64,000 nucleotides of DNA from Anolis carolinensis. Its lineage: Eukaryota. Position numbers and translations under genes: made by a program. The notes beneath the pieces were generated by a model. It was not told the DNA's origin and searched no databases. It saw nothing but the letters and a program-made list of their open reading frames with translations. Positions within the stretch are counted from its first letter, which is position 1. Each line of letters starts with the position of its first letter. The stretch covers positions 314,783,402 to 314,847,401 of the forward strand of contig NC_085841.1 of the NCBI RefSeq assembly GCF_035594765.1, in the 5' to 3' direction. Shown piece by piece: positions 1 through 64,000 of the stretch.

Positions 1-835
1 TTTCACCTTTACCTTCATTTCCCTTTCTTCTTGATGAATTATTAACTGTCGTGCACAAAGTAAAACAAGAACATCCACCACAGTATACAATGTTATTTTT
101 AAAAGTAGGTATCTTGCTCATTAAGATATGTTCAAATTTAATATATGTTACCCTGATGAAAGGTTGTGAAACTGATTTCATGTGCCGAAATTCAGTCTTA
201 TTTCCCCCATGTACACCAAGAGAGCTATATTTTCTTCCCTGCCCTGTTTTGCCTCAGGCTCTTCAATGCATACAAAAGGCTCTGTGTCTGCTGCCCCTTG
301 GTGTCACATGCTTTCAGCCTGCCCTTAACAGAATCCAAACTAAATGCCATCCTTCTATAGCTAGAGAGAGACCTTGTTTGCATCTGACAATCAATCCCAA
401 ACAACAGTCCCGGGAGAAAACGACAACCCTACAGTCAGCTGAAATAATTGGCTTTCAGTAAGTAGGTCAAGTAGAAATGGAGGGGCACACCCACCACAAA
501 ATACAAAAAAGAAGGGGGTTCCTCCCTCTTTTCCCCTCCGTGCCTTTCAAAAAACTGGCAATATATATTTTTATTTCTGCACCACTTAGTGCAGTTTGGA
601 GAGTGGAAGGGGAATCTGACAGAAACAGCAATGGACTTTTTCATCAGTAAATTCAACTCTTACCTTTTGTTGTTCTCATAGGGAAAAAGGTGGGTTGTTT
701 TATTTTTAATCTCACACTGTTAACCAGTTCACTACTGGAAGGGTATTTGTGTGTGCACGCAGGAGGGGGGGAGGTTACACATGTGCACACATCAGTCCTA
801 AAGTTGCCTGTTGGCTTATATTTATGCCATTAATT

Positions 836-1271
836 TAATAATAATATACTTTATTTATATTCTGCTCTATCTCCCCAAGGGGACTCAGAGCGGATTACAG
901 GTACATATATGGCAAACATTCAATGCAGTTATACAATTGGCAAAGACAGACAGTACATAAAAAAAGGCCAGGCTTCCCTGTTTTAATCTCCGTGCTTGAC
1001 TCGGCAACGGGGAGGTGCTGTTGTTTCATTTTCCATGCCAACAAACCTGTCAGCCATGGACGCCTTTCCTGGTCGGATTTTCACCAGCATGTTTCTTCAG
1101 GGCACCTTTTATCTCTCCACCAAAGTGGTAGCTATTTATCTACTTACATTGTTGTTTTCAAACTGCTAGGTGAGCACAAGCTGGGCTGATGCCGACCCGG
1201 ACTTGAAATGCCAACCTTCTGGTCCACAGGCTCTTCTGTAGCTGGTGGTTTAACTGCTGTGCTAGCCCGGC
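836..1271 (-). mobile_element. tRNA-derived SINE with L2-like 3' tail (Anolis SINE2-like), degraded
   Basis: Reverse complement has a tRNA-like head (ccgggctagcacagcagttaaacc...ttcaagtccggg) and the 3' end gcattgaatgtttgcc...tgtaatccgctctgagtccccttggggagatagagcagaatataaataaa, the same tail as the copy at 36605-37062. Confidence 0.8.
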
Positions 1272-1682
1272 AAGGAATAATTATCCACACAAGATTAATA
1301 CTTTGGGAAAGTCACTCTCTTTCAATCTCAGAGGAATGCAAAAGTAACCCTCCTAAACAAATCTGATCATGAACATCCTGTGATGTATATGGTATAAAGG
1401 TTTGGGGTCACTATAATGTTAAGAAATCAGGCCCCCAAATTATAAAATGTGCAATGAAATGTATAAAAGCATGTAATAGAAGCTGTTGCTCTGCCAGACC
1501 CAGCTAGCACACACCTGTGAGGTGGTCATCATCCCAGAGTATCCATTGTGAACACTAATCCTATTGTGCTAAGCAGAACTGAGCATTTACGTCCATCAAA
1601 GACTCATTGCATATTGCTACCCTGCATTATTTTTGGATTGTGCTCATCTCAGAGGTGGACCATTAAATAGACCAACATTTCA

Positions 1683-2814
1683 TTTATATGAACAATTCAA
1701 AACAGATAGAAAATTAGGCTTTGTGGAGAAATAAACGTATTGGGATAAGGTAATGAAGCTGGAAAATAAAATTATAACAAAAATCTACAAGAAACTTTTA
1801 GAATAGGCAACAGAAACTGAATTAGTAAAAGAATGCATGATCAAATGGGCTAAAAATTTAGAAAAACTGATAAAATTAGATGAATGGGAGAAGGCATGGA
1901 ATTACCGATTAAAATTAACATATGCAACAGATATGAAAGAAAACTGGATTAAAATGTTTTATAGGTGGTACCTAACCCCACAAAAACCCTCAAAATATTT
2001 TTAAAATTCGTCCAACAGATGTTGGAAATGTGGGGTACATATAGGAACTTTCTTTCACAGCTGGTGGACCTGTGGGAAAGCCAAAATATTTTGGAAAGGT
2101 ATCCATTCAAAAATACAAAAGATGCTACAAATCAAAATTGAATTAAACCAGAAATATTTCCTTTTGGGCATGCTAGACATAGAAAATGACAAGAATAAGG
2201 AGGTCCTGTTTAATTATTTAGTAAGAGCAGCTAGGATGGTTTATGCGAAACAATGGAGGAAAGAAGGAATACCGGAAACCAGTGCTTGGATTAATAAAAT
2301 CTTAGAGATTAGGGATATGGATAGACTTTCTTACCTACTCACAAATAATTATAACAAACTGAGGAAACAGACTAATTGGGAGCCAATAATAAATTATTTT
2401 TAAAAAGAGAAATTTAAAATAGTAACTTGAGACTAGTAGGGAAGGAGGCTGAGAAAAAGAACTGTTCTGGACTATAAAGAATGGTGACGCCCGAAACAAT
2501 AAGGACAAAAGAGTATCAGATTGTAAAAGGAACTTTATTAAATACACCATACAAAGAGATGGAAGTCACTTTTTAAAACTTTATTGGTGCACAGGGGTGT
2601 ATCTTATTGTGTGTATATATTATCATGTTTTTTCTTTTCTTTTTCTATTTTTTTTTTTATTATTATTATAGCATAGGCAACTGTTTGTGTTGTTTGAGAT
2701 TTGTTCCCCTCCCCTTTTCTGTCAAACCTCATCCTTTTGTGTACACATTTATGGTCTTCTAGGTATCTGTCTATTGCTACCTTGTTCAAAATACTCAATA
2801 AAAACATTTTTAAA
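1683..2814 (+). mobile_element. 5'-truncated L1-clade LINE (ORF2 C-terminus, 3'UTR, A-rich tail)
   Basis: Translates to the L1 Cys-rich knuckle RCWKCGVHIGTFFHSWWTC and downstream ORF2 (2122-2403), with in-frame stops; AATAAA plus A-rich end. Perfect 18-bp TSD aaatagaccaacatttca at 1665-1682 and 2815-2832 at a TT/AAA site. Confidence 0.9.
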
Positions 2815-4316
2815 AAATAGACCAACATTTCAAATGCTCCAATGATAGTTTATTGAATTTCCCGCCACCACAAAGAGCAACCAGCAATGACGTCTGACAA
2901 AGTCCTGAGCCACTCAGGACGCGAATCCTAGCTGGATAGTTTTTCCAACTCATCAGGATCTGCACGAGTTTCTTGAATAGCTGTCAAATGAAATAAAAAT
3001 GCTCTGTATTTGCAATTGCAGTGTGCCAGTGCTTTCTCTGCTGGCATTCTCTCTGGCCACTGAGAATAAACCTCTGGTTTTGACTTCAACCTGTCTGTGT
3101 CCGATTTGGTCTTTTGGGAAGCTAGACATGCAGGGAGGCAGGGGCGGCTAAACCTGAAGTTTTAGTGGAGCTGAAATTACTCTAGTACAACTATCAAATG
3201 TCCTTAGTTTCATTGTATGCTGGAAATGACTTGAGTGCAAAGAAGAAGGTGCATGCTATCTTAGCAAACATGTTCCCAAGTGCACATAAATGTGAGGCAA
3301 CAATAAGGGGCTTCTTAACCTCTCTCCTGCTATACTTGCTTCCCTCTCCAGTCTACTAAAACCTCCCCACACCTATGGTTTCAGAGCTGGGTGCTTTCCA
3401 ACTTTAATGATTGGCTTAAAGGGAAAATGAAATCAGTGTCGGGAAAGGATCAAGCACCATCCTTTCCTCGACATTGTCTCACATTTCCCTGTTTGCATTG
3501 CAAAGTCAATATAGTTTTGTGAACTCTGTATTTGCTTGGCAGTGTGCAATTCCATTCTTTTTTGTGGTTGCACAAAGCAATGCTTCAGATAAGCACCATT
3601 CATTGTGATGGCCATGTACAAAAAGGCACTGTAGAGTAAGGGTAGCTACAGTAAGAAGCAAGAGGAAATGTCTCATCTCTTCATGACTCACTGTGTCTGC
3701 TGAATGTGTGAGTAGCTGTCTCCTTTGTATTTGAGCACCCTACCATTCCCAAATATATGAGAAGCAAACTTCTCAGGTGACTGCATTCATTCTTCAACTG
3801 TCCTAATAACAGTATTTGACATGTAGTTATATGAATTATGACAGCACCCAGAATAAGCCATTGTGTGCCAGCAATGACTCAGAAATGCATGCAAAGAAAG
3901 GGCTAGAATGAAACCAAATAGTTCTTTGTTTTGCACCCAAAGAATGAAGTCCATAAGGAGGTGGGGAGAGTCCCGCTGAATCAAACCAAAGGCGAACACA
4001 ACCCTGTTTCCTACAGTGGCCAATCACATGCCTCCAAGAATGCCGCAAGACAGACCATGAAGATAATTCAATAAAGCCTGGATGAAGAAGCTTTGAATCT
4101 CCAGGTGTTTTCATTCAAAACTCTGACAACCCCTTATCACTGGCTGTACTAAGCAGGGCTGATATTGGCTCAAACATTTGGATGGCCAAGGATTCCACAT
4201 TTCTCCTGCAAAATTTTTACTAATAAATAAAATATTACTAAAATCTATATATTCATCTCATTATTAACTGTGTTTATTGAAGCTTATTTCCAAACTGGAA
4301 CAGTAGGATGGAACAA

Positions 4317-4483
4317 GGTTGCCAGAGTAAAACCTAGAAAGGGCTCCTGTACCTTTAATGGTTGTGTAAAAACAGGAGTTTCAGCAGGGGCTGCTTGTTA
4401 CCTGGCTGCATAACAAGCAATTCCCCCTTCCATATAACCATTAAAAGCAAAGGAGTCCTCCCCCATTTTCAGCCTGGTAACTC
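4317..4483. mobile_element. Palindromic MITE (ggttgccag...ctggtaac)
   Basis: Imperfect inverted arms (ctcctgtacctttaatggttgtgt / atataaccattaaaagcaaaggag); related copy at ~35730-35895. Confidence 0.55.
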
Positions 4484-4521
4484 AAGATGTGGATAGGCTC
4501 TCAAGCTCAGGAATACTAGTA

Positions 4522-4883
4522 CTGTAATTCCTTCACATTTGTGGTTTTGATTTTTTGCAGATTTTGATTACCCATGGCTTTGAATTACAATGTTCTCTCT
4601 AGGAATCTCTAGGTCCCCCAGTGTGATTATATGGTCAGCTTCCTCCAGTCATGCTGGCATATTTACAAATTTCTAGAAAGAGAATACCTCTGTAGGAATC
4701 CCATGATTCTCCAATGTGATTGTGTGATCAGCTTCCAGTGGAAATTGACCACATAATTGTGTTGGAAGACTTAGAAAAATCTCAGGGAGGTGTTCTCTTA
4801 AGTTTAAAACTTTTTTGTATTTGTGGGTTTTCACTTTCACAGGGGTCCTGTCCCTAACCTTAGTGAACATAGAGCGCTGACTG
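4522..4883. mobile_element. Tc1/mariner (Tigger-like) non-autonomous element
   Basis: TA-flanked ends and internal ctaggaatctctaggtcc repeats. Same family, opposite orientation, as 37844-44917. Confidence 0.65.
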
Positions 4884-5418
4884 TACCACTCTTTGGCACT
4901 GTGATGGTGGGACTGCTGGCCTGATCTATGCAATAGAATTGTACAAGTAAGAGTCAGTGTGGAAGCAAGTCATAATTCAGCTTCTTCAGAATCTTTTCCC
5001 CCACTAATTCTTCTGTGGAAGTGTCTGCAAATGTTTTCTTTCCCTCTAGTGAAAAGGGGATGTTATCATCTGCTGTAAAGCCACTTTGTTCTTCCTTGTT
5101 CTCTTCCACGTACATATGTAACGATGGGGGTGGCCCTGCTTTCCTGTTGACTTGGGCAGGAAGCCAATCACCACTTCCCATCTTACAGCAGGACCCCTGT
5201 AAATGGAGACTGCAGTGATGAAGAAGGGGTAGCATTAATGCCATATTAAAATTACACCCCAATGGGGATACCAAATCTCAGGGTATAATCTCACCATCAG
5301 GTTATGTTTATAAATTGCATTTTCACCAGAAAATCTTCATGTGGGAGATGAAGGTGCAAAATCTAAAGTTGTGATATGCTCTGCTCCAAGCTGTGTACAA
5401 ACCTTCAGTGAACCTAGC

Positions 5419-6590
5419 TGTTAACAAACAATTAGAGCAGCATTGAGATAGTGAGATCCAAGCTGTGAGTTAAGCCTAGTGAGAAAAAGAAGCCCATAAT
5501 TTCCAGAATATAACTCACCAAATTGAAGCAGAAGCCACTGAGAAATATTATTTAATTTCAGCCTGCGCTAGTTCATCAAAAATAGACTGAGATACATAAC
5601 ATAGCAAAGCATGCACTTTTATACAGTTTTCAGATTCAAAATTCCCACCGCCCCTGGCTGGACACAGCCTTGCTGTGATTGGCAGGGGCTCTCTGGAGAG
5701 GTGGGAGCTTGACATGCCTCGGCCAATGAGAGAGTGCCGCTTGCCTTCGATGCAAATTCTCCCTCTGTCCAAAGAGGGGCTGGCAGATCTCTGAACAATG
5801 GAGGAGGCTATGGCTAATGATGGGATTAAATATCTTGCTGTGTGGGGACAATAACCCTGTTGAAACTCTTATTGTCCTTTTGCATGTATAGTCTCTGATG
5901 AAGCCCAGTGTCCCCAAACACTAAAAACTCCCAGATAAATCCAACAGAAAATATTTGTCTAATGGCTGGATTATGACTGGCCCTTCCTGGGCCCATTGTC
6001 AGATAGTCTAGCAAGAGCGCCAGGGCCCTACAAGCTGGACCTATCTATTGATAAACTGATTGAAATAACAAGTCCCTTGGATGGGAGTCTGACACCTGAA
6101 TGTCAGTTCTATTGTCAAAAGAGCAGCAGCATCAGCATCTTGATGGGATTAAAAATGATTCAGAGACTGAGGAAGGAAGATGGCTTTGTCTTGACAGCTG
6201 TGGCTTACCCTTACCTCCCCGCGGAGGAGGTAAGCCATTTAAGTGAATGATTGGAATGTCCAAAGGTTTCTTCTTTCTCAAATGGCCGGGCATCGCCCTC
6301 CAAGGTTTGAGAAGAAGTCCATTGTTTTATTTCCAGGGGATGATCATGGTAATCCATATTTGTAGTATATGGCCTGAGGCAACCTGGTGATGCTCAGGTC
6401 AGGATGGTGTGCTGGTCAAGAGTTCACATCAGGGTCACAGTGCTTCTTTTTATAAGAAGAAAGATATCATAAAGTATAATAATAAAAATAAAATAAAATA
6501 AGATAGGAAACATGTGGGAGTCACAATGAGGGAGAAACACGAGATCCAGCATCTCCATCTGTTGGGAGACAGATGCAGGTAGTTCCATGA
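5419..6590 (-). mobile_element. Probable ERV solo LTR (older relative of the 38-44 kb LTR); boundaries approximate
   Basis: The minus strand reads CCAAT boxes, then ggggcggtgggaattttgaatctgaaaactgtataaaa, which parallels gcggggcgggaaattcaa...ctgaaacactgtataaa in the 38117 LTR. Left end begins tgtta; right end is uncertain. Confidence 0.45.
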
Positions 6591-7329
6591 GGAGTTCAAA
6601 GGGCTTCGATTTCCTTTGTGTTTCTCATGGGGAGAAAATAGAGGAATCCCAGAGGTTCTCCAGCAGCCCAGCAGGCAAAAGGGCTTTTTGGGGTTCCCCT
6701 AGAACTGGGAGACAGCGCAAGGGATACAAAGGGGTTCATGCAAACGATGACTTCGGTAAAAGCAAATTTATTTGGACAAACCAAGATTTCTCTGGCTTGT
6801 TCCAAATTAATTTGAGACCCCATTAGATCTAGGCCTACCCTTTAACCAGCTTTAACTAGTCTGCCAATTACTAATATTATTCGACAAAGGTGACTTGGGT
6901 ATATTGCTCCAAGCATTGTTTAACTCAAAGCTGCAATGTTACAAAGTACTACATGTAGAATTTTCTTAAATGTGTTATTAAAAGTTACAGATAGTGTGGG
7001 ATGCCCCAGGCCTATAAGCATCAGTTTAAATGAAAGTAGTTTGAGCATAAAGTCTAACATGAATAGCCACTAGCTTGTTTAAATGAAAATTTGGAGTAGT
7101 GAGATAGTTGAAAATACATAATTAGAATAAGCTCCACATCAACCACTAGGGCATAAATATGTAAGATCCAATGTGGTTTGAGTTGTGTTGGGCTAGATTG
7201 AGAAGCCACCATTGTTGTGTTAACCATGCCACTGGTTGGAACCCTCACTCTGTGAAGACTGTGTGTTGATTGGCTGTGCACCGACCTCCACACATTAACA
7301 AAAACTCATGCACAGCCCTCTTCCAAGAA

Positions 7330-7372
7330 CTTGGAAGGCCATCATACTCAGATAATGAGGGATCGCCTAAGT
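7330..7372 (+). mobile_element. Extreme 3' end of an RTE-like LINE (gagggatcgcctaagt)
   Basis: Same terminus as the reverse copy at 59079-59127, which carries a (TAAG)n tail. Confidence 0.5.
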
Positions 7373-7374
7373 TG

Positions 7375-7545
7375 AGCTAGGACTCTGGGAGATTTGGGTT
7401 CAAATACCCACTCGGCCATAAAAACCCATTATGTGTCTTTGAGCAAGTCACACTCTCTTAAGGAGAAGGCAAAAGCAAGAAACCCCTATTATAGAATTAT
7501 CATAAATTGGAGTCAATGTGAAGGCTCATAACACAACAACAACCA
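7375..7545 (+). mobile_element. MIR/CORE-like SINE remnant
   Basis: gactctgggagatttgggttcaaatacccactcggccat...ttgagcaagtcacactctct; similar remnants at ~1290-1420, 15080-15200, 18160-18330, 18510-18640, 32770-32970 and 48330-48520. Confidence 0.55.
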
Positions 7546-8342
7546 TCTTGGAACAACAATAGCCCAGGAGATGAAAGGCCAATCCATTTATCTTTTGGGA
7601 GGATGGTTAGAGGGATGGATTGGCTGATCCTCCATGAGGTCCTCTATAGCTATGGGACTGGAAACTTTAAAGTTTTAGGTGAGCTATAAGAACATCTTAT
7701 GACATATATACTACCACTCTGGGTAGAGATATTTGCTCCACTGTGGTTGGTCTGAACATAACATTTAGTACGAAGTGGTGCCCACTGTGTATATCTTCTC
7801 CTGTTATTAGACATGCTTTGACTATTCTTAATTTTAGGCATATGCCGAAGGAACTTCTATCATGCAAGCCATCTCAATGTAGTTTAGCTTACCATGCATT
7901 GTTCTGTATACAGTTATGTCGGAGCATTGATTATGTATTGTTTTTACTGTTATATATATGCATTATCTCTGAAATTTGGTGATGTATCAGAATCTAGAAC
8001 ATGTAATATTATGTGAAAACATGAGCAAATCATTGGAAGCATCAAACATTCATAAAAGTTACCAGATAGTTTGTTAACGTGTTTTAAATGAGAAATGATA
8101 GCTAAAGAAATGTTAGCTAAATTCTAGGGGGAAAAAGTTATGTTACAGTATTTCATAATATCTTTAGAGTTGTACACAATGAAGCTAGATGTTTTCTCTG
8201 TTTTTTACTCCTTTTGAAACTGAAGTCTGTAGAATTTTAAAAATATTCTCACATTTAAAAATGAAAGACATGGAAAAATTGGACAGAGAAACTACATGGT
8301 TTCCTCACCCCCACATTACAGCAAAACTCAGTAACAATGTCT

Positions 8343-8501
8343 GTGTCTACATTGTAGAATTAATGCAGTTTGACACCACTTTAACTGCCATGGCAACATG
8401 CTAGGAAATCATGGGACTTACGGTTTTGCAAGATCTTTAGGCTTCCCTAAACTGCAACTTCCAGGATTCCATAGCTTCAAGCCGTGGTAATTAAAGTGGT
8501 G
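8343..8501. mobile_element. PIF/Harbinger-like palindromic MITE (tgtagaattaatgcagtttgacaccactttaactgccatgg family)
   Basis: Hairpin-type repeat recurring at 22200-22340, 30879-31534, 32100-32313, 46218-46431 and 53527-53737. Confidence 0.7.
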
Positions 8502-8512
8502 AAGAGTTGCCG

Positions 8513-8647
8513 CAGTGGCTCTCAACCTGGGATCCCCAGATGTTTTTGGCCTTCAGCTCCCAGGAATTTTAATAGCTGGTAAGTTGGCTGGAATTTCTGG
8601 GAATTGTAGGCCAAAAACATCTGTGGATCCCAGGTTGAGGACCACTG
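8513..8647. mobile_element. hAT MITE
   Basis: TIRs cagtggctctcaacctggg / cccaggttgaggaccactg; same family as 57678-57811. Confidence 0.85.
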
Positions 8648-10819
8648 TGTTAAGGGCACACTATTAAGGCTGGCTGTTTTCCTGATCAGCTGGCAAACCT
8701 GTAAGTGGGTTTAATTCAGTAACCAAAAAAAGAGAGAGTCTAGCCCACAGAACTAGGGGAAGCTCTTGTTATCCTCCCTATCTTTACTGGGAGAGAAGGT
8801 ACTGAACCATGTATAAGGAGATCTAAGAAGGGCATGAGGTTGCCTGTAGAAAAGAAACTGCTCAACACATAATAATCTTGTATTGAGAAGTAAATAAATA
8901 AATACATGGACTCTTTGTTGTGGCAGTTCCTCTGATGTGTAAAACATAATGTTTGCAAATCATAAGTTCTAAGTGTGGGCTTGATTTCAACGGTCTTGTT
9001 TCCTGTGCTGGCGATGGTTTAATTCACTGGCAGCGCAAAGTCCTCCTTCATCTTGCCAAAAACTGATTAAGTAGCCGAATGCAGGTTCAGCAGTTTCCTG
9101 TATATTTAAAAGAAATGACAGAGGTGCTCATGCAGTTATATGGCTTGATTATTCCTTTAAACATCGTGTTTTATCCATCCATTTCCATTCCCTTCACAGA
9201 AACAAAACAAAACAAAATGCTCCTAGCTATGTCACAAACGATTCCAGACGAATCACCAGCTTTGTCCCTTCCAAGATACCTCTTCAAATATATTTATGTC
9301 AAATATACACATTGCTTATGACACTTTGGGTCCCACAAGTTGTTTCCCCTATGCCATTAAACAGTCTTCTGAAAGTAGTCTTCCAGGAGTTCCCTTTGGG
9401 CAACACATCTGAATTGCGAAGGCATGCAACAGGTGTTCTGGGTGGCCACTCCCCAGCTTTGGCATTTCCTTCCAACCTCCAGAAAACCTAGAGTCTAAAG
9501 AGAAACTTTAGATTACAAGAGCAAGGACACAAAGGACATATGCAGTGCAGTCATATACTTGTTACTCAGAAGGAAGTCCTGCTGTATTCAATGGAGCTCA
9601 CTCTGAGTATGTACAGTATTACAGCCCAGTTCTCTTTATGCTTACCCAATGTATGTGTTTCCTTTCTCTGCTCCATGCAGTGAGGGCCATGTGAGTAGAA
9701 CTATGTTTGCTGCCCTTATTTCTAAGAATGCCTTAGACTGGGTTTTCCTGTTCATGAAAAGAGACAATCCCATCATGGTTCAGTACAAATATGATATAGT
9801 GCAATAAACCCCAACCAAATGACCTTTTCCCCTGCCATAATGTGCCATATGCTTGAAGTGACTGGCTTGAAGGAGCTGGGGGTGAAATCGAGCTAGAATT
9901 TGGAGGTTCTCTCCCAATAGAGAGAGAGACCTGAGACCCCCCAAAACAGGGTTCGTTACCTCTGGCGAGAAGGAGAGAGCCACTAGAATCAGAATTTCCA
10001 AGTTCCCAAATAAATCTCACCATAGGCTGAAGAAAGAGCACCGAAATGTTTAATGCGATACAGCTGGAAAGGATGTCAACCACAATCATTCGTCAAGAGG
10101 ACATAGCATACAACAGAATACAGCACACTTTATAGCAAAGAAATGGGGTGGCTAGGTTTGAATTTCCCGCTCCGCTTCCCTCAGCTGGCTTCATACCGAT
10201 TGGTTGTCATAATCAGCTGGAAGAGAGGCGCGAACGCCTCACCCAACCAGTGAGCCAGCAGCGCTTCGGCTTCTCAGCCAATCAGGAGCGAGGGGGCGGT
10301 CTGAGCCATGGACAAAGGGCTGCTGAGTGGATTTGTGAATGAATCAATGGGCCTTAGTATGTACTTGAGGGGTGCCGATTACTTAAGAGTCCTCAAGGCA
10401 CCCAAGGATTATTTCCCGGAATGAATATATATATATTGGATCTGACGTGGCTATCAAAATCCGGTTTTTCTAAAGGCTGGATATGGGGACAGATGGGTGC
10501 TTTGTCAGTGGTTTCGGTCGGGTTCATTGACAAAAAGGGAAAAACAGTTGGGGTGATCTTGGCTTTCCAAAGGCCAATTGTCCCAGATCTGAATATGACA
10601 AGAAGACCAGGTGGTCAATTTCCCCTCAAGCGGCCTTGCTCTGAGACTCAAGGGAAAAGACCAGTGTCCATTGTTCATGCAAAGTATTTTGATTGAGTCC
10701 TTTTGTGAGGGGATTATTCCCCCCTCGAGAATGAGGGGAACTTCCTTGCAACCAAGTCACACAGAGGTGGCTCTTAACATTTCATGGTTCGTATATGAGG
10801 AATAAGGGGAAAGGACACA

Positions 10820-10820
<1 letters not shown>

Positions 10821-10872
<52 letters not shown>

Positions 10873-12487
10873 CTTTATTTATACCCCGCCACCATCTCCC
10901 CAACGGGGACTCGGGGCGGCTTACATGGGGCCATGCCCAAAACAATACAATGTAAACAGCATATAAAAGAACAGCACAACACAATACAATAAGCAATACA
11001 GTAAATAATATCAATTACAAAATAAAACAAGGAGACAATGAAAACAAGGGCAGACCACATGAACATTAAGTTAAAACTCGGGGTGAGAAAGACATAAAAA
11101 TAAAAACCACATCAAACAGGGTCATAAGGAAGTGGGGTATTCTGCAGGATAGATATTAGAGGGAGCAACGGAAAAGAAATATAAAATGGTTACTCTCCAA
11201 AAGCACAGCGAAAGAGCCATGTTTTCAAGTCTTTCTTGAAGGCTGCTAGTGTGGGGGCTTGCCTAATCTCAGCAGGCAGAGAATTCGACAATCGGGGGGC
11301 CACAGCAGAAAAGGCCCTCTCTCTTGTTCCCACAAGGCGGGTCTGGGATATCGGGAGTGGGGACAGGAGAGCCTCCCCTGATGAACGAAGGGATCGTGTA
11401 GGTTTGTGATAGGAGATACGGTCACGAAGGTAGGTGGGTCCCAAACCGTTTAGGGCTTTATATGTGATGGTATACACCTTGAATTGGGACCGGAAAATAA
11501 AAGGCAGCCAGTGGAGCTCCTTGAACAGGGGAGTAGATCTCTCCCTGTAACTCGCTCCCATAATTAACCTGGCAGCCGAGCGCTGGACCAATTGTAGTTT
11601 CCGGGCCGTCTTCAAGGGAAGCCCCACGTAGAGTGCATTACAGTAGTCCAGTCTAGAGGTAACTAAGGCATGCACCACCGTGGTCAAGTCAGACTTCACG
11701 AGGTATGGTCGCAGTTGGCGCACAAGTTTGAGTTGTGCGAAGGCCCTCCTGGCCACCGCCGACACCTGCGCCTCAAGCGTCAGCGCTGAGTCCAGGAGGA
11801 CCCCCAAACTGCGGACCTGTGATTTCAGGGGAAGTGCAACCCCGTCCAGCACAGGTTCCCACCCAATACCCCGATCCGACGCGCGACTGACCAGGAGGGC
11901 CTCTGTCTTGTCAGGATTGATCCTCAGTTTGTTCCTCCTCATCCAGTCCGCCACAGCGGCCAGGCACTGGTTCAGCATCCGAGGGGCTTCCTTGGATTCA
12001 GAAGGAAACGAGTAGTGGATTTGCGTGTCATCTGCGTAGAGATGGCAACGCCCTCCAAAACTCCGGATGACCTCTCCCAGCGGTTTCATGTAGATGTTGA
12101 ATAGCATGGGGGATAGGATAGACCTTTGCGGGACCCCACAGGTCAATGGCCAGGGGTCCGAGCAGGTGTCCCCCAGCTTCACCATCTGGGAACGACCCTC
12201 CAGGAAGGACTGGAGCCACAGCAGAACCGTGCCACCGAGCCCCATCCCAGAGAGCCGTCCCAGAAAGATACCATGGTCGATGGTATCGAAAGCCGCTGAG
12301 ATGTCCAAGAGAACCAGCAGGGTCACACTCCCCCTGTCCAGCTCCCTGCGGAGGTCATCCAGCAAGGCGACCAAAGCCGTCTCGGTGCTGTACCCAGGCC
12401 TGAAGCCAGACTGCGAGCGGTCCAGAAAATCAGTGTCATCGAGGAACTCCTGGAGCTGCGTGGCAACCACCCACTCCAGAACCTTAT
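10821..12487 (-). mobile_element. Young 5'-truncated L2 LINE
   Basis: RT ORF, then 3'UTR, then the tail tgtaagccgccccgagtccccgttggggagatggtggcggggtataaataaag and (ATT)n (10821-10868). Confidence 0.95.
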
Positions 12488-12497
12488 AGGGATACAT
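11190..12497 (-). CDS. L2 ORF2 reverse transcriptase plus C-terminal domain (5'-truncated; first ~3 codons come from the flank)
   Basis: Motifs QSGFRPGYSTETAL, LLDISAAFDTIDH, GVPQ(R)SILSP, LYADDTQ, SRLDYCNALY, LHWLP; 435 codons without a stop. Confidence 0.93.
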   Translation of the reverse strand: MYPYKVLEWVVATQLQEFLDDTDFLDRSQSGFRPGYSTETALVALLDDLRRELDRGSVTLLVLLDISAAFDTIDHGIFLGRLSGMGLGGTVLLWLQSFLEGRSQMVKLGDTCSDPWPLTCGVPQRSILSPMLFNIYMKPLGEVIRSFGGRCHLYADDTQIHYSFPSESKEAPRMLNQCLAAVADWMRRNKLRINPDKTEALLVSRASDRGIGWEPVLDGVALPLKSQVRSLGVLLDSALTLEAQVSAVARRAFAQLKLVRQLRPYLVKSDLTTVVHALVTSRLDYCNALYVGLPLKTARKLQLVQRSAARLIMGASYRERSTPLFKELHWLPFIFRSQFKVYTITYKALNGLGPTYLRDRISYHKPTRSLRSSGEALLSPLPISQTRLVGTRERAFSAVAPRLSNSLPAEIRQAPTLAAFKKDLKTWLFRCAFGE

Positions 12498-13462
12498 TCA
12501 TAGAATCAGAAATCATATTCACCCATTCCCACCCCCAAAGAGTCTGTGTAATCTTGTAAGCCACATAGGAAGGCATGAAGGAAAACAGAAAGGCTCCAGT
12601 AAGTATCCATGACGCATGTCCAAGCCGGCTAAAGTCCAGTTGAAGGGGTCAGTGGTAGCTATGATCACTACCTGAGGCATAGGGAGACCTTTGTGTGACC
12701 CCCCTCCATGCCCACCATGCAGTCCAAACTTCATGATCCGAGGGAACGGCAGTGCCTCAGCAGAGAGGCTCCGTTGACAATCAACTGTCATCTCTTTAAA
12801 TTTGATTCTTATAGGAGTAAAGATGATTCCCGGAGCGGAGGAGTCCTGAATGCAAAAAGCAGGATAGCAGTTATGCTTAGGATTAGTTCAGAAAGAAGTG
12901 GTGTGAATTTGGTGTCAATCCGTTAATATGTGGTTACGGAGGTCCTGGGATCTCCGAAACTGCGGTTTAAAGGAAACAGGCTTAGACGGCTGCTGGCGAC
13001 TGCCAGAAACCTTAGAAGGAAGAGAGTACATGGTGGGAGGCTAGTTTCTGGTGGAAAAAGGAAAAGTTCTCATGCTGCAGCCAAGGGAGATATACATAAT
13101 AACCACTATGAGAGAAGAAGGTTAGAATGAAGTGATACTTTTTATTAGGGGTTAGTTACATTGTTTAGGATCAGGGAGGGAAGCAAAAAGAGGAGATTTA
13201 AACATATTATAAGCTGCTGTTGGCACACACATTTCATAGTTGCTTGGTTCAACAGTGCTTTTCTTCGGATCTGTGGAACTCCCTGCTGCAGGTCCGATTA
13301 GGTTAAGTGCAGGGAGCATTTTCTCGACCTCAGAGGTGGTTACAGCCAACAGGAAGCCCTGGTGTGGGCTAGTCCATGAGTTCACAAAGAGTAGGAAGCA
13401 ATTGAACAAACAATCACAACAACAAACAAATGTGTCATAATTGTGCTTTATCAGTCTTGTGT

Positions 13463-13850
13463 GATAGAATCATAGAATAATAGAATCACAGAATTAGAGT
13501 TGGAAGAGTCCTCGTGGGCCATCCAGTCCAACTCCCTGCCAAGAAGCAGGAAGATAGCATTCAAAGCACCCCTGACAGGTGGTCATCCAGCCTCTGTTTA
13601 AAAGCCTCCAAAGAAGGAGCCTCCACCACACTCTGGGGCAGAGAGTTCTCTCCAATCTGTTTAATTGTTTTGAATTCTGCTCCTGTCTTCTGGAGTAATG
13701 GCTATCCCTCCCTATTTGGTATCATCTGCAAACTTGATGATCATGCCTTCTAACCCTTCATCTGAGTCATTAATAAAGATGTTGAACAGAACCGGGCCCA
13801 GGACGGAATCGTATGGCACTCCACTTGTCACTTCCTTCCAGGATGAAGAG
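13463..13850 (-). mobile_element. CR1 LINE fragment with internal deletion
   Basis: (ATTCTATG)-type tail and CR1 3' end (13463-13649) joined directly to an RT core segment translating [39 protein letters not shown]. Confidence 0.85.
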
Positions 13851-13913
13851 GAATCATTATGATCATAATCTACGAACACTTATACTACCAATGTAGTTTT
13901 CTTATTCTCTGAA

Positions 13914-14051
13914 GCCCCTTACACACAATTATATAAAACCCACATTAAACTGGATTATATGGCAGTGTGTACTCTGATAACCCAGTTCAAAGCAGATATT
14001 GTAGATTATCTGTCTTGATATTCTGGGTTATGTGGCTGTGTGGAAGGGCCC
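13914..14051. mobile_element. Harbinger-like MITE
   Basis: Ends gccccttacacaca / gctgtgtggaagggcc. Confidence 0.6.
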
Positions 14052-14382
14052 TGAGGTGCTTAAGATCCCTTTGCACACTCCTCTGAAGAAGTCTTGCCAA
14101 GGAAGGCTCACTTTAAAATAGACCTAAATTGGAAAATACTTGAAAGGAAAAACAACAAGTGGAAGATGATAGACCTCTCCACACCACTTGTTGGGCAATG
14201 GGAGTGTTATTGTGCTCAAGCCTTGCTTTCGGTTTTGCAGACAGTTTCTCAATAACAGCTATGGAAACAATGCTGGGCTACAGAACCATTATGGCATCAT
14301 CACAGCTATTGTTATATTCTTCAATATTAAATGGTAGTGAACATTATACTGAATTTGTAAGCATATAAAAGGACTAAGCAAA

Positions 14383-14402
14383 CCTTTCTTTCTTTCTTTT
14401 TT

Positions 14403-14452
<50 letters not shown>
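14383..14452. repeat. (CTTT)n microsatellite
   Basis: Direct reading. Confidence 0.95.
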
Positions 14453-14453
<1 letters not shown>

Positions 14454-17277
14454 CCAGTTGTACCACAACCTATTTTCCTTTTACTGAGCCTCCGGTGTGT
14501 TTTCCATTCTCTGAAATGCTGCCAAGATTCTGTCTAGAGGCTATCTGAGGGAACCTGACAGAGGCCAAACTGCCATGAAGTTAATGCGAAGCCTCTTCCT
14601 TCTCCCCCTTCCTCACAAAAAAAACCTTTAGCCTCATGGAAACTGTCTACCTCTCTTAAAGCTAGAAGATTAAGAAGAAGGCTCTCTGTCAGGGTTACCC
14701 AAGGAGCCTATTCATTCTTGTCAACAGCTGCTGCTGAACTCCCTGTTCAATGCATTGTCTATCTTCATCTTTACTTGCTCTCCTGGGACCTCCCCACCCC
14801 CAAGTGCTCTATAAAGCAGCTTTGTGCATATGGGAGGGGGCAAGAATGGAAGGTTGGTAAGGAAAGAATTTTCAAGAATGTACAGTAATGTTTTAATAAG
14901 ACTACTTTCTTCAAATGCTTTAAAATATATTTAATGATTATCTTTCAATTGGTTTTAGTGTCAATAATTTAATAGCATTTTAATGCTGATCTTTTGTTTT
15001 TCTTAGCTCTGTTGCACTGGTTTTATTTTGTAAGCTATTCTGAGTTCTGCTTTAGAGGGAAAGGTAGGATATTAATAAAAACAGCAGAGGAAGACAACCC
15101 ACTTCTGAGTATTCCTTGCCTAAGAAAACCCCATGAAATTCATGCTGTCTCCATAAGTCGACAGACAACTGGAAGGTACATCATGTGCACATACAATAAT
15201 AGTGATGTTGTTGATGATGATGATGACAGTGACCAGCTCTTTATTCACAATGAAATCAAAGCACGGCCAACAGAGACAAGCATATTTTACAGCCTGGGTT
15301 TTGCTTGGCAAAATGTTGAATCTGTGGGCACGATTTCAGCAACTTTCCTTATCTTGGCATCTTCCAAATGTGCTATACCACAAATCCCAACACACACACA
15401 CACACACCAAGACCAATCTCAGGTGAGGTTGAGCTGATGGACGTTTTGCCAGAATATCTGTGGAAAAGTGTAAAGTTTAGGAAAGCAGAACTAGGGTAAT
15501 GGTAAGGATGGAAGAAAATAGGTCAGGGATGGGCAACTGTAGCAGGTGGAAAAGCCACTTTTCTGCATTTGGAACCTTCTGGGGGCTGTCAAAAATGTCA
15601 GGAAAACCAATGTACAAATTATCAAATCCAGAAAGAGGCCAATCAACAATCTCTGGTTTTAAAAATGGGATTGTTGGATATTAAATTGAAGGTGGGGGGT
15701 TGTGATCTATCTAAAAGGTGAATTACTACTTTTTCAGGACTGACAATATCCCCTTTTTGAGTGGACAGAAAAAAGACGGTCCTGGATTGCGGTTCCATGA
15801 CTTTTTCAGTCATGGAACCTTTCAGAAGATATTTTCCTGCTGAACCCTAACTCTGTCCTTAAGCACTTTGAAGCCAAAAAGTTCTTCCTTCTTTCATCTA
15901 CACCTATTGCCTGAGTATTTTGTATAATGTAGTATATTGGGAAATAAAAAGATTAACATTTTATTTTCAAAGCAGATAAATCTCAGTTTCAATAAGATCT
16001 TCATAGTCTGCCATGGGCTTTTTAAAAAAGGGTTTTTAAAAAAGAGATTTTCAAGATTTTTCGTGGGACCCCAATGATGCTTTTGTGGAACCCTGGGGTT
16101 CCATGGAACACAGTTTTGGAACTGCTGATCAAGAGAGGGTGAAGGTCATGAAAACAGCCTTGGAGAGCTGTATATCAGCTGGACTTTAAGACAGTCTTTG
16201 CACCATGTTCTGAGTTAGGTCTCTATACTAGGCAGATGGGTTTTGTTAGAACCATAGACAAACACTGACAGCTGTCCAGCAATATAGAAAGTATGCATTT
16301 GTGTGTGTGTGTGCTTTTTTTTGTTTTTTACATTAACATGACAGGAAAAGAGTTAAAGAATAGGAGGGGAAAGTTGCATCATTCCCATAGACATGCATAC
16401 CTTATTGCAGCCCAGCCCAAGAGCTCCCCATTTAGCTGGCCATGGGGACTTGGTTTGCTGGCCAGGGATCATCTGGGTAGGATTAGTTGGTCAGGGGCTC
16501 AGTTCCATCACAGAGGATGTTAGGCCCTTTCATCAAAGGGGCTGGAATGCTCCTCTGTTCTATACCATGCTGCATCATTTACTACCAATAAGATTTATCT
16601 TGTAGAGCGATATGTGTCAGTGTTTGGTACCAATCAAAGTCTGGAGGGAAACCTGGGCTCTTGAACCAAGCTCTTGAACCAAACTCACCAGAACAGACTG
16701 ACAGGCCAAGCTGCAGGTTGAATTCTGGTTCAGGCTGTTTGTCACAGCTCAAACTCTCCACCTTCCTCTCGCTACTGCTGCCACTGCCATCTGGAAAAAA
16801 TCAACACCTTGTCTTAGATACTTGTCTACTTTCTTAATTTTATTCATTCCAAACATTGAAAGGTGGAGGATGCCATAGCAGCAATAGAGGAAGAGTGGGA
16901 TCCAGTGGGCCATGACTTAAAATACAGAGCCTTATAAAATTGTTGTTTTGGACTATGACTCTCACATACATCCCCACCCCCAGAAATTATTCTAAGCTCT
17001 GCTTTTCACATCATCCCTCTGTTGACCTCTGACGATGCATTCATACACAATGAGCTGCTTTTGTATTAGATTGCTCTTCTTTCTGCCAAAGAATAGGTGA
17101 ATGCCCATATGGCACATAAGATGCATCTCCTTCTTGGCCTCAATGCACTGGCAAAGATCCACTATAATTTTCATTCATTTACACAAAATATCCTCTTACC
17201 TCCACAGGGCTGCTGATACTCTTGACACAAGGTAGATTTGAAGTTACATACCATTCTATTATAGCATTTTGTTACTA

Positions 17278-17884
17278 TTGAACTGTCATAGGTCTGCCGC
17301 AATATATGGAGCTGAATGTTGCCTGGTAACAAAGAAAGCAGAATGCCACCCAGGTGTTATGGTGATGAAGATGTTACGACTTACATCTGGCATCAAATGC
17401 TTTGAGCACATCCGCAATGATGACATCTGTTACTGTTACAATATCTGTTGATACTGTTACTGTTAAAAATGTTGATGTATTTTATGTGTTTTTATGTGCT
17501 GTTGTGTAAGCCGCCCCAAGTCCCTTTTGGGAGACAGTGGTGGGATATAAATAAAGTTATTGTTATTATTGTTATTATTATTATCCGGCAACACTTTCAC
17601 ATTGGTTCAATTGCTGACAAACTATAAGAATCACACCTCAGATGGTATGGTCATACTCTCTGAGGTAAAGATGAGTCCATTTGCAAGATTGCTTTTGATG
17701 CAGATGTGCCTGGCAAGAGACCAAAGGGATGACCAAAGCAACGCTGGCTGGACACGTTGCACAATGATCTGAAGACTACTGGCATACACCCTGATCAGGC
17801 GCATGACCGGGTGAAATGGTGCCAACAAACCAGTATAGCGAACCCCGTCATCAAGTGGGACAAACACTGAAGAAAGGGAAGAAG
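17278..17884 (+). mobile_element. 5'-truncated RTE-clade LINE, interrupted by an L2 3' tail
   Basis: Translates ..AIYGAEC.LVTKKAE..MKMLR.TSGIK.FEHIRNDDI | RQHFHIGSIADKL*ESHLRWYGHTL..GKRPKG*PKQRWLDTLHNDLK..HPDQAHDR; (GAA)-type tail. 17-bp TSD atagcattttgttacta at 17261-17277 and 17885-17901. Confidence 0.9.
17428..17582 (+). mobile_element. L2 3'-tail fragment nested in the RTE
   Basis: tgtaagccgccccaagtcccttttgggagacagtggtgggatataaataaag followed by (TTA/TTG)n; splits the RTE frame at gacatc|cggcaa. Confidence 0.8.
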
Positions 17885-18654
17885 ATAGCATTTTGTTACT
17901 ACAATAGCTGCTGTGGCTCGACAATAAGGAATCCTGGGATTTGTTGGGGTTTTTTGTGAGATATCTAGAATTCTCTTCTAGAGATGTTTGGTCCATCACT
18001 AAACTACAAATCTCAGAAAGAGCCTTGACTCTTAAAGTGTTAACAAAATGCTATAATTGCCTAGTGTGAAGGAGGCCTCTATGCATTATGAAGTTCATTT
18101 CCATTCACATGCATGACTTTGTGGGGGAGGATGCAAGGGACTATCCTCTAGCCCTTTTGTTGTTCTTGTGCACTTTCTAGTCATTTCTAACCTAAAGTGA
18201 ACCTACCACAGAGCAAGATTTGTTCAAAAGAGGTTTGCCTTTCTAAGACTGAGAGAGGGTGACTTGGCCAAAGCCAATAAGTAGTTTCATGGCTGATTCT
18301 AATGTTCAAACCACTATATCACACTGACCAAAACCTACACACATGTACACAAATGTCAAGTCCAGGGAAAATCTGATGCTTCATACCACCGGAGAGATGA
18401 GAGAGTGGGAAGTGATTATTAGTAAACTGGCTCGTCTTAGTTTAAGCATAGTAGAAGGAAATGAGAGTTACTCGCAAATGGAGTACACCCATTCATTCCC
18501 TTCCCTCAGATATTTGGTTTTGTTGTGTGCCTTCAAGTTGTTTCTGATTTATAACCACCCTAAGATGAACCTATCATAAGGTTTCATTGTCAAGATTTAT
18601 TCAAAGGAGGGCTTGTCACTGCCTTCATACACTGCCTTAAGACAGTGTATTTAT

Positions 18655-18910
18655 CATGTACTGTATTTAATTTTCGTATCAGAAGTGAACCGAGGATACA
18701 GTTGTAATGTATTTAAAAACACAAACACAGTTAAAAAACATGACATTATACTAAATGTCATTTGACTAATAGCTGGCCACTTGGAGTGCCTCTGGTGTTG
18801 TTATAAGAAGATCCTCCATTGTAACAGATGATCTGTGGTTTGCTCTTCTCCACACTCGCATGTCGTGGACTCCACTTTGTGGCCCCATTTCTTCAGGTTG
18901 GCTCCACATC
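18655..18910 (-). mobile_element. Vingi/ingi-like LINE 3' end
   Basis: Minus strand translates ANLKKWGHKVESTTCECGEEQTTDHLL..MEDLL.TTPEALQVASY, a C-terminal Cys/His knuckle typical of Vingi/I-group ORFs. Confidence 0.7.
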
Positions 18911-20568
18911 TCATAGTTCAGTGCCTTCTAAGTCACCCAGTTTTCTATGTACCCAGGAGAGAGTGTCTCATTCGAGAGACTATCAGCCACGAGAAGATTC
19001 CCTGTTTCTCCTGAGAATCTGAAGAAGATACTATGGCACAACATCACTGTAGCAAGGAGCAGCTTTTGATACCATATTTCAGCTTCCTGTGGGCAATAGA
19101 CCCCTATGTAAATCTTCTTTCCCCCTCCATACAGTTACCTTGGAGAAATTATTTTTGTGAACCACAACTTTATATCTGAATTTTATAAACTGAAAACACT
19201 AGTGATGATACTCCCATGGCTATGCTTATTGGAGAATGCTGGGAACTGCAGTCCAAAAGAAAACAGTAAATTATCCAAGCTTTATGTATAAGAAAAAAAC
19301 TCAAAAAGCCTTGACGGTTCAGGCTAAAGCTCTATCTAGTCCAAGAGTACGTTGTCCATGGGCCACATACAATCCTTTAAAGTCACCTACCATAAATTCC
19401 ACCCTACTCAACCATAGCTGTGTTCTTTCCACTCACAGTGACCTTAAGTCAAGTGGCATAATTTTTTCCAATTAGTTAATAAATGTGCAAAAGTTGCAGG
19501 GGGAACCCCCCTCCCATCTTGCATTATCCAAGTTCTACCCCTGTTTAGTGCAAACCAGAGTATATCTTATTGCTCAATACCCTCTGCAGCCTAGAACATA
19601 CAGTACAAAATAAACAGTAAGGACCAACACAGGGAAATGTAAGCCTTTTGCACAGCAGGAAAAAGTGTCAGAAGTGCCAGGACAGATCTAAATGGAACAG
19701 GCTTTGGAGTGAGTTAACAGTTTTAAACCAAATCAGGTACATGTGCAGCTAGCAGAAACATGAGAATAAAACAATATTAAAAACGAAGATTATAGAGTGG
19801 AAATTTCAGTCTGGAAGTCTCTCCCCTCCCCCAAGTTAATGTAACTATAAGCAAGAAGCAAGTGCCAGAGGAAATGAGAATTTAAGAAAACTTAAGACAA
19901 TCTGGCAGAGTCCTGAAATGAAATGGTTTAAATTTGGGAACCACTGCCCTAATAGGAGAAAATACACAAAACAGGATCAAATATTAGCTGAGGAGAAGAG
20001 TACACAAATGCTCAAACCATCTCACGGTAAGTTAAATATCAAAGTAGGTGTTGAGTCAAAATGACAAGGTTAATCATGGATTAGAATGTTTGGGAAAGGA
20101 ACTTTCTGTCAGTGATGATAGCATCTTACTTTATGTAGAGCAGTTTTTCTCCATATTTTGTTACCTGCAGCCCACTGTTTTTCCTAGATTAAAATGCTGA
20201 TTGATTGATTTAACAACTTACCGGTACCTTTCTTTCAGCACATGACCTATGGTCATACCCTGTTTAAAGCAAATATGAATAGAATTCCATTTTTATCAGA
20301 AATTTTGGTCTATATTCATAAAGACAGGTACAGATATATGCTCCATATTTCCCTAAGCAGTTCAAGGCTCTAGGGACAGCAGCAGGTGGTATTTTCTTCT
20401 GAAAAGAGAATTTTGGATACTTAAAGCATATTTGCCATATTTGCTTTGTATACAGCATGCAAGCAGAGAATCAATAGAGGCTTCCCCATAAAGCATCCGA
20501 CTTTTTATCCTGACTCCTAAATTGCTTTCAGCCAATTCTTTACTCTCATTTACTAGTCTATATAAATA

Positions 20569-20891
20569 CAGTAGAGTCTCACTTATCCAACATAAACGGG
20601 CTGGCAGAATGTCGGATAAGCGAATATGTTGGATAATAAGGAGGCATTAAGGAAAAGCCTATTAAACATCAAATTAGGTTATGATTTTACAAATGAAGCA
20701 CCAAAACATCATGTTAGACAACAAATTTGGCAGAAAAAGTAGTTTAATGCACAGTAATGTTATGTTGTAATTACTGTATTTATGAATTTAGCACCAAAAT
20801 ATCATGATATATTGAAAACATTGACTACAAAAATGCGTTGGATAATCCAGAATATTGGATAAGCAAGTGTTCGATAAGTGAGACTCTACTG
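20569..20891. mobile_element. Tc1/mariner (pogo/Tigger-like) MITE
   Basis: Perfect 19-bp TIR cagtagagtctcacttatc; TA TSD on both sides. Confidence 0.92.
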
Positions 20892-21178
20892 TACCAACAC
20901 CTTTCCTTTTCCCCTTTTTTAAAACTGCAGTTCCCAGAATGCCTTTGCTCAATGTTACCCCCTGAATTGGAGCTGTTCACTGCCAATGAACTGGTGCTCT
21001 CCAAAATTTCCAGGAAAGGAAGAAACAGTTGTAGCCAATGAGCAGAAATGTGGTGCTGGTCCCTGGCTTTCGGGCAGTGTTGGCCAGGGGGGAGATAACA
21101 TGTAGCCTAAGAAGTGGCCAGCAACACTTCCAAACATGCCCATCTGCACAATCACAAATGGAGTACATCAAGCTCGGA

Positions 21179-21179
21179 C

Positions 21180-21263
<84 letters not shown>
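21179..21263. repeat. Compound (TTG)n(TTA)n microsatellite
   Basis: Direct reading; explains the poly-V/I/L/T ORFs in the track. Confidence 0.95.
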
Positions 21264-21264
<1 letters not shown>

Positions 21265-21390
21265 GCGGTTTGAATCTGAGGAGCAGGGTGAGCTCCTGTT
21301 GTTAGCTCCAGCTTCTGCCAACCTAACAGTCTGCAAACATGTAAATGTGAGTAGATCAATAGGTATTGCTCAGGCGGGAAGATAGCAACA
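21265..21390 (+). mobile_element. Sauria SINE fragment
   Basis: ggtttgaatc..gggtgagctcc.ttgttagctccagcttctgccaaccta..aacatgtaaatgtgagtagatcaataggta matches the reverse complement of the copy at 57088-57378. Confidence 0.8.
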
Positions 21391-21409
21391 ACCAATATAG
21401 TAAAGAGTT

Positions 21410-21822
21410 CTGGAAACTGAGCCCCATGAGAAATGGGCTTGGGAGCAGGGTATATTTACTTTGGAGTCGACTGAGTGGTGACATGATTAACTATTTACAG
21501 GGATGTGATGTAGAAGGTGGGGGTAAACATTTTTTTTCCTGCTGCTCCAGAAACTGAGACATGAAATAACGAATTCAAATGACAAGAAAAGAGATGCCAC
21601 TGAAACATTAGGAAAAACTTCTTGATAATAAGAACTATTCAAGAGTGTAATAGATTGCCTTGAAGAGTCGCAGATTCTCCTACTTAAGAGGCTGGATTTG
21701 CATTTCTCTCAAGTGCTTTAGTTATGTGAATACAATTCCCATGAGTGTTTTAGTTGTGTGGAGTAGGGGTTGGACTAGATGGTCCTTATTTCCATCCACT
21801 CCATGAGTCTATGATGCTATGG
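21410..21822 (+). mobile_element. Old CR1 3' end
   Basis: aacattaggaaaaacttcttga...gggttggactagatg..., with a degenerate ctatgatgctatg tail. Confidence 0.7.
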
Positions 21823-23290
21823 TACAGCACTGTGATATGAATGAAGTTGAGCCTTTTTTTTTTTGCTCCCTGCCCCGTTTTTAATACATTTGAGGCCCAA
21901 GTTCTTTCCATTCACAATAGTACAAAGACTGGCAGTTTGTCAGTCCCAGTGGGCATTTCCTCCCATTGCAAACTGCAGGTATGTAGAGGGTGGTTCAGTT
22001 CAGCTCAGGCCCAGGCTGTGTTCAAGGACCCCCTACACCCACATTCAGCTCAGCCCCTTATTCTATTGCAGATTTGCTTCCTGCCCCCCCCCCCCCCCCC
22101 CAATGAGCTCTCCCGGGACAAGCCATGTTGTGCCACAATCCAATGAAGCATAAGGCTCACTGGCAAATAGTAACAGCATGTGCAATCTTTTTGTTGTGTG
22201 TGGAATCATAGAAGTTGTAGTTTTACAACTTTTCTGACAAAGAGTATGGGTGCCTCCGTGAACTACAAATCCCAGGATTCCATTGTTTTTTTTTAATCCA
22301 TGACCGTTCAAGTGGTGTCAAGCTGCATTTATTCTGCAGAAAAAGAAGCTGAACATTTGGAGCTGTTGCAAGAAAGGTAGCATCTAAAAGGTTCAAACAG
22401 ATTATTGCTCCCATCACTGGAATTACAACTATTTGGATAACATGTGCGTTTTGTTTGATAATGATATTCCACCCATTATTTCAAAAGGTGCTCAGAAACA
22501 GAGAGAAACAGTATCACATTGGTGAAAAGCGATGCATTTGAAGGGAACCCAAACAAACAGGATTGCCTGCCACTTGACACTTTTTCCAGAACACTGATAT
22601 GTCAATAAAGATTATGAATTTCCTCCCATCCTAAAAAAAAACACCTTTGAAATGTAAAAATTCTTTGGCATTGTCAAGGATGGCTATTCGTTTCTTGTCG
22701 AGGGGAAGAACATAGGCTTGTGTTACTTAAAATAAAAGCCAAACATCACTCAAAGCTAAATCACAGGTGTTACCATCATTAGTGGAAGCTAAATAAAATC
22801 AGATACAAGGGAAGCCCATTTAGGAATGGGGAAGTGAATGGCAAATATACCTGTTGAGAAAAGTGAGCCCTCAATCTGTAGTGATTTCAGCCAGGACCTC
22901 GGTTAGAGAAGTCCATGTTTGATAAGCTTCCGTGAAACCAGATCAGCCAGGACAGAGAAAAAGCTTTCTGGATTGAAGGCAAAGTCACAGAGGTTTATTA
23001 CGATTTGTCCAAAAGGATGCAAGTAAAAACAATAGGCTTCAAAAGGTACCAGCATAAATTCACAAGCATAAATTCACAGAAAATTACATGACATCTTATA
23101 CAGTTCTGACAGCTATTCAGATTTCCCATTCCCTCCCCTGACTGGCTGAAAAGCGAGGCAGGCTAGGACCCATGCCTGGATTAGTCTGGGGTTCCCATGG
23201 TTGGAAGAAAGATAGTTGGTGGTTGGACAGTTTAAAGAGCCAATCCGTTGGGAAGGTACAATCCAGGAGGAAGTGGTGACGTGAGTATGC

Positions 23291-23500
23291 TAGAATCATA
23301 GAATCAAAGAGTAGTAGAGTTGGAAGAGACCTCATGGGCCATCCAATCCAACACCCTGCCAAGAAGCAGGAAATCGCATTCAAAGCACCCCCGACAGATG
23401 GCCATCCAGCCTCTCTTTAAAAGCCTCCAAAGAAGGAGCCTCCACCACAGTCCAGGGGAGAGCGTTCCACTGCTGAACAGCTCTCACAGTGAGGAAGTTG
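23291..23500 (-). mobile_element. CR1 3' end (young)
   Basis: tagaatcatagaatc tail; translates NFLTVRAVQQWNALP..VVEAPSLEAFKERLDGHLSGVL. Confidence 0.9.
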
Positions 23501-24032
23501 TTGCTGATGAGTTCCTGATGTGTCCAGTTCCATGTGAAACAAAAAAAAAAAAAGGTGCAAGATCCAAAATACAAAGATGTTGATTCCAGACAATCAAGGG
23601 CTTGGTCACCCGTATACAGAGTTAATGAATTCATATTTGCTGAGCTCCCTCTTCTGTGGGAGTGGCAGACTCTCAGCCTCAAGTTGAATAACAAACATCC
23701 TGGGCTTATGTTGGTCTGCATTCATACACAAGGTTTTGATTTTGGGAAATAGCTGGAGGGACCCTGGCTGTGATTTCCTTTCCCAAGGGATTATGCAAAC
23801 TGAGGCACAGAAAGATGACTGCCTTCTAGATACATTCTGATACATTTCATTTGATACAGTTTTTTTCATCATCATCATCAATAATACAGTTTATACTTTT
23901 AGGAACTGACACAGTACACAAAAGAAACAAGTTATACAAAAATCATCAATTTGATACAGTTTGTTAAAGGGTTAGATATGATAGAGATTTTAAGGTACAG
24001 CTTCTGCTGGGTCCATTCTGGAACCTCTACAG

Positions 24033-24130
24033 CAGTGGTTCTCTACCTGTGAGTTCCCAGATGTTTTGGCCTTCAATTCCCAGAAATCCTAACAGCTGGT
24101 AAACTGGGGATCACAGGTTGAGAACGACTG
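24033..24130. mobile_element. hAT MITE (internally deleted)
   Basis: TIRs cagtggttctctacctgtg / cacaggttgagaacgactg; TSD ctctacag/ctctagag. Confidence 0.85.
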
Positions 24131-27100
24131 CTCTAGAGGTCTCAACACTTTGCAACTTTGGAGTCACAAAAATAGGTTTAAAAATAAAGAAAAAATCTTA
24201 TAACTTGCTTAGAGTCGTGTGATTTTTTTTGGAAGAGAGGTGCTGCGGCTCAACAACAAATCAATTCTGCTCTTTTTTTGCTGGAACTGTAGTTTATTAC
24301 TGTTTCATTATTTTTCCTTCTTCTCGCTCACTCACTTTTGATAGCTCAACCATAGGAACTTTTCCAAAAGCAACTGCAAATCTAATAATTTGTTCTGTTT
24401 GCATCTACATTCATACAAATTAATAACAAGAAAGTATGTGCCCATTTATAAGAGCAAGAAGGGAATCTTCCTAAAATTCTCAGTAACATTAGTGACCTTG
24501 GGGATCTTTAAAGAACCAGGAAGTTGGATTTGGAGAATGAAAATAATAGATAACAATCTTTCCATTCTCCAAATCCAAATTTCTGGTTCTTTTTACTGAA
24601 AGGCAGCTCCTAGGAATACACTAGAGCTGCAGAATATTAAGTATGAGCAAGATGTCCATTCTGATGCAAAGCTTGGAACATTAACACTAGAAAAGTGGGA
24701 CTAATAAATTGTTAACATTTATAATAAAATAGTTTATTTGGTTGACTAATTGGTTTGTTTCCCAAATAAACCATGAGATTCAGAGAGAGTGGCATATCTG
24801 TTGTCACTGTAAATCAGACTTTTAATGTCTTGTTTTGTTACTCTCTCTTTTAAAAGAGTTCTTTTTGTTGTTTCCAAGGTTATCTTCTCCGCAGTGGCAT
24901 TTCCCATGTGTGTTTGATTGCAAGTGGCTAGAGATTGTGGGATTTGTAGTGCGATATCTCTGGAAACTCCAGGTTAGAACAGTCTGACATAAAGCATGAG
25001 ATGTTAAATTTAAACTTATCACTGATCTCCATCTTTTTTCTTTTCCTCCACCAACAATATATATGGTCCCAGGGGTTGTTTGCCTGGACTGGGAAAAATG
25101 AATACAGGATTATGGGTTCATATTGGTTAGGGGACATAGATCCAGTGCAGTAGTAAAAGGTAGCCAAATTGGATGAGGAATCTGTCAATGTTTTTAACTG
25201 GACATATTTTGAATGCTTCTGAGCACATGCATCCTCTATTTGCCCGCTTAGGATCACAAAATGCAGCCTACACAGGTCAATGCTACAGTCCATGTTTTTC
25301 TAGCAGGACATAAATCCCCAAATTCAATTCAAGGTCGTGCTACCTCCAGTTTCTAACCGTCGTCTTTTTGAGAACATGTGAACATTATGGCAAAACCTCT
25401 TACTCTGATGTTATTGTTGTCTACTTTCAAGTAATTTCCAACTTACAGCAACCCTGTCATGGGGCTTTCCAGGAAATATTTGTTTTGATGGAATTTGCGA
25501 TTGCCAACACATTAACTAATTACAACTTGTGGAGGACCAGGGTAATTAACTAAACTCTGAGTATGAATGGAGGGAGAGCTTGTGAAATCCTATAAGTGAA
25601 ACCCATTGAAATAATGCACCTGCCTGATTTACCCTCAATGTAATAGCACTTCCAAAGGTAGTTCGCCCTGCAAATGAATGTCAGACATTTTCTTTCTTTT
25701 TTTTTTTTAGCACAACATGGGCCTCCTTCTCTGGACATCTTCAGAAAGAGGATGGGCAGATCCCTCCTGTGGATGCTTTACCTGGCGATCCTGCACTAAG
25801 CAAAGAATTGAACTCAATGGTCCAAAGGGCCCCTTTCAACTCTATGCCTCTTAGAATTCCAGCCTCTTTATCACTATAGTCAACACATGCACTGAAGGGA
25901 TTCAAGTATGACCAACATTTTCAAGCTTTCCAGCAAAGAAACAACTACAAAATCTAACCTTTACCTCCTGTATCAACTGGCTTCTGGCTGACACGGCAGA
26001 CATGAAACCAGAAGACATTTCACACCTACTCTAATTGTTCTAAAGAAATCCAGGTCACCCTTTTGGCCTTAACTGAATCTAAGAAGTCCCATATCAACTG
26101 TTCATTCTACCATATGTTGTGCAATTTATTCTGGTATATTATTTTCTTTTATTGCATTTTGTGGGAATCCAGATGTTCCACTATCCTTATCAGAACAAAA
26201 ATGTCCTTATTTGGTGGGGGATATATTTGTTGATGGTATTGAAAAGGTTATGACCAGAGAAAGGTTGCAAACTGCTGCATCAAGAATTCCAGAAAGACTT
26301 ATGATTCTAGTGAAGTGGACAAGAAAATGGAAGAGGATTTTACTTTTGCAGAGCTGAAAACAATAATAATAAACAGTAAAAGGCACTTGCTTTCAGTTGC
26401 TTAAGAAAAGGCCTTCCCTTGAATTAAAATGGCCCAGAGGGGTTTAAATCAAACCCATGGTGAAAATGTTCCTACAGATCCCCATTGGATATTGGGGCAC
26501 AACATTGATTCTTCTCAGGGGTACAATATGGGATACAGCCCTCCAAAATCTCTTGAGAAGCACATGTGGTCCTCAACCCTTCACAGTAGTCCACAAATAA
26601 TTTTGAGAGTAAAGATAAAGGAGGAAACAATAGACATAGATGTGGAAAGAAAGAGACAAAAAGAGACGACACGAGGGCAGGGGGAAGTCAGAGGTTTGAG
26701 AACTCCAATTAGGTTCTTGAACTGTCCTCTTCAAGGAAGAGGGAGATTCAAGATCATGACATCTAGTTACAGAATTCCAAATGAAAACAGAGGCGGTAAA
26801 TAAAATACAATGATGGATAGTATGACCACAACATACATATTGCCCAGAATATGGGGAAGAATCTTTGAAAGTCTTGAACAAGTATGGAAGTATGGTTAGA
26901 AAATATATTTGGGACAGAAAGAGAGAGTATTAAAATGCTTATTTATAGTTGTAGTTGAGGGAGAGAGAGGGATGCTTTGCATGTGTATTTTGGACCAAAA
27001 ATAGAGAACGGTACAATTTCTTTTACAGTTGGCAATCATAGGCCCAACCTGGAAGCTTTCAAAAGAATTTTTTTCCTAAGGAATAGTGCTATTCTGACTG

Positions 27101-27394
27101 ATTAAATTAGGAGGATTTTTGTGCAGTATTAATTACCGTAGTCCAAATAGAGCACACTTGTTCTTTCCAAATTGCTGTTTCCAAATGGAAAGGGAAAAAA
27201 GTACAAACTCAGTCTGACTCCTAAGTTACTATCTTCAGTTTCAGGGGAAATAAGGTGACACCATAAGTTGGTGGATGCCTGGGATATAAATAAATCCTCA
27301 TTAAGTGACTATGTGTGCTGTGTGTGTGTGTGTGTGTGTGTGTGTCTTTCTAACCCCACCAATACCCTTGCAGTGGGTGGATAAGAAATGAATG

Positions 27395-27885
27395 TATTAT
27401 ATCTTGATTCCAGTAAGGTTTTTGACAAGGTCCCTCATTGTATTCTGGCAGACAAATTGGTAAAATGTGAGCAAGACAATACAACTCTTGTGTGGGTCTT
27501 CAACTAGTTAAAAGAATGAACTCAAAGAGTGTTCATCAATTATTCCTTTTCATTTTGGATAGAAGTGATTAGTGATATGATGTCTCAGTACCAAGCATAG
27601 TGATGTTTATAATGATGCAATAGAAGTCAGATAATACTAAATTAGAAGGAAAGGATCAGGAACAAGATTGAAGCTCTAGGTGGAAATTAACAAATTGAAA
27701 CTCATCAATGTATCTCAAAACTTTGGGGTATGAATGAAGTGCCCAAATATAGGATGGACAACATCTGGCTTGAAAGCACTATATGTGAAAAGTGTCTAGG
27801 GGTCTTATCGGATCACAGCAGCATGATATAGCAGCTAAAAGTGCCAATGCTCTTCTAGGCCCCATAAACAGGAATATGATGTCCG
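27395..27885 (+). mobile_element. Old CR1 RT fragment
   Basis: YLDSSKVFDKVPH.ILADKLVKC and downstream degenerate CR1 ORF2 sequence. Confidence 0.7.
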
Positions 27886-29229
27886 AGAGATGGTAGCACC
27901 GCCCATCGGATTTCATATGCTCACTTCTGGTGGGGCTCCGTGGCTCAAAAGGGGTGCAAGCGCCCTCTACAATCCTCTGCCAGGAACAAGGGAGGCTTTC
28001 TGTGTTCCATTTGAAACCATGGGGCCAGCATGGGGGGAAGTTGCACAGCAATGCTTCCCCATGTGTGATGGTGAAGCATTACTGCCGGCAAGACAAGGCA
28101 TGGGGTGGGGGATTGCCCTGCTGCCCCACCGATTTGCCACGGAGACTTCCCTGTCAACACTGAGTCCCTACATACACCTTAAAACAGTTCTGGATTCCCT
28201 GCAAACATACCTGACCTATCAGAAATATCCAGTGGACACACAGACAGAGTCAAAAACATTCTCCTCTCCAAAGAAGGGAGAAAGGCACCCATGCATTTAA
28301 ATTTAAAAATCAGACAGTGCCCCTAGGATACGCCTCACTGGCTCCTAAGCTTTTCAGGTAGTGAAGGCAGTCTTTCTGAAAGCAGTTTGTCTGGACCGCT
28401 GAAAAACAGCATCTGAAAGCAGCTCACCGTTTTTCTTCATAAGAATGGTTCCAGCGTGCCAAAGAAAGTGTGAAGATGTCCAAATATGTGTAACATTAGA
28501 GCAGCACTGATATTGCAGTTCTGTACTTGTTGCCTCAGTCCCACATGAAAGTTAATATAGCATTGCACCTTAAACATTATATTTTTACTTGTGTTGTCAT
28601 CCCCCTCAGGCAAAAAGATGCAAGTGTAATTTCTGATTATATGATGTGAAGGTTTCAATCAGCCTGGGAATTATTGTTGTGTGCCTTCAAGTTATTTCTT
28701 TGTTCTCTCTCTTTCCATTTTAAAAGATTTATTAGCTCCCTTGTGAGCAAAAATACATTGGCTACCCACAGTGCTTATATACATAAGCAAATAGATTTTA
28801 AAAAAATCAATAAACAGTGGGCTATGAAGTAATCATTGTCACGAAAGTCTCATTTATCAAGGATGAAGTTAGTGTTTCTTAAAATCTGTTCATCAGTTAT
28901 CAATTGCAGGAATATGGTGTTGGGATGTAAAGTTTCTTTCTAAAATGATTACTGGATGGTTGGAGGTGGCTGCTGGTGCAAGTGATTATTTATATCATGG
29001 ATTCCCAACTAAGGCCCATGGGACAGATGTGGCCTTCCAAGGTCATATCTCTGTCTCCCCCCCCCCCCCAAAAAAAACCCCTTTAGATTTAGAGTCACCC
29101 TAAATCTTAAATGACTTGAAGACACACAACAACAACAATCCTAATTAACTTGACTTAATTAACTTAATCAGCCAAAAACAGGCCCAAACTTCTACTGAAA
29201 TACTAGGAAGTTTATGTATGATAACATTG

Positions 29230-29323
29230 GGGTTGTTGTAGAAGTTCTAGAAGTATTCTCTCCTGACGTTTCACCCACATCTATGGCAGGCATCCTCAGA
29301 GGTTGTGAGGCATGGAGAAATGT
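29230..29323 (-). mobile_element. Penelope-like element terminal-repeat fragment
   Basis: Same repeat as 50478-50690 and 57820-57920; flanked by duplicated taacattg. Confidence 0.75.
29262..29302 (-). ncRNA. Minimal type I hammerhead ribozyme (Penelope-associated)
   Basis: Minus strand: CCT-CTGAGGA-T-GCCTGC catagat GTGGGT-GAAA-CG-TC|AGG. CUGANGA and GAAA cores, stem II, short stem I (cct/agg) and GUC cleavage site are all present. Confidence 0.7.
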
Positions 29324-30935
29324 TAACATTGTTCTTAATTTTAAATATTGTATAGTTGTCTTATTATTTTTGCACTACAAATAAGATATGTACAGTGTGC
29401 ATAGGCATTTGCTCATTTTTTTCATACGAAAGTTCCCCCCCTCCCCAAACAATCGGAGGGACCATAAACCAGTCCTCTGCTTAAAAAGTTTGAGGACCTC
29501 TGATTTATATAGTCAATAAAGATAAACCAGTCTTCTTGTAATATGTTGTCTCTTTTTTGTCCATTGCAATATTTAGCTGAATGAGAACGTTTCTCCGTGA
29601 ACCAAGTGACTAAATCTGTCTCCAGAAGATCAATGTATGATTTCTTGATTTCCAACACTTGGCTGCCTTCCTGATTTATGATAATCCTTAAGTGAATGTA
29701 TCACTGGGTTTTTTCACTGTAGTCCACTGGAATTTCGAACCCAAATTTTCCAGAGTCATAATCCAACACACAAACCACTACACCATACTAGAGAGAGATA
29801 GAATTAAATTAGTTCCCACAACAAACATTTTGCAGGGATATCTCAATTATTCTTTCTGAAGTAGTCTTTTTCTTTTGTCAAGAAGTCTGCAGATTTGGCC
29901 AAGTCAATGCCTTCAGGGTCAATGCAGATAGTCTTCTACTACTCACAGAAATCTGGTGGGAAACCAATCATCACAGTATTTACCACTCCCTATTTGGAAT
30001 TGTGAATCCAAAGGAAGGAAGGAAGACAGAAGTTATTATGATAGAGAACAGAGCTTCCAACAATCCTATAAGCCAGAGCCAAGGGGCTTCATGTATTTCT
30101 AAAGCACTTCCATGTGTTCATGGAAGCTGTGCCCATGTACTCTTTTTCCTACAGCTGCTCACAGTGTGTTAGATACCACTCTGGAGAGAGCATGGGAGCC
30201 ATAGTGTTTTCAGCACCCAAAAATGAAAAAAGTAGTGGAAACTTTGAGAATCCTGCCTAAACATACATTTATTCATTTTGTCTCTAAGCTGTTCCATAGG
30301 CTCCAGGAGGAACTATATAACATATTTGTTGGGAGGAGGAAGCTTCAAGAACTCTTTAAAATCAAACCATGTGAAATCCAACTCTGTTTCCTCCTCATAA
30401 AGCTGGATCTTGCATGTGGCAGCACAAGCACATGATTTTGCACTTCTGTGTTATTAATTTAATTCACCACATATAAATGTGGGCTTTATCACACCAGCCT
30501 GTGTCTTGCATTACCCACCTTGCCAGAAGGGCAGTCACGTGGGGGGAAGCGTGGTGTGTGAGTGGTATGCACAGCTTCCCCCCATAGATTGGGCAACACG
30601 GGAAGTCTCCCATGTTGTTAGGGCAGTGCAGCATGCTGGTTCTGACCCTCTGTGCCCATGGAACTGGCACAGCATCATTTAATGGAGCCAACTGGCTCCA
30701 CGGGTGACCAGGGCTAGATTGGTGTTTGCCGCCGAATCTAGCCCTGTCAATGAGGTCGTATGTGGCATGGATTTGCTCCACTCACCCTGCTAGTGGCACT
30801 ATATACATGTTGATTTCCCATTTTGGGCCCTTCCAGTTTTCCTAATTGACTCCATCTCTGGGATCTCAAGACTACACAAAGTGCATCTACACTGTAGAAT
30901 TAATGCAGTTTGACGCCACTTTAATTGCCTTGGAT

Positions 30936-31222
30936 CAGGCATGTAGCCGGGGGGGGGGGGGCTTGAGGGGCTTGAGCCCCCCCCCCCCCCAAAATTCTCA
31001 GGGTGGTCCATGAGAAAGCCTTACATTTATTATGTAAACTCTTATGTTTATTCATATCATTATCTGATCACCATGCTTAATATATCCCGTATGCATGGGG
31101 GTATTGGGGTAACCATACAAAAGGTTTGCTAGGGTAGACCCTCTCCTGCTCAGACTCAGCCCCCCCTCCCCCCAAACCAAAATCCCAGCCCCTTTTGAAA
31201 CAAAATCCTGGCTACGGGCCTG
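30936..31222. mobile_element. hAT non-autonomous element
   Basis: TIRs caggcatgtagcc / ggctacgggcctg; perfect 8-bp TSD ccttggat. Confidence 0.88.
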
Positions 31223-31375
31223 CCTTGGATCAATGCTATGGAATATTGGGAGTTGTTCCTTTAGAAAGTCTTTAGCTTTCTCAGCCAAAAAGTGCATACC
31301 AAACTACAAATCCCAGGATTCCTTCAGCCAAAGTCATGGTAGTTAAAGTGGTGTCAAACTATATTCATTCTATAG

Positions 31376-31513
31376 CAGGTGTGCACGATCTGTGGCTCTC
31401 CAGGTGTTTGAGATTCCAACTCCCGAGAAGTCCTATCCAGCTTGTCCAGCTTGCTAGGAATTCTGGGAGCTGAAGTCCAAAACACCTGGAGTGCCACAAG
31501 TTGTGTAGTCCTG
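31376..31513. mobile_element. hAT MITE
   Basis: cagg...cctg ends, palindromic body, TSD ttctatag/ttctacag. Confidence 0.8.
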
Positions 31514-32099
31514 TTCTACAGTGTGGATGCACCCTAGGTTGCTTCATGAACTCTGATGACACTCTTAAGACAGTTTACACACCTGGTAATACTCTTGGAA
31601 CCAGGAAGAAGATAGCAAAAAATGCTTCCAACCACCATCACCCCAATCTCCTTTCTGCTCCTTCCTTCACAAGGTGTGTATCTCAGCCCCATCCTTAGCC
31701 AGAACAGTCTTCTGGCAAGAATTATTCTGAAATCCTTGTGTCCGCTAGTAAGAGAAAAGCCCTTTCCAAAACCCAAACAAGCTCACATGCAACAAAGTCT
31801 GTGTCTGGAATGACAAACACAGGAAATTAAATACAAAACTAGGTTACAATAGCAAAAAGTATCGGACTCAAATCAACCCAAACAAAAGTGCACAGAGTTT
31901 AAATGTTCTGTCCCACATTACAGTTTGTCCATAGCATGCAAGTCAGTCTGAATTTCAAAAGGAGTTTTCAACAATTGAATGCACTTTAGTGACCAAATTG
32001 GATATTTGTCTCTCCATCTTCCCTAATCCCAACTACCTTCCCAGATAAGTACAGAACATCATTTCAACTCTTGCATCATGAGAGAAATCCAACTTATCT

Positions 32100-32313
32100 G
32101 GGTGCATTTATACTGCAGAATTAATGCAGTTCTGACACCATCTTAACCGCCATGACTCAATGCTATGGAATCATGGCAGTTGCAGTTTTACAAGGTCTTT
32201 AGCCTTCTTTGGCAAAGAGTGCTGGTGTCTCATCAAACTACAACTCATAGAATTCAATAACACTGAGCAACAACAATTAAAGTGGTGTGAGACTGCATTA
32301 ATTCTACAATGGT
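32100..32313. mobile_element. Harbinger-like palindromic MITE
   Basis: gggtgcatttatactgcagaattaatgcag...ctgcattaattctac. Confidence 0.75.
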
Positions 32314-33019
32314 CTGTTTTCTACAAAGCAGATGGTCAGATGTCAGAAAAAGGACATAAAGTCGATGGCATCCTCTATGTATCTCTACACCCCAAATTCT
32401 CCCTTACAACTTTTTGAAAATAAATGGGACTCTTCTCTCCCCTTAAAGTCAGTTGTCAATGAAAGGGGAGGTTTATGTTGGGTCTAAAGGGCCTGTTTCT
32501 TGCATCCCACCAAAAGACTAGGAGTTCATTTCTTCTGGTTTAAATGGCAGCATGGATTGAAAGGGAGCTGAGAGTAATAAGCATTTCATTTCCATACTAC
32601 ACTGAATTGATTTTTTATCAGAACTGAGATGCTTGCTTGCTTGTCCTATATCTAAGTATGTGACTCTTCTTCAGGCACTTAGATGCAAAAGTAGGATTGC
32701 TCCCCTCAGACATATTTAAGAGGAATGCCAACATTATTCAAAGACAGACACCTAGAAGAATCTACTTCTCAATTTCTTTCTTGCCTGTCAACTTATGGTA
32801 ACCTATGAAGTTTTCTTAGGAAATACTCAGAGGTGTTGTGCCATTTTCTTCCTCTGAAAGCAGACTAAAGCAGCTGGTATTCTCTGGCAGCCTCCTTTCC
32901 AAGTACTTGATAGGCCTGAGCCAAAATCAGACCAGGACAGGATCTGGTGCCTTCAGTGTATTTAGAGTGGGACTACTATTTTCTTTGACCTGGATGCTAT
33001 ACTCTTGTTGGCACAGTCT

Positions 33020-33600
33020 AGAATTGCCTTGGCATTTTGGCCACCACATCATGCTGTTGATTCATGTTTCATTATGACCTACTAAGAGTCTTATATTTTT
33101 CTACATGTACTGCTTTCAAGTCAAGCGTCACCCATCCTGCATTTAAGCAATTCGTTTTTCCTGCCTAGATGTATTATCTTAAATTTATCCCTGTTGAAAT
33201 TCATTTTTTTTAGTTTCTCTAGTTTCTCTCAAGGTTATTTTAAACTCTGAATCTGCCCTCTGGGATATTTTCTACCATCGCTCCATTTGGGTCATCAGTG
33301 AATTTGATAAGCATGTTTTGCATCCCATCATCTAAATCAGTGTGGTCCAACCTTTAGTTACCCGAGGGTCAATCAAACTTCAATATAGGAATGTGAGGGT
33401 CAGAGACATTCCAGAAAGAAAACAAATTGCATAATTAATATTGAATTACATAATTAAAATATTAACAATTAATTACATAACTAAAATATTTTTTCCAGTA
33501 AGAAGAGCAAGGGCCAACAAAAATGAATTGGTGGGCCACATGCGGGCTGGAGGTTGGACCACACTGATCTAAATCATTTAGAAAGAGTCAGTCAATATCA
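33020..33600 (-). mobile_element. Old CR1 RT fragment with nested hAT MITE
   Basis: Minus strand shows FLNDLDDGM..MLIKFTDD and MNFNRDKFK.IHLGRKN-like CR1 RT remnants. Confidence 0.65.
33338..33566. mobile_element. hAT MITE
   Basis: Perfect 16-bp TIR cagtgtggtccaacct; perfect 8-bp TSD atctaaat. Confidence 0.92.
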
Positions 33601-34857
33601 GGCCCAGTTTTTCGGTGGTTTTCTTTTTTGCGTGAATCTATTGGGAAGGGCAAGATTCCACCTCTTCCTCTCATCTCTCTGTTGTGGAGTTCATTGAGTA
33701 TAAACTACTTTTGTGCTTTGAACTCAGTTTACAGCAACTGAAGTAAATTAAGGACAAAGGGAGAAAATGAGAACAAGTGAGAGACTCTGGGGTCTTTTAA
33801 AACCAGCTGGAAAAGTGGGACAGCAGAGGATTAATCAAGACTGTTCTGCCTAAATTGGAGAGTTGGAGAGTAAGTTACTATTCTGTACCATTCCTAGTCT
33901 TTTTAAAACCTCTGAGAGACTGCTGGAGCTAGTTAAAAATTCTGCAGAGCCCCTGGTCTACATGCTATGGCTTTTCCTTCTCTTTCTCCCTCTCTGTTTT
34001 CTCTCCCCTCCCCAGAATTGGCACTTAAAATTCTTCATTTTCCACAGATGCTTACTTTTTTTTCTAGCAAAGCTCAAGAAAGAAACAAAGGCATTTTGGA
34101 TGAGTAGATAATGGTAAGATTATGTTTTGTAAGACTTGATGTAAAGGAGGTTACTGAAGTGGGGGAACAGGGAACACCCTCCTCTGAACATTTTCTGTAT
34201 CTCTACAAAATGTCCCCCATCTGCATCTCCTCCTGCAGGAGGGCCCATAATATTGAAGAGCATCCGCTTGCTTGCTTGCTATTTCTCGATCATCGTGGCC
34301 CATATCAGAGTAAATAAACAGCCAGGCACTATCCCAGACAATGGGCCCGGGCGATGAATTAATAAACTCTGCCTCTCACATTAGCAGAGTGTGACTGGAA
34401 CTGGCAGGAGTCCCTGGCTAGACTCCAGAAACTATTATTACTAGACTGAGCCAAAGGAGTCTTGGCACGAAGCAGGGCCCACAGCTGGAGATTAGGTAAC
34501 AGAGTCGGAGCGCTCCGAGAGCTGCCAGGGTGTTGGCCATTGTGCCTGAAGAGAGGGTCAAAACGCTGTTTCTGAAGCTCACTGCTGCACGCACAAGGCA
34601 CCTCCACAACGTGCAGCAGTACAGACTGTAACAGCAGAGAAAGATTCTAAAAAAGATTTTAAAGGAAGGGGATCTGTTCTTCCAAATGCCATGGGGTGCT
34701 TACAACAGCAATTTATCTCTGGTCTACTAAGTAGCATGGGAAGTGCTGCTTGCCAACACAAGCTTTGCGGTTCTCAGGTGGTTGTTTGGTTTCAATCCAA
34801 GTAAGTTACTTCTGATGCTTCTTACCTTCCCACAAAACACACACACACACACAAACA

Positions 34858-35489
34858 CACTCCCATCCAGACAGGCCCAAAAACCAGGATACATCTCAGT
34901 TTTACTGGTGGCATTCAAATGATGCCTCCAGGAAAACTGGATTAATTCAGAACAAACCAAGGTTTCCCTGGTTTGATCCAAATTAATTAGATACCCCATT
35001 AGATCTGGGCCTACCTGAAAGGCTATTGGGCCTGTGGGGACTCACTACTGGGTAGTCCTGGGACTACCCGGGGGCGAGTCCCGATTGCCATCTTGCACCT
35101 TTTGAGCTCTTGGAGCCCAAAGGTGCGGGATGGCACCCACCCCTCCCTCCAAGCCCCAAAATAGCCCCTAACAAGATTTTCCTCCTTGCCCCCCCCCCCC
35201 AATCTCCCAACGTGTCATTTCCTTGCACTAGGAGGGTGCAAGGAGGAACATAATGGTGGCTAGGTAAGTTTTCTTTACTTTTTAGGGGTTATTGAGGGGG
35301 GGACTTCAGAGTGGCTGCATGCCATCTCAATTGTTATTGGGATGGCATGTAGACACACACACACACCTGCCTGGGAAAACCAGGGGTTTTTTTGGTTTCT
35401 TTTTGGTAGGCACAAGGACTCAAATCTGCACCAAAGCGAGCTTTTAAAACACGCTTTGGCACAGATTTCTGGCCTGTCTGGAAGCACCC
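34858..35489. mobile_element. PIF/Harbinger-like non-autonomous element
   Basis: TIR core tccagacaggcc / ggcctgtctgga; internal segment related to 6730-6840. Confidence 0.6.
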
Positions 35490-36604
35490 TAAGTGTATAG
35501 ATATATAGAAAATCACATTCAGTGCCTCTCTCATTCAGCTTACATGCATAAGACTAAATAATGCAGCCATGGGAACCTCGTGTCTCCAAAGAGTCAACTG
35601 AAATGTCTAGAGATGTAGTTCAGCCTTCCTCCCTTCCTACACCTCTGACTTCCTCAGTCTAGAAAGTCAGAGGTGAGAAGCATAAAAAACAGCCTTCAGG
35701 GCCCATGTGAAGCCATAGGGCTGCAGTTTACTAGAGTTGCCAAATTAGAGATGACTCCTCTGCTTTTAATGGTTGGGCAGAAGGGGGAATTTCAGCAGGT
35801 GTTGCTTATCACACAGCCAGGTAGCAATCTACACATGTTGAAATTCGTGTTCAACACTTCCATTAAATTACAGTTTTCACTCTGGCAATGGTAATACCTC
35901 CTCTTAAGGTAGGCATCCAAACTGTCTTTTTTGAACTACAACTTCCAGTAGCTCTTGATGGCATAGCCAGGGAAGGGGAATGATTGGAGTTGCAATCAAA
36001 CAACTTATCTACACTTTGAAAAACTCTGGACTCATACAGTGATATCCTGTGAGTATTGTGGTTGTGTTTTATTCTTTTGCTTTAAAATGATTTTTCCCTG
36101 CTTTGGGTAAAGTTGGGGGATACTCCAGAGTTTGCTGGAAACTCCCCCGGTTTCAGGGCAATCTGGACAGTGGTTTGGATCTGATCTGATTTAGACCAAT
36201 GTGCTGTCCAGACTAGGCCTCAGCAACAGCACCCTTTGTGCTCATCAGGGTAGGGAAAGAAGATGGATCACACCCATGTTGCCATCACCATTCCTAACTC
36301 TCCATGGTACTCTATCTGGCTTTCTGGCCATTGCAGACACCTTCATTGACCTTAAAATAGGGCAATCTCTCTTCCTTCTCGCTAGTTGCACCAGCACCCA
36401 GTTCTGATGTCAGCAGAGGCACTCACAATAGTCAGGAGATCAAGCAAACCTCCATGGTTGGCTAGGAAAAAGCTGCAGTGGCAGCACAGAAGAGCTGAAA
36501 TGTGCTCCCGCCCCAGCGGAACAGATGTGCTCTTGGGCTATCTGAAATCAGTCCCAGATTTAGCACAAATTGTGTTGGATATGGGGCTATATGGGGGCAT
36601 ATAT

Positions 36605-37062
36605 GGGGGCCGGGCTGTGGCGCAGGCTGTTGAAATCACTCTGACCATGAGGTCATGAGTTCAAGGCCAGCCCGTGGCGGGGTGAGCATCCGTCAATTAA
36701 AAATAAAAATAAAAATAGCCCCTGCTCGTTGCTGACCTAGCAACCCGAAAGATAGTTGCATCTATCAAGTAGGAAATAAGGTACCACTTATAAAAAGTGG
36801 GGAGGCAAGTTTAACTAATTTACGACCTGGAATGAGGAAGTGCCGTCAGAGTGGATGATGAAGCAGCTGCTCCCCCCTGTGGCCAGAATCGAACATCCCC
36901 CCAGGAGAAGGTTAAATTGCCTCTGCATCTGTCTGTCTCGGTCTCTGTTTGATGTGTTTATGGGCATTGAATGTTTGCCATGTGTGTATAATGTGATCCG
37001 CTCTGAGTCCCCTTCGGGGTGAGAAGGGCGGAATATAAATACTGTAAATAAATAAATAAATA
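36605..37062 (+). mobile_element. Full-length tRNA-derived SINE with L2-type tail (Anolis SINE2-like)
   Basis: A/B-box-like head (gtggcgcagg ... gagttcaaggcc); tail ccgctctgagtccccttcggggtgagaagggcggaatataaata followed by (TAAA)n. Confidence 0.85.
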
Positions 37063-38116
37063 TTTACACATGGCTAAACTGCCCTGTGATTGTTAGTCCC
37101 TCTAGATTAGAATTATAGTATTAATTGAAATGACTTACAATTTCCTTTTGATCAAGTGGTTCTAGTCTACTTGGGCCTCATGACTGAATTGAGGTAGGCA
37201 CAGTAATATTTCTCTAAAGCTGGTTGGTATGAGGCATATTCTCCCAACTATCTCTCTGCTTGTTAAATGCAATATAATGCATGATTTGACATGGCAAAGA
37301 GGAGGTGTGAAGTGTATCCATCTGCACTATCCTAGACTGTTTATCAGATCAAACAAGCACACAGTAAACTCCTGGGTAAACTCCATAACACTGGAGTATA
37401 TTGTATCTCACACATTAATGGTGGAAATGGCCACTGCAGGTAAACAAGGAGGGCAGTGCTCCCTGCACAACTTGTTAAAAGCAGTGGTTGGAAAGCAAAA
37501 GTAACTGCCAAACAAAAAGACAGGTGGTCAGTGTAAAGGGTGAAAATACATGGTGTGAGGAGGAAATATTTTCATAAAAATGAGTTGTCTTCCACTCAAA
37601 GTGGGAAAGCTGGCAGATGTAAAGATATCATCTGCATTTAATAGAGACCAGTGATAAAACATCCATTGGTTTTCATGGCAGCAAACTAAATCCCACGAGC
37701 TTGTAAAGTATTTTAAATTTGATTTTTGTGATAAGGAAAACTAAAGCAGTTCCATATTTAAAATGAAAGGTTACACAGGGAATCACCTTCTCTCTCTCTC
37801 TCTCTCTCCCCCCCCTCCCCTCCCTGGATGCTGCATGAAAATACAGTCAGGCCTCCATGTTCACTGCAGTTAGGAAAACAGAACCCCCATGAAAATGAAA
37901 GATTGCAAAGAAAAAAAATGCCAATTTTACCTAAGAATTTCTAGGTCCTTTGGCATGACTCTGTGGAAACTGACCACAGAATTGCACTGGAACCCTAGAG
38001 ATTCCTAGAGAGAAGTCCTTGCTAGGAATCTCTAAATCCTCCAGTGCAACTCTATGTTTGCCCTGAAGGACCTAGAGATTCCTAGAGGGAACATTTTAAT
38101 CAGGTCCATGTACTAT

Positions 38117-39337
38117 TGTGATCGAGGTGACCACCCTCCCCCCCAGGACTTTGTAAAAGATAGTTCAAAAACCAAGACTTTATGTTCTATATTCCATATA
38201 TTTATAGTAGAAGGTGATTGAGACTTTTTTACTGGAGTTTACTGTGGATTATCCCTGCACTCTGAGGCAAGAGATAACAACTTCATGAATTGTAAGATCA
38301 TGCTGCTAAAACTCCACTTTTATGAATTTCCATATTGGGTTCCCCAGATGTTGTGAACTTCGTTCTTATCAAATGTTTTCAATTGTTTATATCATTCATG
38401 ATTCCCCTTTATGCAATGTAACCCACCTTTATGGATTCTCCCTTATTTCCTCGAAATCTATCTATCTGCCTATATGTGTTTGTACTCTTTAGGATCCCCG
38501 GAAAATATGTATTTTTCCCAGCAGGGTTTATATTCCAACTTTATTTTATTTTTCATTTTATTTCATATAATTGTCAAATCATGAAATCAAATGGGAAATA
38601 TTTTGACCCCAACATGAACCTCAGCTCCTATGACCCAGGCTTCCCCTTCCCAAAAACAAAAAGTGATTCGCCCCCAAGGCAAACATTGTCATATCTCACC
38701 CAAAGGAAAAACCAGGACATCTCAGGAAGGCACCCTGCTGGGCCCATTTCCACCCATCCTTACTTCCACCTCTGACACCCCAAGGCATATCTGAAATCAG
38801 TGTACATGACAGGAACCCCTGATGGCTGTCATTAATCCCTTTAGAAATCGGCCGGACAGGAATTAATCTGATCTTTCCTGCCCTGTCACTTCATTGTTCC
38901 AATAACTCCCGCCTTCCCCTTCCTGATTGGCCCGGGTGGGGACAAAAAGCAGCTCCCTATTGGGCCAGCAGAGCAAGGCGGGAAACGAAAGCCCGCCTCG
39001 TTCAACCCTCTAGCCTATCCGCGATCAGATGGGCGGGGGAGCGGGGCGGGAAATTCAAGGGGCTGTCAGACTGAAACACTGTATAAATATGGCTTTATTT
39101 TTGATATATGGTACGCTAGTAGACTGAATGATCGGTACTAGTGTCCTTTTCAGCTGAATCGCTCAATAAAGACTCCTTGGCGGATTTTCCTTCATCTTTG
39201 GCGGACCTTCTTCATTTCGGCTCCAGGTTGTATTGCGGCTCATATTCTCTTATCGGCTCCGCCAAGGTCCGTTCTCTCAGGACCGGATCGGCTCTCTCCT
39301 TAAGGGGCCCGATCCCCTAGAAACGCGGTCGATAACA
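38117..39337 (+). repeat. ERV 5' LTR
   Basis: tgtgatcgag...gtcgataaca; three substitutions relative to the 3' LTR found by eye. Confidence 0.95.
38920..39170 (+). promoter_or_regulatory. ERV LTR promoter and poly(A) signals
   Basis: ATTGG (CCAAT) at 38926, GC boxes at ~39031-39050, TATAAA at 39082-39087, AATAAA at 39165-39170 (3' LTR equivalents offset +5533). Confidence 0.75.
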
Positions 39338-39342
39338 TAATT

Positions 39343-39362
39343 TGGCTTTACCACGAAGGGAC
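39343..39362 (+). promoter_or_regulatory. Primer binding site, tRNA-Arg(CCG/TCG)-like
   Basis: tggc-ttt-accacgaagggac versus the complement of the tRNA-Arg 3' end, tggc-g-accacgaagggac (recalled); lies 5 nt after the LTR. Confidence 0.75.
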
Positions 39363-39960
39363 TTGCTTGGAAGTTCCAAAAATCAATTTTTAGGCTAAAA
39401 TTCCAAGCGGCGACCTTGGTCCAAATATTCTGGAACAGGTTGGGGAGAGAAACGGCTGCAAGGAGGGCCCTCCGACCAACAATTTGACCTCATTTCACAT
39501 CTAAATTTCTCTGGCAGTCCCTTTCTCTCTCTAGATCTGATTCAGGGTACTGAACAAAGGAGCCAGATAGGAGGAAGCAGATTTTTAGCTCCTCGAAGGA
39601 AAGGCGCCAACGTGAAACAGGGGACGCCCTGAAAAAAAGGGAACCGGCTCCATTGTTGAGACCCAGGTGGGCGGAGCTCTGGAGGTATTGCACTTCGGAT
39701 CAGAGCTCGGTAACAAATTCCTGGTGAAACGCGGGAACATCTGGCACCTGGAGGTGTGTGAGAACAGTCTGGCTTGTAGATTACAGGTTCAAGGATCGTG
39801 GGGTAGGGGAACGGTTGTGTTCCCGGGGCACCTGCGGATTCCACGGACGCCAGCCATTCAGTCTTGGTGGAGGGAACTCTTGGAAGGACGAGCGGCACCT
39901 GGCCGGTTGGGTGAGTCGTTACTCCATTAACTGTCAGGGTAGGCAGGGGCTGAGCCAAGA

Positions 39961-40904
39961 ATGGGTGTTTGTTCAGCACGTCTAGGGTGTCCCACCCCAG
40001 CAGACATCCCCAGGGATTCTCCATTGGGCAAGATCCTGGCCAATTGGGGTGGGTTTGCATCGAAAAACATGGTGCAGGCCAGGTTGGGCCAACTCAGCGC
40101 GCATAAGTGGCCCCTTGTGGCCCTTGAAGGGGGAACAGCTTGCCCCCCCCCCGCTTGAGTCGCCGAATTCGGAGTGTTGGCCTAAAGGTGACTCACCATG
40201 GGGAGGGCAGGTGGTCCCAGCTTGCTTATGCCGCGATGTTCATGGCCCTAAAGCCAGGGAGAGAATTGGAGGGGGGAGGGGGTCCACGTCTTCCCATGCA
40301 GAGATTTGGGCTCCAAAAACAACCCCCCCCCCAAAGATTCCTCCCTAGACCCTTTCCCCTTACCCCCTCCTCCAGAGGATTTTCTGGACACATTTGCTTG
40401 CCTTCTCCCCACCCCATCAGCCCCCTCCTCCAATCCCCATCCCCACTTTTTCTCCTCACCCTGAGTCCTACACTGATCCTGGACTCCCAAATTGGCCTTC
40501 CAAGGGAACCCTTACTTCAGGGATCCCCCCCCCAAGAAATTCCCCTCCAGAGAGTTCAGCCCAGTCTAACGTGGAGGAGGGCTCCCAGCCCCCTCCCCTC
40601 TCACCCCGAAACACACCTGATCCAAACACTGTTCCCCTTCTCAAGACACACACACTCAACCATTCTCCACCTCTCCACCCCCCCCCAACCGAATCCCTCT
40701 AAGCCTTTTCCCATTCCACCCCAAAAAAACTCCTTCCCCCTTGCGGCCCCCCCTCCCTTAATCTCTCTCTTCCTCTCGCTCGCCCTTTTGGCCAGAGGAA
40801 CAGGGGGAAAGGAGGGGCCGTGGGGAGATGAGGATCATCAGGAAAAAGGGGGAACTGACTGTTCAGAGACCATAAAACATCCATTGCCATCCTGTTTTAT
40901 CTGA
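39961..40904 (+). pseudogene. gag: ERV gag relic: matrix domain plus Pro-rich region, frameshifted in a C10 run
   Basis: MG..IPRDSPLGKILANWGGF...KWP and, after the shift at ~40143-40152, GEGRWSQLAYAAMFMAL. These resemble class I gag MA motifs (DSPLGCIL..W..F; GKWSEIPYVQAFMAL). Splice-donor-like GG|GTGAGT at 39911; no capsid domain visible. Confidence 0.75.
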
Positions 40905-42844
40905 AGCCTGCATATTGAGTCAATAGTTTTCCAAAGAATCATTTTCCCTTCTCTCCCTCCTTTTAAAAAGCTATCTATTTTTGAATTTTTTTTGAGTCAC
41001 AGTTCAATCCCCTTTTTTCCCTCTTCTTTTCTGTTTGTTTTACCCATAACTCCAGAAACTCCCCAAAGATCCCAGAGGAACATAAATTTTTAGACTGTCA
41101 ATTTGCATTTTTTGTTGGTTACAAATTGCAAGTGGGACCTTTGATCTGGCATTCTTTCAAAATCGTCAGGTCACATCTTGAAATTAGCACAAACTAAAGG
41201 ATCCTGTGTCCCCAAAGACTCCTTTCCCTTTTTCTCTTTTTTTTTACCTAATCCCTTTGGGCAACCCTGCAAAACCCCTCCCCTTTTTGAACGCTCTCTC
41301 TCAGCCTCACCCCCCCTCCACTCCCCAACCTTCTACTCTCTCTCTTTCTCTCTCTCTCTGCGCTCATTCCTCTCTTGGAGAGAGAGGAGAAGGAGGGGCC
41401 GCGGGGAGATTGTGCAAAGAGGACACTTTTTTTCTCTTCCTGTTTTTGGAGGGGCAAAAGGGGGAGAAGATTCAGTCCTGAAGCCTGCCACCAAGATCTA
41501 TAGTTCTCCAAGGATCGCTTCCTTCTTTCAAATCAAATCTTCTCCAACTTGATATTCTGCCTTGCCTACCCTCAAATTGTACCCTTTTTTTCTTTTCTCT
41601 CTCTCTCTCTTCCCCGGCCTGAGTGAAAATCTCTCTCTCTCTCTCAAATCTCAAATCCATTTCTCCTCTCCTTCCTCTCTTCTCACCTTTTAAAATCCCT
41701 TATTTCCCTTTGTTCCCATTTTCTAGACACTATCCCTAAGATTTTACCTCAGTGTTGTCTTATATTTCCTTTGGTCCTTACAAAAGGGGGGAGGGGGGCC
41801 ATTCCTTTAGCCGCTTCTGTTTCTTAATTTCCCCTTTTCTTTCTCTCCCATCTGGGAAGCATGGCAAAGGATTTGGGTGGGGGAGGGGGACTCCCAAAAA
41901 AGTGCTGGTTAAATTTTGTGTGTTTATGTAATGTGTGGGCTGTATACTCTTCTCTACTCACCCCTTTGCCTTAAAAGCCACCAGTGATATATAGTTTTCT
42001 GGGAAGGAGGGCTGGAATGGACTAGCTTAGTGCTATGCTCTCTCTCTCCCTTTTCTTCTGTGCCATCTCACCTCCCTATTTTCAAAGGTTCAAGCCCTAA
42101 TATTTTGTGACCCCCCCCCCCAGAGAAATCCTGCTGCTTCTGTGGTTTTAACTTTTTCTTGTCTCTCTCTCTTCTCAAACCTCCCTTATCTTAGGGACAA
42201 AGGGGGGTGGAAGAATGCATGTATTTTTCTATATGTGAGTTTTTTCTCTCTCTCTCTCTTCCACTTCATGTTTTCCTAGGCCAAAATGCACTTCAACATT
42301 CTCCTTTTTCAAAGCTTCCCCCCCCCCCTTCCTTCCCAGCATCCCCATTTCTCCTTATAAACATACAGTCAAAATCCTGGTTTACTTTTATAGTAAAGGC
42401 ACTCTTTCACTCTCCACTGTTCCCCAACAATCTCCTTTCTTCCTTTCGGGTCCTTCTCCCTCCCTTTCCCTGAGTGCATGCGTGTGAATGTTTTAAAAAT
42501 CCCTCTAACTGCCTTTAATTATGAGGGGGGCAGTACAGAGTCCAGGGGACCTTCCAGGCACAGCTGAAGAGATCCAGAGGACCGGACCCAACCACCTGAC
42601 TGAGGACATCAGACCAGACTGCAAGACCCATAATCCATACCTGCCACCATGAACAGTTCTAAGACCTGGGTAGGGGCTCTCGGAGTGCGCTGTGGATTTC
42701 ATGCAGCAGCTAGAACCCAGAAGCCATTGGAGATGGTCCTGTGAGGGTAAGCCCGGACCCCCAGTCACCCAGAAGAGACAGCCCCACCTGTGGCTGATCT
42801 GAGACCCCCACGGGGGAAGCAGCCCCATCTGCCTGGCTCAGGGG

Positions 42845-43008
42845 CCAGAGACTAAGACACTGCTGAAAGGATTCTTGCACATGGCAGGCTTTTATGGCCA
42901 GACCACCGTATGGTGCCCTCCAGCTGGCCTGGTTCTGCCCTGGCAAGGGGCTACTGAGTGCAGGTCTGCCTTTGACGCTGCCAAGGAGGCCCTCATGACA
43001 TCACCAGG
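42845..43008 (+). pseudogene. pol: ERV pol relic (RT thumb/connection)
   Basis: PETKTLLKGFLHMAGF and WQGATECRSAFDAAKEALMTSP match the retroviral motifs PxTxxQLRxFLGxAGF and W..E...AF..LK.AL...P. Confidence 0.65.
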
Positions 43009-43636
43009 GGACAGAATTGGCCGCCATGGCAGAAGATGTCCCAGAAGAAGTGAACAGGATTCTACCAGTGACCACCATGAGGGAAGGATGTTCCGCCCTC
43101 ACCAGAGCTGTGCCAAAGAAGGACCCCAGGACTGCTGGAGCCCTCACAAGGTATGAGTGACTTCCCTGACTAACCCCACCACGGGAGGGAGGGGGGGCTT
43201 ATAATCTGTCCTTAGTTTCCCTAGGCACTCTCTCCTTTCCGTCTCCTCTGTTGGAGTGCTGGACCTGCCTGCAGTCACCAGGAGGCGCCGTGCTGTGAGG
43301 AGCAGAAGCTGTGCCCAGTTGCCCCCAGCTGCCAACTACAAAGGGGGGCCCAAGCTGCAGCCAAGAAAAGGCAGCCAAATGGGAGTACTGCATCACAGCC
43401 TCCATCATCCCCAGCCCTCACCACCTCCACCTTCATGCTCCATTTCCCATGACTCCAGACCAAGGGACATCTGCTTCAACACCATGGGATCACCCACCAC
43501 TGACTGAACCTCAGCTTTCACCTCTTCAAGCTCCTGCCCTCCAACAAAAGTCACAATCTGATCTACCAAGGCAGAGGCCCTGCATGCAGTGAAATGTCGG
43601 GGCTTTGGGAAATGTTCATAGCCATTTCCAAGCCCC

Positions 43637-43649
43637 GAAGGGGGGAAAA
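43637..43649 (+). promoter_or_regulatory. Polypurine tract
   Basis: gaaggggggaaaa immediately before the TG of the 3' LTR. Confidence 0.9.
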
Positions 43650-44870
43650 TGTGATCGAGGTGACCACCCTCCCCCCCAGGACTTTGTAAAAGATAGTTCA
43701 AAAACCAAGACTTTATGTTCTATATTCCATATATTTATAGTAGAAGGTGATTGAGACTTTTTTACTGGAGTTTACTGTGGATTATCCCTGCACTCTGAGG
43801 CAAGAGATAACAACTTCATGAATTGTAAGATCATGCTGCTAAAACTCCACTTTTATGAATTTCCATATTGGGTTCCCCAGATGTTGTGAACTTCGTTCTT
43901 ATCAAATGTTTTCAATTGTTTATATCATTCATGATTCCCCTTTATGCAATGTAACCCACCTTTATGGATTCTCCCTTATTTCCTCGAAATCTATCTATCT
44001 GCCTATATGTGTTTGTACTCTTTAGGATCCCCGGAAAATATGTATTTTTCCCAGCAGGGTTTATATTCCAACTTTATTTTATTTTTCATTTTATTTCATA
44101 TAATTGTCAAATCATGAAATCAAATGGGAAATATTTTGACCCCAACATGAACCTCAGCTCCTATGACCCAGGCTTCCCCTTCCCAAAAACAAAAGGTGAT
44201 TCACCCCCAAGGCAAACATTGTCATATCTCACCCAAAGGAAAAACCAGGACATCTCAGGAAGGCACCCTGCTGGGCCCATTTCCACCCATCCTTACTTCC
44301 ACCTCTGACACCCCAAGGCATATCTGAAATCAGTGTACATGACAGGAACCCCTGATGGCTGTCATTAATCCCTTTAGAAATCGGCCGGACAGGAATTAAT
44401 CTGATCTTTCCTGCCCTGTCACTTCATTGTTCCAATAACTCCCGCCTTCCCCTTCCTGATTGGCCCGGGTGGGGACAAAAAGCAGCTCCCTATTGGGCCA
44501 GCAGAGCAAGGCGGGAAACGAAAGCCCGCCTCGTTCAACCCTCTAGCCTATCCGCGATCAGATGGGCGGGGGAGCGGGGCGGGAAATTCAAGGGGCTGTC
44601 AGACTGAAACACTGTATAAATATGGCTTTATTTTTGATATATGGTACGCTAGTAGACTGAATGATCGGTACTAGTGTCCTTTTCAGCTGAATCGCTCAAT
44701 AAAGACTCCTTGGTGGATTTTCCTTCATCTTTGGCGGACCTTCTTCATTTCGGCTCCAGGTTGTATTGCGGCTCATATTCTCTTATCGGCTCCGCCAAGG
44801 TCCGTTCTCTCAGGACCGGATCGGCTCTCTCCTTAAGGGGCCCGATCCCCTAGAAACGCGGTCGATAACA
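43650..44870 (+). repeat. ERV 3' LTR
   Basis: Direct repeat of 38117-39337. Confidence 0.95.
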
Positions 44871-45539
44871 CTATCAAACTCACAAAAGTGAAATCTACAA
44901 ATGTAGAAGGCCAATTGTATTTGACCGATTTGCAGTGGTTTTCGCCTATTGCTTGAAAAGGACCACTTCTCACCTGCAACAGAAAAATGGTAATCAGATT
45001 ATGCTATTCTGTTAGAAAAGAATCATATCTTACCTTCCAACCATCTCAAAAAAAAGATAGTCAGATGGCGTTGATAGGGACAGTCCTAATTCATCTTTTG
45101 TCATCTAATTTTTTTCAGCTCTTTTTCAGTTTCTTCTCTTCCTGCTTCTTTCCTTTGTCCTCAGTTTACTTTAGTTGCTGCAAACTAAGTTCAAAGTGCA
45201 ACTAAGCTAACTCAGGAAGGAGAGAAAAAGAAAGGAGCGGCAGAAGCCTTCCTTTCCCAGTATGCTCAGGTGAAAGCAAACAATTGCAGCCTCTCTTCAG
45301 TTATGTGCTTTCCCACCTCATTTATTGCATTTGCCATCTTGATCACATTCTTGATTTTGTCTGGGGCACATCTGTCCCAGTTTTCATCTGTGAAATGTTA
45401 CAGGGTACATATGGAAGGAGTGAAACCAGGTCAGGAATAATCAACGTAATACATGCAAACACTCAAATGAAATTTCTTTGATTTAATTTGAGAACCAGTT
45501 AGTGGGCAACATTCCTATAGAAATCCTGTTTTAATGACT

Positions 45540-45627
45540 GCACATTTGTATATTTTAAATGGCTATGCTAATGCTTTTATGTTAAACTGCTTTGAGTCCC
45601 CTTTGGGGGAGATAAAGTGGGGTATAA

Positions 45628-45683
<56 letters not shown>
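45540..45683 (+). mobile_element. L2-type 3' tail with (TAA)n microsatellite
   Basis: tgagtcccctttgggggagataaagtggggtataaata followed by (TAA)n. Confidence 0.7.
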
Positions 45684-45685
<2 letters not shown>

Positions 45686-46217
45686 TCTGTGCATCCTAAC
45701 AGCAACATTTTCCTGTATCTAGCAATCCCTTACTTAAGTTTATCTGTAATTTATCTATACTCCTTATGTTTTTTCTTTCCTGCCTCTAGATTTCAATGCA
45801 TTTTACATTCCCTGCTTTAACATTCAGCCATCCCTCCCCATAGATTTCTGTCTTCTTTTATCTTCCATCACCTTCCTGACCATTTCTATCATAATTGTTC
45901 CAAATGGTGACCACTTAATTTTTCTCTTAAGCCCCACAGATTTCCCCTTTTAGTGCATATTCAAATATTGTTTTGTTTCTAATCTTAATCTTTCTTTTGC
46001 TAACAAGAGGGCTATTGTCTTAATTTCTTTTCTGCAAACTTTAAGAATAAAACTTTTTCGATTTTAGCATTATTAGTAAAGCTTTCTTCTTATTCCAAAA
46101 TGTCCGTGGAGGAATGCCATACTTGTTTTGTTTTGCCTTGTTTTTTTTTTCTTTTTTAAAAGGTGTCCACACTTCTTTGGAGATTATCCCTCCTTGCCAA
46201 ATTAACCACATACCGCA

Positions 46218-46431
46218 GGGTGCATCTATACTGTACAATTAATGCAGTTTAATTTAACTGCCATAGCTCAATACTATGGAATCATGGTAGTTGGAGTTAA
46301 CATGGTCTTTAGCCTTCTCTGTCAAAGAGTGCTGATGCTTTAGCAAACTACAAATCTCAGGATTCCATAGCATTGAGCCATAGCAATTAAAGTGGTTTCA
46401 AATTGCATTAATTCTGCAGTGTAGAAGTCCC
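46218..46431. mobile_element. Harbinger-like palindromic MITE
   Basis: gggtgcatctatactgta...tgcagtgtagaagtccc. Confidence 0.75.
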
Positions 46432-47237
46432 CACAGTGTCCAAAATAGATTCCCTTCCCTGTTTAGTCTTTAAAGCTTTCTCTTTTTCCCCTTCTTCACA
46501 TCCCTCTTCCATTGCTTTATAATTTTATAAGCTCTTCAGTGATGTATAAAATGTGCAAAAATATGTCCCAGTAAAAACAATAAAACCCGGCAAACTGTGT
46601 TAATAGTGTGTTACTTTGGTCATGATAACTTCCTTTTATGCACTGTATATTGTTTTGAGGGTCCTGGTTGACCATAAACAGTGGCATTAAAATAAATGCT
46701 AGTAAAGACAAATACTAATATTTGCATTTGCAACAACATAGGGGTTTGCTGCCCAATAGACTTTCAGCTGCTGTGCCCATCCATGCCAATATATCTATAT
46801 TTCCCTGAGTCCATATCATTTAAAAACAATTTGTTCCTTCATGATAGGGGTGGTCTTTTTGTCAGAATTTTATTTTCAACTTAGGGCTATCTTCATCTCT
46901 GCATATTGTATGTTTGTTGTTCTTTCCTGTTTAAAATAATGAGGGCTTTACTAATTTTGCAAGATTGACGAAATAAGAGACTATGTTCTATAACTCTTAA
47001 CAATTAAGTGTCTTTGAAGATGAGATGAAGGCTGCCACTATAGGCAACAGCTATCTTGCTGATGAGAACATTTTACATAAACCACATAGAGCTGGTTCTA
47101 AAACAACAGTGTCAGCTCCCAATGTGCTTTAGAATTGGAATTCAAAGTCTTGGCGATGATATTTAAAGGCCCAAATAGGTTGGTACTTCAGTACCCAAAG
47201 GAGTGTCTCTCTTGATGTATTTCTGCCTAACCACTGA

Positions 47238-47834
47238 GGGTGTATCCAGACAGCATCTACAGTGTGCACCCTCCCAAGTTTTCCCCTGGGGTGTGTGTCT
47301 ATATGATGCCTCAGAGAAAAATGAATGTTTTCTGGACATAGCAGGAAACCCCTGCTTTGTTGTGAAATAATTTGTCAGCTGGAAAGACCCTGGTCTTTGC
47401 AGCTGCAGGCACTGTGGAGATGGGCCTGGGGATTGCACTGTGCGACTTCTGGTGCCCATCTACACATCGGTCTTGGGTTTCCTGGGTTCCAGGAGCCCAA
47501 GAAACATGAGACAGCCCCAACCCCTCCCAAAAACCCCCAGAGAGAAGGTTGGCATGGATGGGCACAGCAGCTGGAAGCCCCCACCCCTCCCAAAACCAGG
47601 AGAGCTCCGGGGAAGGGGGAATGACAGCTGGGTAAGTTATTCTCCATTTTAAAGACTTTTCTAGGGGGTTTTGTTTAGTGTCTGGTGTCCTGCTGGAAAG
47701 TCTGACAAGGCATCTGAACACCACCAACCCCAGGAAAGCGTGGATGTTGGGGAGAGGTGTCTGGACTTCCACCGGGCCCAATTGTATTTAAGAAACACAA
47801 TCGCTCCTGGGTTAAAAGCTGTCTGGAACCATCC
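47238..47834. mobile_element. PIF/Harbinger non-autonomous element
   Basis: TIRs gggtgtatccagacagc / gctgtctggaaccatcc; 3-bp TSD tga. Confidence 0.75.
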
Positions 47835-50477
47835 TGAGATCTTCATGTGTTCCTTGTCTAGTATTTCACCAGTGAGGGTAAGGCATTTATGTGAAAATAT
47901 GGAAGAAACTCATCAGTGCTGACTCCATAATGATGTCTCCTACCCATGAAAGACCTTTTAGTGAAGACACTGGATTTATTCAGGCACTAAGTTAAAACTT
48001 AGCTTTCAACCAAACATTTTAGATACCAGGAATTATAGACCTGACCTGACTGTATCTCCTCCTCCTCCTCCCTCTCCCTCCCCCTTTTTCTTCCTCCTCC
48101 TCTTCATCTTCATATCCCATTTCCTCTCTTAAATGAGAATCAAAGCAAAACTTGACCATCCTTAAAAAATAAGTGAACTATCTTGTTGCACCAAGAAGTT
48201 AACCTCCTTTAAAAAGTATCAAAATATATAGAAATGCAGCACAAAACCTTCTGGATCAGTTTATCTGACCTTGGGCTCTTAAGGGACCACTCTGGCCACA
48301 AACTTCATCCACTTCTGATAAAGTTGTGTGTTGGATAAGGATGCTGGAAGACTAACCTTTGAATTTCCACCCAGCTATGGAAATCCATTGGGTGATCTGG
48401 GGAAAGTCATGCAGGGAAACCCACTCTGAACAAATTCTGCCAAGAAAATCATGTGACAGGTTCTCCTTAGGGTGGCTGTAAATCAGAAATGATGTGAAGG
48501 CTCATGACAATGTCAACAACAACAACGATTTGTTCATTATTTGATTTTAATCAACAAGAGGCATAAAGATTTGGATTTCCAAATAGAGATTAAGATCCTG
48601 AGCCAAATGGAATAGGTCAGTCTATGAATCATAGCCCAAATTTGTGTTTGGTGTACACTCTCAGCACCCATTGTTATTGTTGTAGGGAGAAATACCAACA
48701 GTGTGGAGAAGCCATTGAGAATCCCTCTTTGTGTACTCTAATTGTTCGAGTCTGGTATAGTAAGACACCTTAAAGAGGGTGTTCCTCCAAAGAGTAACAG
48801 ACCATAGAGGTTCTTTACTGAACAGAAGAAAGCTCTCTGCATATGCTCAGATATTGTAATTTGCATACACCAGTCATTTATTCTTACACAGGCAAAAAGA
48901 ACAGTTTTAAAAAAGCTTTTTAAAAATTAAAAATCCTGGGGGTGTAAAGAATCTTTGTGATATTTCCCATATTTGAAAGTGATTTCAAATATTTGAAAGA
49001 ATGTTTGTTTGTGATGTTATACTACAAATCAAGAGTTTGCCGATATTTTCATAGGGTTTACTTCCAAGTGTGCATAGGATCTAGCAGTCAATATGTTGCC
49101 ACTGCCAATGAATTAAAGCTAAAGCTGTATGGTTTCTCTTATCATCATCTTTTCAGCTTTGAATTTTTGACCAAACTGGAGCCCACACTGCTCAACACTA
49201 CAACAAGAGAAAATTTAAGTGGAATAAGAACATGCAGACAAATGGGTGAAACATTTCTGAAGGGTTTAAATCTGACATTCCAAAGCAAACAAAGAGGTCA
49301 AATGACCTTTCCAGCCTGACTTCTCTCTCTCTCTCTTTTCCCTGAGACATTTAGAAAAACATTTAGGAAAACAATGAATGTTCATGCTAATGTAACCTCC
49401 CTCATGGCCCAGTTCCTGCCAAAAACAACATTTCAATGGCTACAAGGTGTGGGTTATAGAGAGGAAGGGGAGAATAAGACAACGAAGGGCATTTTCCCAC
49501 ATGAGGTTTAAATTGGCTTTCTATGACAATGGTTCCTATTGCAAATGTGAAACTATAGTACTTTCAGTCTCACTCCTGAAGAGTCTTCTTCAACTCATGC
49601 ACACAGTCACATACATATGCACAAAGCCAGATGGTGAGGAAGTTCCAAATACAATTCTGGGCCACTTCTGAAATGCCTGCAGTATGTACTTAATTTCATT
49701 CAGCAGTGGCCATCCATGGGTTAAAGGTCAAAAAGTTAGTCACACAGACGAATGCTAAATGATTTGTTCTCTGGATAGCTGTGAGAATATAATCAATGGG
49801 TGATAGAAATGGTTTTCATAGGGCATTCAAATTATCCTGAAAAAAGAATGAAGAAAGTCTCAAATGAAAGATGCATTTTGAAACTGGATCATCAAATTTT
49901 ACACCAGTGATGATCACATTAAGATGTTCACAGATGTGTCAAACAAAATGAAAGTGTACATTTTGAATACAATATGTTTACATTAAAGGTTTAGATCGAA
50001 GCAGAAATTTCAGTGACACGTTTTTCCATTCCGTTGGACCAGTAATGTAGAAATCTCCTCCTTGAAACTGGTCAACTTCAAAGTAAGGTTAGGTATCCTT
50101 TTGGCTCCCAAAGGCTATCACATGGAGCAAGGACTGGTGGATTAGGGAATGTAACCTGAGAATAGATGGGCACATGCACAAACATACCCATGAGTGCAAA
50201 ATCACATATAAGCATGCATACCCACAGTGCACCCCTTTCCCTCTTTATGTTGATACCCACGTTTCCTCTTTCCATTCTATCTCAAATACTATTGGGTGAA
50301 AATTCATTGCAATTGAGTAAAACCTTCCCCAAATTTGCAGTTGTTGAGGTCTACCTTCTCAGTGTGGCCAGTATGCATGAAACTATATTGACAGATTTCT
50401 ACATCTCCTTTACTGTTTTTTTTCTCCAAATCGTCCTAAGAGGCACATTTCTGGATTCATTCTAATCTTTTAAATAA

Positions 50478-50690
50478 TGTGTTGTCGAAGGCTTTCATGG
50501 CTGTAATCACTAGATTGCTGTGAGTTTTCTGGGCTGTATGGCCATCTTCCAGAAGCATTATCTCCTGAAATTTGGCCTGCATCTATAGCAGGTATCCTCA
50601 GAGGATATGGGGTATGTTGGAAAATGAGGTTTATATGTCTGTGGAATGCTCAGGGTGGGCGAAAGAACTCTTGTCTTTTTGAGTCAGTTG
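50478..50690 (-). mobile_element. Penelope-like terminal repeat with decayed hammerhead
   Basis: tgtgttgtcgaaggctttcatggc...gcctgcatctatagcaggtatcctcagagg; GAAA core mutated. Confidence 0.75.
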
Positions 50691-50741
50691 TGAATTCCTT
50701 TTCCCAGCCTGAACATTCCAGAGATATATAAACCCCATGGT

Positions 50742-52310
50742 GACATTGTCTTGTTCCTTTTAGGATCTCTAGATAATTTGACATTTGGCCATTTATCCTT
50801 AATTTGGCTTTTTGTTTTGAATCAATAGTACTGGTCGCTCTTTTAAATTGCTGGCCCACCTTATAATGAGCCAATAATTTTTCTATAAACTCCCAATAAA
50901 CATTATCGACAGCTTTCTCCACATCTAGAAATAGAATCATACCTTCTTTGATAAGGTCTTGTTCAGCAACTTCTAGTATGTTTAAAACCCTTCTTACATT
51001 TTGATTTATCTGTCTGCTTGGAAGGAAGCCTGCTTGGTCTTCAGGAAAATCTTAGCTAGAATTAATTTTAATTTGTTTGTTAATATTTCTGTAAATATTT
51101 TATAATCACAGTTTAATAGCAAAATTGGCCTGAAGTTCTTAACTTGCTTCACGTCTCTTGTCTTGTTTGGGGATGAATACTATAATAACCTCTGCCCACA
51201 AATTTGAGGTTTCTCCTTTCTGAAGCACTTGGTTCATTACTGAAAGAAGAGTTGAAGCCAATTCTTCTTTATATAGCTTATAATTCAAGGCAGAGAACCC
51301 ATCTGGGCTAGGGGTTTTATTTATTTTAGCTTATCAATAGCCTTATCTAACTCCTCCAGTATAATAAATCCATCTAATTCTACTTTCATTTCCTCTGAAA
51401 GTCTTGTAATATTCGGTTCATCCAGGTATTGATCTGTCTTTCTTGTATCTATCTGAATGTATGAATTCCTAAAATTATCTTCAAATATTTTATAAATGCG
51501 CCGCATTTCCATGATAGTTTCTCCTTTGTTCTTTATTTTTACAATTAATTGCTGCTTCTTGTGATCCTTCAGTTGCCATACTAACAATTTCCCTGGTTTA
51601 TTTGCATTTCCAAAGAATTTGTGTCTATTAAACATAATTTTCCTTTCCAATCCATTCATAAGTAGCAATTCATATTACTGCTGTAAATTAGTAAACTCTT
51701 ATTGTATTTTGCTTTTATCTGATTTATTATTCTCTAATTCTTTTTCTTTATCACTAATCCTGGTTAGGATTTTTAGCTGTATTTATTTTTCCCTTTAAAC
51801 CACATAGTAATTAGTTGAATTAGTAAGCCTCTTATTACCTCTTTCCCTGCATCCCAAAAAATCCTTTCATGCATATCATCCTTTATGTTCTCTTGTAAAT
51901 AATTTTATATTCCCACTATAATATTTTCTTTAATTTGGGGGTCTTTCAAGATGTGGTCTTTCATTCTCCACAGCTTCCTTTCCCAGTGCCTCCTCCCACC
52001 CCCAATTTTAACAAGACTGGATTATGGTCAGAAAACATTCTAGGTAGTATTTCCACCTTTTCAGTTTTTCAGACCAGCTCCTTTGATGAATATAATCAAT
52101 CCTGGATGATGTGCCATACCTGTGGGAATAGAATAATATGTATATTCTCTTCTGCCCAAATTGTATAACCTCCACATATCTTATAGATCCCACTGTTGTA
52201 ATTCTCCTAACAGTGAGTCTGGAAGTCCTTTGTATCCTTTTTCTATTACATTTTCTATCCAATTTAGGGTCCATTACCCCATGGCAGTGATTCAAGATAA
52301 CCATTCTAGC
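50742..52310 (-). mobile_element. L1/Tx1-clade LINE ORF2 fragment (endonuclease end to RT), degraded
   Basis: FYSHRYGTSSRIDYI (EN), FFGNANKPGKLLVWQLK, ELDKAIDKLK..K.PSPDG, LFLDVEKAVDNVYWEF...KGTRQC; frameshifts and stops. Confidence 0.85.
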
Positions 52311-53526
52311 TCCTGAAAGGCTCAGAAGCTATCTGGCTAGGATCCACTTTGTAATTGGTCTGGGATTCTCTCAGATATTATTGCTGGTTGGTCCCACCAT
52401 GAGGAAATTCAAAGTGTAACTGGATTATTTTGAAGAGTCTGTCTGTCTATTGATCCATCCCCAAAAAGGGCACAATCAGAAAGGAATGTGGTGTGGCAGT
52501 TGATGATGGGCTTAATTTCTAGGCTCTGGTAGAAACAGTGGTGTTAGTCCAGATATCCAATGGGCAATTTAAAGTGATGTTGCAAAAAAAATGGATCTGG
52601 TACAAAGGCATGGAAGAGGAAACTTTTCCAGATCATATCAGGTAAAAACAAGACAAAGGACCCTGGGCTCTGACACAAGTTCGTTGTGTGTTTCCCCCAC
52701 ATGCCCCAGTTCATTATGGATTATTATAATTTGAGGAAATGTTTCCTTGAGTCTGGGGTGTGTTGGGCAACATGCCAAAGCAAAGTTCATGAAGGGTTAC
52801 ACTGGGCACACTGACTTGCTGTATATCTCAATGGAGCTGCCTAGAAATTCATATAATTCATAATTTGGGGTCTGATTTTTTGATAACAACATGTCACAAT
52901 TTGGGGAGAAAGGCAGATGTAAGTAAATATAAAAATAATTAAAAATGCCTTGTCACAAACTGTGTCACAATGCAAAACTAACTTGCACTCCGTCACTTGG
53001 AAGAAGATTGAATTTTGGCCTTCTCTGTAGGCTCTGGAAAAGCAAATTGCTGCAGCCTCTCTCAGCCTGTAGCTTCTTCCTTATTTTTGTCATCTTGACC
53101 TCACTCACATGTATCCAGATTTTCCTCTTTGAAATGCTTCAGAATATGGGGAGACTGTACAGATTTTCAGATTGGCTTTAAAGGATAGAATCACTTTGTT
53201 TGTTGGAATAAAATGTCTTGAATTAAATCTAGGAGGCAAATGCTTCCTGGAATGATGAAGCACAATGCATTGGTATAAAAATGTAACCAATATTGAAAGG
53301 AGTTGGGGTTATAGCATGGAAAACAAATCTTTTGTACCATTTAGTACCATCAGTTCCCTTGCTGAGTAGTGCAACAGCTCTGGTGTAACATTTCCAGATG
53401 CTAAAGAAATCAAGAGGTTCGAGCTTCACTTATTTGGAAATCCAAAATACTTCAGGCTGAAATACTCCAAAATCAAAAATTTCCCTAACGGCGAAGCAAG
53501 TAAACATTCAAACACCGTGGTTGGAA

Positions 53527-53737
53527 CTACACTGTAGAATGAATGCAAGTTGGCACAAATTTAACTGCTATAGCTCAATGCTATGGAATCATGAAAGCTG
53601 TAGTGTTGCAAGGTGTTTAGCCTTTTCTGCTACAAGATGTTATTGACTCACCAAACTACAAATCCCAGGATTCTGTAGCATTGAGCCATGGTAGTTAAAG
53701 TGCTATAAAACTGCATTAATTCAGTATAAATGTATCC
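53527..53737. mobile_element. Harbinger-like palindromic MITE
   Basis: Same family as 30879-31534. Confidence 0.7.
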
Positions 53738-56013
53738 TGAGTGTGGAACCAGACTTCTATTCATTCACCCAATGTGACCTGTCTTTGAAAGAACATGCAG
53801 AATGTGGGATAGCACTTTGGAACATGGGTGTGTGAGCACTGAAGAATGTAATGCTGTGTCCGACATTTGGAAAAGTTTTTCCCAGGCTCTGGTTATATAT
53901 GCTGTCATCTGTTCTTCAGGATTTGTAAAACTGGAAAATTGAAAGGAGAAAACATAATAATTTGCACATTCACTTGGATTCACAATGTAAAACTATTTAA
54001 GCTGGGAATCTGTCCCCCGACTTTTGTAATGAGGGTTTTAGTGAGTCTGAGGTGCGGGTGTGGGAGCAGAAGAGAGGGTTAGGAAGGTTACATCAACAAT
54101 TCATCTTGAGCCTTTTGTTAATGTTCATTTTTAATGACTCCTCTGTGGCAGAGAGTTTTTCAAAGAAACACAAACAAAACACAGTTCTGTGGCTCTTCTT
54201 CTAGACCCAGTATAAACGCATCAGGCATTATTTTTATTATCTGAGCCTTAGTGAGTAATGTTCAGTTTATTAAACAGTGACTCAATGTTGAGATTTTTTT
54301 CTCTCTTTCTTTTTCAGATAGAAGCTTATTTCCCCCCTTCAGTAGTAGGATTAAGCTGACCTGTTTCATCATAATTTACCTAACAGCTGCCCTCACATTG
54401 CAACAACTAGCTTCATTTTCATCCCACTAAAACCTCTCTCTTTTATCATATTGTAAATTATTTACAGAAGTGCTGAATCATGAAGGCTTTGAGACTGGAG
54501 ACAAGGTATTTATAGTTTTAAAGAGGTTGTTCCCACATAATAGTAAGATCCCCCATCCCATACTATTGACATCTAGGGTTTGCCAGAGGAGCAGTTCAAG
54601 CAAGGGTCATATTGAAACCAAGGACATTAGCTTGGTGAGTGTTTTTCTGTCCTGACCCATTCAGTTTAGCTTATGCTCGATGGGCACAGATTCTTTTATC
54701 CATGGTCCTAGCTTATCAACTTCAATGGGATTTGCATTTCAACTCTTTTGAAGAGCACTGTGTGAGGAGAACTGCTTAGGGCAAAGGTCTAACATTTAAA
54801 CCTAAATAAAATAAAGAGATCTGGTGTTATAAGGCTACACCACAAGGACCTATATACCATCCAAACCTGTTTGTATGCCTGGATGCATTCTGATGGTATG
54901 GAAAGTTTGCGAATCTTGAGAATTGTCTGCATGGGATGCTACTTCATCACAATCAAAGTACTGTAGTTCCACAGAATTAGCCATTTTTAATTCCATCATA
55001 AGTGTGCTTGGGAAGTGGATGTCCATGGTGAAGCAAGCTTGTTATTTCTATAATTGGCATTATTCTCAATTGGTTTGTCATTCAGTGTAGGAATTGAGGA
55101 TCGTCTTCTCAGGAATTCATTTCAGGGTTGGAGGCTTCGTTAGTATCAAGGACTGGATTCTAGATGATGTGGTGGGTCTTTTGAGAACTATTTGGAAAAA
55201 TTGTGATATTTTCATTCCTAATAGATGTTACATTAATAAAACAGGTGTGTAATAATTAGTCCTTGGAACTATAGTGATTTTCCTAGGACTGCAGTTAGAG
55301 AGTCTGTGCCTGGTGAGCAGATAGGCTAGGACAGAGAAACCAACTCACCAGGTTGAAGACAAGCCACAGAGGTTTATTACGATTCGGCCAAAAGGTATGC
55401 AAGTAAAAGCAATTTGCTTCCAAAGGTGCAAGGATAAAGATAGAGAGAAATGCAAGACATCTTATACAGTTCATATACAGTTCTGAAACCATTCAGAATT
55501 CCTGCTCCCTCCCCTGATTGGTTGGCAAAGAGGCTGGTCAGGAATCTTCACCCAATCTTCACCGGGATTGGCTGAGAGTTCAGTTGATGTCACTGGGGAT
55601 TTCCTTGGCAGGGAGAATGGCAGACGGGGATTGGTCAGAGCGGATGATCAATCAGTTGTAGAGACACCCCCTGAAAGGGTGCAATCCAGGGAAAACAATG
55701 GTTATTGAATGCACATAAGCAGCAGATTCTCAGTTTCATGTGAATTGTATAAACATTTTGGGCTTATCTGGCTGGCAAAGGAAATCATATGTCTACGCAT
55801 TCAAACAAGGAATCTGATAATTACCTGGCTTGGAAATAGCCAGAGGGATTTACCCAACCTTTTCTATTCCCAGGAGATTATCTGAACAGGGTTACAGAGG
55901 GGTGGCTGTCTCTAGGCTACATTTTGATAGAGTTTATATACCTTTCATATAATAAAAAGATAACAGTACACAGTTTGAAAGATAGATAAAGGTAAAGGTT
56001 TCCCCTGACGTTA

Positions 56014-57082
56014 TGTTATGGTTGAGCCTCATGGCTCTGCTACTGGGAGACGTGGGCGTAAGACTCCTCGAGAGTCAGATACTCTTGAGGAGCGAGAAAG
56101 GAAGCGGCTGCGAGATATCTTTGCAGAACCATCTGATGAGGATTCTTTTGAAGGGTTTACTGAGGGAATGGAGGAAGAGATGGTTAGCTCGGAAGAGGAT
56201 GACATGGAATGGACTCGTGTAAGGGAGGATTTGGGTGCCACTGGCAATGATAGTATGGAAGGCGATTGGGGACCTTCAGGATTAGACCCGTGGACAAGCT
56301 GGAGGGATGGGACGGGATCCACAGCTGGGGATGCTGTGGGGCGTAGTCAAAGGTGTTCCAGTTCTGATGAGGAAAGTGATGAGGAAACGCCCGGGCTAAG
56401 GAGGACAGCTGATAGCGATGAGGACTTGTAACTGGCATAAAATGGGGTTTGGGAGCAATAGCAAATTGCGTTGGGCAAGGTAATCTGGACGAACGCTTGG
56501 GATCTGTGTGGGAAGTTTTCCTGAAGACAGGTGTGATTCGTTTGCTGACTACCTTTGACCTTCCGTCGTCTTCTTGACGGACGCCATCTGCTTGTTCTGG
56601 ACTTACGGACTGACTGACTACGGCCTCGGATTCTCCTACCTGTGTCTATCGTTGGAACTGGTGAACTACAAACGTCTGCATCTACCTTACGACCTTTGGA
56701 ACGGATTGGGACTTCGCTGACTGCTTCTGCCCTCGTCTGCTGTGTTTGTATCGGGAATTTGCCTGCTGTGTGGAGGAGTAACCTCTAAGTTACTCAAACA
56801 TAGCTCTTGGCAGCAGAGAAGCATCTGCTGCCAATTAGTTGCATTCCTTTGAACTCTTTGTTCACCAGCTTCTGTTTTGTTTATTCCCAGGCTGAAGCAA
56901 GCTGTTTTGATTTAACCCAGATTAAACTCCGGTTTAATCCGGTTTATCTTTTGAACGTTTTTCTTGTCTCTTTTACTTTTAAGGCCAGTGTTTGCCTAGC
57001 CCTTGTCTTTTACGGGCATTTTTGGTTCTGTAACTCCAATAAACTCTGTTATCTTTTATCTTGTGGCGTTCTGTCTTTGACA
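56014..57082 (+). mobile_element. Gypsy solo LTR (1069 bp)
   Basis: tgttatg...ttgaca with perfect 5-bp TSD cgtta; homologous to the 3' LTR at 62140-63290; TATA-like cataaaa at ~56437; AATAAA at 57038-57043. Confidence 0.95.
56018..56431 (+). CDS. LTR(U3)-encoded acidic integrase-tail ORF (137 aa) with FxGF motif; probably not expressed from the solo LTR
   Basis: 117/137 identical with no indels to the last 137 aa of the integrase ORF 62873-64000; contains DIFAEPSDEDSFEGF (56114-56158). Confidence 0.7.
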   Translation: MVEPHGSATGRRGRKTPRESDTLEERERKRLRDIFAEPSDEDSFEGFTEGMEEEMVSSEEDDMEWTRVREDLGATGNDSMEGDWGPSGLDPWTSWRDGTGSTAGDAVGRSQRCSSSDEESDEETPGLRRTADSDEDL

Positions 57083-57458
57083 CGTTAAGTCCAGTCGTGT
57101 CTGACTCTGGAGGGGTTGGTGCTCATCTCCATTTCTAAGCCGAAGAGCCGGCATTGTCCGTAGACACCTCCAAAGTCATGTGGCTGGCATGACTGCATGG
57201 AGCTCTGTTACCTTTCCGCCAGAGACCTATTGATCTATTCACATTTGCATGTTTTCGAACTGCTTGGTTGGCAGAAGCTGGAGCTAACAGCAGGCACTCA
57301 CCCCGTTCCCCGGATTTGAACCTGCAACTTTTCGGTCTGCAAGTTCATCAGCTCAGTGCTTTAACACACTGCACCACACTGATACAGTTTATTAAAAGTT
57401 TAGGCACAATATTCATGAGGGTATGGCTGCTGCTGGGTTTATTCCCAATCTCCTAAGG

Positions 57459-57593
57459 CAATATTTCTCAAACTGTGTTCCTCCAGGTGTTTTAGACTTC
57501 AGCTTCCAGAAATCCCAGCCAACTTACCAGCTGTTAGGAATTCTGGGAGCTGAAGTCCAAAACACCTGGGGGAGCATAGTTTGAGGAACACTG
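57459..57593. mobile_element. hAT MITE
   Basis: caatatttctcaaact / agtttgaggaacactg; degenerate TSD tcctaagg/ttctaaag. Confidence 0.8.
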
Positions 57594-57677
57594 TTCTAAA
57601 GCTTAGAACTTGTTCAACTCTGAACCTCTGGGAAAGGTTTTTAAGAAAAGGAAATATATATATATATCTATCTATTG

Positions 57678-57811
57678 CAGTGGTTCTCAGTCTGGGATCC
57701 TGAGATGTTTTTGGCCTTCAACTCCCAGAAATTTAATAGCTGGCAAACTGGCTGGGACTTTTGGGAGTTGTAGGCCAAAAACATCTGGGGAACCCAGGTT
57801 GAGAACCACTG
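57678..57811. mobile_element. hAT MITE
   Basis: TIR cagtggttctca / tgagaaccactg; perfect 8-bp TSD atctattg. Confidence 0.92.
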
Positions 57812-57819
57812 ATCTATTG

Positions 57820-57920
57820 GGTTGCTGTGATTTTTCCGGGCTGTATGGCCATGTTCCAGAAGCATTCTTTCCTGATGTTTTGCCTGCATCTATAGCAGGC
57901 ATCCTCAGATGTTGTGAGGT
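57820..57920 (-). mobile_element. Penelope-like repeat fragment with decayed hammerhead
   Basis: Minus strand ctgagga-t-gcctgc tatagat gcaggc-AAAA-catc; the GAAA and CGUC positions were lost by CpG-type changes. Confidence 0.75.
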
Positions 57921-58764
57921 AACCTCTCAAAAGCATGTATCTATTGATGGTCGCTTAGTGAACTATAAATCCTTTGGGGTGGGTGGGGGGAGGACCTCAA
58001 TAACAGAACCGAACTTTTCTAAACAGTAAGTAAGTAATATTGATCAATAGCAGTAACACAAACTTTTTCATGATCCTTAAAACTAGTTCTGGTCTGCTTT
58101 AATTCTTATTGACTCACATTGTGCCTTTAATAGTTTCATTTATTAGTGTTATTTCTACATAATTGCTTCTAGTAAGAAGAATACAGTTAGATGATGCTTC
58201 ACCATGCAAGGCTGCTAGCTGGTCTGCTTTTGGATTATTTCATGCAACGCTTCTTAATGTAGTGTTTTTGATTTTATATAGATATGATAATATTCCTGTT
58301 TTTCCATGTGTTTTCTTTTTCATCTTTACTCTAGGAAAAGGGGGGGTTATTCATTATTGTTCTCAAGCAATAACTGCATGAACATATATAAGGCCATAAC
58401 ATAATGTAATAATATTTTTAAATGGTTTTTGATTTGGGGTGCAGAAATCAGAAAATTACAGTACTGTTCACCTAAACCTGTTATCAAATTGATACATAGT
58501 ATTATTAAAGATGGAGGGTGGATATTGTGTTGTCTAACAGGGTACTTTTTGGATCAAAAGGGGAGAGCTTTGGTAATTTTCTCTTTCTGCTGTAACATTC
58601 TGTGACATTTGAAAATCTGTTCCAGAGTTTTGGAGAAGACTCCTGAGCAAGATGGGAAGTGGCTCTGTTTGAAGAACATATGGGATAGACTGAAGATTAT
58701 GTCCTCATCTCACTACAGTGGAAAGATGGGCAATATATGTTCTTAAAATCCCCACTTTCATATA

Positions 58765-60185
58765 TTCTTGGAGTTGGAAGGGATCCCAAGCATCATCTAG
58801 TTAAATACGGACCACACAGGAATACACAACTATAGCACTATTGAGAGAAAGTTATCCAGCCTCTGCATAAAAAGGAAGGAATGTTTGCCATTCTCCAAAG
58901 CTGTATGTTCCACTCCTGAAAAGTTCTTCCTAATGTTTAGGTGTAATATCTCTTCTTGTAATTTTGCATCCACTGATATATGTTCTTGTCTCTGAAGAAG
59001 CAGAAACCAACTTCACTCCACCTTTCACATAATATACCTTCAGATATTGAAGAACAGCAGCTATAATATAATAGTGATCTTACTTACTTAGGCGATCCCT
59101 CGTAGCTCGAGGACGATTGTCTTCCATAATCATGATCATTCTCATCTGGATACATTACAAATTGTCAATATCCTTCTTGAACCATGGTACTCACAACCGG
59201 TCACAATATCCCAGGTGAGGGTTGATCAAAACAGAATAGGGTAGTTCTATTACTTCCCTTGAATTGGAATTAGAGTGTTCCCTTGCTACTTTGCGGTTCC
59301 CTTTTTGCAGACTCGCTATTTCGTGGTTTTTCTCAGAGTGGCAGCGCCTGCCAGTTTCCCTTTTGTGCATGCACCCTTCCTCTCGTCGGCATCCAGGGGC
59401 AGCTCTCTGTTGAGGTGTTGCTGCTGCTTCTCCTCCTCAAGGCTGCCCCTTGCTCCGTGCCTGCCATATTACTCTGGCTGCCTCTGCTACTACAGCCAGG
59501 GAAGAAAGGAATGCCGCTCCAGCCAGGCAACTCTGGATGCCAACAAGAGGGATGGCGCAGTGGGAGCTGGTGGGTAAGAGGGTGCCAAGAAGAAGCACAG
59601 GAAGAAGAAGAGCAAGGGGTCCACTGGCGCCAGTAGGGAACAAACAGTGCAAAAGGGCCCGCAAGCCTCTCTGGGGCTTGCGCAGGGGAGAAAGGCCACC
59701 TAACTACTAAAAAAAGGTATAAATATTAAAATAAATATTACGTCCCTATTTCATGGATTTTCACTTTTCGCGGGTGGTCCTGGAACGTAACACCCGCAAT
59801 AAGTGAGGGAACACTGTATATTCCTGTTGAGTATAGAAATTGATTGTTTGTCCAATGCATCACATTGTTGATTCATGTTTAACTTATCATCTCTAAGATC
59901 CTTAAATCTTTTTTACATGTATTGCTATCAAGCCAAGTGTCACAATCCCATATTTGTGCCTTACATTTATCCTTGTTGAAGTTCATTTTGTTAGTTTTGA
60001 CCCCGCTCTCTAATCTGTAAAGATCATTTTGAGTTCTGATCCTGTACCCTGGAGCACTTTCTCTCCCTTCATCTGGTGTCATCTGCAAATGTGATAAGCA
60101 TACTGTCTATTCCATCATCCAAATCATTTATTTAGAAGTTGAAAAACTCTGGACCCAAGGCCAAACGCTTTGGCTCCTCACTAGT
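58765..60185 (-). mobile_element. Old CR1 (3' end plus RT), interrupted by an RTE tail (59079-59127) and a Tigger-like element
   Basis: gagttggaagggatcccaag CR1 end; minus strand ..FLNK*FG*/ICR*H..RIRTQNDLYRLE..KMNFNKDKCK. Confidence 0.7.
59273..59816. mobile_element. Tc1/mariner (Tigger-like) non-autonomous element
   Basis: TA-gagtgttccct...agggaacactg-TA. Confidence 0.8.
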
Positions 60186-62139
60186 CAAATATTATTTGAC
60201 AGACTACTGTTTGTCATAGCCAACACCCAAAACTGAAGTATGTGAGCACAACAATACATCACATGTAAGGCCAAAGTCTCCCATTTCTGTTGTAGAAGGT
60301 CAGCTAGCATGAGTGGTCTGATAGACATCACATTGCTTGGAGTTGGACTCTGACAATATCCTTTACCTGAATGGAATACAAGAACAGGTGGTCCTCTTAT
60401 GGATTAACCTTTAATTAAACAGAAAGAAGAATGTAGGATTATACTGTCAAATCTCCTAATGAGAGGAATTAAGCAGTGAATTTTTCCAATCTCCTATATT
60501 TAGAACCAGTACACTTTAACTTTTACATAAATTATATAGAGTTGGGATAGCAGTGGTGGTCATATTTCTGTCTTGTATCAAATAAGTGTATGATGTGGAG
60601 CATGATGAAAAGCAAAGCAGACTGCAGAGAGTTCCAGAAGAGTTGTGTAAATGGTTCATAAAACGATGTGTTATATTCAGTGTAAGCAAGTATAAAGTGA
60701 GGCACACTGAAGCAATAAATATGAATGCCTGGATTGTCGGTGAGTGACTGGTAACTAACTAGAAAAGAGACCTATTAGCCATGGTGGATAGCCCAATGGA
60801 AACATGAACACAATATATTGCAGCTGTGGTAGAGGCAATTGCTATGCTAGAGTTTATTAGGAAAGCAATTGAAAATAAATCTGCCAGTAGCATAATGCCT
60901 TCACAGAGATCTGTGGTCCAGCCATATTTGGAATCCTGTGCACAGTTTGGTTGCCTTTTAGAAATAAGAGAGCTGGTATGATGACTTGTTAGCTAGTAGC
61001 TGGCATAATACCTGGGCCTACTTCTGTAGGGGATTAAGATCCATAGTGAAAGACGTTGCAGGCAATAAACAAACCAAAAAAAAAAACTGGCAGCAAACCT
61101 GTTTATTTCTTCTGTGGTGGAAGAGGTATAAGTCAAACCAATCTGGAAAGCTGGTATAAAATGTCTCTGATATACCAGGAGCTGACAGAAAATATTTTGG
61201 AACAAAACAGGTAGATTTGCCCAAAATAAAACCAAAAAATACAGGAACAAAATCTGGTATTTCCTGGTGTTTTTAGTCTTGTCTTTTAATTAGTCTGGAT
61301 ACCCTGCCATTCCCACAGGAACAATTTTGTTATGTAGCTGGGCATTTCTATAAGTGTCATAATACTTGGAACCTGAACGAGAATGAGAAATAGAATAATA
61401 ACTTTTCTGCTGTTATTTCTGAAGCAATTCATGTGTTGTTCTGTGTTGAGATGAGTTTATAACCACTGGCTTGTTTCACAGTTAATAGGGATTTATGTAT
61501 GCAAAGTTTCCATAACAAATTATTGTCATATATTCCAGCTACTTTATGATGCATGTTACTGCATCCCTGATGTGCTTCATACATATATACATACATACAT
61601 ACACACTTGCGCTATACTTCAGGAATATAGGGCCAAGGACAATGTGTGATCCCTGCATATTCAGATATATGTGGCTATACTGTGAACCGATACTCAGCTG
61701 TCATGTGATATTCAATTAGATCAGTACCAGATTTCTTGCAATCAGAACTGATGATTTATTGTGGAAGATCTGTTTCATATCATCAAAATGCTCTACATTT
61801 CCCTTTTTTGGATTTCTTTCCAATATTTCCACCAGGCCAGACTGTGAATCATACATCTGTAACAGTCACTTTTCTCTGTACATAACTAAGAAGTAGTCCA
61901 CACCAGCAAATTCATTTAGCTGCAATTCCAAGTAATCCTCTCTGAATTCACACTTTTAGCACCACACCTATATTAAATAAACTGGACTCTGATTTCACCC
62001 CCCATGATTTCAAACATATGTAAAGCTTCCAGTTTTTCCCCCTAAAGATTAAAATGTGAATTTATAAATCATATTAACACCCTAAAAGAAGCCCTTTCAT
62101 TGTGAAATACATAGTATGTCATATGTTTCCAAAGCACGG

Positions 62140-63290
62140 TGTCAAGGACAGAACGCCACAAGATTCAGAGTAACAGAGTTTATTAGGTTACAGAACTCAA
62201 AACAAGCCCGTAAAACACAAAGGCCAGGCAGTATTTGCCTTTAGGAGCAAAAAAGGGGCAAAATAAATGTTCAAAAGATAAACCGAATTAAACTGGAGTT
62301 TAATCCGGATAAAAAACAAACTGCTTGCTTCAGCCTGAATATAAACAAAACTAGAGACAAGAACAAAAGATACAAAGAATGCAGCTAATTGGCAGCAGAT
62401 TCCTCTCTGCTGCCAACACAGTGTTTAGAGTAACTTGCGTCGCTCCCACACACACACAGCAGACAGGATTTCCAGCACGAACAGATCAGCCAGGGAATGC
62501 AGCAGAAGAGTAGACCAGTTCCGTTCCGTAGTTCAAAGCCAGAAGCAGACGTTTGTAGTTTTCCCAAGTCCAAGAAGGGGATGAAGCCAAGCCGTGGTCA
62601 GTTCAGTCCGGGTATTCAAAGCAGGAGATGGCGTCCGTCAAGAAGACGACGGAAGGTCAAGCTAATAAGAGTAAGCACAGGTTTGCACAAACAAATGCCC
62701 ACACAATCCCTCCCGCCGTCTGACCCTGGATTCCAATCAACTTACGTCTCAGCACAGGAAAGCACACAAGTCTTCAGGGAAGCGTCCCACACACACACGG
62801 ATCCCAAGCGTTTGCCCAGATTACCTTGCCCGACGCAATTTGCAATTGCTCCCAAGCCCCATTTTATGCCAGTTACAAATCTTCATCACTGTCAGCTGTC
62901 CTCCTTAACCCGGGCGTTTCCTCATCACTTTCCTCGTCAGAGCTGGAACACCTCTGACTACGCCCAGCAGCATCTCCAGCTGTGGATCCCGTCCCATCCC
63001 TCCAGCTAAGCCATGGATCTGATCCTGAAGGTCCCCATTCATCTTCTGCCCCATCATGGCCAGTGGCCCCCAATTCCTCCCTTACCCGAGTCCAATCCAT
63101 CTCATCCTCCTCCGAGCTAACCTGCCCCTCCTCCATTCTCTCCGTAAACCCCTCGAAAGACTCTTCATCAGATGGTGCTGCAAATATGTCTCGCAGTCTT
63201 TTTCTCTCTCGCTCCTCGAGAGTATCCGACTCTCGAGGAGTCTTACGCCCACGCCTGTCAGTAACAGAGCCACGAGGCTCAATCATAACA
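62140..63290 (-). repeat. Gypsy 3' LTR (1151 bp)
   Basis: Same termini as the solo LTR 56014-57082; AATAAA at 62184-62179. Confidence 0.93.
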
Positions 63291-64000
63291 CTATCCCCTC
63301 TCACAAAGGCCTCCTCCTCCGATGGTGGAGAAGTGGCAGTGATACTCTCTGCTATAGCACCACGACGACTAGAGGTATCAAGTTTCAACAGCGAACGATG
63401 AAAGACTGGATGGACCTTTAAACTAGATGGTAAACGCAAACGAAACGCAACGGAAGAAATCTTTTTAACGATAGGAAAGGGACCCAAAAACCGAGGCGCA
63501 AACTTTCCCCCAGCCTGCTTAATATATTTGGAAGATAACCACACCAAATCCCCTTCCTCCAACTCCTCCCCTGCCTGCCTGCGGCGGTCAGCCTGAGTCT
63601 TCTGCGTTGCCTTAGCTTCCAACAGTAAGCGACGGGCAACATCGTGCAATGCAGCCATTTCCGTAGAGCGGTACACAGGGTCCGAAGAGACCACATTGGT
63701 CGACGGCGCCACACCTCCCCGTGGGTGAAAGCCATAAGTAAGCTCAAACGGCGTATGCTGACTAGACGTGTGCACCGCATTGTTGTAAGCAAATTCCGCC
63801 ACCGGTAACCACTTCACCCAAGCCGTGGGTTGATCTAAACAAAAACAACGCAAATACTGCTCTAAGAGCCCATTAACCCGTTCCGACTGTCCATCCGTTT
63901 GCGGATGGAAGGCGGACGACACGTTTAACTTAGTCCCCAAACACTCATGGAAGTGTTTCCAAAAGCGTGACACAAATTGCGGAGCCCTATCGGAAATAAT
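62873..64000 (-). CDS. pol: Gypsy pol integrase (5'-partial): catalytic core, GPY/F domain and LTR-encoded acidic tail
   Basis: Open from the window edge: IISDRAPQF ... HPQTDGQSER (D-35-E spacing counted), AEFAYNN, TPFELTYG, KFAPRFLGPF..VHPVFHRSLLK; no stop until 62873, which lies inside the LTR. Confidence 0.95.
   Translation of the reverse strand: MISDRAPQFVSRFWKHFHECLGTKLNVSSAFHPQTDGQSERVNGLLEQYLRCFCLDQPTAWVKWLPVAEFAYNNAVHTSSQHTPFELTYGFHPRGGVAPSTNVVSSDPVYRSTEMAALHDVARRLLLEAKATQKTQADRRRQAGEELEEGDLVWLSSKYIKQAGGKFAPRFLGPFPIVKKISSVAFRLRLPSSLKVHPVFHRSLLKLDTSSRRGAIAESITATSPPSEEEAFVRGDSVMIEPRGSVTDRRGRKTPRESDTLEERERKRLRDIFAAPSDEESFEGFTERMEEGQVSSEEDEMDWTRVREELGATGHDGAEDEWGPSGSDPWLSWRDGTGSTAGDAAGRSQRCSSSDEESDEETPGLRRTADSDEDL

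Follow-up and report, generated by a model that had tools for sequence, protein, structure and literature searches.

A chromodomain-less lizard chromovirus with an LTR-encoded integrase tail and a candidate LEDGF/HRP2-binding motif

The locus and its features

The window, the whole stretch of 64,000 nucleotides of Anolis carolinensis DNA that was analysed, contains the 3′ part of a retrotransposon on the minus strand and a related solo LTR on the plus strand. The features discussed below are the following.

62873..64000, minus strand: pol, 3′ portion, comprising the end of the integrase core, the SH3/GPY-F module, the linker and the tail encoded in the LTR; frame open as far as the window edge
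63383..63553, minus strand: Tf2-1-like SH3 domain (PF24626), E 6.8e-17
63291..63302, minus strand: polypurine-tract-like run, read in frame, from the sequence
62140..63290, minus strand: 3′ LTR, TG...CA, 1151 bp; similarity to the solo LTR starts and stops at both bases
62873..63289, minus strand: LTR-encoded acidic integrase tail, 138 aa and stop, net charge -20, dN/dS 0.16
63146..63220, minus strand: TIM-like motif, with a predicted helix to Phe36, an 8-residue acidic linker and FxGF at tail 45-48 (6EMO alignment, AlphaFold)
63077..63094, minus strand: conserved Trp block 1, tail 66-71; 5 of 6 residues common to the distant protein P0005
62996..63013, minus strand: conserved Trp block 2, tail 93-98, from conservation
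62862..62868, minus strand: TATA-like CATAAAA, putative promoter element, at an identical offset in both LTRs
62662..62745, minus strand: likely GT-AG intron (GTAAGT...AG) of 84 nt in the non-coding LTR, from a joint in public-run contigs
62179..62184, minus strand: AATAAA hexamer resembling a poly(A) signal, about 40 nt short of the end of the LTR, in both LTRs
56014..57082, plus strand: solo LTR of a sister subfamily, with a 5-bp TSD (CGTTA) and an intact 138-codon tail ORF, from sequence comparison

The hallmarks of Ty3/Gypsy elements are present, namely a TG...CA LTR, a PPT and a short TSD, the last on the solo LTR only. The order RT-RNaseH-integrase is seen in the pol of a full-length relative, P0001, which is 95% identical over the integrase region of the window.

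The 84-nt joint that marks the likely intron occurs in contigs of two of the three runs guessed to be RNA (two studies) and is absent from those of the DNA run. In the solo LTR about 83 nt are missing from the 62662-62745 area, and it possibly represents an intron-less LTR subfamily; when it was considered as a spliced form, removal of the segment at its GT-AG ends gave a score of 106, which ties for second place among 80 offsets (best score 108). Elsewhere in the window, two identical 300-bp direct repeats (38117-38416 and 43650-43949), spaced by 5.5 kb, enclose a C-rich interior in which no long ORF could be recognised, and the pair probably belongs to a young mobile element.

Read-through of pol into the 3′ LTR

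The pol frame is open on the minus strand from the window edge (64000) down to a TAA at 62875-62873, and the ORF listing gives 375 codons and a stop for the part inside the window. The first-pass annotation of this DNA held that the integrase frame passes through the PPT into the LTR and ends at 62873; this is confirmed, with 138 sense codons and the stop lying inside the LTR. It had placed the TG start of the LTR at 63290, and this base indeed directly follows the purine tract and is the point at which similarity to the solo LTR begins. An open frame as long as the tail ORF arises in 0.045% of 20,000 base shuffles.

The stop was also described as lying just before the CATAAAA sequence in both LTR copies. 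The spacing stands: CATAAAA begins at LTR +423 in both copies, 4 nt past the tail stop. The second copy, however, is not the element's own LTR. The reading of 56014-57082 as the 5′ LTR was rejected, as this copy lies on the opposite strand, has its own 5-bp TSD and carries no internal sequence; the 5′ LTR of the studied element falls outside the window. The tail ORF of the solo LTR (56015-56431, plus strand) is intact over its 138 codons and 86% identical to that of the 3′ LTR. The solo LTR interrupts a SINE-like sequence at about 55989-57380, a putative Sauria SINE. If CATAAAA is a TATA box, U3 would measure about 450 bp, of which about 417 would be coding, while R would be long and U5 very short. 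The tail ORF also has an in-frame ATG at LTR +5 in both LTRs; since every LTR carries it, the earlier proposal that the tail can be translated solely from the 3′ LTR depends on the TSS.

The read-through is a trait of the family rather than a stop lost in one copy. The family falls into two protein clusters, one with 46 members and one with 75 (121 in all), and 30 of these proteins were among those listed. Four of the 30 stop or drop out of frame within or ahead of the SH3 domain; among the 26 that continue past it, 25 cross the PPT junction, 21 have the whole tail and five leave the frame early. These counts lean toward intact copies, because the sample consists of gene models clustered on tail-bearing representatives. 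The tails are 70-96% identical to that of the window and the integrase cores 91-97%, and the relatives of the window protein that are named come from Anolis carolinensis. In one gene model, P0013, the motif stands at both ends and the protein apparently starts in the ORF copy of the 5′ LTR, which is probably an annotation artefact.

A phmmer search against 1.84 billion representatives returned three proteins only, two of them named Anolis. The Pfam search gave no match in the tail, the ESM Atlas had no usable match for it, and no relative was found in viral contigs; metagenome contigs contained distant relatives only, at 35-42% identity.

Selection on the tail

Comparison of the 3′ LTR with the solo LTR reveals a dS of 0.50 and a dN of 0.08 over the tail ORF, a ratio of 0.16 (Fisher p 8e-11), and 38 of the 58 ORF differences fall on third codon positions. 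Read in either of the remaining forward frames, the region contains stops, and the ratios are 2.0 and 1.5. Within the ORF the two LTRs are 86% identical with 0 gap columns; outside it they are 77% identical with 112 gap columns. Contigs of four public runs agree with this picture: all 12 common indels listed, of 17, fall outside the tail ORF in the non-coding LTR, and the common substitutions in the LTR ORF among those listed comprise six synonymous and three non-synonymous changes of nine, with no stops. The tail ORF is kept by purifying selection at the protein level. We infer that the copies of the ORF found in solo and 5′ LTRs arise as a side effect of reverse transcription, which duplicates the LTR.

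Descent and loss of the chromodomain

Neither the window protein, searched to E ≤ 1, nor P0001, searched to E ≤ 0.1, has a match to the chromodomain (PF00385), and no such domain follows the SH3 domain at 63383..63553. The domain is present in about 100 of the 118 other integrase relatives among those listed. In an IQ-TREE tree of 36 rows picked from 147 alignable ones, the family lies inside a lizard clade of 14 rows (100/100), 12 of which are named Anolis, Podarcis or Gekko, and its sister (98/97) consists of the chromodomain-bearing P0048 and the truncated P0049. As the family nests among chromodomain-bearing elements and its sister P0048 has the domain, the family is a chromovirus by descent that has lost its chromodomain.

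Eight other members of the clade extend 82-209 residues past a Gly-rich signature that resembles the PPT/LTR junction of the family. These long tails, observed in proteins only, suggest that read-through into the LTR is probably clade-wide. Among 80 loci of distant metagenomic chromoviruses, an LTR pair was found at 28, which probably represent few families; at 27 of these, pol first stops 0.8-1.1 kb short of the LTR. In the metagenomic loci L005-L080 the spacing between that stop and the 3′ LTR is about 0.9 kb.

The long tails of three chromodomain-bearing sisters, P0048 (Podarcis), P0067 and P0071 (Anolis), end in an RRSAR[LI] motif. We presume that this motif resembles the nucleosome acidic-patch binding core of HMGN, and it may be another type of tether that occupies this slot.

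A TIM-like motif in the tail

According to the excerpted text of PMC9987994, a TIM consists of a helix, an acidic linker of 8-16 residues that CK2 frequently phosphorylates, and in some cases FxGF; every known partner of LEDGF/HRP2 requires this last part, to which the text ascribes specificity for LEDGF/HRP2 recognition. The tail contains, with a predicted helix, the same elements in the same order, and its 8-residue acidic linker includes one CK2-type serine (S-x-x-E). Among 177,635 PDB sequences, the fusion of the LEDGF IBD with JPO2 M1 (6EMO) was one of four matches at E ≤ 10. Its alignment with tail residues 30-49 has an E value of 1.6, which is not significant, yet 11 of the 20 residues are alike and both anchor positions are in register. 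A profile of seven motif sequences searched against the PDB retrieved no LEDGF complex. The AlphaFold model is of low confidence overall (mean pLDDT 44.5, with the SH3 domain left unfolded); it places a helix at tail 24-36 that ends at the anchor Phe, and this block, with pLDDT 64-74, is the model's most confident tail segment. The tail motif appears to have a TIM-type layout and is likely to be LEDGF-binding.

Within the family, 17 of 27 positions are invariant in the motif block, against 7 of 10 and 17 of 23 in the two Trp blocks. As conservation in the motif block does not exceed that in the Trp blocks, selection may act on other parts of the tail. Both Trp blocks recur in a distant tail relative, P0005 (Anolis XP_016852620.1), which is 46% identical over 103 residues and carries three TIM-like copies, one of them degenerate. 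This protein was not traced to an element.

Distribution of the motif across lineages

The pattern [FL]-x8/9-[FL]-x-G-F, written after the motifs had been seen, matches 9 of the 14 lizard-clade tails and none of 170 other tails, and it arises in 0.005% of shuffles of the window tail. A bare FxGF is present in three of the 170 unrelated tails and in 0.6% of the shuffles. The carriers of the full pattern are the family and one clade from wall lizards (Podarcis) made up of two groups. A topology that unites the family and the Podarcis carriers in a single clade is rejected (AU p 0.008), and the motif was therefore either gained twice or gained once and lost several times. The tree makes the two Podarcis groups sisters, and an earlier tally of three independent lineages with the motif was abandoned for that reason.

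In Podarcis, the TIM-like motifs (P0072, P0170, P0186, P0187, P0194 and P0197) are situated downstream of the chromodomain and upstream of the putative PPT. P0072 and P0170 retain both motif and chromodomain (43 and 32 bits), so that replacement of the chromodomain is not obligatory. In the group of P0186 the chromodomain has decayed (14.5 bits or no match) and the linker is Ser/Thr-rich rather than acidic.

A proposed role for the tail

We propose, with a probability of about one half, that the LTR-encoded acidic tail is a replacement chromatin tether that acts through a TND of the LEDGF/HRP2 type by means of its helix-acidic linker-FxGF motif. The tail would remain on integrase as a disordered C-terminal extension, and the FxGF motif would dock on the integrase-binding domain (TND) of LEDGF or HRP2, a contact that CK2 phosphorylation might strengthen. 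The PWWP domains of LEDGF/HRP2, readers of H3K36me2/3, would then steer insertion to gene bodies, with the tail standing in for the lost chromodomain. A wider picture can be drawn more tentatively: lizard chromoviruses may have gained a host-type LEDGF/HRP2 motif apparently twice, which in the present family is written in the LTR, would have replaced the heterochromatin-reading chromodomain and would lead to HIV-like gene-body targeting, and the tail may be a clade-wide slot for swappable tethers.

The tail could instead be a functional integrase extension with a partner other than LEDGF/HRP2, namely another TND protein (IWS1, TFIIS, ELOA or MED26) or partners of the Trp blocks, or one that acts in nuclear import by means of its basic clusters. 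The conservation of the Trp blocks, which equals that of the motif and is common to P0005, is consistent with such a partner, as are the different short motifs in the tails of sister families and the statement, in the excerpted text of PMC9987994, that a helix and acidic linker alone can bind other TNDs. The same text assigns FxGF specifically to LEDGF/HRP2 recognition, however, and the FxGF recurs in a separate lineage; we regard a different partner as less likely than LEDGF/HRP2.

A more improbable reading is that of a separate small protein, released by cleavage of Pol or started at the LTR ATG at +5, that acts on transcription of the element and not on integration. The in-frame ATG in both LTRs and the intact ORF of the solo LTR would fit such a protein, and transcription regulators are the typical carriers of TIMs in the excerpted part of PMC9987994; a shift in contig depth near 63107 in two runs guessed to be RNA gives a weak hint of another transcript end. 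Against this, integrase and tail share one unbroken frame in 25 of the 26 listed proteins, and the ATG belongs to the LTR terminus, so that a promoter upstream of +5 would be required. That the frame is open merely through DNA-level promoter constraint or recent common descent, with a tolerated disordered tail and a chance FxGF, is very improbable and for the ORF largely refuted: the tail region is purine-rich and a bare FxGF does occur in shuffles and unrelated tails at the rates given above, but the third-position bias and the dN/dS of 0.16 are specific to this frame and the full pattern is far rarer in shuffles.

Relation to known systems

The first-pass annotation regarded Gypsy pol as normally ending before or near the PPT, which is overstated. 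In plant CRM group A chromoviruses, the CR targeting motif is encoded in the 3′ LTR (excerpts of PMC3059260), and in several Beta ‘Bingo’ families pol also reads into the 3′ LTR (excerpts of PMC3605345); the overlap architecture is therefore already known. The read-through of the lizard elements may itself already be in repeat annotations. As far as the excerpted sources describe them, CRM group A elements resemble the lizard family in that a chromovirus pol enters the 3′ LTR and a putative targeting module there, its role inferred, replaces the chromodomain. They differ in being plant elements whose CR motif is credited with centromere targeting, whereas the lizard tail is acidic and TIM-like. 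The family nests in the lizard clade and not in the plant CRM clade, in a tree that was built without a CRM reference, and an independent origin of the LTR-encoded module is most likely.

Vertebrate and fungal chromoviruses with an SH3 domain and a chromodomain share with the family the RT-RNaseH-integrase order, a Tf2-like SH3 domain, about 48-57% pol identity and a 5-bp TSD. We take these elements to be the sushi-like V clade. The lizard family differs from them in the lack of the chromodomain and in the 138 codons within the LTR.

The TIMs of JPO2/CDCA7L, MLL1 and IWS1 combine, as predicted for the lizard tail, a helix with an anchor Phe, an 8-residue acidic linker that contains Ser, and FxGF (excerpts of PMC9987994; 6EMO). 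The lizard motif, a candidate binder, differs in being LTR-encoded and in its location in a retrotransposon integrase.

HIV uses host LEDGF for finding active genes, and lentiviruses bind LEDGF via folded integrase domains. As proposed here, the lizard tail would reach active chromatin by the host adaptor that lentiviral integrases use, yet its contact would be a short linear motif of the host type within a disordered region. In the open-access literature, no report of a TIM/FxGF motif in a retrotransposon integrase was found, nor one of the lizard clade. The pol/LTR overlap is thus not new; the TIM-like tether would be.

Implications

Every solo LTR of the family spreads an intact motif-bearing ORF. 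If the motif does not bind, the family is a modest, well-supported vertebrate case of a known architecture. If it binds LEDGF/HRP2, a retrotransposon would have converged on the host tether of lentiviruses by imitating a short motif of the host itself, and the family would be a vertebrate parallel to the plant CRM elements. One genome would then offer chromodomain-bearing and chromodomain-less sister families, the insertion sites of which are directly comparable.
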